Positions 1-64,000 of a DNA stretch of 64,000 bases are shown piece after piece; position 1 is the first letter of the stretch, and the number at the start of each line of letters is the position of its first letter. The DNA is taken from NCBI GenBank assembly GCA_963716395.1, contig OY970309.1:1856001-1920000 (forward strand), given 5' to 3'. This DNA comes from an uncultured Fibrobacteria bacterium. GTDB lineage: Bacteria > Fibrobacterota > Fibrobacteria > UBA11236. The position numbers and the translations under genes are program-made. The notes below the pieces were generated by a model. It saw nothing but the letters and a program-made list of their open reading frames with translations. It made no database searches and had not been told where the DNA came from.

Positions 1-1
1 C

Positions 2-433
2 AGAAATCCGCCGCCCTACACGGCGGTGATCGTCACCCACGAAGACGGCAAACAAACCATAGTGCCGCCTCAAGCGGCAGACACCTACAAACCCGCTGCC
101 GGGGATGTTTTGGACGTGATACTCCATCAGCAAAAAGTTTTTATAGCCGGCGCCGTGGAAAAACCCGGTTATGAGCTTTACTACTCCAACCGGAAATTAA
201 TCGACTATTTGGGAGAGGCGGGGCTGACGTCAAAGAGCAGTTTAAGCAGCACCATGGATGTAATTCATGCGAACGGTGAGGGCGAATCGGTTTCGCTGCG
301 CGATGGTACGTTGAAGCCGGGAGATGTGGTGTATGTGAATGAAAGTTTGCAGCAGAAATTCCTGATTTATACGCCGGTGCTGCTGAGCGCGGTGAGCTTG
401 ACGTTGGCGTTGATTAGCGTGCTTCGGCTTTGA
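2..433 (+). CDS. Polysaccharide export protein with SLBB domain (Wza/KpsD-like), 3' part; 5' end lies outside the window
   Basis: VFIAGAVEKPGYELY...LIDYLGEAG...LKPGDVVYV SLBB-type motif and a C-terminal hydrophobic helix; the frame is open from position 2. Confidence 0.75.
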   Translation, partial: RNPPPYTAVIVTHEDGKQTIVPPQAADTYKPAAGDVLDVILHQQKVFIAGAVEKPGYELYYSNRKLIDYLGEAGLTSKSSLSSTMDVIHANGEGESVSLRDGTLKPGDVVYVNESLQQKFLIYTPVLLSAVSLTLALISVLRL

Positions 434-466
434 TTTGATCGCGAAAAGTAAAGGTTGCGAGCAGTA

Positions 467-1696
467 CTAGAATTTGAAAAGATTCCGTTTGATCTCCGCC
501 ACCAAGTTCCGGGTTTCCGGGTTTTCTTTTTGATGTCTTTCCCAGACATCAAGCACTACTGCCAGCACACCGGCAAAGATAAAGGAGAGAATAAATACGG
601 CTTCTACCCAAACGCGCCGCGCGGGCGAAACCCGTTTGTCGTTTATCCAAGGTGGATCCAATATCGAAATGACTTGAACGTTTTTATTGGCTTCGAGTTT
701 TAAAAACTCTACTTGCTGCACTAAAAATTTATAAACAGCAAGTTTAATTTCATAAGCTCTTTCTAAGCGAAAATATTGAGTTGCCAAAGTCGGGAGGGTA
801 CGCGCGGGCAAAAAAAGTTCGTTGGAATCGCTGGGGTTTCGCAATTGACCACGAAGGGTGTGTTGCAGCAACTCCTTCTGAACCGACAAATCTTTATAAC
901 GGGCGCTGGAAGTACCACGTAACGCAGCTTCCAAAGATATCTCTTCTTGCAAAGTTTCAATTTCAATTTCAGTTTGTGTAGCATTCTCGAGTATTAGCTT
1001 GACCTGTGATTCGGGAACAATTAAATTGTGAGCGATCTGAAACTTAACCATAGAATCTTCCATAGTTTTCATATCAGATTCGGCCAAATGTAAACGATCA
1101 TCAATATAATTTAGCTTGCGTTGATTCGCCGTTCTTTGGATATTTGTATAAAGGCTGTCAAGCGTATAGACCATGTAGGCAACCATTTCTTTGGCCCGTT
1201 CGGGAGATTTATCCTCCATGGCAATATTGATTTCATCCTCGTCGGTTAACTCGAATTTTGCGTTGTGGGTGAACCTTTTAATGACGTCGGCTAAGTAAAA
1301 TCTCTTTTTGTGACGAAATTTATAGAGGGTTTCCAAATCAAAACGGTCAATGATCAGTTTAGCAAAGCGAGCCGATTTGAGAATGCTCATGCAATCATCT
1401 TCGCCGGTTTCCGATCCGCCGAGAAAAGATCCGAGAAGTCCGCCTCCGATTCCACTGGACCCCTTTAAGGCCGCCTCTATAGACGAAGAATTGTCGCTTG
1501 TTGGGGGTTTAATTAAAGACGCGGCTTTATAAGTGCTGTCCATAAGAAAAACGACAAAGATGCAGACAACAGTTGGGACTAAAGCGACAAAAAAAATAAA
1601 TTTTTTCCTAAGAACCAAAACGTGGAGGAATCGAAGAAGAATATCAAAGCCACTTATGTTGGGCATAGCAGTATTTACTCCCTTTAAAATTTCCAA
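467..1696 (-). CDS. Polysaccharide chain-length determinant/co-polymerase (Wzz/GumC-like)
   Basis: N- and C-terminal TM helices, coiled-coil periplasmic region, ILDPPWINDKRVSPAR proline-rich motif. Confidence 0.85.
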   Translation of the reverse strand: MEILKGVNTAMPNISGFDILLRFLHVLVLRKKFIFFVALVPTVVCIFVVFLMDSTYKAASLIKPPTSDNSSSIEAALKGSSGIGGGLLGSFLGGSETGEDDCMSILKSARFAKLIIDRFDLETLYKFRHKKRFYLADVIKRFTHNAKFELTDEDEINIAMEDKSPERAKEMVAYMVYTLDSLYTNIQRTANQRKLNYIDDRLHLAESDMKTMEDSMVKFQIAHNLIVPESQVKLILENATQTEIEIETLQEEISLEAALRGTSSARYKDLSVQKELLQHTLRGQLRNPSDSNELFLPARTLPTLATQYFRLERAYEIKLAVYKFLVQQVEFLKLEANKNVQVISILDPPWINDKRVSPARRVWVEAVFILSFIFAGVLAVVLDVWERHQKENPETRNLVAEIKRNLFKF

Positions 1697-1845
1697 CAGG
1701 AGATAGCAATATATTTATTTAGGTCGACAAAATCCATCTTTTGGGAAGAAATAGAATAAGTTTATCAATCGTTTCATAAAAATAAATCTTTGATTTGCTG
1801 ATCGAAAATTGGCCAAAGAATAGGTATAAGCGCTTTGCAAATGTT

Positions 1846-3159
1846 TCAGGTTTTTAAGGCGAATGATTGGCTTTTGGGCAAAATGCTTTGGCAGAAGTAA
1901 CAGCATATACACAAATAAATGAGTCCGTAAAAATATGCTGGTGTTTCAAAAATGGAACCAAAATAGCTATTAGCCATCCAATAAGCTAGACACGAATAAG
2001 CCGTCAGGTTTAAAAAAGTAATTCGAGCTCGCATTCTGAGATATAAAATGTTGATAAATAATCCAATTAAAAAAGGACCCACAAAAACACCGGCGATACC
2101 AAAATCTTTATACCAAGACCATTGATATCCAATAGTGTTCCACCCCCTAATTTTTGATGCTTGGGCATTGAATTGATCGTCGACACCGGTATTTTCAATA
2201 AGTTGATATCCTAAAACCCCTCCTGGTAAATATAAGCCATCTAATATGCCTTGTAGTATTGTGTATCCATATGTGGTTGGGTGTCTTTCTTGAAAGTTAT
2301 CGGGATTTAAAGCAAAGTCGAGATTCCAAAAATTGTTTGCTATGTACATATACGGCACTTTAAGTACAATGCTCGCGGTTTTCGAATATTTATTGCCCAA
2401 GGCATTTTTGATTGAGCTTGTTTTAAAAAAACCGGTTATTAAAACCGCACTCCCACAAAGCATGAATATACAAAACAAGTTCAGAACCGAAACCCTTCGA
2501 ATGCCGTAGTTATAAAAAACGATAAAGAAAACAATGAAAAACATAAGGGCGGAACGTTGTAATGCCAAACTAAAAATTATCAAGGTTATTGTTGTCATCC
2601 AAAGCCCAACATTAAAATAAAATGAATGTCGGGACGGACGAAAAATGTATATTGAAAAGAGGGCCATTACAATTCCGCCGTAGGTATAGGCGTACAACAA
2701 AATCCAACGTTGATGTAAAAAGATGCGAAGGGTTTGGATTTTATCCTTTGCCAAAAGAGGGGCTCCAGTATGCAGATATAGGCTTAACGTTCCCCAAATG
2801 AAAAAAGTGAATAGAGCCAGTGAAAAAATAAAATGCATTCCCCAATTATATTGATGCAAATTTAGAAAATGTGATTTGGAATCATTTGGATTATTCGCCT
2901 GGGAACGGAGAGCCAGTAATTTTGAGACGAATAATCCCAATAAGAAACAAATGGCACTACCAAAATAAACCAAGGATGTTAAAAGTTTGAAGGGCGTCAT
3001 AGCTGGATTGAAACGCAAAAAAGCGATTCCTAAAGCAAAAGAATGGAAAAAGAAATAAATACGGCCTGGAGAAAAAAAATCGGACTTTCGAATTACTGCC
3101 TCTAGGATTAAAAAGAGGGCAACCGAAAAGGCGGATATACTGACTACACGCATTAACAT
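1846..3159 (-). CDS. O-antigen/oligosaccharide repeat-unit polymerase (Wzy-like)
   Basis: About 10 TM segments, WYKDFGIAGVFVGPFLIG motif, AT-rich, next to wzz. Confidence 0.75.
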   Translation of the reverse strand: MLMRVVSISAFSVALFLILEAVIRKSDFFSPGRIYFFFHSFALGIAFLRFNPAMTPFKLLTSLVYFGSAICFLLGLFVSKLLALRSQANNPNDSKSHFLNLHQYNWGMHFIFSLALFTFFIWGTLSLYLHTGAPLLAKDKIQTLRIFLHQRWILLYAYTYGGIVMALFSIYIFRPSRHSFYFNVGLWMTTITLIIFSLALQRSALMFFIVFFIVFYNYGIRRVSVLNLFCIFMLCGSAVLITGFFKTSSIKNALGNKYSKTASIVLKVPYMYIANNFWNLDFALNPDNFQERHPTTYGYTILQGILDGLYLPGGVLGYQLIENTGVDDQFNAQASKIRGWNTIGYQWSWYKDFGIAGVFVGPFLIGLFINILYLRMRARITFLNLTAYSCLAYWMANSYFGSIFETPAYFYGLIYLCICCYFCQSILPKSQSFALKT

Positions 3160-3884
3160 TTTTTAATTTATAAAAAAACAGCCGAGCTTTTTAGGAGGTG
3201 CCTATTTTTCCAAAATTTAAAAATCTATGCTTGACATTCAAGGTCCAAATTTCTTCGGCAAAGTCCAAGTGTCGCCTTGGTTAAGGTGGAGCGCAAGGCG
3301 GGGGTATTGGTTAAAACTTGGAGGTTAGGGCTGTCAAAACTTTTAAGTGCGGGTCTGCGACTATATTGAAATTGGAAGAAAATATTATTATGTCGTTTGT
3401 TTCAATAGTAATTGTTACCTGGAATTCCGAGAATGAGCTGAAGAATTGTATTTCATCGCTATTCCTTCATGTTTCACCCGATGACATTGAGGTAATTATA
3501 GTCGACAACGGCTCAAAGGATTCGCGCTATCTTAACGCTTATCGCAACGCAAAAAGTATGGTGGTTATCGAAAATGACGAGAATCTTGGTTTTTCAAAAG
3601 CGGTAAATATTGGTTTTTCTTCGGCCAAAGGAGAATATGTAGTAGTATTAAATCCCGACATTATTTTTCTATCAAACCCGTTCCCAAGCTTGATTTCTAA
3701 AATGGTGCAGGATACAAAAATCGGCGTTATAGGGCCGCTTTTACAAAATATCGACGGTAATGTTCCGATTAAAGCCTATTATCCAACTTTGCCAAGTCTA
3801 CGGCAGTATTTATTGCGTTATACAGGTTTAGCGCACTTTAAATTATTTCAACTATTGGAATTTCATTTATTTCAGGTAATAATA

Positions 3885-4992
3885 CTAATCATTTCAATGA
3901 TATGTCAACACGGATTTTGCGAATTAAGTTAGTTTAAGGGGATGAGACAAAACGATGCGCGCAGAATGGATCGAGAAGCTCTGGCCCAACTTCGTATCCG
4001 GGCGGTCAGCCAAATTCGAAAGGGAACCAGCCCCGAGGTCATTGCCAAAACCCTTGGCGTCAATCGAACAACCGTTTATGGTTGGCTTTCACGCTTTGCT
4101 GATGGGGGCTACGCCAATCTCAAACGCAAGAAAGCTCCTGGGCGTGTTCCGATTCTGGATGGGCATCAAATGCGAATTTTGTATTACACGATAGTTGACA
4201 AGACCCCGGAGCAGATGAAAATGCCGTTTGCCCTTTGGAGTTGCGCCTTAATTCAAGAATTTATTCGCAGGCGGTTTGGAATCAATCTTTCCAAGATTAC
4301 GGTAAGTCGGGTGCTGGCGAAGATAGGCCTTAGCTTTCAACGCCCCTTGCAAAGAGCCTACGAGCAGAACACAACGCTTGTGAAAAGCTGGCTTAAGGAA
4401 GAGTTTCCAAAGATTCAAAAGCTTGCTAAACGTGAAAAAGCTGAGGTTTTCTTTGAAGATGAGTCGGGAGTCCGCTCGGACGCACAGGTAGGGAAAACGT
4501 GGGGACGGGTGGGTAAAACCCCGGTTATCAAAGCCACGGGCAAACGATTCGGCCTGAATCTTGTGTCCGCCATAAGTCCCAGGGGCGAATTTCGATTCAT
4601 GATGACCAAGGGAACCTTTGGAGCAAAGGAGTTCGTTGAATTCATGAAGAGACTGCTCTCCACTTGCAAGAGAAAAGTGTTTCTGATTGCGGATGGACAT
4701 CCGGCGCACAAATCCAAACTCGTGCGTGAATTTCTGGATAAAACAGGGGGCCGGCTTCGCTTGTTTTTTCTCCCGCCTTATTCCCCCGAACTCAATCCAG
4801 ACGAACTCGTGTGGAATGCGCTGAAGGGAGAAATGGGGCGGAAGTCGTTTTGGGGGCAAAGAGATATGGAAATCAAAGTGCTTGGATTCATGCGAAGGTT
4901 GCAGCATTCCCCGGATAAAGTTCGCTCCTTCTTCAGGGAAAAACATGTTCAATATATTATTAACTATGTCTAAATATCAATGAAATGGTTAG
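3885..4992 (+). mobile_element. IS630-family insertion sequence (1108 bp) with TA target duplication
   Basis: Left end TA|CTAATCATTTCAATGATA and right end TATCAATGAAATGGTTAG|TA are inverted repeats (18/20 including the TA); TA at 3883-3884 and 4993-4994. Confidence 0.93.
3942..4973 (+). CDS. IS630-family DDE transposase
   Basis: N-terminal HTH, FEDESG, IADGHPAH and FLPPYSPELNPDELVW motifs. Confidence 0.95.
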   Translation: MRQNDARRMDREALAQLRIRAVSQIRKGTSPEVIAKTLGVNRTTVYGWLSRFADGGYANLKRKKAPGRVPILDGHQMRILYYTIVDKTPEQMKMPFALWSCALIQEFIRRRFGINLSKITVSRVLAKIGLSFQRPLQRAYEQNTTLVKSWLKEEFPKIQKLAKREKAEVFFEDESGVRSDAQVGKTWGRVGKTPVIKATGKRFGLNLVSAISPRGEFRFMMTKGTFGAKEFVEFMKRLLSTCKRKVFLIADGHPAHKSKLVREFLDKTGGRLRLFFLPPYSPELNPDELVWNALKGEMGRKSFWGQRDMEIKVLGFMRRLQHSPDKVRSFFREKHVQYIINYV

Positions 4993-5680
4993 TAAATACT
5001 AGTGGGTTGACTTATGTGGATCAAATTCCAGGTGCCTTTTTGTTTTTCCGCAGTCAAGACTTTTCAGTTGGGCCGATTTTAAACGAGGCTTATTTTATTT
5101 GGATGGAAGACGTGGATTTTTGCTACCGCATTCATCAAAGTGGCCAAAAAGTGGCTGTTTTGGCCGATGAAAGGGTGCTTCATGTCGGTGGCGCCAGTTT
5201 TAAAATGAGGAGCGAAGCGTGGAAAAGATTAGTATTCATGCGAAGTTATTTAATGTATTCAGAACTCAATTATGGCATCTTAGAATACTTCTTTCAAATT
5301 ACATTAATGCTTTTAAATTCTTTGGCAATAATTTTGATTTCACCAATCATTACAATAAAAAAGGGGCTTAAATATGCAGTTAATAGAATAAAGATTGAAG
5401 TCAAAACCATAAAATTAATTTCTGCTTCCGCTGCTTGTCGTTTTTTTAGAAAACCGAATCGAAACGTAAACGAGAACAAGCTGTCAAGACGGTTTGAAAA
5501 ATGATTTTAATGTATTAAAACTGAACCCCAAATCGCACGTATTCTGTATCTAATAAAGATCGAGCTTCCGAATAGATTTGTCGTTTTTAAAAGGACGCCT
5601 AATCCATGTTCTTCTTTAAAGCTGAAAAAAATCGCCTTTATTCTCGGTGACGTAGGTTTTGTTTCGCAAAAAGAGGCCCC

Positions 5681-6523
5681 TTATTTCACTTTCCAATAAA
5701 CGGCACTACCATCGATTTCCTGGATATCCGTATCAATGTGATTGTTTCCGATAAAATCCGTAACCGCTTGTTTACAAGATTTCCAAGAATGATAATCATC
5801 AACAATTACGTAGCCGCCTGGAGTAACTTTGTGGTAAAGGTTTTTCAAGGAATCCATAGTCGAACTATATAAATCTCCATCAAGCCTAAGAAGCGCCAAG
5901 TGCTTGATTGGGGCGACTGGTAAAGTTTCAGAAAACCATCCTTTTAAGAACCTAACATTTTCATCAAGTAGACCAAACCTTGCAAAATTATTTTTTACTT
6001 GTTCCAAAGAAACTCGTAAATAATCGATGTGATGAAAGTCGTCTCCATCAGTTGAAGTGAGAGGGATTGGCATTCCATCAAATGAGTCTGCGGCCCACAC
6101 GGTCCGGTCCGTTATATTGCGAAGCTTAAGCAGTGATCTCATGAATATTGTGGTGCCACCGCGCCAAACACCAGTTTCGACAAAGTCGCCACGAATATTA
6201 TTTGAAAGAATATCCTCAATACACGTTTGTAAAGCATCTAGGCGTTTTTGTCCCGTCATCGTGTAACCAATTAACGGCCAATCCTTTCCGTTTTCGCGAC
6301 TGTTCTGGTCGAATGGTTTAGTTTTAACCAGGACAATAGATTCTTTGCGGAATAAATTTACCAATAATTTATATAGGAGTTTTTTTATTAGTGTAAATGG
6401 TTGGCGAAAGGATCCCGTGAAATGACCTTCGATGATATACCATGAGCTTTCTTCGTAAATGGATCCTGTAAGAATTTTCTTTAACAAATCCAAATATTGT
6501 CCTTCCAGATTATCCGATTCCAT
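5681..6523 (-). CDS. TylF/MycF/NovP-family sugar O-methyltransferase
   Basis: GDFVETGVWRGG, DSFDG, KGWFSETLP, LRLDGDLYSST and IVDDY motifs. Confidence 0.93.
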   Translation of the reverse strand: MESDNLEGQYLDLLKKILTGSIYEESSWYIIEGHFTGSFRQPFTLIKKLLYKLLVNLFRKESIVLVKTKPFDQNSRENGKDWPLIGYTMTGQKRLDALQTCIEDILSNNIRGDFVETGVWRGGTTIFMRSLLKLRNITDRTVWAADSFDGMPIPLTSTDGDDFHHIDYLRVSLEQVKNNFARFGLLDENVRFLKGWFSETLPVAPIKHLALLRLDGDLYSSTMDSLKNLYHKVTPGGYVIVDDYHSWKSCKQAVTDFIGNNHIDTDIQEIDGSAVYWKVK

Positions 6524-6622
6524 TATTGGTTCCCCAAATAGAGTTACATATAAAGTGATCTTTTAAATATAGAAGCATATTATAAAAATGTTGGCTTTCT
6601 CATTTAAAAGATTTGCTTGAAA

Positions 6623-7912
6623 TCAAATTGTAGAAATTGAGGGGAAGGCCGTTAATTTAGATCTTAAAAAATTATATAAAACGGAGGCTACCGTTGCCAA
6701 AAGATCAGGTAAGCAAGCCAACCATGCCACTGATTCTGGAGGGGCGTTTTTCCCACATACCCAAGATAAAAATAACACGGGCATACAACTGAATACGATA
6801 ATGGTAAGGTAAGCACGATATTGGCCAAAAAGCAGCATTCTTCGTACATAAGGAACTCTAATGCAAGAGAAAATAACCCCGAGCATTAGGGTAGAGAAAA
6901 TACGCAGAGAAAATGAAAACAATTTTAAATCCACTTTAGATACATGGAAATAAAACCACAGCACGGGTATTCCCAGAATCCAAAACCCAATTGCTCCAAT
7001 CAAAGATAAAAACAGAGTTCGGGCAAATGATGGTGGGCGATTTGTTGAGGCGTGTTGGGGAATGGTATACAGAAGAAGCGATACTACGAGGAGTAGCAAT
7101 CCCATAATTAAGCGATACGATATGCTAAAAGCCCCCAAATGGGGGCCGTCGGAATGAGTTAAAGCGTACCAAGGCAAGGCATATGCCAGGAAATACGGAT
7201 TGAATAAAAGCGTTGCAGCTAAGGGTAAAAGGCGGAGAAACAAGTTCTTTATTCCATGAAAAGTAACCAGTGGTAATGCCGATATGAAAAGCGAAATCCG
7301 GTATTTGCCCACGAAAATTAGCAAGCATAAAGATCCGGCAATACCAGAAATTACAGTTATAGCGGGTACAAAAAGTGAGCTTTTATAATCGGAAAGATAC
7401 CAAAATGTGGTAAGCAAAATTTGCAGGCTGGTTGCCGCAGTGCGAGTTAAAAAGAATTGGTAATAACGTCTTGTAGCGACAAAATACCATTCTATATTTG
7501 TCGCCGGAAGAAAAATGCTTGTCATTGATATCGCTAGTAATGGATATAAATCGTCTTTTCTGGGATAGTGAATCATTGCAACCGAGAGTACCAAAAAAAA
7601 TAAGATTATAAGGATCGCTTTCAGGGCGAAAGCATTTCCGAGGTCTAAATGTCTCTGTGGTGATTTTTGTGAGAACGACACTAAAAGGTGTGTATAGATT
7701 GAGAAGTCCGAATACCCATATACAATATTATAAAAATAGGCTGACAAGGTTAGAACCGAGTACTCTCCCAACCCAACTTTACCCAAAATGAATGGACCCA
7801 AAGCAAGGGTGACAAAAGATGGAAGCGTGCTTGCGAGAAGGAACCAAATGGCTCCGCTATCCAACCCTCTCCTTAGAAAATCCTTAACCCTAGTTATAGA
7901 TAATTTCGGCAA
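6623..7912 (-). CDS. Oligosaccharide flippase (Wzx-like)
   Basis: About 12 TM segments, GLGEYSV and GAFSISYRL motifs, polysaccharide-locus context. Confidence 0.7.
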   Translation of the reverse strand: MPKLSITRVKDFLRRGLDSGAIWFLLASTLPSFVTLALGPFILGKVGLGEYSVLTLSAYFYNIVYGYSDFSIYTHLLVSFSQKSPQRHLDLGNAFALKAILIILFFLVLSVAMIHYPRKDDLYPLLAISMTSIFLPATNIEWYFVATRRYYQFFLTRTAATSLQILLTTFWYLSDYKSSLFVPAITVISGIAGSLCLLIFVGKYRISLFISALPLVTFHGIKNLFLRLLPLAATLLFNPYFLAYALPWYALTHSDGPHLGAFSISYRLIMGLLLLVVSLLLYTIPQHASTNRPPSFARTLFLSLIGAIGFWILGIPVLWFYFHVSKVDLKLFSFSLRIFSTLMLGVIFSCIRVPYVRRMLLFGQYRAYLTIIVFSCMPVLFLSWVCGKNAPPESVAWLACLPDLLATVASVLYNFLRSKLTAFPSISTI

Positions 7913-8047
7913 AGCGTCTCATTTCTCGAACAGGCGTTCAGTAGTAATTCCGAAAAAATAGATTTTCTAACTTTTTTTCCAATGAGAATGGTATTTTCAA
8001 ACAGAAAGTTCCACCAATAACCGTTTTGCACCAAAAGGGGATGGCCT

Positions 8048-9037
8048 ATTCCGTTTTTAAGTGTCCTCATTGTTAACTACAATGGCCTTGCTCATTTGGA
8101 AGAATGCTTTTCTTCCATCTACACTCAGGATTTTAAAGATTTTGAGGTGGTGATGGTGGATAATGCTTCCACTGACGGCTCCCTCGAGTTCGTTCGCAAA
8201 AATTTTCCATCGGTAAACTGTATTCAATCAAAGACCAACATGGGATTTGCCGGCGGCAATAATCTAGGGTTACTATACTGCAAAGGCGCCTTTATTTTTT
8301 TCCTAAATAATGATACTCGCTTGGAGGCAGGGGCGCTTGGGATCCTCGCGAACTCCATCCTAAAATTTGAACGGCATCGGGTTTTTTCTTGCTTAATGCT
8401 CAATTATTCAAATCCCGAACTTGTGGATGCCGCTGGCGACAATTTTTATTGGGGGGGATTTATCTCCACCTTTTCGCGGTATCCTGCGATGAAATTTAAG
8501 TCCCCTCGAGAAGTCACGGCCGCTTGTGCAGGGGCGGCTGTGTATTCCAAAGAATTGTTGGTTCAGCTCGGCGGATTTGATGAGGATTTTTTTCTTCTTT
8601 TCGAAGACGTCGATCTGTCCCTGAGGGCCCGCCATCACGGAGAGTCAATACTGTTTTTGCCAGATGTGCATGTATTTCACAAAGGGTCTGCGACAATTGG
8701 AGGAACACGTACTTCCATTTACATTTATTTCGGGAATCGCAATTTCTTACCATTGTATATTAAGAATTTCCCCTTCGTAACTTTACTGAAATGTTTACCC
8801 GGCATTTTGTTAATGCTGGGTATTCGGGTCTTTAATACAATAAAGTCGGGGCACCTGAGAATACTAGTTCGGTCCTTTAGGGACAGTATACTGATGATTC
8901 CAGGGACATTGAAAAAAAGAAAGGTTGTTCAAAGAGAATCCAAGTTGTCACGAAAAGAATTTGAAAAAAGTCTCAGGCATGGTTGGTTTCAAGAACGGCT
9001 AGCGTTTAAACGCGGTTATTTTAAAACATATTTTTAG
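8048..9037 (+). CDS. GT2 glycosyltransferase (start uncertain; see findings)
   Basis: In-frame LSVLIVNYNG upstream of the called TTG at 8096, then VDNASTDGS, GFAGGNN, LNNDT and FEDVDLSLR. Confidence 0.88.
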   Translation: MPFLSVLIVNYNGLAHLEECFSSIYTQDFKDFEVVMVDNASTDGSLEFVRKNFPSVNCIQSKTNMGFAGGNNLGLLYCKGAFIFFLNNDTRLEAGALGILANSILKFERHRVFSCLMLNYSNPELVDAAGDNFYWGGFISTFSRYPAMKFKSPREVTAACAGAAVYSKELLVQLGGFDEDFFLLFEDVDLSLRARHHGESILFLPDVHVFHKGSATIGGTRTSIYIYFGNRNFLPLYIKNFPFVTLLKCLPGILLMLGIRVFNTIKSGHLRILVRSFRDSILMIPGTLKKRKVVQRESKLSRKEFEKSLRHGWFQERLAFKRGYFKTYF

Positions 9038-9121
9038 TCACCTGTCTTTACAATTTGCTTACGTCCTTCCTCAACTGGCAAATTCGCTGAGGACCAGTTT
9101 TTAGTTGTCATTAATATTTGT

Positions 9122-10003
9122 CTACGCCCAGGCATGGACAAATGCTCGATACCTTCTCACTGGGATTCTAAAACGCCCTCCCCGAAAATCCCTGAAACAT
9201 GAACCGATAAATGACCGGAACGATTTATATATACCCTTACTTTTTCCCAAAAATGATTGCTCCGCAAAAAGTGTGACCTTGCGGAATCCGACTGCTTTAC
9301 ACATACTCTCAAGCGCTTTTGCGTTAGGGGCCCACCAGTTCGACGGATCATTATTCAATTCTTTACCAGGAAAGAATTCACACAGAGCTGTTTTACTAAA
9401 GCCCGGGATTTCCATGGCCTCGGTTTCAATTACAACCAGTCCGTTCGGGGAAACAAGGGTAAATAGTTTTTTAATAGCCTCAAAGGGATTTTCTAGGTGA
9501 TAGAGCACGCCTAAAAAAAGTACGACGTCAAATTTTCCCAGTTGGGTTAAATCCATACTCATGAAATCACCGACAAATGGTTCGACCTTGCTGCTCATAA
9601 TATTGCGAGCCAAATCAAATGGCTTCTTCCCCGGCAAGCTATCAGGATACCAATGCGCGGACTTGTGAGGTGGAGGTAAATCTCCCCCTGTACGCTTTGA
9701 TTCGCGCCAATCCTTGGTATAAGACGCCATATCCGTAGACCACACATAATGATCAAGTGCAACAACCCTTTTTGCACCAAGTCTTTCAGCGGCAAAGGAA
9801 AAAAATCCATCGTAAGCGCCGACATCTAATACGGATTTACCGCGGAGATCCGGCAATTTTAACTTTTGTAATTCCATTTCCAAAATATTCAATGATTTTC
9901 GCCCCGGCGTAACAAAATTTTCTGATAATCGAATGGAATGAAACCATTCGAGGGATAAAATTTCTTCAGTATTGAATTGCATTCGGACGCACCTCTGATT
10001 CAC
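9122..10003 (-). CDS. Class I SAM-dependent methyltransferase (DUF1698/CmoB-like)
   Basis: WFHSIRL...TPG, VLDVGAYDGFFSF and FDVVLFLGVLYHL motifs. Confidence 0.85.
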   Translation of the reverse strand: MNQRCVRMQFNTEEILSLEWFHSIRLSENFVTPGRKSLNILEMELQKLKLPDLRGKSVLDVGAYDGFFSFAAERLGAKRVVALDHYVWSTDMASYTKDWRESKRTGGDLPPPHKSAHWYPDSLPGKKPFDLARNIMSSKVEPFVGDFMSMDLTQLGKFDVVLFLGVLYHLENPFEAIKKLFTLVSPNGLVVIETEAMEIPGFSKTALCEFFPGKELNNDPSNWWAPNAKALESMCKAVGFRKVTLFAEQSFLGKSKGIYKSFRSFIGSCFRDFRGGRFRIPVRRYRAFVHAWA

Positions 10004-10010
10004 AAGTTGT

Positions 10011-10943
10011 TTAAGTCAATATGTTTTCAAATTTCATAGTTGATGCAGGCGACGCGCCGTGCCCGTTTTCGAAGTGTCTTTTCCCCAATCTTCCCAACAA
10101 TCCATCCCAAGCACCGAAAACGGCTTGGCAAAAAAGTTGGGGCCGCCGAATAATTTTATAGAATGGCAGCATTATCAGAAAAAAAATGTAGAAGAATCGT
10201 TGCTTGGCATTTGCTCTACGCAGAATGATATAGGTTTGGTTTCGGATTCGATAATATTCCTTGGGTGTGTCTGATACCTTTACGGACGCGCTGAATTTAT
10301 GGCGGACGATTAGAGATGGACAATAACGGATATGGCCCCCGTCTTTCTTAAGCCGGAAACAAAAATCCGCGTCTTCCCAATACATAAATAGGTTCGCGTC
10401 GAAAAAACCGAGCCGGACAAATACCTCGCTGGGTACAACCATAAGGCATCCGGAAACGAAATTTATTTCCCCTTGGAAATCAGGATCGAAGATGTGCCGA
10501 ATCTGGCCGGTTAACGGAGAAATGGTTCCAATGTTGAAGGTGGGTTTTCCGGTTGCGAAATCCACAACCCGGCCGGCCAGCACTTCTCCGGGACGTTCTT
10601 TGACAAGCGTCCGAGCCTCCCGCGTAAAATTCTCGGCAACTACGCAGTCATTGTTGAGGATTAGGATATGGGAAATATTTTCGTTCACGGCGGCCCGTAT
10701 CCCCAGATTCACCGCACCGGCGAAACCTATGTTCCCCCCCGCGTCCATGTAAGCGGCATCCATTCCTGACTCGCGCAAATACCCGATAAGAAGCTCGGCC
10801 GATTCGTCAAGGGAAAAATTGTTTACAAGGAATATCTTGAATGATTCTAGACCTGCAGTCCGGAGAGATTGGAGGCATTCCAAAGTATCATATGGGTTAC
10901 GATAGTTCACGAGTATACATGCGACTTCGACCATTTGCATCAA
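10011..10943 (-). CDS. GT2 glycosyltransferase
   Basis: ILVNYRN, GFAGAVNLG, LNNDC, SGCLM and YWEDADFCFR motifs. Confidence 0.9.
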   Translation of the reverse strand: MMQMVEVACILVNYRNPYDTLECLQSLRTAGLESFKIFLVNNFSLDESAELLIGYLRESGMDAAYMDAGGNIGFAGAVNLGIRAAVNENISHILILNNDCVVAENFTREARTLVKERPGEVLAGRVVDFATGKPTFNIGTISPLTGQIRHIFDPDFQGEINFVSGCLMVVPSEVFVRLGFFDANLFMYWEDADFCFRLKKDGGHIRYCPSLIVRHKFSASVKVSDTPKEYYRIRNQTYIILRRANAKQRFFYIFFLIMLPFYKIIRRPQLFCQAVFGAWDGLLGRLGKRHFENGHGASPASTMKFENILT

Positions 10944-11137
10944 TCCCTATCCGGCGGATAGAAATGAGCATTCGGATGTAAGCGAACGCAAGAAAGAGGG
11001 TTTATTCGTCGCACAAGATGGGAAATGGAAAACAGTATAACTTACCACCAAGGAAAAATACAAAGTCCGGCCAACAATGGCGAATGGATGATTCTATTTC
11101 AATGAAAAGAAATGGGTTCGTTTTTATAATTAGTTCA

Positions 11138-12244
11138 ATGTTCAGAAAAAAAGAGAAGCCCATCTCAATTTGCTTGAACGCCTTAATGCTTCAAGACCAT
11201 CTCGGCGGAATCGGAACCTATGCCTATCAGTTGGCCTTAAATCTGACCAAGACGCATCCCGAGTGGAAAATTTCTCTTCTCGTCCATACCGGAGCCTCGG
11301 AATTGTTCCGCGATATTCCAGGATTGGATATTATTGAAATTGGAATTACTTCGCGGGTTGGACGGCTGCTTTTCCTCCATTTTATTTTTCCATTTCGTGC
11401 CACGCGTTTTTCCGTTTTCCATTCCGTCGGGAACATGGGACTCGATTTCAGTAATGCCAGGCAAGTCATTACCATCCATGATGCCTACGAGCATACTTCA
11501 CCCGAAAGGTTCGGACGCTTCAAAAGAACTTTGATGAAATGGCTTATTTCCCGGTCCGGTCGAAAAGCCAAGGCTATCATTACGGACTCTCAGAATTCCG
11601 CCAGGGATATAAAAAAATATTATCCTGAATTAGCCGGCAAAGTTTCCGTGGTTTACCTGGGAAACAAATTTCCCGTTGAAAATTGTGTTGAGGAAAAAAC
11701 CAGAGAAGGATTTATTTTCGTCGGTACCATAGAGCCGGGTAAAAACCTTGCCTTGGTGCTTGAGGCGTTTGCGTCCTACTTGCGAAGTCATACCGGGCGG
11801 CTCACCGTAATTGGAGCGATGGGATGGAAACAATCGACGCTCCCCGACAGGATACGAGCACTTGGAATTGCCGATCATGTGGAATTTCTCGGCTACATCA
11901 GCGATGACCAACTCAAAGATTTGTATTCGCGATCCCTTGCCTTAATTCAACCCTCAAATTACGAGGGTTTTGGCTTGCCGGTAATTGAAGCCATGGCTTG
12001 CGGCTGCCCGGTAATTGCTGCCAGGAATTCGGGACTGATCGAAGCCGGGGGTGAAAGCGCCATTTTTTTTGAAACCAATGACAAAGTAGGGCTTTTGGCA
12101 GGAATGATGGCTGTTAAAGAGGATTTGGCTTTGCGGGAGCGCTGTTTACGATCAGGATTCATCCATGCGGCCGGTTTTAGCTGGGAGAAAACAGCCACAC
12201 AAACTGCCGCCATTTACGACAAAATTATCGGTATAATCACCTGA
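11138..12244 (+). CDS. GT4 (GT-B) glycosyltransferase
   Basis: GGIGTY, TIHD, VGTIEPGKN and EGFGLPVIEAMACG motifs; start placed at ATG 11138, 7 nt after a perfect TATAAT. Confidence 0.9.
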   Translation: MFRKKEKPISICLNALMLQDHLGGIGTYAYQLALNLTKTHPEWKISLLVHTGASELFRDIPGLDIIEIGITSRVGRLLFLHFIFPFRATRFSVFHSVGNMGLDFSNARQVITIHDAYEHTSPERFGRFKRTLMKWLISRSGRKAKAIITDSQNSARDIKKYYPELAGKVSVVYLGNKFPVENCVEEKTREGFIFVGTIEPGKNLALVLEAFASYLRSHTGRLTVIGAMGWKQSTLPDRIRALGIADHVEFLGYISDDQLKDLYSRSLALIQPSNYEGFGLPVIEAMACGCPVIAARNSGLIEAGGESAIFFETNDKVGLLAGMMAVKEDLALRERCLRSGFIHAAGFSWEKTATQTAAIYDKIIGIIT

Positions 12245-12439
12245 GGTAAAACGGAATTTAACGCAAGGATTTCAGCATCGTGATCCGCTTCCGAGCAGGA
12301 TCAATACCCATTTTGGACAATTTTTCGCTTTTCGCGAATAATTCGTCTTGTTTCCTCGATCAAGGTACCTTACTTTTAACCCCCTGAAGATAAACTGCTT
12401 AGGTAGATTGACAAGAAGGCAAATTTGGAGGCCGGCAAG

Positions 12440-14050
12440 ATGAAGGTTTTGTTTCTAAACCCCCCATATTTCCCGATGTTTTCTCGGGAATCACGCAGCC
12501 CCTGCGTGACCAAATCCAGCACCTTGTACTGGCCCATGTTCATGTGTTATGCCGCCGGCTGCGTTGAGGCGGATGGAAATGAAATCATGGTGATCGATGC
12601 GCCGGCTATGGATTTGGACCTGGAAAAAACCCTGGAAAGGGTCAAAGGGTTCAAGCCCGAGTTGGCGGTTTTGAATACGTCAACCCCCTCGATTAACAAT
12701 GACATGCGAGTCGGACGGGTTCTTAAGGAGTCCCTGGGATGCTCCATTGCCATGATGGGTACACACGCAACCGCGGAACCTGTTGAAATATTGGAACGTG
12801 AAGAGGCCATAGATTTCGTTATTTCCGGCGAAGCCGATTATACCGCCCGAGAACTCGTGCGGCATTTACGGGGCGATGGGCCGAATGAGTCCCAGGAAAT
12901 TCAAGGAATTTCCTGGCGGAATGGCCCCGAGCTGGTAAAGAACTCCGAACGCCATAAAATCGACGATCTCGATTCCCTTCCTTGGGTCAGCAAGGTTTAT
13001 CACAAACATCTTTTCTCCTGCTATAAACGATATTTTTATGGGGCCAACATTAACCCTCTCATCGTGATTCTGTCCGGAAGAGGTTGCCCTTTTCGCTGTA
13101 CATATTGTGTGATTCCGCAAACCATGACTGGCCACACTTACCGCAAGCGCAGTATCAAAGACGTGGTGGACGAAATGGCCTTTATCAAGGAATCGTTTCC
13201 GGATTTGGGCGAAATCTTTTTTGAAGACGATACTTTTACCGCGCACCCCACTCGGACGATGGATTTGTGCAAGGAGGTTATCGCTCGGGGGCTGAAGGTA
13301 ACCTGGTCGGCGAATGCCCGCGCGGACGTGAAGTTTGAAGTCCTGGACCTGATGAAAAAGGCGGGGTGTCGTGAGCTATGCGTGGGATTCGAGTCCAGTT
13401 CGGGCGACGTTCTGAAGAACGTGAAAAAAGGGTTGGCCCTGGGAATGGCGGAAAAGTTCATGGGCGCATCGAACAAGGCGGGAATTCTCATCCACGGCTG
13501 TTTCATGGTCGGTAACTTGGGTGATACGAAGGAAACTTTGCAGAATACCCTTGAATTCGCAAAGAAGTTGAATCCGAATACCGCACAATTTTATCCCATC
13601 ATGGCTTATCCGGGAACCACCGCCTATGACGAAGCCAAAGGCCGGGGGGAATTGGCCAGCACCGATTATGACCACTGGCTGGATAAAGACGGCCAGCACA
13701 ATACCACGGTGATTCGCAAGGGATTGACTTCTCAGGATTTGGTTGATTTTTGCGACCGCGCGCGCCGGGAATTTTATTTGCGGTCCGGATACATTTTTAC
13801 CCAAGCGAAGATGGCTTTAACCAATAGCCGGGAACGTTATCGCATTTTTCGGGGAGCCGGCACGCTTTTCAAACATTTATTCAAAAAACATGGGGGGGCG
13901 CAGCAAGCCAGCGGCTATGCCGCTTCCGTCGGATCCTTGAAACCGATGCTTGCGCCGAAGCCCTTATCCTCCCATGCCCCCAATGAATCGATCGATCGTC
14001 ATGCTGCCGTCGAAAAAGAAAAATCCTTTTCCGGCGCTGTAAAAGTTTAA
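12440..14050 (+). CDS. Cobalamin-binding radical SAM enzyme (class B methyltransferase/HpnJ-like)
   Basis: KVLFLNPP start, B12-binding N-domain, GRGCPFRCTYC (CxxxCxxC), FEDDTF and GFES motifs. Confidence 0.9.
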   Translation: MKVLFLNPPYFPMFSRESRSPCVTKSSTLYWPMFMCYAAGCVEADGNEIMVIDAPAMDLDLEKTLERVKGFKPELAVLNTSTPSINNDMRVGRVLKESLGCSIAMMGTHATAEPVEILEREEAIDFVISGEADYTARELVRHLRGDGPNESQEIQGISWRNGPELVKNSERHKIDDLDSLPWVSKVYHKHLFSCYKRYFYGANINPLIVILSGRGCPFRCTYCVIPQTMTGHTYRKRSIKDVVDEMAFIKESFPDLGEIFFEDDTFTAHPTRTMDLCKEVIARGLKVTWSANARADVKFEVLDLMKKAGCRELCVGFESSSGDVLKNVKKGLALGMAEKFMGASNKAGILIHGCFMVGNLGDTKETLQNTLEFAKKLNPNTAQFYPIMAYPGTTAYDEAKGRGELASTDYDHWLDKDGQHNTTVIRKGLTSQDLVDFCDRARREFYLRSGYIFTQAKMALTNSRERYRIFRGAGTLFKHLFKKHGGAQQASGYAASVGSLKPMLAPKPLSSHAPNESIDRHAAVEKEKSFSGAVKV

Positions 14051-14110
14051 ACTCTCGGGATTGGGCCAACTTCCGATCGGTTGTTTCCGTCTGGAAAAGA
14101 CTATAACTGA

Positions 14111-14890
14111 TTGGAGGTTTCTGGTTGCTTGATGGAAGCCGGCGCCGCTGAAATTATTCTGAAATCTTATGGCCTCGTTCCCATGACCTGGGAACAGGTT
14201 TTGTCCGAAACTCGCGAAAAACTAGCGCCAAGTGCTTGGCGGGAATTCCAAAAAAGGCAGGACATTTTCGTTCGCTATGGAAGCGAAGAAAATCTGGCGC
14301 GCTATTACGGTTTTGTTTATAAGCATGGTTTGCAAGGCTTGTTGGCTTGTTATCGATTCCATCGCATCCGATCCATCCTGTGCGATCTTGCCGCGAACCT
14401 GAAACCCGAACTACGGATACTGGATGTGGGCGCCGGGGCGGGTTATTTGGCGAGCATCATCACGGATCGATTTCATCCCCGTTCCTACGTGGTTCAAGAT
14501 ATTGTCCCGGAAATTAGAGATTACTTGGCGCGGAAAAAATTTGCCGTGCTTCCGCATCCGCCCCCCAAGAATCCGCCGGGTCAATTCGATTTAATCCTTT
14601 GCGTGGATAGCTTGGGAGAGTTGAATTCGGATGACAATGATGACCTCGAAGTTGCATTGGACTCCCAATCAAGGCGGGTGCCTGAATTGCTTGAAGATCA
14701 TTATGGTTTTGCCCACAAACTTGAAACCTGGAAGGCCTATCTTGCCCCCGATGGAAAAATTTTGATCTGGGAACCATTTTCCCGTCAAGCGGTTTGGAAT
14801 GCGTTGGCGCCTTTACTCCAAACGAAAGGATGGAAGGCGACGCCTTGCGGTTCGGATTCCGAAGTCCGGTACCTTAAGTTGGTTCAATAA
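14111..14890 (+). CDS. Class I SAM-dependent methyltransferase
   Basis: ILDVGAGAG motif I, FDLILC, LAPDGKILI; true start may be ATG 14132. Confidence 0.8.
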   Translation: MEVSGCLMEAGAAEIILKSYGLVPMTWEQVLSETREKLAPSAWREFQKRQDIFVRYGSEENLARYYGFVYKHGLQGLLACYRFHRIRSILCDLAANLKPELRILDVGAGAGYLASIITDRFHPRSYVVQDIVPEIRDYLARKKFAVLPHPPPKNPPGQFDLILCVDSLGELNSDDNDDLEVALDSQSRRVPELLEDHYGFAHKLETWKAYLAPDGKILIWEPFSRQAVWNALAPLLQTKGWKATPCGSDSEVRYLKLVQ

Positions 14891-14931
14891 TTGGAATGCG
14901 CGAGTTCTCTAACCCGACGATTTTGCAGTGC

Positions 14932-15402
14932 TCACCCCAACCCCTCCCGGATCTTCTCCAAGTGCCGCAGCAGCGACCGAATCGTTTTCGTATCGAGGCA
15001 CCCCAGTTGGTCCAGGTGTAACTCGACCAGCGGTTGATCCAAGGTTTCGAGTAAGGCCAGACCTTTGGCCGTAATTTGGGCCGAGACCACCCGGCGGTCT
15101 TTCGCAGCGCGTCGGCGCGCCACCAGCCGCCGATGCTCCAGGCGGTCGAGCAGGCGGGTGATGTCGGGGTCGCGGGTGACCATGCGGATGCCGATTTCTC
15201 CGCAGGGGAGACCTTCGGGTCGGGCGCCGCGCAGAATGCGCAACACGTTGTATTGTGCCGGCGATAGTCCATGCGTCTTGAGCAGGGCACCGGGCTTGCG
15301 ATTCAGCAAATCCGATGTGCGTAGCAAGCTGATGAACAGCTCTTCTTCGGCATGCGCAAAGGGCTTGCGCTGCTTGATCTCCCTGAGCAGACTTGGGGGC
15401 AT
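14932..15402 (-). CDS. MarR-family transcriptional regulator
   Basis: LSPAQYNVLRILRG, DITRLLDRLE and DRRVV...IT.KG motifs; start MPPSLL follows the predicted promoter. Confidence 0.92.
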   Translation of the reverse strand: MPPSLLREIKQRKPFAHAEEELFISLLRTSDLLNRKPGALLKTHGLSPAQYNVLRILRGARPEGLPCGEIGIRMVTRDPDITRLLDRLEHRRLVARRRAAKDRRVVSAQITAKGLALLETLDQPLVELHLDQLGCLDTKTIRSLLRHLEKIREGLG

Positions 15403-15437
15403 GAGGGCATTGTACTTGTTCCTTCCGGGGGCCTCAA
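15403..15437 (-). promoter_or_regulatory. Sigma70-type promoter of marR, probably leaderless
   Basis: TTGAGG-17 nt-TACAAT-6 nt-ATG with no SD sequence. Confidence 0.6.
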
Positions 15438-15759
15438 GTCGTGGCGACCCAAAAGCGCCGGATTTTTGGAACGAAACTGCCTCGTCCCGCAGCCGCGCGT
15501 CCATTCGGTGGCTCTAAACTCGCGCCGAACGGTGAGCTTCGGGGCGTCACGAATGGGACACCCGTCACGTCAAGAGAGTGTGGATTGGGCGGGCGATGGG
15601 AGCGGGCCGGCGGATCGTTCAAGCAGATTGGTTTGCCGCCGGGAATGTGGACTCTGTGAGGCCCCGCGATTTACAAAATCTGCTGGTAATTCTGAATTCG
15701 AGGGTCGTTTTCTCCCTGACAAAGCCGACTTGCCAAGACGAGCGGCGCAATGTTACATA

Positions 15760-15787
15760 GGAAACTCTTAAAACGCGTTGAGTTTCC
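15760..15787. promoter_or_regulatory. Candidate TetR operator
   Basis: Perfect inverted repeat GGAAACTC-N12-GAGTTTCC abutting the tetR ATG. Confidence 0.6.
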
Positions 15788-16465
15788 ATGGTATCCGCCC
15801 TTCGTCTGCCCGCCTCCCGGTTGCGTCCCGCTCCGGGATCTTTACAGCGTCCAGCTCGGCCGCCGGCCGAAATGCGCCGCCGCATCCTGTCCGTGGCGCG
15901 GGATCAATACACGCGGTTGGGGTTCAGCGCCGTGACCATGGATGAAACCGCTGCGGCCGCAGGCGTCAGCAAAAAGACCCTCTACCGGCATTTTTCCAGC
16001 AAAGAAGATTTGCTGGTGGCCGTGACGCATGACCACGTCGAAAAAGTGCATGCGGATTTGTGCGCAATTTACCGCGATACCGGGCGCACCCCCCTGCAGC
16101 GGCTGCGGGGAATGATGGATTATCTCGCCGGCATGTACTCTGAATTGAGCGTGTCTCTGGTGCATGATATGCGGCGTTGTGCGCCCGAGTGCTGGCGCGA
16201 AGTTGAAACCAACCGGAAACGCAATATCGAAGGGGATTTTTCCACTTTGCTGCGTGAAGGGCGCGCCAAGGGGTATTTCCGCAAAGAAATCGATCCGCGG
16301 ATTTTTCTATTGATTTATGCCGAAGTCGCCAAGCACGTGCTCAACCCTGAAGTGTTCACCCGGCTGGGCATCGCGCCGGACCGGTTGTTCTCGGCCGTGT
16401 GCAAGGTGTTGTTCGAAGGCATTCTCACCGACGCCGCCCGCAAGGAATATCATGACGCGCCGTAA
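15788..16465 (+). CDS. TetR/AcrR-family regulator
   Basis: GFSAVTMDETAAAAGVSKKTLYRHFSSKEDL HTH; stop overlaps the TolC start. Confidence 0.95.
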   Translation: MVSALRLPASRLRPAPGSLQRPARPPAEMRRRILSVARDQYTRLGFSAVTMDETAAAAGVSKKTLYRHFSSKEDLLVAVTHDHVEKVHADLCAIYRDTGRTPLQRLRGMMDYLAGMYSELSVSLVHDMRRCAPECWREVETNRKRNIEGDFSTLLREGRAKGYFRKEIDPRIFLLIYAEVAKHVLNPEVFTRLGIAPDRLFSAVCKVLFEGILTDAARKEYHDAP

Positions 16466-17840
16466 TTTTCCGAGTTTGCGAAAGTGGGTCCCCGGCTTGA
16501 TCCTCGGATTCGCTGGCTTCGCTACGTCCTGGGCGGAAGACGGGCTGACCCTGCATGACGCCATGAAAGCCGCTCTGCAAAACAGCGAAGAAGCGCAATT
16601 GCTGACTCAGAAAGTCGCCAAACTTGAAGCCCAGAAAGGCGAACTTCTGGCCGGGATCTTGCCCAATGTGCAGGCCTTTGCCAATGTGGGCCGCGGGGCG
16701 CAACCGACGCCGACCGCGGAGTTTTCCTCTTTCTTTCCGGCCGGAAGCGATACCTCCACTTTTAAGCTTCCACCGGCCATCGACGTGGCCTTGAACAATT
16801 ACAGCTATGGCGTGCAGGTCACGCAGCCGATTTATTCCTTCGGGCGTTTGGGCTTGGCCTATCGGGTGGCTTCGAAAGAAGTCCGCTCGCAAGACCAGGC
16901 CAACAAAAGTTCTCGGCAGCAAATCGAACTGCAAACCCTGGACGCCTTCTACGCCGTGCTGACCACCGCATCGCGCCTGTCGGTGATCAGCGCTTCGGAA
17001 AGGCGGCAAAGCCAGACCGTGGGATTTTTGAATTCCAATTTTGAAATGGGCTCGGGAACGCGCAGCACCGTGCTGTTAGCCACCTCGGCGCTCAAGGCTT
17101 TGGAGCCCCAGCGTATTCGCGCCGAAAGCGACTTCGAAGCCGCGCGCATGCGCCTCAACCGCCTGCTGGGCCGGCCGGTAGATTCTCCTTTATCGCTCGA
17201 TTCCAATGTCGATGTAGAACTGCAAGCTCCGGCCGTCGATACGTCGGAATCAGGCCTCACTTCGATTCTCGATCAACGGCCCGACCTCACCGCCATGCAT
17301 TTGCAGAAAGAAGCCTTGCGGGGATATGCCCGCGGTTACCGCATGCAATACCTGCCCAGTCTTGGCGCCCAGGCTAAATGGGGCATCATGGCCTTTGAAC
17401 CCGACCATCAACTGGTCGATTTCAATAATAATGCAAACTGGCAAGTCGGGTTGGGACTGCAATGGACGTTGTTCGACGGATTTTCCAACAGTTCCAAGGC
17501 GCATGAATACGACGCGGACGCCCGCAGCATGGAGCTCAACGAACGGCAAGCGCGGGCCAATGCCCGCATTGAAATCGAAACCGCCGCGCGCGACGTGGCC
17601 GCAGCCGACACCGCTTATACGGCAGCCTTGCAGGCGCGCGATGCCGCGGCCGAAGCCGATAGTTTGATCTCCGACGATTTTCGCGCCGGTCAAGGCCAGG
17701 TCACCGACCTGCTTTCGGCCGAAGAAGGCTTGCGCAATGCCGAATTCGGTCTGCTCTCGGCGCGCTATCAGAAGACGCGGGCGCGGGCCGCCCTGCGGGT
17801 GGCCTTGGGCCAGGGTTTGATGGAGGAGGATTCCCAGTGA
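16452..17840 (+). CDS. TolC-family outer-membrane efflux protein
   Basis: Signal peptide, VTQPIYSFG and LQWTLFDGF outer-membrane-factor repeats. Confidence 0.9.
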   Translation: MTRRNFPSLRKWVPGLILGFAGFATSWAEDGLTLHDAMKAALQNSEEAQLLTQKVAKLEAQKGELLAGILPNVQAFANVGRGAQPTPTAEFSSFFPAGSDTSTFKLPPAIDVALNNYSYGVQVTQPIYSFGRLGLAYRVASKEVRSQDQANKSSRQQIELQTLDAFYAVLTTASRLSVISASERRQSQTVGFLNSNFEMGSGTRSTVLLATSALKALEPQRIRAESDFEAARMRLNRLLGRPVDSPLSLDSNVDVELQAPAVDTSESGLTSILDQRPDLTAMHLQKEALRGYARGYRMQYLPSLGAQAKWGIMAFEPDHQLVDFNNNANWQVGLGLQWTLFDGFSNSSKAHEYDADARSMELNERQARANARIEIETAARDVAAADTAYTAALQARDAAAEADSLISDDFRAGQGQVTDLLSAEEGLRNAEFGLLSARYQKTRARAALRVALGQGLMEEDSQ

Positions 17841-18919
17841 AGATTGCAAATGGCGAAATTCGGACTCTAGCGATTAAAGTGAAAATGGCGCTTCTCCTCC
17901 TGGCCATCGCGGCATTGCTGGCGGCGTGCAACAAGAAAAAGTCAAACGACGAAGATGCGCAACGCGTGTCGGCCGACACCACCAACGCCATCCGGGTGGT
18001 GACCGCCGTGGTGGAACCCCGGCCCTTCGAAGACTGGGGCTTGTACTCCGCCGACTTGCGCGGCCTCGACGATGCCGTGCTCACGGCTCCGGCTCCAGGC
18101 GGCGGGCGGGTGAATACGGTGGCTACCGTGGGTAAGACCGTGGCCAAAGGTCAGTCGTTGTGCAATATCGACAGCGATAAATACGGCGCCATGCTGGCGC
18201 AGGCCAAAGCTGCGCTCGATTATGCCCAGGGAGAACTCGATCGCACCAAAAGCAACATCGACAAGGGTTATGTCGGCAAAGCCGTGCTCGATAAAAGCAA
18301 TCTCGATTATCAAAGCGCCCGGGTCGCCTACTTACAGGCCGTACGCGCCTACCAGGATAGCCGCTGCCAGGCGCCGTTTTCGGGTGTGCTGGTCAGCCGT
18401 TTTGTGGAGCAATTCCAAAGCGTTCCGCCCGGCGCGCCCACCGTGCGTGTGGCCGGCATCCGGCGGCTCGAAGTCGACGTCTCCATTCCCGAAAGCGACG
18501 CCTTCGACTACCGTGAAGGGCAGAAGGCCGAATTCCAGGTGTTGCAATCCGGCATCAAGCCGGTGGAAGGGCACATCCGCAGTCTGGATCGGGCCGTGGA
18601 AGACCGCGATCGCACGGTGACGGCGCGTATCGAGATTCCGAATCCGGGCAAGGCGTTGAAGCCCGGCATGATCGGCAAGGCGCATATTCTCCGCCACCGC
18701 TATGAGAAAGCGCTGGTGGTTTCATCGCAGGCCGTGCTGCGTCTGCAAGAAGGCACCGTCATCATGCGCGTGGTCGACGGCCGTGCGCAAAAGGCCGCGG
18801 TCACCTTGGGCGCCACGGCCGGTGATTCGGTCATGGTCGATGCGGGCCTTTCGGCCGGCGACCGCATCATTACCGTGGGGGCTTTCCAGGTATCCGACGG
18901 AACCAAGGTGGAATTCTGA
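17837..18919 (+). CDS. RND efflux periplasmic adaptor (MFP), lipoprotein
   Basis: LAAC lipobox, APFSGV and LKPGM motifs. Confidence 0.92.
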   Translation: MKIANGEIRTLAIKVKMALLLLAIAALLAACNKKKSNDEDAQRVSADTTNAIRVVTAVVEPRPFEDWGLYSADLRGLDDAVLTAPAPGGGRVNTVATVGKTVAKGQSLCNIDSDKYGAMLAQAKAALDYAQGELDRTKSNIDKGYVGKAVLDKSNLDYQSARVAYLQAVRAYQDSRCQAPFSGVLVSRFVEQFQSVPPGAPTVRVAGIRRLEVDVSIPESDAFDYREGQKAEFQVLQSGIKPVEGHIRSLDRAVEDRDRTVTARIEIPNPGKALKPGMIGKAHILRHRYEKALVVSSQAVLRLQEGTVIMRVVDGRAQKAAVTLGATAGDSVMVDAGLSAGDRIITVGAFQVSDGTKVEF

Positions 18920-21900
18920 TGACCAAGTTCGCCGTCAAGAACCCGGTCACGGTGATGGTGCTCGCCGTCATCCTGATCGTGGCGGGCATCGGATCGTACA
19001 AGAGCATGCCGCTCGAGTCCTTCCCCGAAATCAAGATTCCCTTGATCTTCGTGACCGTGCTTTACCCGGGCGCTTCGCCGGTGGACATGGAGAAACTGGT
19101 CACCGAGAAAATCGAAGACAAACTCGAAGGCGTCGACGGGTTGAAGCAGGTCACCTCCACATCGGGCGAAGGCTATAGCAGCCTGCAGGTGGAGTTCAAT
19201 CCCGACGTCGAGGTCGAAACGGCGCTACGCCGCGTCAAAGACAAAGTTGACGAAGCCAAACCCGATTTTCCCGCCGACGCCAAAGAGCCGGTGGTCGAGG
19301 AACTGAATTTTTCCAACATCCCGATTTTCGTGATCTCGTTGTCCGCCGATTACGCCAGCGAGCGCCTCGATCAGGTGGCGGAAAACCTCAAGGACCGCAT
19401 CACCAGCCTGCCGGGAGTGCTGGAAGCCAGCCTCACCGGCAAGCAGGATCACGAAGTCGCCATCGACGCCGATCCCGCCAAACTGCAACAATACGGGCTG
19501 TCGCTCGACGATCTCGTCAAGGCCGTGCAGAAGCAGGATCTGAATATTCCCGGCGGCACTCTGATTGCGGGCGGCAACCGCTTTACCATCGAGGTGACGG
19601 GCGAGGTGGAAAACCCCGAAGAGTTCGCCGATCTGGTCGTGCGCTCGCAGAACGGGGCGCTGGTGCACATGCGCGACGTGGCGCATGTGTCGTTCCAATA
19701 CGCGCGCGATCGCGCCACCATTTTCCGTTTGAACGGTAAGAACTCGCTGGCCATCGCCGTGACCAAACGCGTGGGCGCCAACATCGTCGATTTGGTCGAT
19801 CAAATCAAGCAGGTGGTCAACTCGGAGCGGTCCAATTGGCCCAACGGCACCCAGGTCGACTACACCTTCGATCAAAGCACCCAAATCCGCCAGATGGCCA
19901 ATGAATTGCAGAACCATATCATGCTCGGCCTGTTCCTGGTGGTGGGACTGGTATCGTTCTTCCTGGGCTTTCGCAACAGCGTCTTCATCAGCACGGCCAT
20001 ACCCTTCAGCATGATGATGGGCGCCATGTTTCTCAACGCCATGGGGGTCACCCTCAACATGGTGGTGCTGTTCTCCTCGGTGATCGCCTTGGGCATGCTG
20101 GTCGACGACGGCATCGTGGTGGTGGAAAATATCTACCGCCATTTGCACATGGGCAAAGACCGCATCACCGCGGCCATCGACGGCACCAAGGAAGTGGCCG
20201 TGCCGGTAACCACCGCCACCGTCACCACGGTCGCGGCCTTCATGCCCATCGTGTTTATGCCCGGGATGATGGGGCAATTCATGAAATTCCTGCCCATCAC
20301 GGTTTCGGTGATGCTGATCGGATCGCTGTTCGTGGCCTTCGTATTCAACCCCGTGTTCGCTTCGCTGTTCCTGACGAAACAAAGCAAGGGCATGGATGAA
20401 AGCGGAGGCGAACGCTTCGAGCGTTTCCGCAACCTGTACCGCGGCTTTTTGGAGCGCGTGGTCGACCGGCCCCTTCTCGTCGGGCTGTTCTGCTTTCTGT
20501 TCGTGGCCCTGGGCATCATGGCCTATGGAAAATTCGGCACCGGCGTGACGTTCTTTCCCAATATCGAGCCCGACGTCGTGGCCGCCGAAATCACCGGGCC
20601 CCTGGGCATCGACATCGCTTCGACCGATTCGGCGCTCAAAACCATCGAGGCCAAACTGTTCACCATGCCCAAGAGCGTGGCCGACGTCGACAACTATTCG
20701 GCCGTGGTGGGTTTCAACAAAGTCGACGAGGGCGCGGGCGACCGCCGCCCGGCGTCGCATTACGGTTATGTCGACGTGAGTTTCGCCGATTACGATAAGC
20801 GCAAGGTCAGTTCCTGGAAATCGATGCAATGGATGCAAGACAGCGTGCCCAAGGTGCTGCCCGGGTGGAAGGTGGCCATCAAGCAGCAGCAAAACGGTCC
20901 GCCGCAGGGCTATCCGGTTTCTTTCGAGGTGTCGGGGAACGACTTCGACCAGTTGGCGCAAATCGCCGAGCAGGTGAAAGCGAAATTGGCCAAGGTGCCA
21001 GGGCTCATCAATATCGACTGGGATTACGATCCCGTGCGGCCCGAACTTTCGGTGCAGGTCGATCGCGATCAGGCCGAACGCCTGGGCATCAGCACCAGTG
21101 AAATCGCCCTGGCCGTGCGTGGCGCCATTTACGGGTATCAGGCCGCCAAATACAGGGTGGGCAAGGATGAAGACGACGTCATGGTGCGGCTCAATCCTGC
21201 CACCCGCGAAAACTTTTCTGGATTGGACCAGATCACCATTGCGCATGAGGGCGCCTTGATTCCGCTTACATCGGTGGCGCATATCACGCAGAAGGCCAGC
21301 CTGGCCAGCATCCGCCACCTCGACAGCAAACGCACGATTCAAGTGTGGGCCGAACTCGCGGCCGGTGTGCGCGACGAATCCAAACCCAAGGCCGCGGCCC
21401 TGGCCGCGGTGAAAGACATTCCCGTGCCGCCGGGCTACACCTTGGAAACCGGCAGCAGCAACCGCGATCAGGACGAATCGCAGGCCTTTCTGGAAAAGGC
21501 CTTCTTGATCGCGGTGGCGCTGGTGGTGCTTACCATGGTGGCGCAGTTCAATTCCATCGCGCAGCCGTTCTTCGTCTTCATCAGCATTCTCCTTTCGTTG
21601 GGCGGCGTGTTTTGGGGATTGTTGTTCATGCACGTGACCTTTTCGATTCTCATGACCGGCATCGGCATCATCGCCTTGGCGGGCGTGGTGGCCAAGAACG
21701 GCATCGTGCTCATCGACTTCATCAATCGCTTGCGGCACAGCGGCGTGCCCTTGCGCCAGGCGGTGATCGAAGGCGGCGCCACGCGCTTGCGGCCGGTTCT
21801 GCTCACTGCGGTCACGGCCATGATCGGCCTGGTGCCCATGGCCACCGGCGTGGGTTTTGATTTCTTCCACCTGCGGCTCATTCTGCGCTCGCAGAGCTCG

Positions 21901-22041
21901 CTGTGGTGGACGCCGATGGCCTGGGCCATATTCTGGGGTCTGTTCTTCAACACCATTTTGACCTTGGTGGTGGTGCCCACCTTGTATCTGGGATGGGAGC
22001 GGCTCAAGGCCAAGATTCTGCGCAAACACATCGTGGTTTAA
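18919..22041 (+). CDS. RND efflux permease (AcrB/D/F family)
   Basis: 1040 aa, GMLVDDGIVVVENI, KNGIVLID and RLRPVLLT motifs. Confidence 0.95.
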   Translation: MTKFAVKNPVTVMVLAVILIVAGIGSYKSMPLESFPEIKIPLIFVTVLYPGASPVDMEKLVTEKIEDKLEGVDGLKQVTSTSGEGYSSLQVEFNPDVEVETALRRVKDKVDEAKPDFPADAKEPVVEELNFSNIPIFVISLSADYASERLDQVAENLKDRITSLPGVLEASLTGKQDHEVAIDADPAKLQQYGLSLDDLVKAVQKQDLNIPGGTLIAGGNRFTIEVTGEVENPEEFADLVVRSQNGALVHMRDVAHVSFQYARDRATIFRLNGKNSLAIAVTKRVGANIVDLVDQIKQVVNSERSNWPNGTQVDYTFDQSTQIRQMANELQNHIMLGLFLVVGLVSFFLGFRNSVFISTAIPFSMMMGAMFLNAMGVTLNMVVLFSSVIALGMLVDDGIVVVENIYRHLHMGKDRITAAIDGTKEVAVPVTTATVTTVAAFMPIVFMPGMMGQFMKFLPITVSVMLIGSLFVAFVFNPVFASLFLTKQSKGMDESGGERFERFRNLYRGFLERVVDRPLLVGLFCFLFVALGIMAYGKFGTGVTFFPNIEPDVVAAEITGPLGIDIASTDSALKTIEAKLFTMPKSVADVDNYSAVVGFNKVDEGAGDRRPASHYGYVDVSFADYDKRKVSSWKSMQWMQDSVPKVLPGWKVAIKQQQNGPPQGYPVSFEVSGNDFDQLAQIAEQVKAKLAKVPGLINIDWDYDPVRPELSVQVDRDQAERLGISTSEIALAVRGAIYGYQAAKYRVGKDEDDVMVRLNPATRENFSGLDQITIAHEGALIPLTSVAHITQKASLASIRHLDSKRTIQVWAELAAGVRDESKPKAAALAAVKDIPVPPGYTLETGSSNRDQDESQAFLEKAFLIAVALVVLTMVAQFNSIAQPFFVFISILLSLGGVFWGLLFMHVTFSILMTGIGIIALAGVVAKNGIVLIDFINRLRHSGVPLRQAVIEGGATRLRPVLLTAVTAMIGLVPMATGVGFDFFHLRLILRSQSSLWWTPMAWAIFWGLFFNTILTLVVVPTLYLGWERLKAKILRKHIVV

Positions 22042-22070
22042 AAAAACGGCGGAGCTTTCGCCCCGCCGTT
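22040..22070 (-). terminator. Rho-independent terminator of the perR-dps-ahpC operon
   Basis: Minus strand AACGGCGGGGC-GAAA-GCTCCGCCGTT followed by a U-tract. Confidence 0.85.
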
Positions 22071-22097
22071 GCGACGTCCCAAAAAACGGGCCCGGAT

Positions 22098-22688
22098 TCA
22101 GGCCGCGTGGCGCGCGAGATAGGCTCCCACCGATTCGCGGTTTTCACGCAGGGCGTCTTCGCCCGGATGCCAGTTGGCCGGGCAGACTTCGCCGTTCTCT
22201 TCGTAGAATTGCAACGCGTCGAGAATGCGCAGGGCTTCGTCTACGCTGCGGCCCAGGGGCAAATCGTTGATCAGGGCATGCCGCACGATTCCGGCCTGGT
22301 CGATGAGAAACAAGCCGCGCAACGCCACTTCTTCGTTCAAGAGCACGCCGTATTGGCGCGCGATGGACTTGCTCAAGTCGGCCACCACGGGATGTCCGAT
22401 GGCGCCGATGCCGCCTTGAACCACGGGTATATTCCGCCACGCTGCCAAGGTGTGCTGCGAATCCACCGACACGCCGATCACCTCGCAGCCGCGCGCCTGA
22501 AAATCCTTGAGCCGCTTGTCGAAGGCCAGGATTTCCGTGGGGCAGACGAAGGTGAACGCCAGCGGAAAGAAATACAGAATAACGTGCTTTCCCCGGTACG
22601 CGGCCAGATCGACTTCACCCAGCGATCCGTCGGGTAGGACCGCCTTGGCCTTAAAGGCCGGTGCGGGTTGGGTGACGAGGGTGTTCAT
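22098..22688 (-). CDS. ahpC: 2-Cys peroxiredoxin (AhpC/TSA)
   Basis: FTFVCPTE, RGLFLID, GRSVDE and EVCPANW motifs. Confidence 0.95.
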   Translation of the reverse strand: MNTLVTQPAPAFKAKAVLPDGSLGEVDLAAYRGKHVILYFFPLAFTFVCPTEILAFDKRLKDFQARGCEVIGVSVDSQHTLAAWRNIPVVQGGIGAIGHPVVADLSKSIARQYGVLLNEEVALRGLFLIDQAGIVRHALINDLPLGRSVDEALRILDALQFYEENGEVCPANWHPGEDALRENRESVGAYLARHAA

Positions 22689-22714
22689 GGTGTTCTCCTT
22701 GGTTGATGTGATTC

Positions 22715-23203
22715 TTATTCCTCCAGCAGGCTGCGAAGCATCCAGGCGGTTTTTTCATGCACCTGTAACCGCTGGGTCAACAAATCCATGGTGGCCTGGT
22801 CGCCGGCTTTTTCCGCGGCGGGAAAAACCTCGCGCACGGTTTTGGCCACGGTTTCATGCCCTTTGACGAGCGAGCGGATCATGTCGACGGCCTTGGGCAC
22901 GCCGTCTTCTTCGGCGATGGCGGTCAATTTTGCAAAGGCCGCATAGGTGGCCGGGGCCGGATGGCCCAGGGCGCGGATGCGCTCGGCTACGAGATCGACG
23001 GCCAGCGCCAATTCATTGTAATGCTGCTCGAACATGAGGTGCAGGGTTTGGAACATGGGACCGACGACGTTCCAGTGGAAGTTGTGCGTCTTCAAATACA
23101 GGGTATAAGTGTCGGCCAGCACGCGGGACAAACCTTGCGCCACCTGGCGGCGATCGGATTCGGTGATGCCGATTTCAATGGAAGCATGGGATGGGGAATT
23201 CAT
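22715..23203 (-). CDS. dps: Dps DNA-protection/ferritin-like protein
   Basis: [28 protein letters not shown] and HEKTAWML motifs; start overlaps the perR stop. Confidence 0.95.
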
Positions 23204-23646
23204 GGGCGGATCTCCTTGTGTTGAGAGGTGAAGGTGCGTTGCTTTAAAGTACGTTCCCCCCGCCGGCATTCGGAACACAAACCGATGACGCGCACCGATA
23301 CCTCTTCGGCCTGGAAGTGGGCGAGTCGCGGCAGTTTGGCCGCAGCCAGGCGGCCGAGCACATCGGCGTCTTCGATGCGGCCGCATCGGCGGCAGATCAG
23401 GTGGTCGTGCCGCGCCAGCATGCCGTCGTAGCGTACGCCTTCTTCTTCCGAACCCACGCGCCGGATCGTGCCGGCCGCCAGCAGAAAATTCAACGAGTTG
23501 TACACCGTGGCCACGCTCAGGCCCGGGTCTTTTTTCGCCACGCGGTCGAACACCTGCCGCGCCGTGGGGTGGTCATGGCTGGCGCGTACCACGTCGAGCA
23601 CGGTGCGCCGATGCGGGGTCAGGGTGTGCGAGGTCGGAGGGGTCAT
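23200..23646 (-). CDS. perR: Fur-family peroxide regulator PerR
   Basis: [25 protein letters not shown] and CSEC motifs; first gene of the dps-ahpC operon. Confidence 0.85.
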
Positions 23647-23681
23647 GGGGAGAATTTATAATTATTCTAATTATAAGTCAA
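23647..23681 (-). promoter_or_regulatory. perR promoter overlapped by two Per boxes
   Basis: TTGACT-17-TAAATT-6-ATG; TTATAATtATTCTAA at 23656-23670 has one mismatch to TTATAATnATTATAA; a second box is offset by 6 bp. Confidence 0.8.
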
Positions 23682-23697
23682 GCGCACTCCGGCGGCC

Positions 23698-24687
23698 TCA
23701 GGGTTTTCCGGGATGCCGTCCCTCCGGCAGATAGTGCGCCAACCAGTGCACCACGATTTTGGTGGCCAAAACGGCTCCGGCGGCATTGACATGCCCGGGG
23801 TCTTTGTAAAGACCCGCATCGTCGTCGTGCCATGCCGGCAGTCCGTAAAAGTCCAGGTAGGGAACGCCATACCGTTCCAGCACGCTATCCACGGATTGGG
23901 CCACGTATTCCAGGCTCCCGTCGTTCCGGAACTCGGGAGCGGTGAAGGCCGCCAGGAAGACGCCCTGACTTTTCAAACGTCCGGCCAAATCCGACAACAT
24001 CTGCAAATGCGATCGGGAGACGGGAAAAGCGCTGCGGGGAAAATAGGGATGCCGTTTTTCGGACTTGCGTTCCAGCCGGATCACTCGCAGCGAATCTCCC
24101 GGTTCCGCCGCAAACGCGCTGAACCCGTGGGAGGTGTCCGGGAGCGGATGCAACCAATCCCGCAGCAGGTAAAAAAACTGGCCGTTGAACGGGTACAGGG
24201 CGGATAAGAATTTAAGCCGATCCAGCAGGGGCCATTCCCGCGCCTGGCGATCCACCCAGTTTCCCCGGCGCCACAGAGTGCGCAAAAAACGCCGGTCGTG
24301 CAGGGTATCGGCGTCGGCGTTCTTATCGGGGAGGAAGGCTTCCAGATCCAATTCCAACAGCACCGCGGGCGGTAACCGGCCCGCTTCCTCGATCAGCCCC
24401 AACACGCCGTTGGCCCAATAAATTTCGTATCCGGCGTGCCCGAGATTATAGGTCGGGTAGGGAAAAAATTCGGGATCCACCGTATATTCCATGCGGCTGC
24501 TTCCCACCAGCAGCAGATACGGACGGACCCGACCCTGCAACACGTTTTGAATCCGGCCGCCATGGTCGCCGCTTCGGGTCAACCTTTGGATGCGGCGGAA
24601 GCCAAAGACGAGCAGACGATCGCATAGCAGGAGCGACCCGCCCAGCAGGGTCAGGAAAAAAAATACGCGCCGTTTTTCCCGGTTCAT
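23698..24687 (-). CDS. SGNH-like periplasmic O-acyltransferase partner (AlgJ/DltD/PatB-like)
   Basis: N-terminal TM, VGSSR, NLG and DPGHVN (DxxH) motifs; directly downstream of an MBOAT. Confidence 0.7.
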   Translation of the reverse strand: MNREKRRVFFFLTLLGGSLLLCDRLLVFGFRRIQRLTRSGDHGGRIQNVLQGRVRPYLLLVGSSRMEYTVDPEFFPYPTYNLGHAGYEIYWANGVLGLIEEAGRLPPAVLLELDLEAFLPDKNADADTLHDRRFLRTLWRRGNWVDRQAREWPLLDRLKFLSALYPFNGQFFYLLRDWLHPLPDTSHGFSAFAAEPGDSLRVIRLERKSEKRHPYFPRSAFPVSRSHLQMLSDLAGRLKSQGVFLAAFTAPEFRNDGSLEYVAQSVDSVLERYGVPYLDFYGLPAWHDDDAGLYKDPGHVNAAGAVLATKIVVHWLAHYLPEGRHPGKP

Positions 24688-24697
24688 CGGCCGCGCC

Positions 24698-26179
24698 TTA
24701 GAATTTGAAATAAATGAAAGCGCCGCCGTGTTCGACGCCCAGAAGGAGTACGGCCAGCGCGAAAAACGCGTTTAAAGCCAGTGGAAATTTCCATTGAAAA
24801 CGGGATGATGGTGCGGCTTTTCCGGTCGGCACGAAGAGCGCGGCGAAGCCTTGGGAGGAGGAGGGGAAACGCCGCAGCCATACCGCTTCAAAGCCCAACA
24901 TCAAGAGCAACTGCGGCAAGGCGCTCACCAAAGAGGTTTTATGCAGGATGTGCAGGTGCAGTAAGGACGCGGGATGGGCGATGCGGGAGAAAATGAGCAG
25001 AGCTTCCCTCAATCCGCCGGCACGAAAAAGAATCCACCCCAGGCATACCACATGGAAGGTCAGAAAAATGCGCAGCGCCTGGAAGCAACGTCCCCGGAAA
25101 CCCGGGGTATGGCTCCCCTTCTCCAGAAATTTTAGGGGTAAAAATTTTTCCCGCGACAGCCAAAGGGCGTGCCAAGCGCCCCACAAAATGAAGGTCCAGG
25201 CCGCCCCGTGCCAAAGTCCCGCCAGCAACATCGTCACACACAAGTTACGTAAGGTGGCGATCTTTCCGGCCCGGTTGCCGCCCAGGGGGATGTATAAATA
25301 ATCGCGCATCAAGGTCGACAGCGAGATATGCCACCGCCGCCAGAAATCCGTCAGGGTTTCCGCGAAGTAGGGGAAGCGGAAATTTTCGCGTACTTCCACG
25401 CCCAGCATCCGCGCCGTTCCCAGCGCGATGTCCGAATATCCCGAGAAGTCGCAGTAGATCTGGAAGGCAAAGAGGTACACCGTCAGCAGCAAGGTTCCGC
25501 CTCCGAATTCCCCGGGCGAAGCAAAGGCCCAATTGACGTGCAAGGCCAGAGCGTCGGCGATGACGACCTTTTTCCACAGGCCGAACAGGGCCTGTGTCAA
25601 GCCGCCCAGAAACCGGGATGCGTTGAGTGGCGGCGCCGGGCGGTGAAATTGGGGCAGTAAGGTCGAAGCCCGCTCAATGGGCCCGGCCACGAGCAGCGGA
25701 AAGAAACAGACATACAACGCATAATGCGGAAAACTTTTTTCCACCGGCACGCGGCCGCGGTAGACATCGACGACATAGGCGATGGAATGAAAGGTGTAGA
25801 AGGAAATTCCCAAGGGCAGAATCCAATGCCAGATCGGGAACGCACGATGCAAATGCAGGGCCCGGAGGCCGACGTTGAGGCTCGCCGCCCCGAACGCCTC
25901 ATATTTGAAGAGGGCCAAGATGGAAAGATTTGCGGTGATGCCGGCCGTCAGCAAAAAACGGCGCGCCGCGGGATGCTTTTGTTGCGACAGCAGGCGCCCT
26001 ACGGTATAGTCGAACAGGGTATTGCCCAGCAGCAAAAACAGGAAAACCGGTTTCCACCAGGCGTAAAAGATCCAACTGGCGAGCAGCAAAATCGGAATGC
26101 GCCAACGATCTCCGCCCACCGAGCAGAGGATCAAAACGATTACAAAGAAAATCGGGAAGTCGAGGGACGCGAAGGTCAT
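24698..26179 (-). CDS. MBOAT O-acyltransferase (AlgI/DltB/PatA-like)
   Basis: LPLGISFYTF, AGPIER, QIYCDFSGYSD, FWRRWHISLS and GLWHGA motifs. Confidence 0.95.
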   Translation of the reverse strand: MTFASLDFPIFFVIVLILCSVGGDRWRIPILLLASWIFYAWWKPVFLFLLLGNTLFDYTVGRLLSQQKHPAARRFLLTAGITANLSILALFKYEAFGAASLNVGLRALHLHRAFPIWHWILPLGISFYTFHSIAYVVDVYRGRVPVEKSFPHYALYVCFFPLLVAGPIERASTLLPQFHRPAPPLNASRFLGGLTQALFGLWKKVVIADALALHVNWAFASPGEFGGGTLLLTVYLFAFQIYCDFSGYSDIALGTARMLGVEVRENFRFPYFAETLTDFWRRWHISLSTLMRDYLYIPLGGNRAGKIATLRNLCVTMLLAGLWHGAAWTFILWGAWHALWLSREKFLPLKFLEKGSHTPGFRGRCFQALRIFLTFHVVCLGWILFRAGGLREALLIFSRIAHPASLLHLHILHKTSLVSALPQLLLMLGFEAVWLRRFPSSSQGFAALFVPTGKAAPSSRFQWKFPLALNAFFALAVLLLGVEHGGAFIYFKF

Positions 26180-26509
26180 GGAATCCCGATCTAACGGATT
26201 TTGGCGAAACTTTCCATGCATACCGGAATTCGCTGTGCCTGCAATAATAAAACCGCGCGGAATCGAAGCCGATGTCGTGAGCTTCGCACCGGCGCCGAAT
26301 CGGTGCGGGTTTTTCCGGGGGCTATCCACCCATCAGCCTTGGCTCTGGATTCACCACTGGAAAATTCTCCGTGCATGGCCCCGGAATCGGCGCTGCGCAT
26401 TTTTACACTTTTCCAGGAAGAACGGCATGCCACAATTTTCGCTTTCCCATCCGGGTTCGCATCCGCCGGCTCCGGCGGTCCCGACGCGCAAGAAGACGCT
26501 CCCTTCGGC

Positions 26510-29500
26510 ATGAAACCGCGCGCCTTCAAACGCCAGCCGCGTTGGTATCTCGACGCCGTCATTTACCAGGTGCATGTCAAAAGCTTTTTCGACGGCAACG
26601 AAGACGGTTCGGGCGATCTGCCCGGTCTGATCCAAAAACTTGATTACATCCGCGAGCTGGGCGTGACGGCTTTGTGGTTGTTGCCGTTCTACCCGAGCCC
26701 GTTGCGCGACGACGGCTACGACATTTCCGACTACATGGGCGTACACCCGACCTACGGCACGCTCGACGACTTCCGCACTTTGCTGCAAGAGGCGCATGCC
26801 CGCGGCATCTACGTCATCACCGAACTGGTGATCAACCACACTTCGGATCAGCATCCCTGGTTCCAGCGCGCCCGAGTCGCGGCGCCGGGATCGACCGAGC
26901 GCGATTTCTACGTGTGGAGCGACGATCCCGAACGCTACCAGGACGCGCGCATCATCTTCAAGGATTTCGAACCGTCGAACTGGACCTGGGATTCCATCGG
27001 CAACGCCTATTACTGGCATCGCTTCTACAGCCACCAGCCCGATCTCAATTTCGACAGCCCGGCCGTGCACGAGGCCGTGCTGCAGGTGCTGGATTTCTGG
27101 CTGGGCATGGGCGTCGACGGCCTGCGGCTCGACGCCGTGCCTTACCTGTATGAACGCGAAGGCACCTCGTGCGAAAACCTGCCCGAGACGCACGCCTTTC
27201 TGCGCAAGCTCTCGGCCTATGTGCGCAAGCATTACGATGAGCGCATGCTCCTGGCCGAGGCCAACCAATGGCCCGAAGATGCGGCCGCGTATTTCGGCAA
27301 GGGCGACGAGTGCCAAATGGCCTTCCACTTTCCTCTCATGCCGCGGCTGTACATGGCCGTAGCCATGGAAGACCGCTTTCCCATCGTCGACATTCTCGAA
27401 CAGACGCCGCAGCTTCCCGAAGGCTGCCAATGGGCGATCTTTTTGCGCAACCACGACGAGCTGACGCTGGAAATGCTCACCGACGAAGAGCGCGACTACA
27501 TGGTGCGCGTGTATGCGCACGACCGCCGCGCGCGCATCAACCTCGGCATCCGCCGCCGGCTGGCGCCGCTCATGGCCAACAACCGCCGCAAGCTCGAACT
27601 GCTCAACAACCTGCTGCTCTCGCTGCCGGGCGCGCCGATTCTGTATTACGGCGACGAGATCGGCATGGGCGACAACTTCTACCTCGGCGACCGCAACGGC
27701 GTACGCACGCCCATGCAATGGAGTCCGGATCGCAATGCGGGGTTTTCCCGCGCCAATTCGCAGCGCCTGTTTCTGCCGGTTATCATCGATCCCGAATACC
27801 ATTACGAAACCGTCAACGTGGAAAACCAGGAGCACAACCCGAGTTCCCTGCTCTGGTGGCTGCGGCGGCGCATCGCCCTGCGCAACCGGCACGCCGTGTT
27901 CAGCCGCGGCGAAACGGTGTTCCTGGCTTCGGACAACGTGCGCGTGCTGGCCTTTTTGCGCCGCGCCCACGACGACGCGGTGCTCGTGGTCGCCAATCTT
28001 TCCGAGCACCCGCAGACCGCGGCGCTGGGTCTGGCCGAATGGGCCGGCAGCCGGCCCATCGAATTGACGGGGCAGACGCCGTTTCCGGCCGTCGAGGCCG
28101 ATCCGTATCGCGTCATGCTGGGATCTTACGACGTGATTTGGCTCAAGCTCTCGGCGCCGGGCGAAGCGGTCGAGCCCGATCGCTTCCAGATCCGTTCCCT
28201 GCCGCCGGCACGGAATTGGCGCGACCTGCTGCATCCTTCGCGCATCGATTTGTGGCAGTCGGCGCTGCCGTTGTGGCTTTCGAAATCCGGCCTGGCCGAA
28301 GCCAGCCTTGAACCTGTCTGCCATTTCGCCTTGCCCGGCCTGCCGCCCGAGTCGGCGGCTTTGGTGTTGGCGCGCAATACCTCGGCGCAGGGAAACGGAA
28401 GCTGGATGGCGTTGCCGCTCATGTTCGTCGAGGCCGCGGCGTCGCCGCCGCCTCCGGCGGCCGTGGTGGCGCGGGTACAGAACGGCAGCAAAAGCGGATG
28501 GCTTTGCGATGCGGCCTCGCATCCCGACGGCGCGGCCGCGTTGGCGCGCATGCTCATCACACCCTCCAGTTTGCAGGGGCCGCACGGTGTTTTAAAAGCC
28601 TGGTCGCCCCACCCGCTCGCCGACGTACCCGAGGATTTGAATCTGCGCACCGTGCCCTTGGCCGAAAATTCATCGCGCAGCGCCACGATTTCGTTTCAGG
28701 ATTTCGGCGTGCTCAAGTGGTTTCGCCAATTGCCCGAAGGCGTGCATCCCGATCCCGAAATCACCTTGTTTCTCGGCGAATGGGCGCATTTCGAAGGCGC
28801 GCCCCGCGTGCTGGGCATGCTCGAATGGCAGCCCGAAGGCGGCGAGACCTGTACCGTGGCCTATTTGCAGCAATGGGTGCGCGCGGATCGCAGCGCCTGG
28901 GATTTGTTCTGCGACGTGCTGGCCAAAGCCATTGAGTCGGTCGAAGTCGACGGCCGCCTGTGGAGCCAGCCTCCGGCCCTGGGTAATTATGCGCGTCCAT
29001 CCGATTTCGAAACCTGGGCCGAACCTTTGCAGGAGGCCCTGGGCGGACATGTGCGGGAATTTCTGATTCTCCTCGGCGAACGCGTGGCGGCCTTGCATCT
29101 GGCGTTGGCTTCGGATTCGGACGTGCCCGAATTCGAACCCGAACCGTTCACCTGGCATTACCAGCAGGCGGCGTTCCAGGCGATTCGCAGCCTGATGAAC
29201 CGGCATTACTCGCGCTTGCAATACGCCGCGACCCATTGGGAGGCGCCACTGCGCGAGCTCGCGCAGGAAGTGCTGGAGGGCCGCGACGCCGTGCTGGCCC
29301 GCATCCGCCCGCTGCGCGAGCGGAAAATCGAAACCTCCAAGATCCGCATCCACGGCAACCTGACCTTGTCGCAAATCCTGTTCACCGGCAAAGACTTCGT
29401 TTTGCAGGCGTTCGAAGGCGACCCGCACTTCACGCCCGAAGAACGCCGGCACAAATACTCGGCGCTGCGCGATGTGGCCACCTTGATTCGGTCGTTTCAG

Positions 29501-29794
29501 GCCGCCGCCGAGGTCGCAGGACGGCGCCATACCGAGCAGCGCAGCGGCGACTTCGGAACCCACCATCATTGGGCGCGCGTGCTGGGCCAATTGGCGGCGG
29601 GCGTGTGTTATCGCGCCTATCTCGGGCGCGCCGCGCACGCTCCCTTTCTGCCGGCGACGGAAGAGGACCGGAACCTTTTGCTCGAAGCCTTTTTGCTCGA
29701 GAAGGCGTTGCATGAGTTGGGCCGCGCCCTGGACGCCAGCCCCGAAGCGCAGTCCTCGGCCTTGCGCGGGCTGATCGCGCTGCAATCGAGATAA
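26510..29794 (+). CDS. treS: Trehalose synthase TreS fused to a maltokinase (Mak/Pep2)-like domain with a degenerate active site
   Basis: GH13 motifs DDGYDI, NHTSDQHPWF, RLDAVPYL, AEANQ and RNHDELT; C-terminal RIHGN..SQ, FEGDP and LRDVA. Confidence 0.93.
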   Translation: MKPRAFKRQPRWYLDAVIYQVHVKSFFDGNEDGSGDLPGLIQKLDYIRELGVTALWLLPFYPSPLRDDGYDISDYMGVHPTYGTLDDFRTLLQEAHARGIYVITELVINHTSDQHPWFQRARVAAPGSTERDFYVWSDDPERYQDARIIFKDFEPSNWTWDSIGNAYYWHRFYSHQPDLNFDSPAVHEAVLQVLDFWLGMGVDGLRLDAVPYLYEREGTSCENLPETHAFLRKLSAYVRKHYDERMLLAEANQWPEDAAAYFGKGDECQMAFHFPLMPRLYMAVAMEDRFPIVDILEQTPQLPEGCQWAIFLRNHDELTLEMLTDEERDYMVRVYAHDRRARINLGIRRRLAPLMANNRRKLELLNNLLLSLPGAPILYYGDEIGMGDNFYLGDRNGVRTPMQWSPDRNAGFSRANSQRLFLPVIIDPEYHYETVNVENQEHNPSSLLWWLRRRIALRNRHAVFSRGETVFLASDNVRVLAFLRRAHDDAVLVVANLSEHPQTAALGLAEWAGSRPIELTGQTPFPAVEADPYRVMLGSYDVIWLKLSAPGEAVEPDRFQIRSLPPARNWRDLLHPSRIDLWQSALPLWLSKSGLAEASLEPVCHFALPGLPPESAALVLARNTSAQGNGSWMALPLMFVEAAASPPPPAAVVARVQNGSKSGWLCDAASHPDGAAALARMLITPSSLQGPHGVLKAWSPHPLADVPEDLNLRTVPLAENSSRSATISFQDFGVLKWFRQLPEGVHPDPEITLFLGEWAHFEGAPRVLGMLEWQPEGGETCTVAYLQQWVRADRSAWDLFCDVLAKAIESVEVDGRLWSQPPALGNYARPSDFETWAEPLQEALGGHVREFLILLGERVAALHLALASDSDVPEFEPEPFTWHYQQAAFQAIRSLMNRHYSRLQYAATHWEAPLRELAQEVLEGRDAVLARIRPLRERKIETSKIRIHGNLTLSQILFTGKDFVLQAFEGDPHFTPEERRHKYSALRDVATLIRSFQAAAEVAGRRHTEQRSGDFGTHHHWARVLGQLAAGVCYRAYLGRAAHAPFLPATEEDRNLLLEAFLLEKALHELGRALDASPEAQSSALRGLIALQSR

Positions 29795-29801
29795 GACACT
29801 A

Positions 29802-29972
29802 AAGGTCTGTAAAAAAATAACCGCACCATTCGGCCTAAGGTCCATCTCACCCGCCTGTCCACCTCTGGCGGACTCGTCGCTTGCATACTCCCGGTATGCG
29901 GCGCTCCTTGCGCCTGGCCGGGTGGGCGGCTCTTCGTCCTCGGAGTGATGCGCTTATTTCTTTCCGGGCCCT
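29802..29972. mobile_element. Putative MITE/non-autonomous element, about 170 bp
   Basis: Imperfect 30-bp terminal inverted repeats (22/30), central GCATAC-N5-GTATGC hairpin, no ORF. Confidence 0.5.
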
Positions 29973-30331
29973 CATCGTGATTTCGCCGTCGCCGCGGAGG
30001 CAGACTTTCACTGCGAAACGCCCTGGTAATTGTTCGTTACAACATCTTTTTGCGAATTTCTTTTTTATAGATTACCGCATTTCAGTATCTGCAAAGCCCC
30101 ATGCGCATTCATCGTTTCGTCTTCTGCCCGATAGCCGGTGTCGTGCGGAGTGTCTGTCATTCGTACGCAGACGCGCGGGCAGCCAAAACGTATGCCGGCA
30201 GAATGTCCGAAACACGGGCCGCCGTGGTGCTCAACCCCGCCAAGGTTTCTTCCGACGCGACCGCGACTGGCGCAGAGCTGACCTATCTGCAGGTCGATGC
30301 GCAAACTGAAATCGCGGGCAAAGTGGGGGAA

Positions 30332-31861
30332 ATGGCTCGGATATTGGGGGGAAGGAACGGTTTTATTGTGTTGCCACCAATAAGAAAAATTACCGTCGCA
30401 CTTGGGATCGTTCTGCTGATGGTCGGCTGTGCCGTGGGGCCGGATTTCAAGCGTCCGGCAGCGCCGGCCGCCAAGGAATACACTTCCCATCCGCTACCGG
30501 CCGACGTTGAGCCGGGGGGCGGCGGCGGAGCGCCCCAGCATTTCGTGCAGAACATGGACATTCCCGCCCAATGGTGGACCTTGTTTCATTCCCCGTCTCT
30601 GAACCGGCTGGTGGAACAGGCCTTGAAGGCCAACCCCACCCTGAAGGCGGCGGAAGCCACCTTGCGCCAGGCGCAGGAAAACGTGTACGCTGCGGAAGGC
30701 GCCCTGTTTCCCTCCGTCAATGCCAACGGTGCGGTCTCCCGGCAAAAGACCAATGGTGCAACGGCCGGAAAGGCAGGCCCGGGCCCCTTGTTTACGCTGT
30801 ATAACGCTTCGGTCAGCGTCTCCTACGGCATCGACATTTTCGGCACGGCGCGCAGAACGCTGGAAGCGATCGGGGCGCAAGCCGATTTCGAGCGGTTCCA
30901 GATGAAAGCCGCCACCCTGACGCTGACCTCGAATGTGGTCACCACCGCGGTGCAGGAAGCCTCGTTGCAGGCCCAGATCGCGGCCACTCGCGAAATCGTC
31001 GACGTGCAAAGCCAGCAGCTCGACGTGCTGCAACATCAGTCCAACGTGGGCGCCGTTTCGCTGGCCAGCGTGCTGGCGCAAAAGACGACACTGGCACAAA
31101 CGCGCGCCAACCTGCCGGTGCTGGAAAAACAATTGGCGCTGATCCACAACCAGTTGGCGGCGCTGGCCGGCCATTTCCCGAGCCAGGACGGCGGGGTCAC
31201 CTTCGATCTCGATTCGCTGCAACTTCCGCAGGAACTGCCGGTAAGCCTGCCTTCCATGCTGGTCAAGCAGCGCCCCGACATCCGCGCCTCGGAGTCCCAG
31301 TTGCATGCGGCCAGCGCCGAGATCGGTGTGGCCACGGCGAACATGTTCCCGCAATTCACCATCAGTGGCAGTGCGGGTTCCGTCGCCAACGCCGCTGGCA
31401 ACCTGTTCACGGCCGGATCGGGGATCTGGGACGCCGTTGCCGGCCTGACCCAGCCGATCTTCCACGGCGGCACGCTGTTGCACCAGCGTCGTGCCGCCGT
31501 CGCCGCTTACGCCGCGGCCGAAGCACAATATCGCAGCACCGTGTTGTCGGCTTTCCAGGATGTGGCCAATGTGCTGGACGCCCTGCAATTCGATGCGACC
31601 ATCCTGCAGGCGCAGCAGACCGCCGCGCAATCTGCGGCCGAGTACCTCGACATCGCGCGCCAACAATACCAATCCGGCGCCATCAGCTTCATAGCGCTGC
31701 TGAATGCCCAGCAGGCGTATCAGCAGACGCGCATCGCCCTGGTGCAGGCGCGCGCCAGCCGTTACACGGATACTGCCGCCCTGTTCGCTTCGCTAGGTGG
31801 CGGCTGGTGGAGCCGCAAAGACGCGGACATGGACAAGCAACCGGGAGCAGACAAACCATGA
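30332..31861 (+). CDS. NodT/OprM-family efflux outer-membrane lipoprotein (start may be about 30368)
   Basis: MVGC lipobox followed by AVGPDFKRP, WWTLF, RPDIRA and SLGGGWW. Confidence 0.92.
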   Translation: MARILGGRNGFIVLPPIRKITVALGIVLLMVGCAVGPDFKRPAAPAAKEYTSHPLPADVEPGGGGGAPQHFVQNMDIPAQWWTLFHSPSLNRLVEQALKANPTLKAAEATLRQAQENVYAAEGALFPSVNANGAVSRQKTNGATAGKAGPGPLFTLYNASVSVSYGIDIFGTARRTLEAIGAQADFERFQMKAATLTLTSNVVTTAVQEASLQAQIAATREIVDVQSQQLDVLQHQSNVGAVSLASVLAQKTTLAQTRANLPVLEKQLALIHNQLAALAGHFPSQDGGVTFDLDSLQLPQELPVSLPSMLVKQRPDIRASESQLHAASAEIGVATANMFPQFTISGSAGSVANAAGNLFTAGSGIWDAVAGLTQPIFHGGTLLHQRRAAVAAYAAAEAQYRSTVLSAFQDVANVLDALQFDATILQAQQTAAQSAAEYLDIARQQYQSGAISFIALLNAQQAYQQTRIALVQARASRYTDTAALFASLGGGWWSRKDADMDKQPGADKP

Positions 31862-31895
31862 GAACCATGATGATTCAGCAGCTGAATCGGAGGCA

Positions 31896-33032
31896 ATGAC
31901 AATGAAAAAAAGAATGGGGATCATGCTCGTTTCGGCCCTGGTGGTGTTCGGCGGAATTTTCGGCTTTCAGGCCTTCAAGGGACACATGATAAAGAAGTAC
32001 ATGGCCGCCGCCGGCAATGCCCCGCAGACGGTCTCGACCGTCCGCGCCGCTTACCAGGACTGGCAACCACAGCTGGAAGCGGTAGGCAGCCTGCGTGCGA
32101 TACAGGGCGTCGAAGTCAGCCCGGAAGTATCCGGCATCGTTTCAGCCCTGAATTTCAAGCCGGGGCAGGTCGTCAAGAAAGGCGCGGTCCTGGTGGAACT
32201 GGTGGCCGAAGACGAGATCGCTAAGCTGCATTCGCTGCAGGCCGCCGCCGCTTTGTCCAAGACCACCTATGCGCGCGACCAGCAGCAATTCGAATTCAAG
32301 GCGATCAGCCAGCAGACCTTGGACGTGGACAAGGCGAATGCGATGCAGGCAGATGCCGACGTCGCGGCCCAGCAGGCGCTGGTCAACAAGAAGATCATCC
32401 ACGCACTGTTTTCGGGCCAGACCGGCATCCGCCTGGTCAGCGTGGGACAATACGTGAACGCCGGCACACCCTTGGTTTCGCTGCAGGAGTTGGATCCGAT
32501 CTACCTGGATTTTTCCGTTCCGCAGCAAAACCTCAGCCTGATCCGCGTCGGCCAGAAAGTGTCGGCCGAGACCGACGCCTATCCAGGCGAGAAATTCAGC
32601 GGACAGATTTCGGGGATCAACCCGGAGGTGGACAGCGTCACTCTCAATGTGAAGGTGCGCGCCGAATTGCCCAATCCAAACCGTCGGCTGCTTCCCGGCA
32701 TGTACGCGACCGTCGACATCTTCGCCGGCGAACAGCAGCGCTACCTCACCTTGCCGCAGACCGCGGTCACCTATAACCCGTACGGAACCATCGCATACCT
32801 TGTCGAGCAACAGGGCGCCAACGCCCAAGGCAAGCCCAAGCTGATCGTCAAACAGGTGTTCGTCACCACGGGCGCGACGCGCGGCGACCAGGTCGCCGTG
32901 CTTAAGGGCATTCAGGAAGGCGACATGGTCGTGACCGCGGGGCAGGTCAAGCTGCACAATGGTTCTCCCGTCACCATCAACAACGACATCCAACCCAGCG
33001 ATGAGCCGCATCCGCAGCCCAAGGACGAATAA
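31896..33032 (+). CDS. RND periplasmic adaptor (MexH/MexV-like)
   Basis: GGAGG SD before MTMKKRM, AVGSLRA.QGV, LLPGMYA and GQVKL motifs. Confidence 0.9.
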   Translation: MTMKKRMGIMLVSALVVFGGIFGFQAFKGHMIKKYMAAAGNAPQTVSTVRAAYQDWQPQLEAVGSLRAIQGVEVSPEVSGIVSALNFKPGQVVKKGAVLVELVAEDEIAKLHSLQAAAALSKTTYARDQQQFEFKAISQQTLDVDKANAMQADADVAAQQALVNKKIIHALFSGQTGIRLVSVGQYVNAGTPLVSLQELDPIYLDFSVPQQNLSLIRVGQKVSAETDAYPGEKFSGQISGINPEVDSVTLNVKVRAELPNPNRRLLPGMYATVDIFAGEQQRYLTLPQTAVTYNPYGTIAYLVEQQGANAQGKPKLIVKQVFVTTGATRGDQVAVLKGIQEGDMVVTAGQVKLHNGSPVTINNDIQPSDEPHPQPKDE

Positions 33033-33047
33033 CACGGGACTGTCAGC

Positions 33048-36000
33048 ATGAAATTTACCGATATCTTCATCCGCCGGCCGGTATTGGCCATGGTCGTCAG
33101 CCTGTTCCTGCTGGTGCTGGGCCTGCGCTCGTTCGGCACCCTGCCGATCTTGCAGTTTCCGCGCACGCAGAATGCGGTGATCACCGTGAGCACGACCTAT
33201 TTCGGCGCCGACCCGGATCTGGTGGCCGGTTTCATCACCACGCCGCTGGAAAATGCCATCGCCCAGGTCAACGGCATCGATTACATGACCTCGAGCAGCA
33301 CCAACAGCCGCAGCGTGATCACGGTGAACCTGAAGCTGAATTACGACGCGGACAAGGCGCTGACCGAGATGAACGCGCAGATCAGTTCGGTGCTCAACCA
33401 GTTGCCGCCGCAGACGCAAAAGCCGGTGATGACCATCAGCATCGGCCAGACCCTCGATGCCATGTATATCGGCTTTTCCAGCAAGGAGCTGCCGTCCAAC
33501 CGCATCACGGATTATTTGCAGCGCGTGGTGCAACCGAAACTGCAGGCGGTGGATGGCGTGCAGACCGCCGAACTGCTCGGCGCCAAGAACTTCGCCCTGC
33601 GCGCATGGCTCAACCCGAAGAAGCTGGCGGCCTACGGACTGACGGCGGCCGATGTCAGCGCGGCACTGGCGCAAAACGATTTCCTCTCCGGCGTGGGCAA
33701 CACCAAGGGGCTGATGGTGCAGACCAACCTGAATGCCTCGACCAATCTGCATTCGCTGGACGAGTTCCGCAATCTGGTGATCCGGCAATCCGGCCATGCG
33801 ATGGTGCGGCTGAAGGATATCGCCAATGTCACGCTGGGAGCCGATGACTACGACAGCCAGGTGTCCTTCGACGGCCAAGACGCAACGTATATCGGTATCC
33901 AGGTGGCGCCCAGCGCCAACCTGCTCGACGTGATCAAGCGCGTGCGCGAGGTGATGCCGGAATTACAGGCCCAGTTGCCGGAGGGGATCGACGCCCGAAT
34001 CGTTTACGACTCCACCCGCTTCGTCAACAGTTCGATCCAGGAAGTGATCAAGACCCTGATCGAAGCGATCCTCGTGATCATGCTGGTGATCTTCGCCTTC
34101 CTCGGTTCGCCGCGTTCGGTGCTGATCCCGGTGATCGCCATCCCGCTTTCGCTGATTGGAACATTCACGTTCATGCTCGCATTCGGTTTTTCCATCAACC
34201 TCCTGACCCTGCTGGCCTTCGTGCTCGCCATTGGGCTGGTGGTCGACGATGCCATCATCGTGGTGGAGAACGTCAGTCGCCACATCGAAGAAGGCGTGCC
34301 CCCGATGCAGTCCGCACTCCATGCCGCGCGCGAATTGGCCGGCCCCATCATCGCCATGACGGTCGTGCTGGTTTCGGTGTACGTGCCGATCGGATTCCAG
34401 GGCGGACTGACCGGCGCCCTGTTCACTGAATTTGCCTTCACGCTGGTCGGCACCGTCACGGTGTCTGCGATCATTGCGCTGACCCTATCGCCCATGATGT
34501 GCTCGCGGCTGCTCCGGCCGCACCGCCCGGAGGATACTGGCCTGGAATCGCGCGTCGTGCACTTCATCAATGCGACCTTTGAAAAGGTGCGGAAAGTTTA
34601 CGCGCGCACGCTGCACAACTCGCTCGACTACCTGCCGGTGACGGCGGTGTTCGCGCTGATCGTGCTGGGCAGCATTTACTTTTTGTATTCCGCCGCCAAA
34701 CATGAGCTTGCGCCGCAGGAAGACCAGGGCGTCATTATCGCCTCGCTGACGCCGGCGCCCAATTCGACCCTGCAACAACAGGAGTTGTACTCGCAACAGA
34801 ACTACCGGATCTATGCCAAACATGCGGAGACCGACCATGTCTTCCAGTTCGATTTGCCGGGCAGGATGTTTGCCGGCATGGTGCTGAAACCGTGGGACGA
34901 GCGTGACAAGACGACGAACCAGTTGCAGCCGGTGGTCCAAAAAGAATTGGGCGACATTGCCGGTGTGCAAGCGGTGGCCTTCCAGCCGCCCTCGTTGCCG
35001 GGCAGCCGCGGTTTGCCCATCCAGTTCGTCATCGGCACCACCCAGCCCTTCGACCGCCTGAACGATGTCGTGCAGAATTTCCTGGAGCAGGCGCAGAAGA
35101 GCGGCATGTTCATGTTCATCAACTCCGACCTGCGCATTGACCTGCCGCAATCCACCGTGGAAATCGACCGCAACAAGGCCGCCTTGCTCGGCCTGTCCAT
35201 GCAGGATATCGGCAACTCGCTGGCCGCCATGCTGGGAGGCGGCTACGTGAACTATTTCAGCCTGTCGGGGAGATCGTACAAGGTCATTCCCCAGGTGCAG
35301 CAGCGCTACCGCTTGAACACATCGCAGCTGCTCAACTATTACATCCGCACCGCCAGCGGCACCTCCGTGCCGCTGTCCAGCGTGGTGCACATCACGACCA
35401 AGACGGCGCCGGAATCGCTGAACCACTTCCAGCAGCTCAATGCGGCCACCGTGCAGGGCGTGGCTTCGCCCGGCATCACGACCGGCGAGGCGCTGAGCTA
35501 TCTCAAGCATCTGGCCGACCGGACTCTGCCGCAGGGCTATTCGATAGATTACGCCGGACAATCGCGCCAGTTCATGCAGGAATCCACCGGCTTCGTGACC
35601 CTGTTCGCCTTTGCGCTGATCATCATTTTCCTGGCACTGGCGGCGCAATTCGAAAGCTTCCGCGATCCGTTCATCATCCTGGTCTCGGTGCCGATGTCTG
35701 TCGCCGGCGCGCTGATCTTCGTCAGCCTGGGCATCGGCGGCGCCAGCCTGAACATCTACACGCAGGTCGGGCTGGTGACGCTGATGGGACTGATCAGCAA
35801 GCACGGCATTCTGATCGTGCAGTTTGCCAACAACCTGCGCCGGGAAGGCAAGACCAAGCGTGAGGCCATCGAGGAAGCCGCCACCATCCGGCTGCGCCCG
35901 ATTCTAATGACCACCGCCGCAATGGTGCTGGGCGTGATTCCGCTGATCGTCGCCAGCGGCGCCGGTGCGGCGGCGCGCTATAACTTAGGGCTGGTCATCG

Positions 36001-36116
36001 CCAGCGGACTCGCCATCGGCACTTTGTTCACACTGCTGGTGGTGCCGGCCGTATACATGCAGATCGCCAGCAATCACGTGAAACCACGCGCAACGGCCGA
36101 TAGCTCTACAGTCTGA
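33048..36116 (+). CDS. RND efflux permease (MexI/MexW-like)
   Basis: MKFTDIFIRRPVLA, GLVVDDAIIVVEN, KHGILIV and RLRPILMT motifs. Confidence 0.95.
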   Translation: MKFTDIFIRRPVLAMVVSLFLLVLGLRSFGTLPILQFPRTQNAVITVSTTYFGADPDLVAGFITTPLENAIAQVNGIDYMTSSSTNSRSVITVNLKLNYDADKALTEMNAQISSVLNQLPPQTQKPVMTISIGQTLDAMYIGFSSKELPSNRITDYLQRVVQPKLQAVDGVQTAELLGAKNFALRAWLNPKKLAAYGLTAADVSAALAQNDFLSGVGNTKGLMVQTNLNASTNLHSLDEFRNLVIRQSGHAMVRLKDIANVTLGADDYDSQVSFDGQDATYIGIQVAPSANLLDVIKRVREVMPELQAQLPEGIDARIVYDSTRFVNSSIQEVIKTLIEAILVIMLVIFAFLGSPRSVLIPVIAIPLSLIGTFTFMLAFGFSINLLTLLAFVLAIGLVVDDAIIVVENVSRHIEEGVPPMQSALHAARELAGPIIAMTVVLVSVYVPIGFQGGLTGALFTEFAFTLVGTVTVSAIIALTLSPMMCSRLLRPHRPEDTGLESRVVHFINATFEKVRKVYARTLHNSLDYLPVTAVFALIVLGSIYFLYSAAKHELAPQEDQGVIIASLTPAPNSTLQQQELYSQQNYRIYAKHAETDHVFQFDLPGRMFAGMVLKPWDERDKTTNQLQPVVQKELGDIAGVQAVAFQPPSLPGSRGLPIQFVIGTTQPFDRLNDVVQNFLEQAQKSGMFMFINSDLRIDLPQSTVEIDRNKAALLGLSMQDIGNSLAAMLGGGYVNYFSLSGRSYKVIPQVQQRYRLNTSQLLNYYIRTASGTSVPLSSVVHITTKTAPESLNHFQQLNAATVQGVASPGITTGEALSYLKHLADRTLPQGYSIDYAGQSRQFMQESTGFVTLFAFALIIIFLALAAQFESFRDPFIILVSVPMSVAGALIFVSLGIGGASLNIYTQVGLVTLMGLISKHGILIVQFANNLRREGKTKREAIEEAATIRLRPILMTTAAMVLGVIPLIVASGAGAAARYNLGLVIASGLAIGTLFTLLVVPAVYMQIASNHVKPRATADSSTV

Positions 36117-38355
36117 TGGTCAAACCGCCGCGGAACTGCCTGGGCTCGGCGGGATGAAAAACAAGGTCATCCACACCGTCCGCGGGTTCTCCCGGCAGGC
36201 GGGTCACATAATCGTAGGCCATGTCGTCGACCTGGGTGTCGAAAATATTGAAGACGTCTCCGTACACACTCACATGGCGGTTGAGGGCGCAGGTGATTTG
36301 ACCGTTGAACAGGGTCGAGGAAGAGGATCGTACGCTGTTGTCCTGGGTGAGCGCGCGGGGTCCGAAAAAGCGCATGAACAAACCCGCCGACCACGGTCCC
36401 AGGCGGTGGAGTGAAACGCCCGCTGAAACCGCGGACTCGATCGCCTCGGGCACGTACTGCCCCTCCGAATCGGGATCCACAAACCTGGCCCGCGAAAACG
36501 CAAGGTCGAGGTCGAAAAGCAGCCAGGGCACGGGTTGGTAATGCTCATTGATCTCGATCCCCATTCTGCGCGTAGGGCCTGCGGGTTCGGTGGTTCCCTC
36601 GTCGGCATCCCACACCAGCTCGGAATTGAAGTCCAACAGCCACAGCGCCAACGAGCTTTGCAATCCGGGTACCGCTTCGGAACGGCCGCCGATCTCGAAA
36701 CCGCGCGACCGGACGAGCAGTGAATCCTGGCTGATGGTCTCGCCGCTCTTGGCATCGATCGTGGCGGTGGCGCCGCGGGCGTCGTTGGAGTGATAGCCGT
36801 CCCCGAAGTTCAGGTAAAATTCCGTCTTCGCCCAAGGCCCCAGAATGAGAGAGGCCTTGGGCAGCAGGATGCCTTCGGAAACCCATCCCGAATTGGCGGG
36901 ATTGCTCGCCTGCACATTGGCGCCCAGAAACGCGTAACGAAGACCGAGGTAAAGGCGGCTCCAGGATGTGAAGTGGCTCTCCAGATCGGTCCAGTACCCG
37001 ACGGTCGGTTCCTGGACCGTGTCCACGGCCCAGGGATTCAGCCGCATCCGGTCCATGGTATGGTAGAGCGCGACGGGAGCGATGTCATCGTAGCGTGCGT
37101 CCAGGCCGAGCCGTAACTTTTCCCCCCATCCCAGCACGGAGCCATCCTTGGTCCACCGCTCCGAAGTCCCGAAAATCCAGCGATTGTCCAACTGCTCCAT
37201 TTGATCGCCGTTCACGGTGTCGTCGAGGAAAAAGGTGAAGTTGGAATACAGATTCATGTCGTACTTGACGGCGTAGGCGTTCGCGCGCAAGGCGCCGCCC
37301 CCCAATTCCCCGTCCCAGGCCGTGGAAAAGCTGTAGCGATGCGAAGAGCCGCCGTCGCTGGAATCGAGCGTTCCGTAGTAGTCCACCGCCCCTTCCGTGA
37401 CCGCTCTTTCGGGGATCTGGTTCGTGGCGTTCCACGTGCCCGAGTAGGCCATGCCTTCGAGGCTGAACAGGCCGCTGCCGAGCGGGTGGCTCCAGCGCAG
37501 CAGTTCGTTGAATTTTCGGTAATCCTCCGGCACATCCCACGGGCCGTCCTCATGCAAGGCTTCGATCCCGAGCAAGAGTTTACCGCCGAAAAGATCCGCG
37601 GAGGCTCCGCCGATGGAACGGTTATACCCGAAGGCGCCGAGGGTCTGATCCAGGAAAGGATGGGCCACGCTGTTTTCGTAATAAATATCGGCCGCGCCGG
37701 CTGAGGCAAAATCACCCCTCGAAGCATCGTAGGGGCCTTTCGTATAGTCGACGTGATCGATGAACTCCGGCAGGAGGAAATTCAGGTCATCGTAGCCCTG
37801 GCCATGGGCATGGGTGGGAAGGTTGACCGGCACGCCGTCGACCGAGGTCGCGAAATCGGTACCGTGATCGAGATTGAACCCGCGCAGCAGGAATTGGTTC
37901 GCTTTGCCGGCACCGCTGTGCTGCGTTACGATCAGCCCGGGAACCAATTCCTCCACTTCGCCGGGCCTTAACAGCGGCCTGTCTTCCAGCAACTCCTTGG
38001 TGTAGGTTCCGCTGCTGGCGGCGTCTGCGGAGCCTAAAAGGCCTTGGTAATGCCCGACCACGATGATCGGCTTCATGGGTTTAACGACTGCCGTATCCTG
38101 CCGAACATTCGGTTTCGCAGACGAACCGCTTACGGTGGCGACGGTATCGTGCTTGACCGCGCTCGTCGAATCGGCCTCAACTTGCGCCGGCAGGGTCTGC
38201 GGTTCGGGCACCTGACCGAAGCCGGCTCGAGCCCACGGCAAGGCGGCCAAGAAAAAAAAGAGCCCGCCGCGAATGAGCTTAGGCGCTTTCGGGTTGACCT
38301 GCGAGTAGCCCCGGAAGCGCATCTGCGTCTGGGCGAGGAAAAATTTTGTTGGCAT
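36106..38355 (-). CDS. TonB-dependent outer-membrane receptor (possibly metal uptake)
   Basis: Plug motif QHSGAGKANQFLLRGFNLDHGTDF, KGPY, beta-barrel pattern, C-terminal PRQFRGGLTIRL; start placed at ATG 38355. Confidence 0.9.
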   Translation of the reverse strand: MPTKFFLAQTQMRFRGYSQVNPKAPKLIRGGLFFFLAALPWARAGFGQVPEPQTLPAQVEADSTSAVKHDTVATVSGSSAKPNVRQDTAVVKPMKPIIVVGHYQGLLGSADAASSGTYTKELLEDRPLLRPGEVEELVPGLIVTQHSGAGKANQFLLRGFNLDHGTDFATSVDGVPVNLPTHAHGQGYDDLNFLLPEFIDHVDYTKGPYDASRGDFASAGAADIYYENSVAHPFLDQTLGAFGYNRSIGGASADLFGGKLLLGIEALHEDGPWDVPEDYRKFNELLRWSHPLGSGLFSLEGMAYSGTWNATNQIPERAVTEGAVDYYGTLDSSDGGSSHRYSFSTAWDGELGGGALRANAYAVKYDMNLYSNFTFFLDDTVNGDQMEQLDNRWIFGTSERWTKDGSVLGWGEKLRLGLDARYDDIAPVALYHTMDRMRLNPWAVDTVQEPTVGYWTDLESHFTSWSRLYLGLRYAFLGANVQASNPANSGWVSEGILLPKASLILGPWAKTEFYLNFGDGYHSNDARGATATIDAKSGETISQDSLLVRSRGFEIGGRSEAVPGLQSSLALWLLDFNSELVWDADEGTTEPAGPTRRMGIEINEHYQPVPWLLFDLDLAFSRARFVDPDSEGQYVPEAIESAVSAGVSLHRLGPWSAGLFMRFFGPRALTQDNSVRSSSSTLFNGQITCALNRHVSVYGDVFNIFDTQVDDMAYDYVTRLPGEPADGVDDLVFHPAEPRQFRGGLTIRL

Positions 38356-38563
38356 AAAAACTCCCGGTTTTTTTGAACGCAGCTCTGGTATTATTATTTT
38401 AATAAACGTAATAAGTACACTCCGTTCCTCCCAAGCGCAAGGCGTTTCGCGGCGAATTGGTTCTTCCTGGGGATCGGTGATATTGGGTCGCAACCCGAAG
38501 CCGGCCGGCGCGGCACACAGGTCGCCGCTTCGGGGTCGGGCGCGAAATTGATACACTTTCGGC

Positions 38564-40009
38564 ATGGAAATGAGTGAAGCGTTAAGCCGATTCGACGCCC
38601 TGACGCCCCTCGTGCTGGGCGACAGTTTTATCGATGAATACGTAACCGGCGACTGCTCGCGGCTTTCGCCCGAGGCCCCGGTTCCGGTGCTGCATGTGGA
38701 TGCGGGACAGACCCGGCGCGTGTTGGGAGGCGCAGCCAATACCGCCGCCAATATCGCCGCCTTGGGCGGCAAGCCGGTGCTCTTCGCCCTGTACGCGCGC
38801 GACGACATGGGCCAGGAATTTGAAGCGCAATGCGCGGCCGCGGCCGTAACCCTCGAACCTTTTCACGACGGCCGCCCCACGCCACGCAAGACCCGGCTTT
38901 TGGGCCAGCGCCAGCAATTGCTGCGGCTTGATTATGAGGAAACCCGCGACGTCGAGGCCGATGTCGAAGCGCACCTATTCGCCGTTTTTCAACGGCGCCT
39001 GCCGCACGCCGATTTCGTGGTCTTCTCCGATTATGCCAAAGGGTTGCTCACGGCCGAGCTTGCCCCGCGCCTGATTCGCGCTGCCCGCGCCGCCGGAAAA
39101 CCGGTGATCGTCGATCCGCGCCCGCAGCATGCGGACCGCTACCACGGCTGCGATTACCTTACGCCCAACTGGAAGGAATCTTTGGGCATGCTGGGCCGCG
39201 GAGAACTCGAACCCACCATGGCCAATGTGCGCGACGTCGGCGACACCTTGCGGCGGCGGCAGGAATCGCATGTGCTGCTCACCCTGGGCCCCAAGGGCAT
39301 GGCGTTTTTCCATCGCGACTCCGGCGAATTCTTTCACCTTCCCACCGCCGCGCGCGAAGTGTATGACGTGTCCGGCGCTGGCGACACCGTGGTGGCGGCC
39401 TTCGCCCTGGCCCATGCGGCCGGAATGTCGCACCGCGCGGCCGTCGAATTGGCCAATCGCGCCGCGGGCGTGGTGGTGGGCAAATTGGGAACCGCCACGG
39501 TCACGCGCGAGGAGTTGTCGCAGCCGTCGTCCGGGGGCGGTTTGCTGGTCCGGAACCAACTGGCGCCTTTGGCCGCCTTGCTGCGCGCCCAGGGAAAATC
39601 CATCGTGACCCTCAACGGCTCCTTCGACCTGTTGCATGCCGGCCACTTGCACATTCTCACAGAGGCCAAAAATCAAGGCGACATGCTGATCGTGGGCTTG
39701 AACAGCGATGCTTCGGTGCGGCGCTATAAGGCGGCTGGGCGCCCTTTGATTCCCCAGACCGAACGCGCGCGCATGCTGCTGGCCCTGCGTTGTGTGGACT
39801 ACGTGCACATCTTCGACGAAGACGTGCCCATGCCCTTTCTCGCAGCCGTGCGACCCGACGTGCACGTGAACGGGTCGGAATACGGCCAAGACTGCATCGA
39901 AGCCCCGACGGTCCGGCGCTTCGGCGGCCGCATCCACATCGTGGAAAAAATCCCCGGTCTTTCCACCAGCGCGCTTCTCGACCGCATCCGTAACCTGCCG
40001 GTGTCGTAA
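38564..40009 (+). CDS. hldE: Bifunctional D-beta-D-heptose 7-phosphate kinase / heptose 1-phosphate adenylyltransferase
   Basis: RLSPEAPVPV, SDYAKG and DVSGAGDTV (PfkB kinase); NGSFDLLHAGH, GLNSDASV and GLSTS (cytidylyltransferase fold). Confidence 0.93.
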   Translation: MEMSEALSRFDALTPLVLGDSFIDEYVTGDCSRLSPEAPVPVLHVDAGQTRRVLGGAANTAANIAALGGKPVLFALYARDDMGQEFEAQCAAAAVTLEPFHDGRPTPRKTRLLGQRQQLLRLDYEETRDVEADVEAHLFAVFQRRLPHADFVVFSDYAKGLLTAELAPRLIRAARAAGKPVIVDPRPQHADRYHGCDYLTPNWKESLGMLGRGELEPTMANVRDVGDTLRRRQESHVLLTLGPKGMAFFHRDSGEFFHLPTAAREVYDVSGAGDTVVAAFALAHAAGMSHRAAVELANRAAGVVVGKLGTATVTREELSQPSSGGGLLVRNQLAPLAALLRAQGKSIVTLNGSFDLLHAGHLHILTEAKNQGDMLIVGLNSDASVRRYKAAGRPLIPQTERARMLLALRCVDYVHIFDEDVPMPFLAAVRPDVHVNGSEYGQDCIEAPTVRRFGGRIHIVEKIPGLSTSALLDRIRNLPVS

Positions 40010-40013
40010 GCCC

Positions 40014-40391
40014 ATGCGCATCCACGCGCTGGATTCTTTTTCCGAGGCCCCGCGCGGAAAATTCGTGCTGCTGCGCTTTCGGGGAACGGTGCATTTCGTT
40101 TCGGGATCGGTGGAGCAGCGGCCCTATCACGCGAATCTCATCTTCGACTTCTTCGCGCAAACGGAATGGGGCCGCGCCGAATGGGAGGGGGAGACCCGGT
40201 GCGCAATCCGCACCCCGGGTTGGGAGATTCTCGGCGGCGGCCGCTATGAAATCGACGAGGCCGAGGGCGTGTTGATTTTATCCGAGAAGTCCACTGCCTA
40301 TGGAAAGTTCTCCGCGGAAGAAATCGCTGCGCAGGCGGCCGATTTGCTTGCGGCCATGCCGTCTCCGGGTTTTCGTCTGCGCCTCGATTGA
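40014..40391 (+). CDS. Janus/Ocnus (PHPT1)-like small phosphatase, putative
   Basis: KFVL, YHANL, LGGGRY and STAYG match the PHPT1 motifs KYVL, YHADI, LGGGRI and SMAYG; 4 nt after the hldE stop. Confidence 0.65.
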   Translation: MRIHALDSFSEAPRGKFVLLRFRGTVHFVSGSVEQRPYHANLIFDFFAQTEWGRAEWEGETRCAIRTPGWEILGGGRYEIDEAEGVLILSEKSTAYGKFSAEEIAAQAADLLAAMPSPGFRLRLD

Positions 40392-40702
40392 GAGGTCGCA
40401 TGCACCTTCGGCGCGAGGAGATGAATTTTCTCGGTTCTCGCACATTGTTATCCAAATTTTGGTATGTGGTTACCTTAATCAAGGAGTTTTTACCCGTATT
40501 TCGTTATCCGAAAAACGAAATTTCTGAATGCAATTTATAGGATAATTTCTAATTTAAGCGGAAATAAGCCGGATTATGGCTGTATACCGTTATCCCTCTA
40601 TAAAGAATTGATTGTTTTCCGGTCCCGTTATCGAATATATTGACCTTAACTTCTTCGGAAGTCGGAGACTGCGAAACACATCACTACCACGGAGAGAGGA
40701 TC

Positions 40703-41518
40703 ATGAAACTTACCAACGCCATTTCACCCGTTCTGAAATACAGCGCTGCGGCCGCGCTGTTGACCTTGGGATTCACCGGCTGCATGACTTCGCCGAGTAG
40801 TAGCAGCAATACGGCCGGCTACACCAGCAGCGGTGAAAGCGCCTTTATCAAACAAGAATCCGAAAACATGGGCCAGGTGTGGAACAGCGGCGCATCGGCC
40901 TCGACTTCGACCGGCTTGGCCAAAGAGGCTTCCGACACCGTCATGGACACCATCACCGGCGACCTGGTGATCACACCGCTGCACTATGACTCCGCCTGCC
41001 AATGCTTTGTGCGCGTGGCGAATTACACCAGCTCGGTGGGCTTCGAACGCCAGCGCCTCGACAGCATCACCTTGGTTGACTCGAACGGCAATCCCATGAG
41101 CCGGTTTCGGCCGTTGCTGGCGAAGACCATCATCCATAACCGGCACGTGACCCGAATCCGTAGCAATCTGGGTACTGAGGTCGACGTCAATTTCAATACC
41201 ACTTTGACCTGGGCCGACAGCGGCAGCAAGCGCGTCGGCGTCTGGAACGGTACCATCACCGGAACCTTCAACGGCGTGACGTTCAAGACGGGCAGCATCG
41301 ACAACGTCGTGCGCACCTGGTACCCCCTGTTGCTGCGCTTCGGATTTCCGTCATCCGGTTCCATCGATATCGATCGCATCTCGGGCAAAGGGGCCGAATT
41401 CACGCTCGACATCGTCTTCACCGGCGAAGGCTCGGCCGATGTGTCCGTGACCAATAAAGCGACGGACAAAACGCTCACGATTCATATCGGATTGAACAAC
41501 GTGGAAACTTCAGGATAG
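40703..41518 (+). CDS. Hypothetical lipoprotein, beta-strand rich
   Basis: GGAGAGAGGA SD, FTGC lipobox, Ser/Thr-rich linker. Confidence 0.8.
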   Translation: MKLTNAISPVLKYSAAAALLTLGFTGCMTSPSSSSNTAGYTSSGESAFIKQESENMGQVWNSGASASTSTGLAKEASDTVMDTITGDLVITPLHYDSACQCFVRVANYTSSVGFERQRLDSITLVDSNGNPMSRFRPLLAKTIIHNRHVTRIRSNLGTEVDVNFNTTLTWADSGSKRVGVWNGTITGTFNGVTFKTGSIDNVVRTWYPLLLRFGFPSSGSIDIDRISGKGAEFTLDIVFTGEGSADVSVTNKATDKTLTIHIGLNNVETSG

Positions 41519-41598
41519 GTCGAGGGACGCGGCCTTGGGGCTACGGCCCTGGGGCCGCGGGGCCGCCATGAACGTGTTCGTTCCCCATACCATTTCCC

Positions 41599-41633
41599 GA
41601 CCCGCTTTTCCGAGAGGCGGGTCTTGTTATTCT
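41599..41633 (+). terminator. Probable Rho-independent terminator after the lipoprotein gene
   Basis: GACCCGCTTT-TCCG-AGAGGCGGGTC hairpin followed by TTGTTATTCT; a second GC hairpin lies at about 41530-41559. Confidence 0.55.
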
Positions 41634-41647
41634 GAAATGTAAAGATC

Positions 41648-42547
41648 ATGGAACCACAGCCCCTCCCCGCCGCGCGACCGAACGTCTACCAATACGACGA
41701 TTTCCGGGCCTTTTTGCGCGACGCCTTCGCGTTCAAAAAAGGCGAAGACCCGGAGTATTCCCACCGCAAGTTCGCCCGGGCCGCAGGCATCGCCAATCCC
41801 GGCTATCTGCTCGACGTCATTCTGGGCAAGCGACCCTTGAGCCGCAATCAGGCTGCGAAAATGGCGCCGGTGTTCGGATTAAACGAGGCCGAAGCCGAAT
41901 TTTTTTTCCGCTTGGCCGAGTTCGGCCAAAGCAAAAAAGACGCGGAGCGGCAGGAGTTGTACCACGATTTGCTGTTGCGCCGCAACCGCAGCCGCTTTGC
42001 GCGCCTCAGCCCTTCGCTGGTCAAGTATTATCAGGATTACCGCTACGCGCTGGTGCGCTGTGCGGTCGAAGCCCTGGATTTCCGCGGCGATTACGAGGCC
42101 CTGGGAAAATTCCTCGATCCGCAGGTGGCGCCGGCCGTGGCGCGCAAATGCGTGCAAGAACTGGAAGCATGGGGACTGATCGTGAAGGACGAAAGCGGCC
42201 GCTACCGCGTCACGCAGAAATTCGTGGAGCCGCCGCCCACCCTGTCGGCCATGGTGCGCCGCCTGAACCGGGAATGGATTCTGCAGGCGGCCGAAGTGCC
42301 GTTTAAATTTGGTCCGGAGGATCGGCATGTCTCCGCCCTTTTGCTGATGGTGAGTGAAACCACGCGCCGGCAGTTGATGGCTAAGGTCGAGCAGTTCCGC
42401 AAGGAAGTGCTGGACTTGGTGGAAAAGGACGAGCATCCCGAAACCATCTTGCAACTATCGGTGCAACTGTTTCCCAAGTCACGCCGTCCAGCGCGTCCGG
42501 GTCGCGAAAAGAATCGCGAAAAGAATCACGAAGAGGAGAAGCCATGA
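41648..42547 (+). CDS. TIGR02147/DUF4423-family protein (N-terminal HTH-like)
   Basis: NVYQYDDFRAFLRD, SHRKFARAAG, YLLDVILGKRPL, EAEFF..L..F.Q, R.VS.L and QLSVQLFP pattern typical of the Fibrobacterota/Bdellovibrionota paralogous family. Confidence 0.85.
   Translation: MEPQPLPAARPNVYQYDDFRAFLRDAFAFKKGEDPEYSHRKFARAAGIANPGYLLDVILGKRPLSRNQAAKMAPVFGLNEAEAEFFFRLAEFGQSKKDAERQELYHDLLLRRNRSRFARLSPSLVKYYQDYRYALVRCAVEALDFRGDYEALGKFLDPQVAPAVARKCVQELEAWGLIVKDESGRYRVTQKFVEPPPTLSAMVRRLNREWILQAAEVPFKFGPEDRHVSALLLMVSETTRRQLMAKVEQFRKEVLDLVEKDEHPETILQLSVQLFPKSRRPARPGREKNREKNHEEEKP
42502..42532 (+). repeat. 12-bp tandem repeat TCGCGAAAAGAA (2 copies plus a partial), encoding REKN-REKN
   Basis: Read directly at the 3' end of the TIGR02147 gene, just before the next SD. 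Confidence 0.7.
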
Positions 42548-43884
42548 GATTTGCGACCGGGATCGCCATCCTGGCGGCCACTCTGCTCGGGGCCTGCGTC
42601 TTCGAGCAGCAAACGGCGGGCGGCGAAGATTTTCCCAATACGCTGGAACCCCTGGGCAAGGCGGCCGCCGAACCCATCGCCAACCACACCCAATGGGATC
42701 AATTCCAGAACATTCCGGCCGTGCCGAACGTTCAGTCCAGCGACACCCTGGCTCAGCCCGCGCCCACGGCCAAACCCGCTTTGGCCAAGATCGCGGCGTC
42801 AGACAGCGCCACCTGGGATTTGCGCGACACGGCCTTGGCGCAGGGCGGCGTGGCGCGGGAATACGTGGTGAAATCCGGCCTGTTGAAAATCGAACGCGAT
42901 ACCTTGGTCTATCGATGGAACGCGGCCTTCGGGGATTCGGTTCCCGGCAGCGCCGTATTGCTCGAAGTGCGCGGCCGAACCCTGACCTATCTCACTTTGC
43001 GCCTGTTGGTTTACCGCTATTTGAATCTGGATTCGAGCGGCGCCTTGGATCAGGCGGATTTCACGGAATACACCGTGGGTTTCGCCGACAGCGCGGTGCA
43101 TATTCTGCACATCAAGATGCTGGCCGGTCCCGACGGCGATTTGGCGACCTTGGGCGACAATTTGTGGAAGCAGTACGAGTTTCTGCGGGTGCGCGGCGGA
43201 ACCGACACGTTGGAATGGACGCGGGTGGTCGACGCCGACGGCGACGGCCTGTTGTGGTCCGGCGGTGATTCGGGGATGGTGGACTTGCGGCAAGACGTGG
43301 AGTCGCCCGCGTTACGGCCGCAAGACCTGCATCTGTCGCTCAACTTGCGCGCCAAGGTGTACCACAAAGGCGACAGCGCGATCCCGCTGGCGTATACCGA
43401 GACCAACGCGTTGCGCAACGGGGTGACGACGGTTTTTACGGCCAAGGGCGTGCATGTCGACTCGCTGCTCATTCCCGGCGACACGGCCGTGGTCACCTTC
43501 GACCAGATTTATCCTCCAGATGCGGACCGGGTAGAGTCCTATGCGCGTTACCGCATTCTGCTGGCGTCCCAGCCGTGGCATTTCGCCGACAACGCCCTCA
43601 TCCGCTTCCACGCCGAAAATACCTGGCGCGCGGGCGTCATCCGCAGTGCGATCATGGATTTTACGCCTGACAGCATGGTGGTTTCGGGCCAGCTGCAGAT
43701 CGCGGGCAGCTTCACTTTGAGCGTGGTGTACGATGACGGCGGCACGGGTGCGGTGACCGGAACCTACCGCAATCACATCATCGCGGCCACCTTGCACCAG
43801 AATAAAGCGGGTCTGCTGCAAACTTTTTCGCTGAGCTTCGACGCCAACGGCAAATTGCTGACCCAATCCTTGCTGCCGCCATGA
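42544..43884 (+). CDS. Hypothetical lipoprotein translationally coupled to TIGR02147
   Basis: ATGA overlap, GAGGAG SD, LGAC lipobox followed by AGGEDFPN; DADGDG Ca-binding-like loop. Confidence 0.85.
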   Translation: MRFATGIAILAATLLGACVFEQQTAGGEDFPNTLEPLGKAAAEPIANHTQWDQFQNIPAVPNVQSSDTLAQPAPTAKPALAKIAASDSATWDLRDTALAQGGVAREYVVKSGLLKIERDTLVYRWNAAFGDSVPGSAVLLEVRGRTLTYLTLRLLVYRYLNLDSSGALDQADFTEYTVGFADSAVHILHIKMLAGPDGDLATLGDNLWKQYEFLRVRGGTDTLEWTRVVDADGDGLLWSGGDSGMVDLRQDVESPALRPQDLHLSLNLRAKVYHKGDSAIPLAYTETNALRNGVTTVFTAKGVHVDSLLIPGDTAVVTFDQIYPPDADRVESYARYRILLASQPWHFADNALIRFHAENTWRAGVIRSAIMDFTPDSMVVSGQLQIAGSFTLSVVYDDGGTGAVTGTYRNHIIAATLHQNKAGLLQTFSLSFDANGKLLTQSLLPP

Positions 43885-43937
43885 TCCAAATCCCGCTCCC
43901 TCCGCAGACGGTCTGAGTACCGCCTCGGCCTTCGGCC

Positions 43938-44074
43938 GGTTCGACATCCCTCGACGGGCTCGGGAACCAAGCTCACCGACCGAAAAGGGTTCGGCAGGCT
44001 TTGGAAACCGGCTCAGGGCGCGGCGAATGAGCCTGCCGTGTGGCCGACTCCGCGGCGGGTGAGCCTGTCGAACC
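43938..44074. repeat. Cluster of REP-like palindromic units (TTCGAC.GGCTC type), one nested
   Basis: GGTTCGACA..AAGCTCACC, CTCGACGGGCTCGGGAACC, GGTTCGGCAGGCT, TGAGCCTGCCG and GGTGAGCCTGTCGAACC between convergent genes. Confidence 0.6.
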
Positions 44075-44104
44075 CGCCGGGATCGGTGCGTGATCTTTTT
44101 TTAT

Positions 44105-45250
44105 TTAACCGGGTTGGTTCCGCGGTTGAATTTCGGCGCGCAGGGCCGCGAAGGCTTTCCACACCGTCTCCGCCCGCAAGGTTTTGAGGCATTCCTTGTA
44201 ATTCGGATTGACGCAGCGGTGACCGCAGGGCCGGCAGGGCATGGGTTCAACCTGCACGCACCGCGTCAGCGGCCCGCGCGGTTCCACGTGCCGGGCGTCG
44301 GACGAGCCGTTGATCCAGAGCACGGGTTTGCCGTAATACCCGGCCATGTGGCCCAAAAAATTGTCGGTGGCCACCACGCCGGCCGCGTTCTGCACCTGGC
44401 CCGCCAGCCGCAACAGCGGTCCGCGCCAAAAACCCACGCGCTGCGCCCAGCGGCTGCGGAAGCGCGCAAACCCGGCGCCGGCGTCAGGGGGATCGAGAAT
44501 CAGCAAGGGCAAGCGCGACTCCGTCATTTTTTCCAGCAAGTCGTCCCAATGCTCGAAGGGCCAGTTCTTGGAGTCTTTGCGCGTCCAGCAGGAAAGAATC
44601 CACGGCGCGGTGACGGTGTCGAGGAGGGGAAAGGAACGGGTCTCGCGGCGCAAACCGGCCGATGACGTCAGCGCGCATTTCTTTTCCCAATTGCGGCGAT
44701 GCTCCCAAAACGCCGCGGCCACGGCGGCGTTCTTGTCGGCTTGATGCACGGCCTCGGCCGGCAGGGGAAAGCGATACTGGAAAAACCAGGCGTGCGGCCG
44801 TGCATAGGAGGTCACGCGGCAGGCGCCGGCCACGCGCAGCCAAAAGGCGCTGCGCGGATCGGCATCGAAGTCGAGCGCCCAATATCCCAACGCGCCCCGC
44901 AGCTTGCAGGCCGCCGCCCCGGTGCGCAGAAAAGAGCGCAGTCCCGGCCGCCGGAAAAAGGCGTTGTCGAAGGCCAAGCCCTCCAGCCCCTCGGCCTGGA
45001 GCAGTTCGAGGCAATCGGGACGGCAAACGATTTGCACGCGCACGTGGCTGGCCAAGGTTTTGATCGCCGGCAGCGCCAGATATAAATCGCCGATCATATA
45101 ACTCTGGAAAATCGTGAGCGGCGCAGCGTTGTCGCGCGGTTTTTTCCGTAGCAGCCACAGCCAGGGCGTCAGGGCCACGGCTCCCGCCGCCGCCATCCAC
45201 CCTGGCCCGCGGCGGCGGGGGAGGTTCGGGTTGTCGGAGGACCAGGGCAT
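44105..45250 (-). CDS. GT9 (ADP-heptose:LPS heptosyltransferase-like) glycosyltransferase
   Basis: MIGDLYLALPAI, KNWPFEHW, ATDNFLGHMA and CRPC...C...C C-terminal motif. Confidence 0.85.
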   Translation of the reverse strand: MPWSSDNPNLPRRRGPGWMAAAGAVALTPWLWLLRKKPRDNAAPLTIFQSYMIGDLYLALPAIKTLASHVRVQIVCRPDCLELLQAEGLEGLAFDNAFFRRPGLRSFLRTGAAACKLRGALGYWALDFDADPRSAFWLRVAGACRVTSYARPHAWFFQYRFPLPAEAVHQADKNAAVAAAFWEHRRNWEKKCALTSSAGLRRETRSFPLLDTVTAPWILSCWTRKDSKNWPFEHWDDLLEKMTESRLPLLILDPPDAGAGFARFRSRWAQRVGFWRGPLLRLAGQVQNAAGVVATDNFLGHMAGYYGKPVLWINGSSDARHVEPRGPLTRCVQVEPMPCRPCGHRCVNPNYKECLKTLRAETVWKAFAALRAEIQPRNQPG

Positions 45251-45394
45251 CGGCGTAACTTGGATGTTTCGGGTAAAAATAGCCAATCGACCGGGGTCCG
45301 ACGCGGCTTTTACCGGTCCCGCGCGGTTTTTTGCGGGGGGCTGCGTTTTGGCGAACCGGTCTGTCTATTTTGCTGGCCGCAAACCCCGGTCCGC

Positions 45395-46540
45395 ATGCCA
45401 GCCCCAACTTCTTCTGCCCCGCCTTGCGCGCCGCCGCCGGTTGCCCCGACGGTGTTGCTCGTCATTCTCACCGATCTTTCCACGGACCACCGCTGCTTCA
45501 AGTGGGCCAAGAGCCTGCGGCAATGGGGGGAACATCCCGTGATTTATTGCGATCAACCGCGGCATGCGTTGGGCGAAGCCTGGAGCGGCTTCGACGTGCG
45601 CATTCTGACGCGCCGTTCGCATTTGCAGGAATTCCTTCCGGTATTTGCGGCTTTTTGGCGGCGCCTCGCGCCCGCGCTCTGGCGCACACCGGCCCGGATT
45701 TGGATTGCCCTGGACGCGCCGCCGCTGCTGGGGCTGGCCTTTATCGGCAAGCTGCGGCGGCGCACCGTGATCTACGATGCGCACGAACTGTTCCTGGAAA
45801 CTCCGATGGTCTTGTCACGGCCGGGCCGCCGGATTTTCTGGTGGCTGTGGGAGCAGGGCGGTTTTGCGCTCATTGCCCGCGCCGTCACGGTCAGCCCCCC
45901 GATTTTGGCGCGCCTGCAGCAACACCATCGGGCGGTGGGGTTTTACCTCTTGCCCAATATGCCCTTTCGCGTTTCCCGACCATCCGAGCCGAATCGCGAT
46001 GTACCTCACGGTGAAATACGCTTGATCTTTCAGGGCGGATTGCGCACGGCTTCGGGGTTGCCCGAACTGTTCGCCGCGCTGGCGGAACGACCCGCCTGCC
46101 GCCTGGATATTTACGGCGACGGAGTCGAAGGCGATAACGTGCGCGCCGCCGCCCGGCACGAGCACCTCGGAGAGCGCGTGGCTTTTCACGGAGCCGTTCC
46201 CTTTGAGAGCCTGCCCGCAACTTTGGAGCGGGCCCATCTCGGCGTGCACCTCATGCAACCGGTATGCGGTAGCTTCGCCCTGACCTGGGCCAACAAAATT
46301 TTCGATTACGTGCATGGGCTTTGTCCGGTGCTACTCAGCGACAATCCTGCGCATCAGTCTCTGTTGCATGAGTTCCGCGTCGGCGTCACGGTCGACGCCT
46401 TTTCCACCTCGGCCATCGGTGGCGGGATCGACGCCTTGCTGGCCGGCTACCCCGCTTTTGTCGCGGCTTGCCGCCGGGCCCGCGAGCAATGGCATTGGGA
46501 AGCCTTCGCGGCCAACCTGGGCCCCTTTCTGGGACTATGA
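45395..46540 (+). CDS. GT4-family glycosyltransferase
   Basis: DLSTDHR, IYDAHELF, FQGGL and ANKIFDYVHG motifs. Confidence 0.85.
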   Translation: MPAPTSSAPPCAPPPVAPTVLLVILTDLSTDHRCFKWAKSLRQWGEHPVIYCDQPRHALGEAWSGFDVRILTRRSHLQEFLPVFAAFWRRLAPALWRTPARIWIALDAPPLLGLAFIGKLRRRTVIYDAHELFLETPMVLSRPGRRIFWWLWEQGGFALIARAVTVSPPILARLQQHHRAVGFYLLPNMPFRVSRPSEPNRDVPHGEIRLIFQGGLRTASGLPELFAALAERPACRLDIYGDGVEGDNVRAAARHEHLGERVAFHGAVPFESLPATLERAHLGVHLMQPVCGSFALTWANKIFDYVHGLCPVLLSDNPAHQSLLHEFRVGVTVDAFSTSAIGGGIDALLAGYPAFVAACRRAREQWHWEAFAANLGPFLGL

Positions 46541-48006
46541 GCGAAACTCCGGGGTCGTTGGGACGCGCCGCCGGATCGGCCTTGCGCTGGAACTCCGTCG
46601 GCGTCGGGGTATCCATGGTGTCGCAATTCGTGCAGTTGCTGGTGCTGGCGCGCCTTCTGGCTCCGCGTGAATTCGGATTGGCGGCATCGGCTCTGGCCGT
46701 TGCCGGGTTTGCGCAGGGCTTCACCGATTTGGGGCTTGGCAATGCCCTGGTCCAGCACGGCGAAGTCGACAACCCGCTTTGGTCCAACGCGTGGCGCGCT
46801 TGCGCCGGCACCGGATTGATTCTGGCTGCGGCGCTTTTCGCCTCGGCACCGGCCTGGGCCGCGCTGCTGCGCTTACCGGGACTGGCCCCGGTATTGGGCC
46901 TGGCAGCGCTGGCTTTGCCCTTCGCCGGGCCGGCCAGCGTGTACCAGGCCAAAGCGCAACGGGAGCTTCGCTTCGCGCGCTTGGCGACCGCCGAAATCGT
47001 CGCCGCCCTCTTCTCCCTGGCGGCGGCTCTGGCCTGGGTGGCCTGGCGCCGCGATGCCCTGGCCGTGGTGGCGGGGCAAATCACTTTGACCTCCGTGCGC
47101 TGCCTGGCCTTGGCGCCGGCCTCGCGCATCGCGCCCCTGCGCGGACCCTGGCGTTGGTCCGATCTGCGCCCCGTCGCCCGTTTCGGCGGCTTTCAATTGG
47201 GCGAACGCGCACTGAACGCCGCGGCCGGCAATCTCGATCGCCTACTGGTGGCCCGCTGGCTTGGCGCCGCGGCCGCGGGTTATTACACCTTGGGATCGCA
47301 AATCGCCTTGCGGCCCATGGTGCTGTTGGCACCGTTCGCCTTCCGCACCTTGTTCCCGCTGTGGTCGCGGTTGCAGGACGACCGCCGCCGCATCGCGGTT
47401 TCTTTCATCCACTCCGTATCCCTTCTGTGCCTGTTGGCCGCGGGGGTATACGCCCTGCTCGGCGGTCTGGCCCCCGCGTTGGTGCGGGTTGTGCTTGGTC
47501 CGGGATGGGAACCCGTATCACCCGTGTTACGCATTCTGGCGGGCCTCGGCTGGATTTGGACCGCCTCGCAACCCTTGGCCAGCGCCACCCTGGCCCTTGG
47601 CCGCGCGCGCGCCAGCTTTTGGCTCAACGTGCTGGTGCTGGCCACCAATGCCGCCGGGGTGCTGGTGGGGTTGCATTTCGGCCTCACGGGTGCGGCCTGG
47701 GGCATTTTGGCCGCGGCCGCGGCACTGCTCCCGCTCGACGTGATGCTTGTCCGCCGCTGGTTGCAGATTCCGGCGCGGCAATTTTTGGCGGCCGCCGCCC
47801 GGCCCTTGCCCGCGGCCCTGGCGGCGGGGATTGCCATCGCCAACCTGATCGCGTTGCCGTGGTGGTCAGCCTGGCCGAGATTCGCGGCGCTGGCGGTGCA
47901 GGGGATTTTAGCCGTCGCTGTCTATGCGGCGGCGTCCCGGGTATTTCATCGCCGCGGCTGGCCTGAGGCTTGGGTTGAAATGAAGACAAAAATTTTTCGT
48001 GTTTAA
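46537..48006 (+). CDS. Oligosaccharide flippase (Wzx/PST family)
   Basis: LARLLAPREFGL, DLGLGNALVQ and LDRLLVARWLG..AAGYY motifs. Confidence 0.9.
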   Translation: MSETPGSLGRAAGSALRWNSVGVGVSMVSQFVQLLVLARLLAPREFGLAASALAVAGFAQGFTDLGLGNALVQHGEVDNPLWSNAWRACAGTGLILAAALFASAPAWAALLRLPGLAPVLGLAALALPFAGPASVYQAKAQRELRFARLATAEIVAALFSLAAALAWVAWRRDALAVVAGQITLTSVRCLALAPASRIAPLRGPWRWSDLRPVARFGGFQLGERALNAAAGNLDRLLVARWLGAAAAGYYTLGSQIALRPMVLLAPFAFRTLFPLWSRLQDDRRRIAVSFIHSVSLLCLLAAGVYALLGGLAPALVRVVLGPGWEPVSPVLRILAGLGWIWTASQPLASATLALGRARASFWLNVLVLATNAAGVLVGLHFGLTGAAWGILAAAAALLPLDVMLVRRWLQIPARQFLAAAARPLPAALAAGIAIANLIALPWWSAWPRFAALAVQGILAVAVYAAASRVFHRRGWPEAWVEMKTKIFRV

Positions 48007-48052
48007 AATCACATCGGCACCGCCGCACCGGCCGCCGGAGAGTTCCTGCGAA

Positions 48053-50752
48053 TTAATGCGCGTTCAACACCAAGCGGCGCCATACATGGCCGTCTGGTTG
48101 GCGTAATTGCAAGACCACCAAACCCTCGGACAGGCCGTGTAGGTCCACCGAGCTGCCGTCGGAGGCAGGCTGCAAGATCAAGCTGCTAACGCCGTGGCCG
48201 TTGATGGGGGTGACCGTCAATTGCGCCGCTTGCGACAGTCCAAAAAGACGGAAACGGCCGTTGCCCAGGTTTTGCAGGACAAGGTCCTTCGCCGCAGACG
48301 ACGGCCGGACGCCCGCATTCCCCGGTAAAATTTGAAAGACGTGATCGCTGAGGTCACGGGTACGCCCGAAATACTCATACACGGTGACCAGGCAGCGGTT
48401 TGAAACCAAGGATTTTCCATCCAAAGAATCGGGCAACTGGAAGGCGAAGCGGCCCCAATCGGCATCGCCGACGCGCACCGAACTGGTGCGGGTGAGGGGA
48501 ATCCAACTCGCGCCGCTATCCACGGAAAGCTCGATGCCAACCGAAAGCACCCACGACGTGTCGGCGGTCCAACGCACAATCAGGGAATCGCCGACTCGAT
48601 ATTGCTCGCCCCCGTTGGGCGCATTCACCTGCACGGGTGTGGGCGCATCGCTGTAGGCTTCGATCGCGGCCAAGCCATAACCGCCGCCGTCGGCCGCGCT
48701 GAGCGAGATGCCGAGTCCGTTGCTGTCGGATACCGTGACATCCGTCTCAAAAATCATTGCCCCGATGGCACCCGCGGGCTTGGCCGGCGCCGCGAAGGGC
48801 GCTCCGATGGTTTGACCTTCGAGTCCCACGCTCAAACTTGAGGTTGCCTTCGCCGACGCATCGTTCAAGCTGGTGAAATGCAGACGCACGTGATAGCGGT
48901 TGTTGGGTACCGGCAGGGTCAAACCGGAAGGGCTGTTGCGATAGAGGCGGTAGGCGACCGCGGGAGCCGGGTCGATGACCGAATCCAGTTGCACGATGGT
49001 GTCGCTTTGCCGCACCAGCGGCATCGTACCCAGGAGGGAGGTATCCGGCAGCCAGCCCGCACCCAGGGCGGGTTCAGCGGCATAGCGCCATACGCCTTTG
49101 GCCACCACCACCGAAGTGGTGCACACCACGGCCCCTTCAGACCCGTAAGCGGAAAAGGTGTGGAAGACCTGGCTCGAATCCGCGGTGGCTTGTCCGCCGG
49201 AGGTGAGATGCAAACCGGAAGAACCGGTCCAGGTCAAGGGCGATGCCAAAGTCCAGGGCCGTCCGATTTGATCCTTTCCATCCGCCGCGAGCTGCACCGT
49301 GTCGCCCGGCCGGAGCACGGCCGTATGCGGACGCGGCACCAGGGTGGTGAGCGCCGGATTGGCATACAGGAAGGTTACGGTGTAAGCCGCTGAATCGACG
49401 CCCTGGCCATAGCTCAAAACCACACGGGCCCTATAACTTCCCAGGGGCAGATTTTTGCGGGTCACGGTGTTGACCACCTGCGGGGCATTGGTGCCATTGG
49501 CGAGAATCGTGACCCGCAGCCAGGTGGTGTCGGAATCGGGATAGGCGGCCGTCAACGGCGGCAAAACGCCATCGCCGGCGTTGGATACATGCGTCGTGTC
49601 GGGTCCAGGGTCGGCGCTGTCTTGCGGCAGCGCGGTGAACAGGAAGGCATCGCGATCCAGGCGAAGAGTGGCCGGGGTTACGCCGTTTTTGACCCACAGA
49701 TGCGGGGTCAGATTCACCCCGTCGCCTTCCAACACCCGCAGCAGGCGGCTGGGACCGGAGGTATCGATGCGCACGATGTAGAGATCGCCCGAATCGGCGA
49801 TATCGACGTCTTTGGATCCGGTGGCCGTGAAATAGTCTTCGTCGGTGGACCATTCGGGGTTACCCCAGAATAGATTGCCGCTGCTGTCGTTGTTGCAGTT
49901 GTCACCGGGAATGCCCATGTACCAGAAGGGATGATCGATGTCGGGATCATTCCAACCCCGGATGAAAATAGCCTTGTGGTTGTCGTAAACCTTGCCCTCC
50001 ACCGTGCCTTGCCCCGAGGTCAAATACATCATGCGGTCCTGGCGCGTGGGATCGGTCGACATGCTGATCGAGGCGTTGCAACCCGACAGCCATCCCGAGG
50101 TCAGCCAGTTTTTCGAGGCCAGGTAGGCCGTATCGATTCGGGTGGAATCGAGTTCGTACATGCCGGTGCTGTGGTGTGACGAAGCGCCCCACCGCCCGTC
50201 GCGCGAGCGACCCGTCGACATCAGATAGGGCACCAGCATCGTGGCCGGCCCCAATGTGTCATGGCCGTTGACGATGCGCCGGATATAGGTGCCCCCGCTG
50301 GCGGGCGGCCAGGTGGGGTCATTGATGTCGCCCAAGGTGTAGGTCACGTATTCGTTCCCAGTGCCGGGTTGCACCCACCAATGGGGCTCCAACGATTCGC
50401 CGCTGGGACGATCCACGCTGCCGCAGTAAACCGCGTATTCGGTTTGCGAGTTCTCGACCAGGTCGCGCACGAACACGCTATCGAAGCGTTCGTAGAGCAC
50501 GCGCGTTCCGTCCCAACTGATCATGGGGTTGGCGGCCTCGGTCGTGGCCACCCGGTGTTCCACCAGTACGCTGTCGTCAAAGTCGAGGTAATAAATCTGG
50601 TAGGTGTAGTCCCGGATGAACGCGACTTTGCCGGTGCGGCCGCCCAAAAAGGCGCGCACCTCCGGGCCGGTGACCAGGGCCTTGGCCTCCGCGGGCCGCC
50701 AGACCGACAGCATCGCCGCACCCACGGCGGCGGCCCACCCGAAAAATTTCAC
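48053..50752 (-). CDS. Large secreted multidomain protein (TolB-like propeller, BACON/Ig-like, malectin-like, Ig-like, CTD-like end)
   Basis: Signal peptide, NPMISWDGTRVLY, NPEWS, WLRV...YRARVVL, VPNNRYHVRLHF, APNGGEQYRVGDSLIVRW and a C-terminal L..LSEGLVVLQL....RRLV tail; GTG overlaps the upstream stop. Confidence 0.65.
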   Translation of the reverse strand: MKFFGWAAAVGAAMLSVWRPAEAKALVTGPEVRAFLGGRTGKVAFIRDYTYQIYYLDFDDSVLVEHRVATTEAANPMISWDGTRVLYERFDSVFVRDLVENSQTEYAVYCGSVDRPSGESLEPHWWVQPGTGNEYVTYTLGDINDPTWPPASGGTYIRRIVNGHDTLGPATMLVPYLMSTGRSRDGRWGASSHHSTGMYELDSTRIDTAYLASKNWLTSGWLSGCNASISMSTDPTRQDRMMYLTSGQGTVEGKVYDNHKAIFIRGWNDPDIDHPFWYMGIPGDNCNNDSSGNLFWGNPEWSTDEDYFTATGSKDVDIADSGDLYIVRIDTSGPSRLLRVLEGDGVNLTPHLWVKNGVTPATLRLDRDAFLFTALPQDSADPGPDTTHVSNAGDGVLPPLTAAYPDSDTTWLRVTILANGTNAPQVVNTVTRKNLPLGSYRARVVLSYGQGVDSAAYTVTFLYANPALTTLVPRPHTAVLRPGDTVQLAADGKDQIGRPWTLASPLTWTGSSGLHLTSGGQATADSSQVFHTFSAYGSEGAVVCTTSVVVAKGVWRYAAEPALGAGWLPDTSLLGTMPLVRQSDTIVQLDSVIDPAPAVAYRLYRNSPSGLTLPVPNNRYHVRLHFTSLNDASAKATSSLSVGLEGQTIGAPFAAPAKPAGAIGAMIFETDVTVSDSNGLGISLSAADGGGYGLAAIEAYSDAPTPVQVNAPNGGEQYRVGDSLIVRWTADTSWVLSVGIELSVDSGASWIPLTRTSSVRVGDADWGRFAFQLPDSLDGKSLVSNRCLVTVYEYFGRTRDLSDHVFQILPGNAGVRPSSAAKDLVLQNLGNGRFRLFGLSQAAQLTVTPINGHGVSSLILQPASDGSSVDLHGLSEGLVVLQLRQPDGHVWRRLVLNAH

Positions 50753-51456
50753 CGGAGCACCGCTGCGATGGAATCGGCCAGAATCGAGGCGATGGCTGCA
50801 TGGCCGTGATTGCCGGGATGCCATTGGATGGCAGGATCGGCATAGCCCGAGTTATAAGCGTAGTTGGCGGAGTCTTTGGCGAGGGCCGTGATATCGACGA
50901 GATGGACATCGTCAATTCCCTGCATGGCCTGGAGAACCGCGGCCGTGCGGAGGGCTGTCAGGGTCGTGTCGTTCCATACCGACAGGCAGAAAATGGGGAA
51001 GTCGCCGCCTTGCCGCAGGGCCCACAAAAGTTCGCGATATTGAAAGAGAAGTTGGCCGGTTTCCACTTCGAGGTCATTCGAATTCTCGCCCAATTGCACC
51101 ACCACCCAGCGCGGATGGGCTTGGGTCAGGTCCCAAGTCACATTGTGAAAATGTTCGTCGATGGGGCCGTCGCAAACCTCGCAGTCGCGGCGGCCATAGA
51201 AGATGCCCGCGGCGACGCCGAGTGGCTGCAAATCGCGGATGGTGGAATGGACGTAATCGCTGTCCGGAACCGTGGCTGCCATGCCGTTCTCTTGGCTCCA
51301 ACCGATGGACGGCAGCGAATCGTGCAAGGTGATGCTATTACCCAAAAACAGCACATTCGGCGGTTGTGTTTGCGTGTTGAACATGCAGGCCTGCAGGATC
51401 GAAATCCCGATCCAGGCAACCCCCCCACAACTTAAGATACGCAAGGGCCACCTCAT
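50749..51456 (-). CDS. SGNH/GDSL hydrolase, probable lipoprotein
   Basis: LQAC possible lipobox, LFLGNSIT, QLGEN and WHPGNHGH motifs. Confidence 0.8.
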   Translation of the reverse strand: MRWPLRILSCGGVAWIGISILQACMFNTQTQPPNVLFLGNSITLHDSLPSIGWSQENGMAATVPDSDYVHSTIRDLQPLGVAAGIFYGRRDCEVCDGPIDEHFHNVTWDLTQAHPRWVVVQLGENSNDLEVETGQLLFQYRELLWALRQGGDFPIFCLSVWNDTTLTALRTAAVLQAMQGIDDVHLVDITALAKDSANYAYNSGYADPAIQWHPGNHGHAAIASILADSIAAVLR

Positions 51457-51531
51457 CCGGGTGAATAATTTACTTGATTGCTTTTCTCCGCCATGTGCAC
51501 CGGTAGAGGACCTGGACCTTTTTGATCGGCC

Positions 51532-53484
51532 ATGTGCGGCATCTCCGGCTATTTCGCCTTTGCCGGTCCGGTGGAAGATCCATCGGCCTTGCAACGCATG
51601 AACCGGGCCGTGGCCCATCGCGGGCCCGACGGCGAAGGTTTGTTTCTGTTACAACGCGCCACGGGCCAGGCGCGCGCGTTTTGCGGAACGCGCACGCCCA
51701 TGACACCGCCCGAACTCGGCCCCTGCGCATCGGATTTTCGCTTCGCACATGATGTGGCCCTGGGCCATCGCCGCTTCGCCATCCTGGATTTGAGTCCGGG
51801 CGGGCATCAACCGCTGGTCGGCGACGGCGGCGCGATGGCGCTGTGCTTCAATGGGGAGATTTACAACTATGTGGAACTACGCGCCGAATTGGAAAAGTCG
51901 GGCGCGATCTTCCGCACGCGCGGCGACGCTGAAGTGCTGCTGCAAGCCTACCGCCATTGGGGCGAAGCGTGCTTCGAGCGCCTTGCCGGTTTTTGGGCCC
52001 TGGCTTTGTGGGACCAAAAACACGGTCTTTTGCTGGCGCGCGACCGGCTGGGCAAGGCGCCGCTGTATCATACATGTTACGGGGGGCGCCGGTGGTGGAG
52101 TTCGGAAATCAAGGGGCTGTTGGCCGCCGCGGGCCGCCGCGCCTTCGCGGTCCGGCCGCAGGCCGCGGCGTGGTTCGCGCGCGCGGGGTTGCGCGACTTC
52201 GGGGGCGAAACTTTTTTCCAGGGCATCCGCACCTTTCCCGCGGCCAGCTTTGCCTGGGTGCGTGAAGACGGCGACTTCGCGCTGCGGCGCTTTTGGCGGC
52301 CGCCCGCCGCGCGGCTGCGCCCTTCCGAAATCTCGGCAGCCGAGGCGGCGGTTGAATTGCGCCAGCGCCTCTTCGCGGCCGTGTCGCTGCGGCTGCGCGC
52401 CGATGCGCCCGTGGGGTTGGAATTAAGCGGCGGTCTCGACAGCTCGACCCTGGCGGCTTTCGCGGCCCGCGCCGCCGAACCGTCGGCGCCGCCTTTTGCG
52501 GCCTTCACCGTCGGCTTTCCCGACACAGCCTGGAATGAAGCGCCCTTTGCCCGGCAAGTTCTCGCGTGTTGGCCTGGGCGTTTCACCCCGCGCGAACTTG
52601 TGCCCGACGCGCACGCCGTGCTGCGAGGCCTGGCCGCCTTTCACACGCACATGGATGAACCCATCCATTCCCCCAACATGGTGATCAACCAGGAAATTTG
52701 GCGGCGCATGGCCGCCGAGGGTATCCGCGTGAGTTTGAACGGAGCGGGCGGCGACGAAGTGTTCGCCGGCTACGGCAGCGAATATTTCGGGCCCTTTGTG
52801 CGCGGATTGATCGAACGGGGCCGCTTCGCCACCGCGGCGCGCGAGTTCGTCCGCTGCAGCGAACGCCCGCCGCATTCGGCGGCGGCGTGGCTGCGACTGG
52901 CCTGGATGTTGCTGCCAGAAGGTTTCCGCCGCGGCGTGCGTCCGCCTTTTCCCGCCCAAGAGATCGACCCCCTGCGGTGGCCGCGCGGCGCCTGGCCCGA
53001 AGCTTCTCCCGAGTTCGCGCAGCGGCTGCTGGATCATCTCGGCGATTACAAAATGAATTACTGGCTACGATCGGGAAACACTTCGTGCATGGGCGTGCCG
53101 CTCGAAGTGCGGCTGCCCCTGCTCGATCACCGCGTGGTGGAATGGGCCTGCCGGTTGCCGCCGGAATATTTAATCCGCGACGGCTGGCTCAAATGGATTT
53201 TGCGCCGGGCCGTCGAACCCTGGCTGCCGCCCGAGGTCACTTGGCGGCGGGTCAAAATGGGATTTCCCTTTCCTTTGGCCGCATGGCTGCGAACGGTCAA
53301 GCCGGCTTTGATGGCCTTGGGCCGGGGCGACGCGCCCGACTTTCTGGATCGCGGACGATTGTTCCGCCATTATGATTTCCTGGCCCATCGGTATCCGGCG
53401 TATTTGTGGCGCTGCGTGTCGGTGCTGTTGTGGTGGAAGGTCGCGGTGAACGGCGAAACGCCGGTTCTCGACGCCGCGACGTGA
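51532..53484 (+). CDS. asnB: Asparagine synthase (glutamine-hydrolysing) family amidotransferase, likely glycan-modifying
   Basis: MCGI, HRGPDG, FNGEIYNY, LSGGLDSS, GGDEVFAGY and EVRLPLLD motifs. Confidence 0.92.
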   Translation: MCGISGYFAFAGPVEDPSALQRMNRAVAHRGPDGEGLFLLQRATGQARAFCGTRTPMTPPELGPCASDFRFAHDVALGHRRFAILDLSPGGHQPLVGDGGAMALCFNGEIYNYVELRAELEKSGAIFRTRGDAEVLLQAYRHWGEACFERLAGFWALALWDQKHGLLLARDRLGKAPLYHTCYGGRRWWSSEIKGLLAAAGRRAFAVRPQAAAWFARAGLRDFGGETFFQGIRTFPAASFAWVREDGDFALRRFWRPPAARLRPSEISAAEAAVELRQRLFAAVSLRLRADAPVGLELSGGLDSSTLAAFAARAAEPSAPPFAAFTVGFPDTAWNEAPFARQVLACWPGRFTPRELVPDAHAVLRGLAAFHTHMDEPIHSPNMVINQEIWRRMAAEGIRVSLNGAGGDEVFAGYGSEYFGPFVRGLIERGRFATAAREFVRCSERPPHSAAAWLRLAWMLLPEGFRRGVRPPFPAQEIDPLRWPRGAWPEASPEFAQRLLDHLGDYKMNYWLRSGNTSCMGVPLEVRLPLLDHRVVEWACRLPPEYLIRDGWLKWILRRAVEPWLPPEVTWRRVKMGFPFPLAAWLRTVKPALMALGRGDAPDFLDRGRLFRHYDFLAHRYPAYLWRCVSVLLWWKVAVNGETPVLDAAT

Positions 53485-53498
53485 TGAGGAGTTTCCGA

Positions 53499-55052
53499 TT
53501 ATTCCACCGCAAAAATCCGGTAATCAAAAACATTTTGTTGCCAGGGTAATGCGGAAGGTTTGTCCTTCCCCGTGTAAATCGCTTCAAAGAGGGGGGAAAG
53601 TTTTTGGGCGTCTGGATTTAATACCACAAAACGAACTCCACGACGCTTACAGGCGGAAATGAAATCCGCCATCGAATCCACGGGAAACTCCGGAAACTCC
53701 CGATTGTACAAATACGTTCCCCAACGCGGCGCGCCCCCATTGAAATACGGTATTTGATCGGGTAAAGTGCGGAAATACAAATCGAAGTCGCTGGTAAAAA
53801 CCTGAGTCGCTTTCCGCACTCCTAGGTCGCGCAGGTCGGCCTCAATGGCATGAAAGTCCCGTTGCAGGGTAGAGCGCTTCTCAAGCAAACGAAAATCCCG
53901 CAGGAGATTCACCCCAAGCATCAAGGCCACCAGAGTCCAGGCGCCCCAGGTCACCCACGCCGTCCTCCGATGGGAGAGAACATTCCCGTCGAATCGGTAT
54001 TCCCATGCCGTCAGCATCACCATTCCCAAGGCCAGCATGGATAGTGGCAACGCCAGTAAAATTTGCCTTCCACTCGTGGTCGCGGAAAACATCAGAAAAT
54101 AAATTGCCTCCCATGCCGCCACGATCCGCATCATCCATTTCCGCTGCGGGTGACGAACCCACAGAGCGGCGATGAGGGGCGGCCCATAGGCCTGTTTAAA
54201 AGACCATAGGGCCGTCAGATATTTTTTTAGGAATAACGCCGGATCCCCGGCGATGATGGCTCCAACCGAACCGGGCAATTTCAAATCCAAGGTGCGATGC
54301 CAGTTGATTCCATACATCAAGTCGTACACATTCATGGGACCGAATTGGGTTTCCAACAGGCCATGACCGCTGGCGAGGTTCACGGCCCATTGCAGGCTAT
54401 AGACCGTGAACACACCCGCCGAAACCGTGGCCATCGTTTTCCAAAGTTGGGGACGTATCACCACAATCGCCAGCACCAACATGCCATCGGCCACCAAAAC
54501 ATGGTAACGGAACAACGCCCCCAAACCCAGCAGGAATCCCGCCGCCAGGAAACCCCGGCTGGGTGCGGCCTGGGGCGAATCGAAGAGCCGAGAGAAAATC
54601 AGCGCGATCCCGGCGGTGAAAAAAAACAAGGCCGCCGGATCGCCGCCCCCCGCGTTCATGTAATGGAAGAACTGCACGAACAGCGAAAGTGACACCAAGG
54701 ACAGCAAGGCGAATCCCGGCGGCAGGATTTTACGGAACAGCCAACCCGAAACCGCGAGGGTCAGGGTTCCGAAGGCGACATTGACCAGAATGGCGGGACC
54801 CGCGGGATTTCCATCGCCCAGGATGAGTTTGAGCAGCAAGCCGCATCCCACCGGGTATTGCGGGTTAAACCACGATTGCCGATCCGCCCAATGCAAATGC
54901 CGGGCGTAAAACACCGTGTCCCAAAAATCATTGTGGTATTGCTGGAAATCCAAACCCCAATTCAATGCCAACGACCCAAGCGCGAAACACAGGGGAACGA
55001 TTAACCAGCCATAGCACAAAATGCCACGAGGTCTGCTGGCAGGACTATGCAA
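53499..55052 (-). CDS. Polytopic membrane protein, GT-C (ArnT/PMT-like) glycosyltransferase candidate; start uncertain
   Basis: About 10-12 TM segments, early ND acidic motif, YPVG, LGALFRY, C-terminal periplasmic domain; directly downstream of a DPM-like GT2. Confidence 0.6.
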   Translation of the reverse strand: MHSPASRPRGILCYGWLIVPLCFALGSLALNWGLDFQQYHNDFWDTVFYARHLHWADRQSWFNPQYPVGCGLLLKLILGDGNPAGPAILVNVAFGTLTLAVSGWLFRKILPPGFALLSLVSLSLFVQFFHYMNAGGGDPAALFFFTAGIALIFSRLFDSPQAAPSRGFLAAGFLLGLGALFRYHVLVADGMLVLAIVVIRPQLWKTMATVSAGVFTVYSLQWAVNLASGHGLLETQFGPMNVYDLMYGINWHRTLDLKLPGSVGAIIAGDPALFLKKYLTALWSFKQAYGPPLIAALWVRHPQRKWMMRIVAAWEAIYFLMFSATTSGRQILLALPLSMLALGMVMLTAWEYRFDGNVLSHRRTAWVTWGAWTLVALMLGVNLLRDFRLLEKRSTLQRDFHAIEADLRDLGVRKATQVFTSDFDLYFRTLPDQIPYFNGGAPRWGTYLYNREFPEFPVDSMADFISACKRRGVRFVVLNPDAQKLSPLFEAIYTGKDKPSALPWQQNVFDYRIFAVE

Positions 55053-55806
55053 GGCGCGGGGGCCTTTCCCGGAATAAACGGGATCGCCGCCAACCCCGCC
55101 GGTGCAACAGGTAAACGATTGAGGTCGCCACCACGCCCAATCCGTAGTAAACGCTGGCGCCGAATTTAATGGTAGACGCTTCCGGAAAATACTTGGTGGG
55201 GCAGGTGATTTCGGCGATGGAAAAACCGCGCTGGAAAATCTGGACAATCATCTGGTTGTCGAACAGAAACCCATTGGAATTGGCATGGTAATTCACGGAG
55301 GCCAGTACTTCCTTGGAATAAGCCCGGTACCCGGTGTGGTACTCCGATAGTTTTTGCCCTAAGCAAAGGTTTTGCAGCAAAGTGAGGAACCGATTGGCCG
55401 CATACTTGTAGCGCGGCATTCCGCCCCGCAAGGCCTGGCCGCCGAGAATACGCGAACCAAAGACCACGGGGTACACGCCGTTTGCAATTACGCTGGCCAT
55501 GGCCGACACCAGTTTCGGGGTGTATTGGTAATCGGGGTGGATCATGATGACCATATCCGCGCCCAGTTCCAACGCCTTGTCATAGCACGTTTTTTGGTTG
55601 CCACCGTATCCGCGTCGATGATCATGCACGACGACATGTCGGATCCCCAACGTCACCGCAAGCGCGGAGGTTTCATCCACGCTCGCGTCGTCCACCAAGA
55701 CCACGTCGTCGACGATATCGAAGGGCAATTCTCGGTAAGTTTTTTCCAGGGTGGCCGCCGCGTTCAGCGCGGGCAAAACCACTACCAATTTTTTACCGAG
55801 GAGCAT
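55045..55806 (-). CDS. GT2 polyprenol-phosphate glycosyltransferase (DPM1/GtrB-like)
   Basis: VVLPALN, VDDAS.D, GYGGNQKT, HPDYQY, GSR and SEYHTGYRAY motifs. Confidence 0.9.
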   Translation of the reverse strand: MLLGKKLVVVLPALNAAATLEKTYRELPFDIVDDVVLVDDASVDETSALAVTLGIRHVVVHDHRRGYGGNQKTCYDKALELGADMVIMIHPDYQYTPKLVSAMASVIANGVYPVVFGSRILGGQALRGGMPRYKYAANRFLTLLQNLCLGQKLSEYHTGYRAYSKEVLASVNYHANSNGFLFDNQMIVQIFQRGFSIAEITCPTKYFPEASTIKFGASVYYGLGVVATSIVYLLHRRGWRRSRLFRERPPRLA

Positions 55807-55991
55807 GATGCGTTAATGTACCCAACTCGAACGGGTCCACAGCAGCTCGTCTTCGCAGGTGTTGCGCCGGTCCTGCCGGGAGGACTTGCGCAAGGTCTTC
55901 CCCCATCGCGGCGTGGCCCGGCCATGCTGCATGCGATCTACTCCCGATTTTGCGAACACTCCTACCTGGGTGTAGGCAAAATCGGGGAAGA

Positions 55992-56760
55992 TCATGGCTT
56001 GCGCGCCACGAAAATCCAGGCCTCGCCGTCGTCTTCATCCCCAGCGTCGAGGCGGCAGCGTTCGATCTCTTCGCGGCCCAGTTGCTCTGCATAGCGCACG
56101 GCTTCGACCCCGAAGCCCGCGGCACGCACCCGATCCGTGAAATCACTTCCGTAAAAACGCACGTGATCGAATTGTCCGAAACGCCGATGCCGCGCGGCGG
56201 GATCGACGACAGAGGCGTCTTCGTCGGTGGGGCCTGTGCGCAGCGGCACCTGTATGACTGCCGCGCCGCCCGGACGCAAGACGCGCCGCAGCTGGCGCAG
56301 CGCCCCGCGGTCATCGGGTATGTGTTCCAGCACGTGGCTGCACAAAATCAGATCGAAGCGTTCCGATTGCATGCCCAGGTGCGCAATGTCGACGGCAACG
56401 CTCCCGCGACCGGGTTCGCGATCCGCGGCGACATAGCGCAGTGCTCGGCAAAGATTCCAACCGGTGCCGCAGGCCGGGTTCCGGGGCGAAGTGCAGAACC
56501 GACACGGGCTTGGATCCCAACGCCATTTCGCGATCCAGGAACAACCACAAAAGACGGTGCCGTTCCAAAGACAGGCAACCCGGACACATGGCTTCGTCGC
56601 GGGGCGGATCGCCTTTGGGCAGAAAGCGGCGAAAGCGACCGCCGCAAACCGGGCAATGGCGATGATGCCCCCGCAGCCAAAGACCGCGCAAACGGTAATA
56701 GGCGGGTCGCAGACAGGCTTTCCAGGGGCGCACTTGGGGCGATGGGGCCGGGTTGAACAA
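55992..56760 (-). pseudogene. SAM methyltransferase with N-terminal Zn-finger-like region, frameshifted near 56445
   Basis: CPVCG...CPGCLSLERHR...LHFAPE in one frame; LRYVAAD...DIAHL...FDLILCSHVLEH...GQFDHVR in the next frame. Confidence 0.75.
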
Positions 56761-56826
56761 GTCTGGGAAAGTTACAATCAGGGTGTTTGCGCGGGCGGGG
56801 AACGGCCATGCGCGCGAGGTAGGGTT

Positions 56827-57963
56827 TTAACCCGCCCCGGTAAATTGTTCCAGGGGAACCGCCTCTACGCGGTTCGAAATCGCGTAACGCTTTTCACCCG
56901 GATAAACGACCCATAATTCATCGAGCTTTAAATCGTGCCGCGCAATGCGCAGGGAGGGCGTCAAGGTCGGCGCATCCGCGCGTTTGCATTCCACGCCGAT
57001 GCGTTTGCCCCGCCGGAACAAAAGCAAATCCAATTTCGCGCCGTTATGGGTGGCCCAAAAATAGGTCTCGTCCGGCGCGCGGGCCTTGAGGATTTCCTCA
57101 ACCGCGTATCCTTCCCAGGAGGCGCCCACCTTGGGGTGCATTTCCAAATCCCGCCGCGTGCCGATGCCGAGCAGCGCGTGCAGCAGCCCGCTGTCGCGGA
57201 CGTAAATTTTCGGCGCCTTGACCTGCCGCTTTCCGAGGTTTTCGAACCAAGGCGGAAGCTGGCGCACCATGAACACGTCGGTCAGGAGATCCAGATAGCG
57301 CCGGATGGTCGTTTCGCCCAACCCCATGGCGCGCGCCAATTCGGCGCCGTTCCAGATCCGGCCGTGGTAATGCGCCAACATGTTCCAGAAACGCCGCAAC
57401 GTGGCGGCGGGAATGGTGACGCCGAGCTGGGGCATGTCCCGCTCCAGGAAGGTCTGGATGAATTGGTTTCTCCATGCCAACGAATCGGCCTCCGAACGCG
57501 CCGTATACGCCAGGGGGTAACCTCCCCGTAGCCAATGCCGGGGCTGGGCCTTGGCCCCCAAATCGCCCAGTCGAAAGCCCTCCAAGGTCAGGGTTTCCAT
57601 ACGCCCGGCCAGGGATTCGGAGCTTTGTTTCAGCAATGCAGGCGTGGCGCTGCCGAGGATGAGAAAACGCGCGGGCAGGGGCCGGCGATCCGCCAGTACG
57701 CGCAGAAGGGGAAACAACTCGGGGCGGCGCTGGATTTCATCCAGCACCACGAGACCCTTGAGGGGGCGCAACGCGGTGTCGGGCTCCTGCAGGCGGGCGA
57801 GGCTGCGCGGATCTTCCAGGTCGAAGTAATTCAGCGATGTCGGCGGAACCAGGGAGCGGACCAAGGTGGTTTTACCGCTTTGCCGGGGGCCCAGCAAGGC
57901 CACCACGCGGGCGCGTTTCAGGGCGGAGCGAAGGCGCGCCAGATCGGCGGGACGGGTGAGCAT
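56827..57963 (-). CDS. AAA+ ATPase (AAA_14 + DUF4143)
   Basis: GPRQSGKTT Walker A, LDEIQ Walker B, ESLAGR, GGYP, K.PKIYVRDSG and LDLL...VECK motifs. Confidence 0.92.
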   Translation of the reverse strand: MLTRPADLARLRSALKRARVVALLGPRQSGKTTLVRSLVPPTSLNYFDLEDPRSLARLQEPDTALRPLKGLVVLDEIQRRPELFPLLRVLADRRPLPARFLILGSATPALLKQSSESLAGRMETLTLEGFRLGDLGAKAQPRHWLRGGYPLAYTARSEADSLAWRNQFIQTFLERDMPQLGVTIPAATLRRFWNMLAHYHGRIWNGAELARAMGLGETTIRRYLDLLTDVFMVRQLPPWFENLGKRQVKAPKIYVRDSGLLHALLGIGTRRDLEMHPKVGASWEGYAVEEILKARAPDETYFWATHNGAKLDLLLFRRGKRIGVECKRADAPTLTPSLRIARHDLKLDELWVVYPGEKRYAISNRVEAVPLEQFTGAG

Positions 57964-57981
57964 GATGACAAGATACCATAT

Positions 57982-58020
57982 ACCATGAAATTCCACCACT
58001 TGTAGGATGAATTTCATGGT
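57982..58020. promoter_or_regulatory. Perfect 12-bp inverted repeat upstream of the AAA+ ATPase
   Basis: ACCATGAAATTC-N15-GAATTTCATGGT. Confidence 0.6.
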
Positions 58021-58195
58021 GTCAAAAATACCCTTCCCGATCCCGAAGCGCTTTTCCCCCAAGGCGTAAATCCATCGCCTGCGGTGGGGGGAACTCCCCG
58101 GATCGGGGCGGGGCCTTTTCCAAAAAGGATCGAGACCCTTTTTGCGGTGCCGGCGTTGCAAAAAGGGTATTTTACGCCTTCGCAAAGGAAGCACC

Positions 58196-59386
58196 GTGAG
58201 CAAACCGGCCCTGGACGGCGGCAAACCCGTGCGGTCCCGCAAAAATTTTCTGGTGTTCGGCGCGCCGCAAATCGGGCCCGAAGAGATCGCGGGCGTGGTC
58301 GATTCGCTGCGCCGCCGGTGGATCGGCACCGGCCCCAAGGTCGCCGCCTTCGAGCAGGCCTTCGCGGCCTACAAAGGCGCGATTGCCGTGGCCGTCAACT
58401 CTGGCACCGCGGCCCTGCATTTGTCGATTCTGTCTCTGGGCATCGGCCCCGGCGACGAAGTCATCACCACGCCCATGACTTTTTGCGCCACGGTCAACGC
58501 CATTCTGCACGCCGGCGCACAACCGGTACTGGCCGACTGCGATCCGGTTTCGCTCAATCTCGATCCCGCGCACGTCGAGCGCAAAATCACCCGGCGCACC
58601 AAGGCCGTTTTGCCCGTGCATTTCGCCGGCCGCGCCTGCGACATGCGCGCCCTGATGCGCCTGGCCAAGGCGCATCGACTGCGCGTGGTCGAAGATTGCG
58701 CCCATGCCCTTGAAACCGAAACCATGGGCCGCAAGGCCGGCACCTTCGGCGATCTGGGCTGCTTCAGTTTCTACGTCACGAAAAACCTGACCACGGCCGA
58801 AGGCGGCATGGTGATCACCGCGCGGCAAAACCTGGCCGATCGCATCAAGCGCCTGGCCTTGCACGGCCTGTCTCAGGACGCCTGGAAGCGGTTCTCCGAT
58901 GCGGGCTATGTGCATTACGACGTGGTCGAACCCGGATACAAATACAACATGACCGACTTGCAGGCCGCCATCGGCCTGCCGCAATTGCGTCGCCTCGAGT
59001 CGAATTGGAAGCGCCGCCGCGCGGTCTGGAACCGGTATCAGGAGGCTTTCGCCGATTTGCCGGTGGAGCTTCCGGCCGAAGCGCCGTCCGACGAACGGCA
59101 TGCCTACCATCTGTACACGCCCCGGGTAACGCGCGGGTTTCGCCGGAGCCGCGACTGGGTGTTGGCCGCCCTGACGGCCGAAGGTATCGGCGTGGGCGTA
59201 CATTACCGCGCTTTATGCGACCACCCGTATTATCGGCGCGTCTTGGGCTGGAAGCGCCGCGACTTTCCGGTGGCGGCCGATATCGGGGAACGCACCGTGT
59301 CGCTGCCGCTGTCGGCGGCACTCACCGCACGCGACGTAGACGACGTCATCGCGGCTTTCCGCAAAGTGATGCGGGCCGGAGCCTGA
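58196..59386 (+). CDS. DegT/DnrJ/EryC1/StrS sugar aminotransferase
   Basis: NSGTAALH, GDEVIT, EDCAHA, SFYVTKNLTTAEGG and GYKYNM motifs; AAGGAAG SD before GTG. Confidence 0.95.
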   Translation: MSKPALDGGKPVRSRKNFLVFGAPQIGPEEIAGVVDSLRRRWIGTGPKVAAFEQAFAAYKGAIAVAVNSGTAALHLSILSLGIGPGDEVITTPMTFCATVNAILHAGAQPVLADCDPVSLNLDPAHVERKITRRTKAVLPVHFAGRACDMRALMRLAKAHRLRVVEDCAHALETETMGRKAGTFGDLGCFSFYVTKNLTTAEGGMVITARQNLADRIKRLALHGLSQDAWKRFSDAGYVHYDVVEPGYKYNMTDLQAAIGLPQLRRLESNWKRRRAVWNRYQEAFADLPVELPAEAPSDERHAYHLYTPRVTRGFRRSRDWVLAALTAEGIGVGVHYRALCDHPYYRRVLGWKRRDFPVAADIGERTVSLPLSAALTARDVDDVIAAFRKVMRAGA

Positions 59387-59396
59387 GAGAAATCCC

Positions 59397-60584
59397 ATGG
59401 CTTTCTCTCTGCGCGCACGCGCCTGGCGCTTCATTCTTCTCATGGGCTTCGTCAGCCTGTTCGCCGACATGGCCTACGAGGGCGCACGCGGCCTGGCCGG
59501 TCCCTTTCTGTATTCACTCGGAGCTTCGGCCGCGGTGGTGGGCATGGTCTCGGGCCTGGGGGAATTGGTCGGCTACGCCTTGCGCGTGGTGTTCGGCGCC
59601 TGGAGCCAGCGCACGGGGCGGCATTGGTTCTTCGCCTTGGTGGGCTATGCCGTCAACCTCTGCGCCGTGCCGCTGTTGGCCCTGGCCACCACCTGGCCCG
59701 TAGCCGCGGCGTTACTGGTCTGCGAACGGCTGGGCAAGGCCGTGCGCAGCCCTTCCAAAGACAAGCTCTTGTCGCACGCAGCCGCGGCCGTGGGGCACGG
59801 CAAGGGATTCGGCTTTCATGAAGCCATGGACCAAACCGGCGCCGTGGCCGGGCCCCTGCTCGGTGCCTTGGGGCTGGCGTGGTGGGGCTACCGCGGCGCC
59901 TTCGGCGTGCTGGTTTTTCCGGTGCTGGCGGCCCTTTCCGTCCTGGCGGTGGGGCGTTTCGTGTTTCCCAAGCCGGAACAATTGGAAATCGCGGCGACGG
60001 ATAAAAACGCACCGGACGGGAAACTTCCCCGCGTCTTCTGGATTTACCTCGCAGCCGCGGCCTTGCTGGCCTTCGGGTACGCCGACTTTCCCCTCATCGC
60101 CTATCACTGGCGCAAGGCTTCGCTGCTCGGGGCGGCGCAGGTACCGCTGGCCTATGCCGCGGCCATGGGCGTCGATGCCGTGGCCGCCTTGCTGTTCGGC
60201 ATCTGGTTCGACCGCGTCGGGCTCAAGCTGCTGCCGCTGTCGGCCCTCCTGGCCGGCGCGGCCGTGCCCTTGGTTTTTTCCACCCGCCTGCTTTTCTGCG
60301 GTATCGGTATTGTGCTGTGGGGCCTGGCCCTGGGAGCGCAGGAAAGCACGCTCAAAGCCGGCATCGCCAAACAAATTCCGGCCGGCCAAAGGGCCGGAGC
60401 CTACGGGATTTTCCATGCGGCCTTCGGCGTCGCCTGGTTTTTGGGCAGCGCGGCCATGGGCTGGCTTTACGATTGGAAGCGCGGCGCGGTGGTGGCGTTG
60501 GCCGTGACGGCGCAAGCCGCGGCGGCTTTGGTTTTTTTCTGGGCCGGAAAAGCCGCAGCAACGCGTTTTCCGGCTCCTGCTTGA
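59397..60584 (+). CDS. MFS transporter
   Basis: About 12 TM segments, VSLFADMAYEG, ERLGKAVRSP and GFHEAMDQTGA motifs. Confidence 0.9.
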   Translation: MAFSLRARAWRFILLMGFVSLFADMAYEGARGLAGPFLYSLGASAAVVGMVSGLGELVGYALRVVFGAWSQRTGRHWFFALVGYAVNLCAVPLLALATTWPVAAALLVCERLGKAVRSPSKDKLLSHAAAAVGHGKGFGFHEAMDQTGAVAGPLLGALGLAWWGYRGAFGVLVFPVLAALSVLAVGRFVFPKPEQLEIAATDKNAPDGKLPRVFWIYLAAAALLAFGYADFPLIAYHWRKASLLGAAQVPLAYAAAMGVDAVAALLFGIWFDRVGLKLLPLSALLAGAAVPLVFSTRLLFCGIGIVLWGLALGAQESTLKAGIAKQIPAGQRAGAYGIFHAAFGVAWFLGSAAMGWLYDWKRGAVVALAVTAQAAAALVFFWAGKAAATRFPAPA

Positions 60585-60615
60585 CTCAAGTAGCTACCGT
60601 AGCTACTATACGGGT
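60581..60615 (+). promoter_or_regulatory. Toxin-antitoxin promoter with tandem palindromic operator
   Basis: TTGACT-17-TACTAT-6-ATG; GTAGCTAC palindromes at 60590-60597 and 60599-60606. Confidence 0.8.
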
Positions 60616-60927
60616 ATGAAGTCGGTCGGCATCAAAAACCTGAAGAACGGCCTGAGCCGGTATATCGATATGGTGCGCGCAGGCGAAGTGGTGTATGTGA
60701 CCGATCGCGACGAAATCGTGGCCGAAATCCACAAGCCCGTGAGCGCGCCCACGCGCATGCTTTCGCGCTGGGAGGCGTTTCTGAACGAGGAAGAACGCAA
60801 GGGGTCGATCCGGCGGGCACAACCCGTCAACCCGTTGTTCTTCGAGAATTTGAAGAAATTGAAACCGCTACCCGGAACTCCGCATCTGCAGAAGCTCTTG
60901 GACGAAACGCGCGCCGAGCGATTTTAA
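60616..60927 (+). CDS. Phd/YefM-family antitoxin
   Basis: MKSVGIKNLKNGLSRYIDMVRAGEVVYVTDRDEIVAEI Phd signature. Confidence 0.88.
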   Translation: MKSVGIKNLKNGLSRYIDMVRAGEVVYVTDRDEIVAEIHKPVSAPTRMLSRWEAFLNEEERKGSIRRAQPVNPLFFENLKKLKPLPGTPHLQKLLDETRAERF

Positions 60928-60928
60928 C

Positions 60929-61375
60929 GTGAGCAAGGCCTATTTCGATTCCAGCGTGGTGCTGGCCATGCTCCTGGCCGAACCCAATGGATCGGAAGCG
61001 GCCGAAATCTGGAATTCGCACGCGGTAAAACTTGCCTCGGTGCTTTTGTCCGCCGAATGCACGATCAACCTGCGCCGCTACCACGCGCAGGCGACGCGTA
61101 GTCCGGCGGGATGGTTGCAGCGCATCGAATCCTATTTCGATGAAATCTATGGCGGCCTTGTGACCAAGGAAGTGGATGGGGAAATATTGGCCATCATCCG
61201 GCGCGAAAAAATCCTCGCGGAGTGCCGTACGCTCGACGCCATTCATCTGGCCACGGCCCTTTACTTTCGGGAAAAAGCCGAAGAAGACATCCGCATGGTT
61301 TCCTTTGACCGTCGATTCTCTGAAACCGCGCGCCGGCTCAAGTTCAAGGTGGTTTCCAGCGCTGCGGCCCGATGA
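60929..61375 (+). CDS. vapC: VapC/PIN-domain toxin
   Basis: YFDSS, AE, TLDAIHLATA and SFD PIN acidic residues. Confidence 0.88.
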   Translation: MSKAYFDSSVVLAMLLAEPNGSEAAEIWNSHAVKLASVLLSAECTINLRRYHAQATRSPAGWLQRIESYFDEIYGGLVTKEVDGEILAIIRREKILAECRTLDAIHLATALYFREKAEEDIRMVSFDRRFSETARRLKFKVVSSAAAR

Positions 61376-61475
61376 ACCTAAAACCGCCGCCACGACACTC
61401 AACGAAGCTGCGCTCGATAGTAACCGCTGGCCGCAAACGGCTTCCCTTTCCGAACTACTTTTGCCCTTGAGCCCC

Positions 61476-62918
61476 ATGCAGCAGCCCACCGATCAATACG
61501 ACAACCCCTTGATTCGCCGTTACGCTTCGGCGCCCATGAGCTTTCTCTTCTCGCCGCAGTTCAAACATTCCACCTGGCGCAAATTGTGGGTCCACCTGGC
61601 CGAGGCCGAGCAGGCGCTGGGGCTGCCCATCACCGACGCGCAAATCGCCGAACTCAAGGCGCATGTCGACGACATCGATTTCGCCGAGGCCGAACGCCAG
61701 GAACGCAAGGTGCGCCACGACGTGATGGCGCATGTGCATGCCTATGCCCAGCAATGTCCCCAGGCGGCGGGCATCATCCATCTCGGAGCCACGTCGGCCT
61801 ATGTCACCGACAACACCGATTTGATCCAGATGCAAGACGGCTTGAATCTCTTGCGTCGGCGCACCTTGCGCGTGATCGCGGCCCTGGCCGAATTCGCGCG
61901 CCGTTGGAAAGATCAACCCGCGCTCGGGTTCACGCATTTTCAACCCGCGCAACCGGTCACGGTGGGCAAGCGCGCCTGTTTGTGGATGCAGGATTTTCTC
62001 TTCGACGCCGAAGACCTCGACCGCCTGGCGCAAGGCCTGCCCTTTCTCGGGGTCAAGGGCACCACGGGCACGCAGGCCAGTTTCCTGGAATTGTTCGCCG
62101 GCGATCACGACAAGGTGAAAAAGCTCGACGCCGAGGTCACGCGCCGCGCCGGGTTCGTGCGTAACCTGCCGGTTTCGGGTCAGACCTACACCCGCAAACT
62201 CGACGCCCAGGTTTTGGCCGCGCTGTCGGGGCTGGCGCAAACGCTGGCGAAGTTTTCCACCGACCTGCGCCTTTTGCAGCATCTCAAGGAAATCGAAGAA
62301 CCCTTTGAAAGCGGGCAAATCGGATCGTCGGCCATGGCCTATAAGCGCAATCCCATGCGCTGCGAACGCATCGGATCGCTGGCCCGCTTCGTGGAATCGC
62401 TGTCGGCGTCGACCGCCTTCACCGCGTCGACCCAATGGTTCGAGCGCACGCTCGACGATTCGGCCAACAAGCGGCTGGCCGTGGCCCAGGCCTTTCTCGC
62501 CGCCGACGCCATGCTGCTGTTGGCCGAAAACGTGGCCTCGGGGCTGGTGGTGCATCCGCGGGTCATCGAACGCCGGCTGGCCGAAGAGCTTCCCTTTCTC
62601 GCCACCGAAAATATTCTCATGGATGCGGTGAAGCGCGGCGGCCACCGCCAGGAATTGCACGAACGCATTCGCGTACATGCGCAAGAGGCCGCGCGCCGCG
62701 TCAAGGACGACGGCTTGGAAAACGATTTGCTCGACCGCATCGCCGCCGATCCCGCTTTCGCCATCGACGCCGCGGCCCTGCGGCGCGAACTGGATCCGCG
62801 CCGCTATACGGGCCGCGCGGCGGCGCAGACCGAGGAATTTTTGCGCGATCACGTGGATCCGTTGTTGGCCCGCGATGCTTCCTGGAAAGACCTGGAATCG
62901 CCGGCGCTGCGGGTGTAA
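61476..62918 (+). CDS. purB: Adenylosuccinate lyase
   Basis: RHDVMAH, HLGATS, GFTHFQPAQ and GSSAMAYKRNP signature. Confidence 0.96.
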   Translation: MQQPTDQYDNPLIRRYASAPMSFLFSPQFKHSTWRKLWVHLAEAEQALGLPITDAQIAELKAHVDDIDFAEAERQERKVRHDVMAHVHAYAQQCPQAAGIIHLGATSAYVTDNTDLIQMQDGLNLLRRRTLRVIAALAEFARRWKDQPALGFTHFQPAQPVTVGKRACLWMQDFLFDAEDLDRLAQGLPFLGVKGTTGTQASFLELFAGDHDKVKKLDAEVTRRAGFVRNLPVSGQTYTRKLDAQVLAALSGLAQTLAKFSTDLRLLQHLKEIEEPFESGQIGSSAMAYKRNPMRCERIGSLARFVESLSASTAFTASTQWFERTLDDSANKRLAVAQAFLAADAMLLLAENVASGLVVHPRVIERRLAEELPFLATENILMDAVKRGGHRQELHERIRVHAQEAARRVKDDGLENDLLDRIAADPAFAIDAAALRRELDPRRYTGRAAAQTEEFLRDHVDPLLARDASWKDLESPALRV

Positions 62919-62937
62919 CGATTTCGTTACCTGGGCA

Positions 62938-63717
62938 TTAAACCGCCGTAATCACCGTGCCCGCGGCCGGTCTGCCTTCCAGGCGCGCGCGCAGCGCGGC
63001 TTCGCCGGCAAAACCGCAGATATGCACTTCACCCACGCCGGTTTCCGCGGCCTGCAGGCACGAACGCAGTTTCGGGAGGATGCCGCCCGTGGCCGCTCCC
63101 GCCGCGATCAGGGTTTCGATGCCGGCGCGGTTCAAGCGCGCCAGGGTTTGTCCGGCGGCGTCGAGCACGCCCGGCACGTCGGAAATGAAAATCAGTTTTT
63201 CCGCCCCCAGGGCCACGGCTACGGCCGAAGCCGCGTCGTCGGCGTTCACGTTGTAAGACTCTTGCGCCGCATCCACCGAAACCGGCGAGAGCACGGGCAA
63301 AAATCCCGACCGTAACAAGACGGTTACGAGCCCGGGGCGGACTTCGGACACGGCGCCCACCCGGCCCAGTTCGGCGGAAATCGGCCGGCAGATCAAAATG
63401 GGGCCGTCGACGCCACTGAGGCCGCAGGCCGCCACGCCCCGCCGTTGCAGGCGGCGGACCAAATCTTTGTTCACGTGGCCCGACAAAGTCATTTCCACCA
63501 CTTCCATGGCCGCGGGACTCGTGACCCGCAACCCGTCGCGAAAGCGGGGCTCTTCACCCAGCCATTGCAGGTTCCGGTTGATGTCTTTGCCGCCGCCATG
63601 GCACAGCAACAGGTTCCCGCGTTCCCGGTGATGGGCCGCCAAGACGCCGCATAACGCGTCGAGCCGGCCGCGGTCCTCCATCAGGGAACCGCCGATTTTC
63701 ACCACCGTGGGATTCAC
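62938..63717 (-). CDS. argB: Acetylglutamate kinase
   Basis: VVKIGG, HGGG, GLRVT, NVNAD, SDVPGV and GGILPK motifs; GTG overlaps the argC stop. Confidence 0.93.
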   Translation of the reverse strand: MNPTVVKIGGSLMEDRGRLDALCGVLAAHHRERGNLLLCHGGGKDINRNLQWLGEEPRFRDGLRVTSPAAMEVVEMTLSGHVNKDLVRRLQRRGVAACGLSGVDGPILICRPISAELGRVGAVSEVRPGLVTVLLRSGFLPVLSPVSVDAAQESYNVNADDAASAVAVALGAEKLIFISDVPGVLDAAGQTLARLNRAGIETLIAAGAATGGILPKLRSCLQAAETGVGEVHICGFAGEAALRARLEGRPAAGTVITAV

Positions 63718-64000
63718 AGAAGGCCCAGGGTTTCTTCCAGGCCGAAGGCGATGTTCAGGTTTTGCAGCGCCTGGCCCGAAGCGCCTTTCACCATGTTGTC
63801 GAGCACCGACACGATGATAAGATGCGTCGTGCCGGCGGGCTGATAGGCCTTGAAGCGGCACTCGTTGCTGCGCGCCACGTCGGCCGTGGCGGGAAAATCC
63901 GGCATGACCTTGACGAAGGGAGAACCGGCGTAGGCCTGGCGCCAAACGGCTTCGGCGTCGTCCGCGCTGCGGCCCGGTTTCAGTTCGGCGTAAATCGTCG
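63714..64000 (-). CDS. argC: N-acetyl-gamma-glutamyl-phosphate reductase, 3' part
   Basis: SVLDNMVKGASGQALQNLN signature; upstream of argB; 5' end outside the window. Confidence 0.93.
   Translation of the reverse strand, partial: TIYAELKPGRSADDAEAVWRQAYAGSPFVKVMPDFPATADVARSNECRFKAYQPAGTTHLIIVSVLDNMVKGASGQALQNLNIAFGLEETLGLL

Follow-up and report, generated by a model that had tools for sequence, protein, structure and literature searches.

A small open reading frame (ORF) lies directly behind hldE in a soil Fibrobacterota genome, and the question is what it encodes and whether its product takes part in heptose synthesis. A phosphatase encoded beside hldE would fit between the two HldE reactions, as does GmhB, the D,D-heptose 1,7-bisphosphate 7-phosphatase of the HAD-IIIA type. 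A first-pass annotation had proposed a protein related to human PHPT1 (14-kDa phosphohistidine phosphatase), which either would replace GmhB or would act on phosphohistidine (pHis) in connection with LPS-core synthesis. The locus was analysed within a window of 64,000 nucleotides (C1:1856001-1920000), and the features are numbered from the first position of this window.

Gene organization of the locus

38564..40009, + strand: hldE, bifunctional heptose-7-phosphate kinase / heptose-1-phosphate adenylyltransferase, 481 aa (ORF list, domain matches)
40010..40013, + strand: 4-nt spacer GCCC that separates the hldE stop codon from the ATG of the Janus-like ORF (sequence read)
40014..40391, + strand: Janus/Ocnus (PHPT1-fold) protein, 125 aa, long bacterial subtype (ORF, AF2, Foldseek, VIA-align, PF05005 matches of homologues)
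40059..40061, + strand: codon of K16, equivalent to PHPT1 K21 (A1 column, chained alignments)
40128..40130, + strand: codon of H39, the first residue of helix 39-49 and equivalent to PHPT1 H53, for which a role as general base is proposed (A1 column, YHAN/YHAD alignments, helix from the AF2 model)
40161..40208, + strand: insertion of about 16 residues, approximately residues 50-65 (hhalign gap, predicted secondary structure)
40233..40244, + strand: codons of G74-G75-G76-R77, equivalent to PHPT1 G75-G77 and R78 (A1 columns)
40290..40304, + strand: codons of S93-T94-A95-Y96-G97, equivalent to PHPT1 S94-M-A-Y-G98 (A1 columns, alignments)

The HldE assignment follows from Pfam domains PfkB (E 7e-38) and CTP_transf_like (E 2e-17), and from a match to NCBIfam NF008454 that covers model positions 2-473 of 475, at 393 bits and thus under the 521-bit cut-off. 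The 125-aa ORF was found where it had been annotated, 4 nt past the hldE stop: the TAA occupies 40007-40009, GCCC follows, and the ATG is at 40014. This short spacer implies that the two genes would be co-transcribed as a two-gene unit. A terminator scan placed no site between them; it returned four candidate sites in all, with 4.1 expected from shuffled sequence. A search of sequencing runs gave no RNA run for the lineage, its matches being two small-share DNA entries (one soil-metagenome study). A possible HldE-Janus fusion, suggested by open frames of 433-500 aa, was discarded, as these frames arise when the high-GC hldE region is read out of frame, and contain no HldE sequence. A GT9 heptosyltransferase gene is located 4 kb from the pair.

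The Janus-like ORF is a real gene, as 23 of the phylum's 296 genomes carry a relative, 16 alignment columns are invariant in the Fibrobacterota clade (15 sequences), and 107 cluster representatives (E<=1e-3) were retrieved from a library of 1.84 billion proteins.

Homology to PHPT1 and the Janus fold

The protein itself lies below detection by the Pfam model. Searched against Pfam and NCBIfam it matched no family at E<=1, and a phmmer search of PDB sequences yielded only chance-level matches to BMPR2 and GNAT proteins. A scan of its own genome with PF05005 (Ocnus) was likewise without match, as were the controls in every genome, and the protein found no match in a phage collection. Its homologues are more informative. 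PF05005 is matched by 53 of the 68 homologues in alignment A1 (best E 2.3e-9), and the profile of A1 matches human PHPT1 with E 3.2e-7. The AlphaFold (AF2) model (pLDDT 97.4, pTM 0.90) has human PHPT1 as all of its top five Foldseek matches (probability 1.00, TM 0.57-0.69), with the sixth match at E 0.1. VIA-align of the model gave Z-scores of 11.9, 11.2 and 10.4 with PHPT1, with 101 residues aligned at an rmsd of 2.7, and 3.8 with the next chain.

In direct HMM alignments of A1, A4 and A2 to PHPT1, only the C-terminal half was aligned and the histidine was mis-registered, which is due to the insertion of about 16 residues. The register was mended through A5, an alignment of short-type proteins used as a bridge, which pairs with A2 at an hhalign probability of 97.8% and with PHPT1 (2ai6) at E 6.7e-13. 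Together, the PF05005-matching homologues, the profile match, the modelled structure and these chained alignments identify the ORF product, on sequence and model grounds, as a genuine bacterial homologue of PHPT1 with the predicted Janus fold, in agreement with the first-pass annotation.

The likeness to PHPT1 (PDB 2ai6, 2hw4, 2nmm) and the Drosophila Janus/Ocnus proteins of PF05005 comprises the fold, an equal size of 125 aa, and equivalents of the lysine, the catalytic histidine, and the GGG(R) and S-x-A-Y-G motifs. In contrast, sequence identity to PHPT1 is just 17-19%, helix 1 is followed by an insertion of about 16 residues, and the protein is bacterial and encoded in a putative operon with hldE.

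Conservation of the putative active site

The motifs named in the first-pass annotation are all found in the translation: GKFVL with K16 (G15-L19), YHANL with H39 (Y38-L42), LGGGRY with R77 (L73-Y78) and STAYG with S93 (S93-G97). The chained profile alignments (A2 to A5 to 2ai6) equate K16, H39, R77 and S93 with PHPT1 K21, H53, R78 and S94, as originally suggested. The YHAN of the Janus-like protein aligns with YHAD in A5, and this in turn with YHAD in PHPT1; in the AF2 model, the predicted helix 39-49 begins at H39. The distance from R to S is 16 residues, the same as between R78 and S94 in 2ai6_A, which bears out the spacing noted earlier. The K-to-H and H-to-R spacings are unlike those of PHPT1, with about 16 extra residues between the H39 helix and the GGG strand. 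This insertion (residues ~50-65) is predicted to contain short strands at 55-57 and 63-65, and is missing from PHPT1 and the short-type homologues.

Most of the site is (nearly) invariant in the 68 rows of A1: the GGG (G74-G76), S93 and G97 in all rows, H39 in 67 (a gap in one), K16 in 66 (a gap in two), and Y96 in 63, being Phe in the others. R77 is different. Its earlier listing as a catalytic match holds in so far as it aligns to R78 and is present here, but among relatives it is not conserved, with Arg in 16/68 rows of A1 and only 1/15 rows of the Fibrobacterota clade. The equivalent of PHPT1 R45 is a serine (S30). Hence, of the three basic residues that surround the PHPT1 site, only one is retained. 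In PHPT1, the arginines R45 and R78 are probably of importance. The substrate surface would therefore differ from that of PHPT1, and a non-PHPT1 substrate or a weak activity is possible. For PHPT1, one passage in a review speaks of 'several histidine and arginine residues'. The Fibrobacterota clade is distinguished from other long-type bacterial proteins by its own invariant residues H27, C63, W70 and K92, of which C63 lies within the insertion (15/15 clade rows).

Distribution and linkage to hldE

The family had been regarded as mainly eukaryotic, which is not borne out by the searches, since nearly all relatives found come from bacterial metagenomes or metagenome-assembled genomes (MAGs). 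The long-type relatives (~130-140 aa) include Acidobacteriota and unclassified MAG records, and Nitrospirota-rich ESM Atlas clusters of 343 and 114 members. These proteins have the long subtype with its insertion and the invariant residues in common with the Janus-like protein, at identities of 25-38% (BLASTP) or 20-34% (in A1). They differ in genomic context, as in the one subgroup tested hldE was never adjacent (0/80 loci). Upstream neighbours in the wider family vary (OppC-type permease, GGDEF, endonuclease V and others), and yceG/mltG is found tail-to-tail with many of the genes (18 of 67 neighbouring ORFs scanned).

In the Fibrobacterota, the 23 carriers all belong to two families of one order, and in 21 of them hldE is immediately upstream. 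In the other two, hldE is located on another contig than the Janus-like gene; in one genome (G279) the gene follows a sigma-70 gene, without hldE at that place. A profile search of genome contigs with the narrower alignment A3 found two loci. The pair is kept while its flanks differ between this genome, a genome of the second family and other genera, the latter having the order sigma-70, hldE, Janus. Across pairs, identity is 55-65% for HldE and 31-43% for the Janus-like protein. Within the genus, the Janus-like gene is missing from nine of ten other genomes. Thus, the linkage is real, yet bound to a lineage, and could reflect an inherited gene order rather than a function, as it is confined to related genomes of the two families. 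A complex prediction for HldE with the Janus-like protein scored 0.00 (mark 0.32), which counts neither for nor against binding.

Relation to GmhB and the heptose pathway

No GmhB is encoded in the window, as stated in the first-pass annotation; the best match of the genome falls outside it, at G000:C1:1244626-1245162. The encoded HAD-IIIA protein falls under the cut-offs of NF006506 (160 against 178 bits) and TIGR00213 (136 against 149.6 bits), and its translation shows the DxDGT and CxH...CxC motifs. Genes for GmhA and HldD are also present in this genome. Of the 32 genomes of the bacterial family, 30 gave a strong match to the GmhB family, irrespective of the presence of the Janus-like gene, and in four congeners (G003, G005, G006, G010) hldE, its downstream genes and flanks are intact without that gene. 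The Janus-like protein itself shows no GmhB feature: no Pfam or NCBIfam match, no HAD motif, and a Janus fold (as modelled) that is unrelated to the fold of GmhB.

For these reasons the suggested non-orthologous replacement of GmhB was rejected. The first-pass annotation had considered that a canonical gmhB elsewhere, combined with a lack of conserved hldE linkage, would speak against it; a gmhB-like gene was indeed found, whereas the linkage turned out to be conserved (21/23 carriers), so that only half of this combination was observed. The Janus-like gene is best read as accessory, being neither a step of the ADP-heptose pathway nor a substitute for GmhB.

Proposed function

We propose that the Janus-like protein, a divergent member of the PHPT1/Janus family of the long bacterial subtype, functions in the cytoplasm as a phosphohydrolase that needs no metal and probably acts on N-phosphoryl substrates, and that its gene is accessory and co-transcribed with hldE; we hold this reading with slightly better than even confidence. 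[quoted passage not shown] The water would then attack a labile phosphoryl group, which is most likely bound to nitrogen (phosphohistidine, phospholysine or a phosphoramidate-type compound). K16, the strand G74-G76 and the loop S93-x-x-Y96-G97 may hold the phosphate, and no phospho-enzyme intermediate would be formed. For PHPT1, a passage of PMC11277029 gives His53 as general base, without a phospho-enzyme. The two-gene unit with hldE would have been inherited in one Fibrobacterota lineage.

SixA, the characterised bacterial pHis phosphatase of the histidine-phosphatase superfamily, may share the substrate class pHis, but its fold is unrelated. SixA catalysis proceeds by way of a phosphorylated histidine on the enzyme, in contrast to the PHPT1 mechanism as proposed. 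The Janus-like protein gave no Pfam match to His_Phos_1/SixA, and no such chain was among its structural matches. A separate SixA-like gene lies elsewhere in the genome (66.7 bits, cut-off 74.5), and hence a bacterial pHis phosphatase of the usual type may already be present.

The main competitor of the proposed function, to which we give a minor but appreciable chance, is a pHis/pLys phosphatase acting on proteins unrelated to heptose, its position behind hldE being an inherited order preserved by tight packing. This would agree with the variable upstream neighbours and lack of hldE in the wider family, the dispensability of the gene within the genus, the G279 gene behind sigma-70, and the presence in this genome of HPr and many other potential pHis proteins; yet the pair persists in at least two flanking contexts at the above identities, which exceeds the expectation for a neutral order. 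A function on heptose phosphates appears improbable, whether the enzyme were to back up GmhB in removing the 7-phosphate from heptose 1,7-bisphosphate or to cleave the labile anomeric 1-phosphate as a brake or for proofreading. The 4-nt distance, a linkage surviving changes of the flanks, the nearby GT9 gene, and the incompletely kept basic site, which makes another substrate plausible, are in its favour. It is opposed by the widespread GmhB-like genes, the congeners that keep hldE alone and the 80 loci without hldE; moreover, PHPT1 is not known to hydrolyse alkyl phosphate monoesters.

A more specific variant, which we likewise consider unlikely, is that the PHPT1-fold enzyme of the hldE-linked clade has been retargeted, away from phosphohistidine in proteins and towards an intermediate or by-product of ADP-heptose synthesis that bears a phosphate. 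It could, for example, act on an N-phosphoryl modification of core heptose, or remove the acid-labile phosphate at the anomeric carbon of beta-heptose 1,7-bisphosphate or heptose 1-phosphate. Finally, the tight operon position and the loss of the R45 and R78 equivalents might fit a small non-catalytic partner or regulator of HldE that retains the Janus fold. This is very improbable, as the histidine, lysine and whole phosphate cradle are (near-)invariant over 68 diverse sequences, which argues for retained catalysis. The phosphohydrolase with probable N-phosphoryl substrates remains our preferred reading, with a functional tie to heptose and LPS-core synthesis as a possibility.

Significance

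In a passage of a 2020 paper on SixA (PMC7948535), the only pHis phosphatases named with proposed in vivo targets are SixA from bacteria and PHPT1, PGAM5 and LHPP from mammals. The literature passages retrieved treat PHPT1 as a mammalian or animal enzyme. Literature searches never found hldE and a phosphohistidine phosphatase together, gave nothing related for PF05005 or for PHPT1 lacking bacterial homologues, and returned only Drosophila work for Ocnus with phosphohistidine.

The Janus-like gene is not a missing gmhB, and a tempting mis-annotation is thereby corrected. If the retargeting idea were true, the clade would represent a new regulatory or proofreading step in the supply of LPS-core precursors, and a bacterial homologue of PHPT1 would for the first time have a physiological role. 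Together with the hundred-odd metagenomic cluster representatives, the Janus-like ORF makes up a sizeable, uncharacterised bacterial branch of PHPT1-fold proteins in which the catalytic core is intact and its surroundings are altered, and the conserved association of the gene with hldE in one lineage gives the search for a bacterial substrate a definite place to begin.

The hldE and Janus-like gene pair

The locus consists of two genes:

38564..40009, + strand: hldE, 481 aa, with PfkB and cytidylyltransferase-like domains
40014..40391, + strand: Janus-like ORF, 125 aa

The hldE stop codon TAA (40007-40009) is followed by four bases (GCCC) and then by the ATG of the Janus-like ORF, the translation of which contains GKFVL (K16), YHANL (H39), LGGGRY (R77) and STAYG (S93). 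Sequence and translation thus confirm the first-pass annotation of a 125-residue ORF, 4 nt past hldE, with these four motifs. The HldE protein matches NF008454 over its full length with 393 bits, below the cut-off of 521 bits, and is therefore regarded as a divergent HldE. No terminator-like site was found between the two genes in a terminator scan, and from this and the 4-nt spacer we infer that they are co-transcribed.

The 5' end of hldE is overlapped for about 245 nt by a 900-aa ORF (36106-38808, - strand) with a TonB-dependent receptor Plug domain (residues 264-371); in congeners its first ~80 residues merely mirror the opposite-strand hldE, and hence its true start probably lies further in. 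Positions 40640-43884 (+ strand) contain a 292-aa ORF, which matched no Pfam family, followed by a DUF4423 protein (41648-42547) and a 446-aa ORF. A 393-aa ORF 4 kb downstream of hldE (44105-45286, - strand) carries a heptosyltransferase domain of glycosyltransferase family 9 (E 2.4e-10), which gives the region some LPS-core flavour besides hldE.

Homology to PHPT1

By itself, the Janus-like protein has no Pfam or NCBIfam match at E<=1, and no match was found with phmmer in PDB sequences. A word-indexed search provided three relatives, and 107 cluster representatives scored E<=1e-3 when phmmer was run exhaustively against 1.84 billion representatives. The homologue alignment (A1, 68 rows) comprises proteins P0001-P0070 minus two very long proteins, i.e. 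66 of the 107 phmmer representatives plus P0002 and P0003. Membership of the PHPT1/Janus family, as first proposed from the sequence, is supported by the Janus/Ocnus family PF05005, matched by 53 of the 68 rows, by the match of the A1 profile to human PHPT1 (2ai6, 2nmm, 2hw4; E 3.2e-7 to 4.8e-7), and by structure comparison. An AlphaFold2 model from A1 (mean pLDDT 97.4, pTM 0.90) was compared with the PDB using Foldseek, the structural check suggested in the first-pass annotation, and the five best matches were all PHPT1 chains (E 3e-6 to 3e-5, probability 1.00, TM 0.57-0.69), the sixth match having an E of 0.1. Likewise, VIA-align gave Z-scores of 11.9, 11.2 and 10.4 for PHPT1 (101 residues aligned, rmsd 2.7 A), with the next entry at 3.8.

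Two metagenome proteins, P0005 (1780 aa) and P0061 (1894 aa), match the query in short stretches only. Fragments of a wide range of unrelated Pfam families occur in them, among others SAM, insect cuticle, STT3 and Polo box; they look chimeric or artificial, and not like fusions of biological interest.

Conservation of the predicted catalytic residues

Direct HMM alignments to PHPT1 covered the C-terminal half alone and mis-registered the histidine, because about 16 extra residues separate helix 1 from the GGG strand. An alignment of short-type homologues (A5) was used as a bridge between the long subtype and PHPT1. A5 aligns with PHPT1 (E 6.7e-13) through GKFVLL/FKYVLI, EYHADI/EYHADI, CLGGGR/CLGGGR and YS..G/YSMAYG, while the 15-row Fibrobacterota clade alignment (A2) aligns with A5 in identical registers (hhalign probability 97.8%). 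It follows from this chain that K16, H39, R77 and S93 correspond to K21, H53, R78 and S94 of PHPT1, which bears out the four equivalences initially put forward. The PHPT1 numbers H53, R78 and S94 were verified by counting along the printed PHPT1 segment; K21 is presumed from the aligned chain range and the N-terminus of PHPT1. Four metagenomic short-type homologues (P0146, P0148, P0149 and P0150; 103-129 aa, K/N/I-rich) have the PHPT1-like His-to-GGG spacing and have kept GGGR.

Conservation of positions of the Janus-like protein in the homologue (A1) and clade (A2) alignments
K16: A1 66/68 (2 gaps); A2 15/15
H39: A1 67/68 (1 gap); A2 15/15
G74-G76, S93, G97: A1 68/68; A2 15/15
Y96: A1 63/68, otherwise F; A2 7 Y, 8 F
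R77: A1 16/68, K in 9 more; A2 1/15, the window protein itself

In addition, R45 of PHPT1 aligns with S30, and H27, P37, C63, W70 and K92 are invariant in, and own to, the clade. The catalytic core is therefore intact and the basic surroundings found in PHPT1 are not conserved, leaving room for a different substrate. Taken jointly, membership of the PHPT1/Janus family and retained catalysis are considered highly probable.

Distribution and linkage to hldE

In a profile scan, the Janus-like gene was found in 23 of 296 genomes of the phylum, including its own: 21 of the 31 other genomes of its own family (f1) and the single genome of family f3. It was found in no other family scanned, including f5 (0/151), and within its own genus it occurs in one of ten other genomes. 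The unpublished genome G276, one of the carriers, is included in the carrier, linkage, GmhB and hldE tallies. The hldE gene itself is much more common (108/296 genomes at E<=1e-60), although f5 has it in only 1/151. Apart from the Janus-linked gene, a second hldE/hldA-like copy was noted in some members of the family, among them G014, G023 and G276 (e.g. G014:C20 beside G014:C62), and in G023:C37 the second copy has the kinase part only.

Immediately upstream of the Janus-like gene lies hldE in 21 of the 23 carriers; in the exceptions, G279 and G012, hldE is on another contig, and in G279 the Janus-like gene directly follows a sigma-70 gene. In other genera of the family (L122-L131, e.g. L129 = G013:C44) the order is sigma-70 (285 aa), hldE and the Janus-like gene, with mnmE, yidC and rnpA next in convergent orientation. 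Of this arrangement, the own genome and the f3 genome share only the hldE-Janus pair, which has thus outlived rearrangement of its flanks (identities of 55-65% for HldE and 31-43% for the Janus-like protein).

In the ESM Atlas, the nearest clusters bear the automatic name of Janus/Ocnus domain proteins. One has 343 members, of which Bacteria make up 60%, with Nitrospirota as the commonest phylum. In a second, of 114 members, the share of Bacteria is 50%, and in a third, of 92 members, it is 41%, Uroviricota being the commonest there.

The few named relatives are recorded as 'hypothetical protein', in one bacterial and one Acidobacteriota MAG. A phage record (LR756502.1:413727-414035, uncultured, 642 kb) has a weak match (E 2e-4). 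In a subgroup of ~134 residues, hldE was found in none of the flanks fetched for 80 metagenome loci, which are mutually related and not independent. Convergent yceG/mltG accounts for 18 of the 67 neighbouring ORFs scanned, its end lying 8-11 nt from that of the Janus-like gene in many loci (L041-L092). The loci being related, this adjacency may reflect lineage synteny. Upstream neighbours are variable (OppC-type permease, GGDEF, endonuclease V and others).

Proposed function and alternatives

The first-pass annotation had also considered that the protein might replace GmhB, the usual heptose-1,7-bisphosphate phosphatase. We reject this. The own genome (a single contig of 3.75 Mb, 99.2% complete) encodes, 650 kb from the window, a GmhB-like HAD-IIIA phosphatase (G000 C1:1244626-1245162; NF006506 160 bits, cut-off 178; TIGR00213 136 bits, cut-off 149.6) with a visible DxDGT motif and CxH...CxC cluster. 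Together with GmhA (193.5 bits, cut-off 209) and HldD (365.5 bits, above cut-off), this leaves the ADP-heptose pathway without a missing step. Moreover, 30 of the 32 f1 genomes have a strong GmhB-like match (E<1e-42) whether or not the Janus-like gene is present, the other two being 75% and 86% complete; of the expected pattern, the hldE linkage held and the absence of gmhB did not. Finally, no Janus-like match was found between hldE and the downstream genes in four congeners (G003, G005, G006, G010), which retain the DUF4423 gene and the 446-aa ORF in the same order; of the four, only G005 and G006 gave a match to the 292-aa ORF. The gap between hldE and the gene that follows it is just ~190 nt in G005. 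Genomes that keep hldE can therefore do without the Janus-like gene.

According to passages of a 2024 review (PMC11277029), His53 of PHPT1 is a general base activating water for direct hydrolysis, with no phospho-enzyme, and evidence for phospholysine as a substrate is limited. By homology, H39 would be the general base and the phosphate would be held by K16, the G74-G76 strand and the S93-G97 loop, with direct hydrolysis by activated water and presumably no phospho-enzyme. The candidate substrate would be a labile phosphate, probably N-linked. We somewhat favour the full explanation, a P-N substrate class with an accessory role. A role that has nothing to do with heptose would suit the hldE-free subgroup loci and sits less easily with the retained hldE pair; we consider it unlikely, though the strongest of the alternatives. 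Action on heptose phosphates would fit that pair, in a pathway already complete, and appears improbable. A non-catalytic partner, for which the scarcity of R77 might speak, seems very improbable beside the near-invariant K16, H39 and S93. A tie of the Janus-like gene to LPS-core synthesis is possible.

Passages of PMC7948535 discuss PHPT1 as an enzyme of mammals or animals, and SixA as the phosphohistidine phosphatase of bacteria. In open-access full text and bioRxiv we found no description of a bacterial PHPT1/Ocnus member and no paper on hldE together with a phosphohistidine phosphatase; PF05005 retrieved unrelated work alone, and Ocnus with phosphohistidine only Drosophila work. Since some bacterial relatives already carry PF05005 tags in databases, the Janus-like protein adds a new, divergent member to a known family, in a genomic setting that is also new, and is not a new kind of system. 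The own genome also encodes HPr and, outside the window, a SixA-like gene (G000:C1:1785899-1786375, - strand; all 154 model positions, 66.7 bits, cut-off 74.5), and may thus hold both candidate phosphohistidine phosphatases, the usual bacterial and the PHPT1-type. Although its linkage is lineage-restricted, the Janus-like gene would offer a clean way into PHPT1-type chemistry in bacteria, and its operon partner is conserved.
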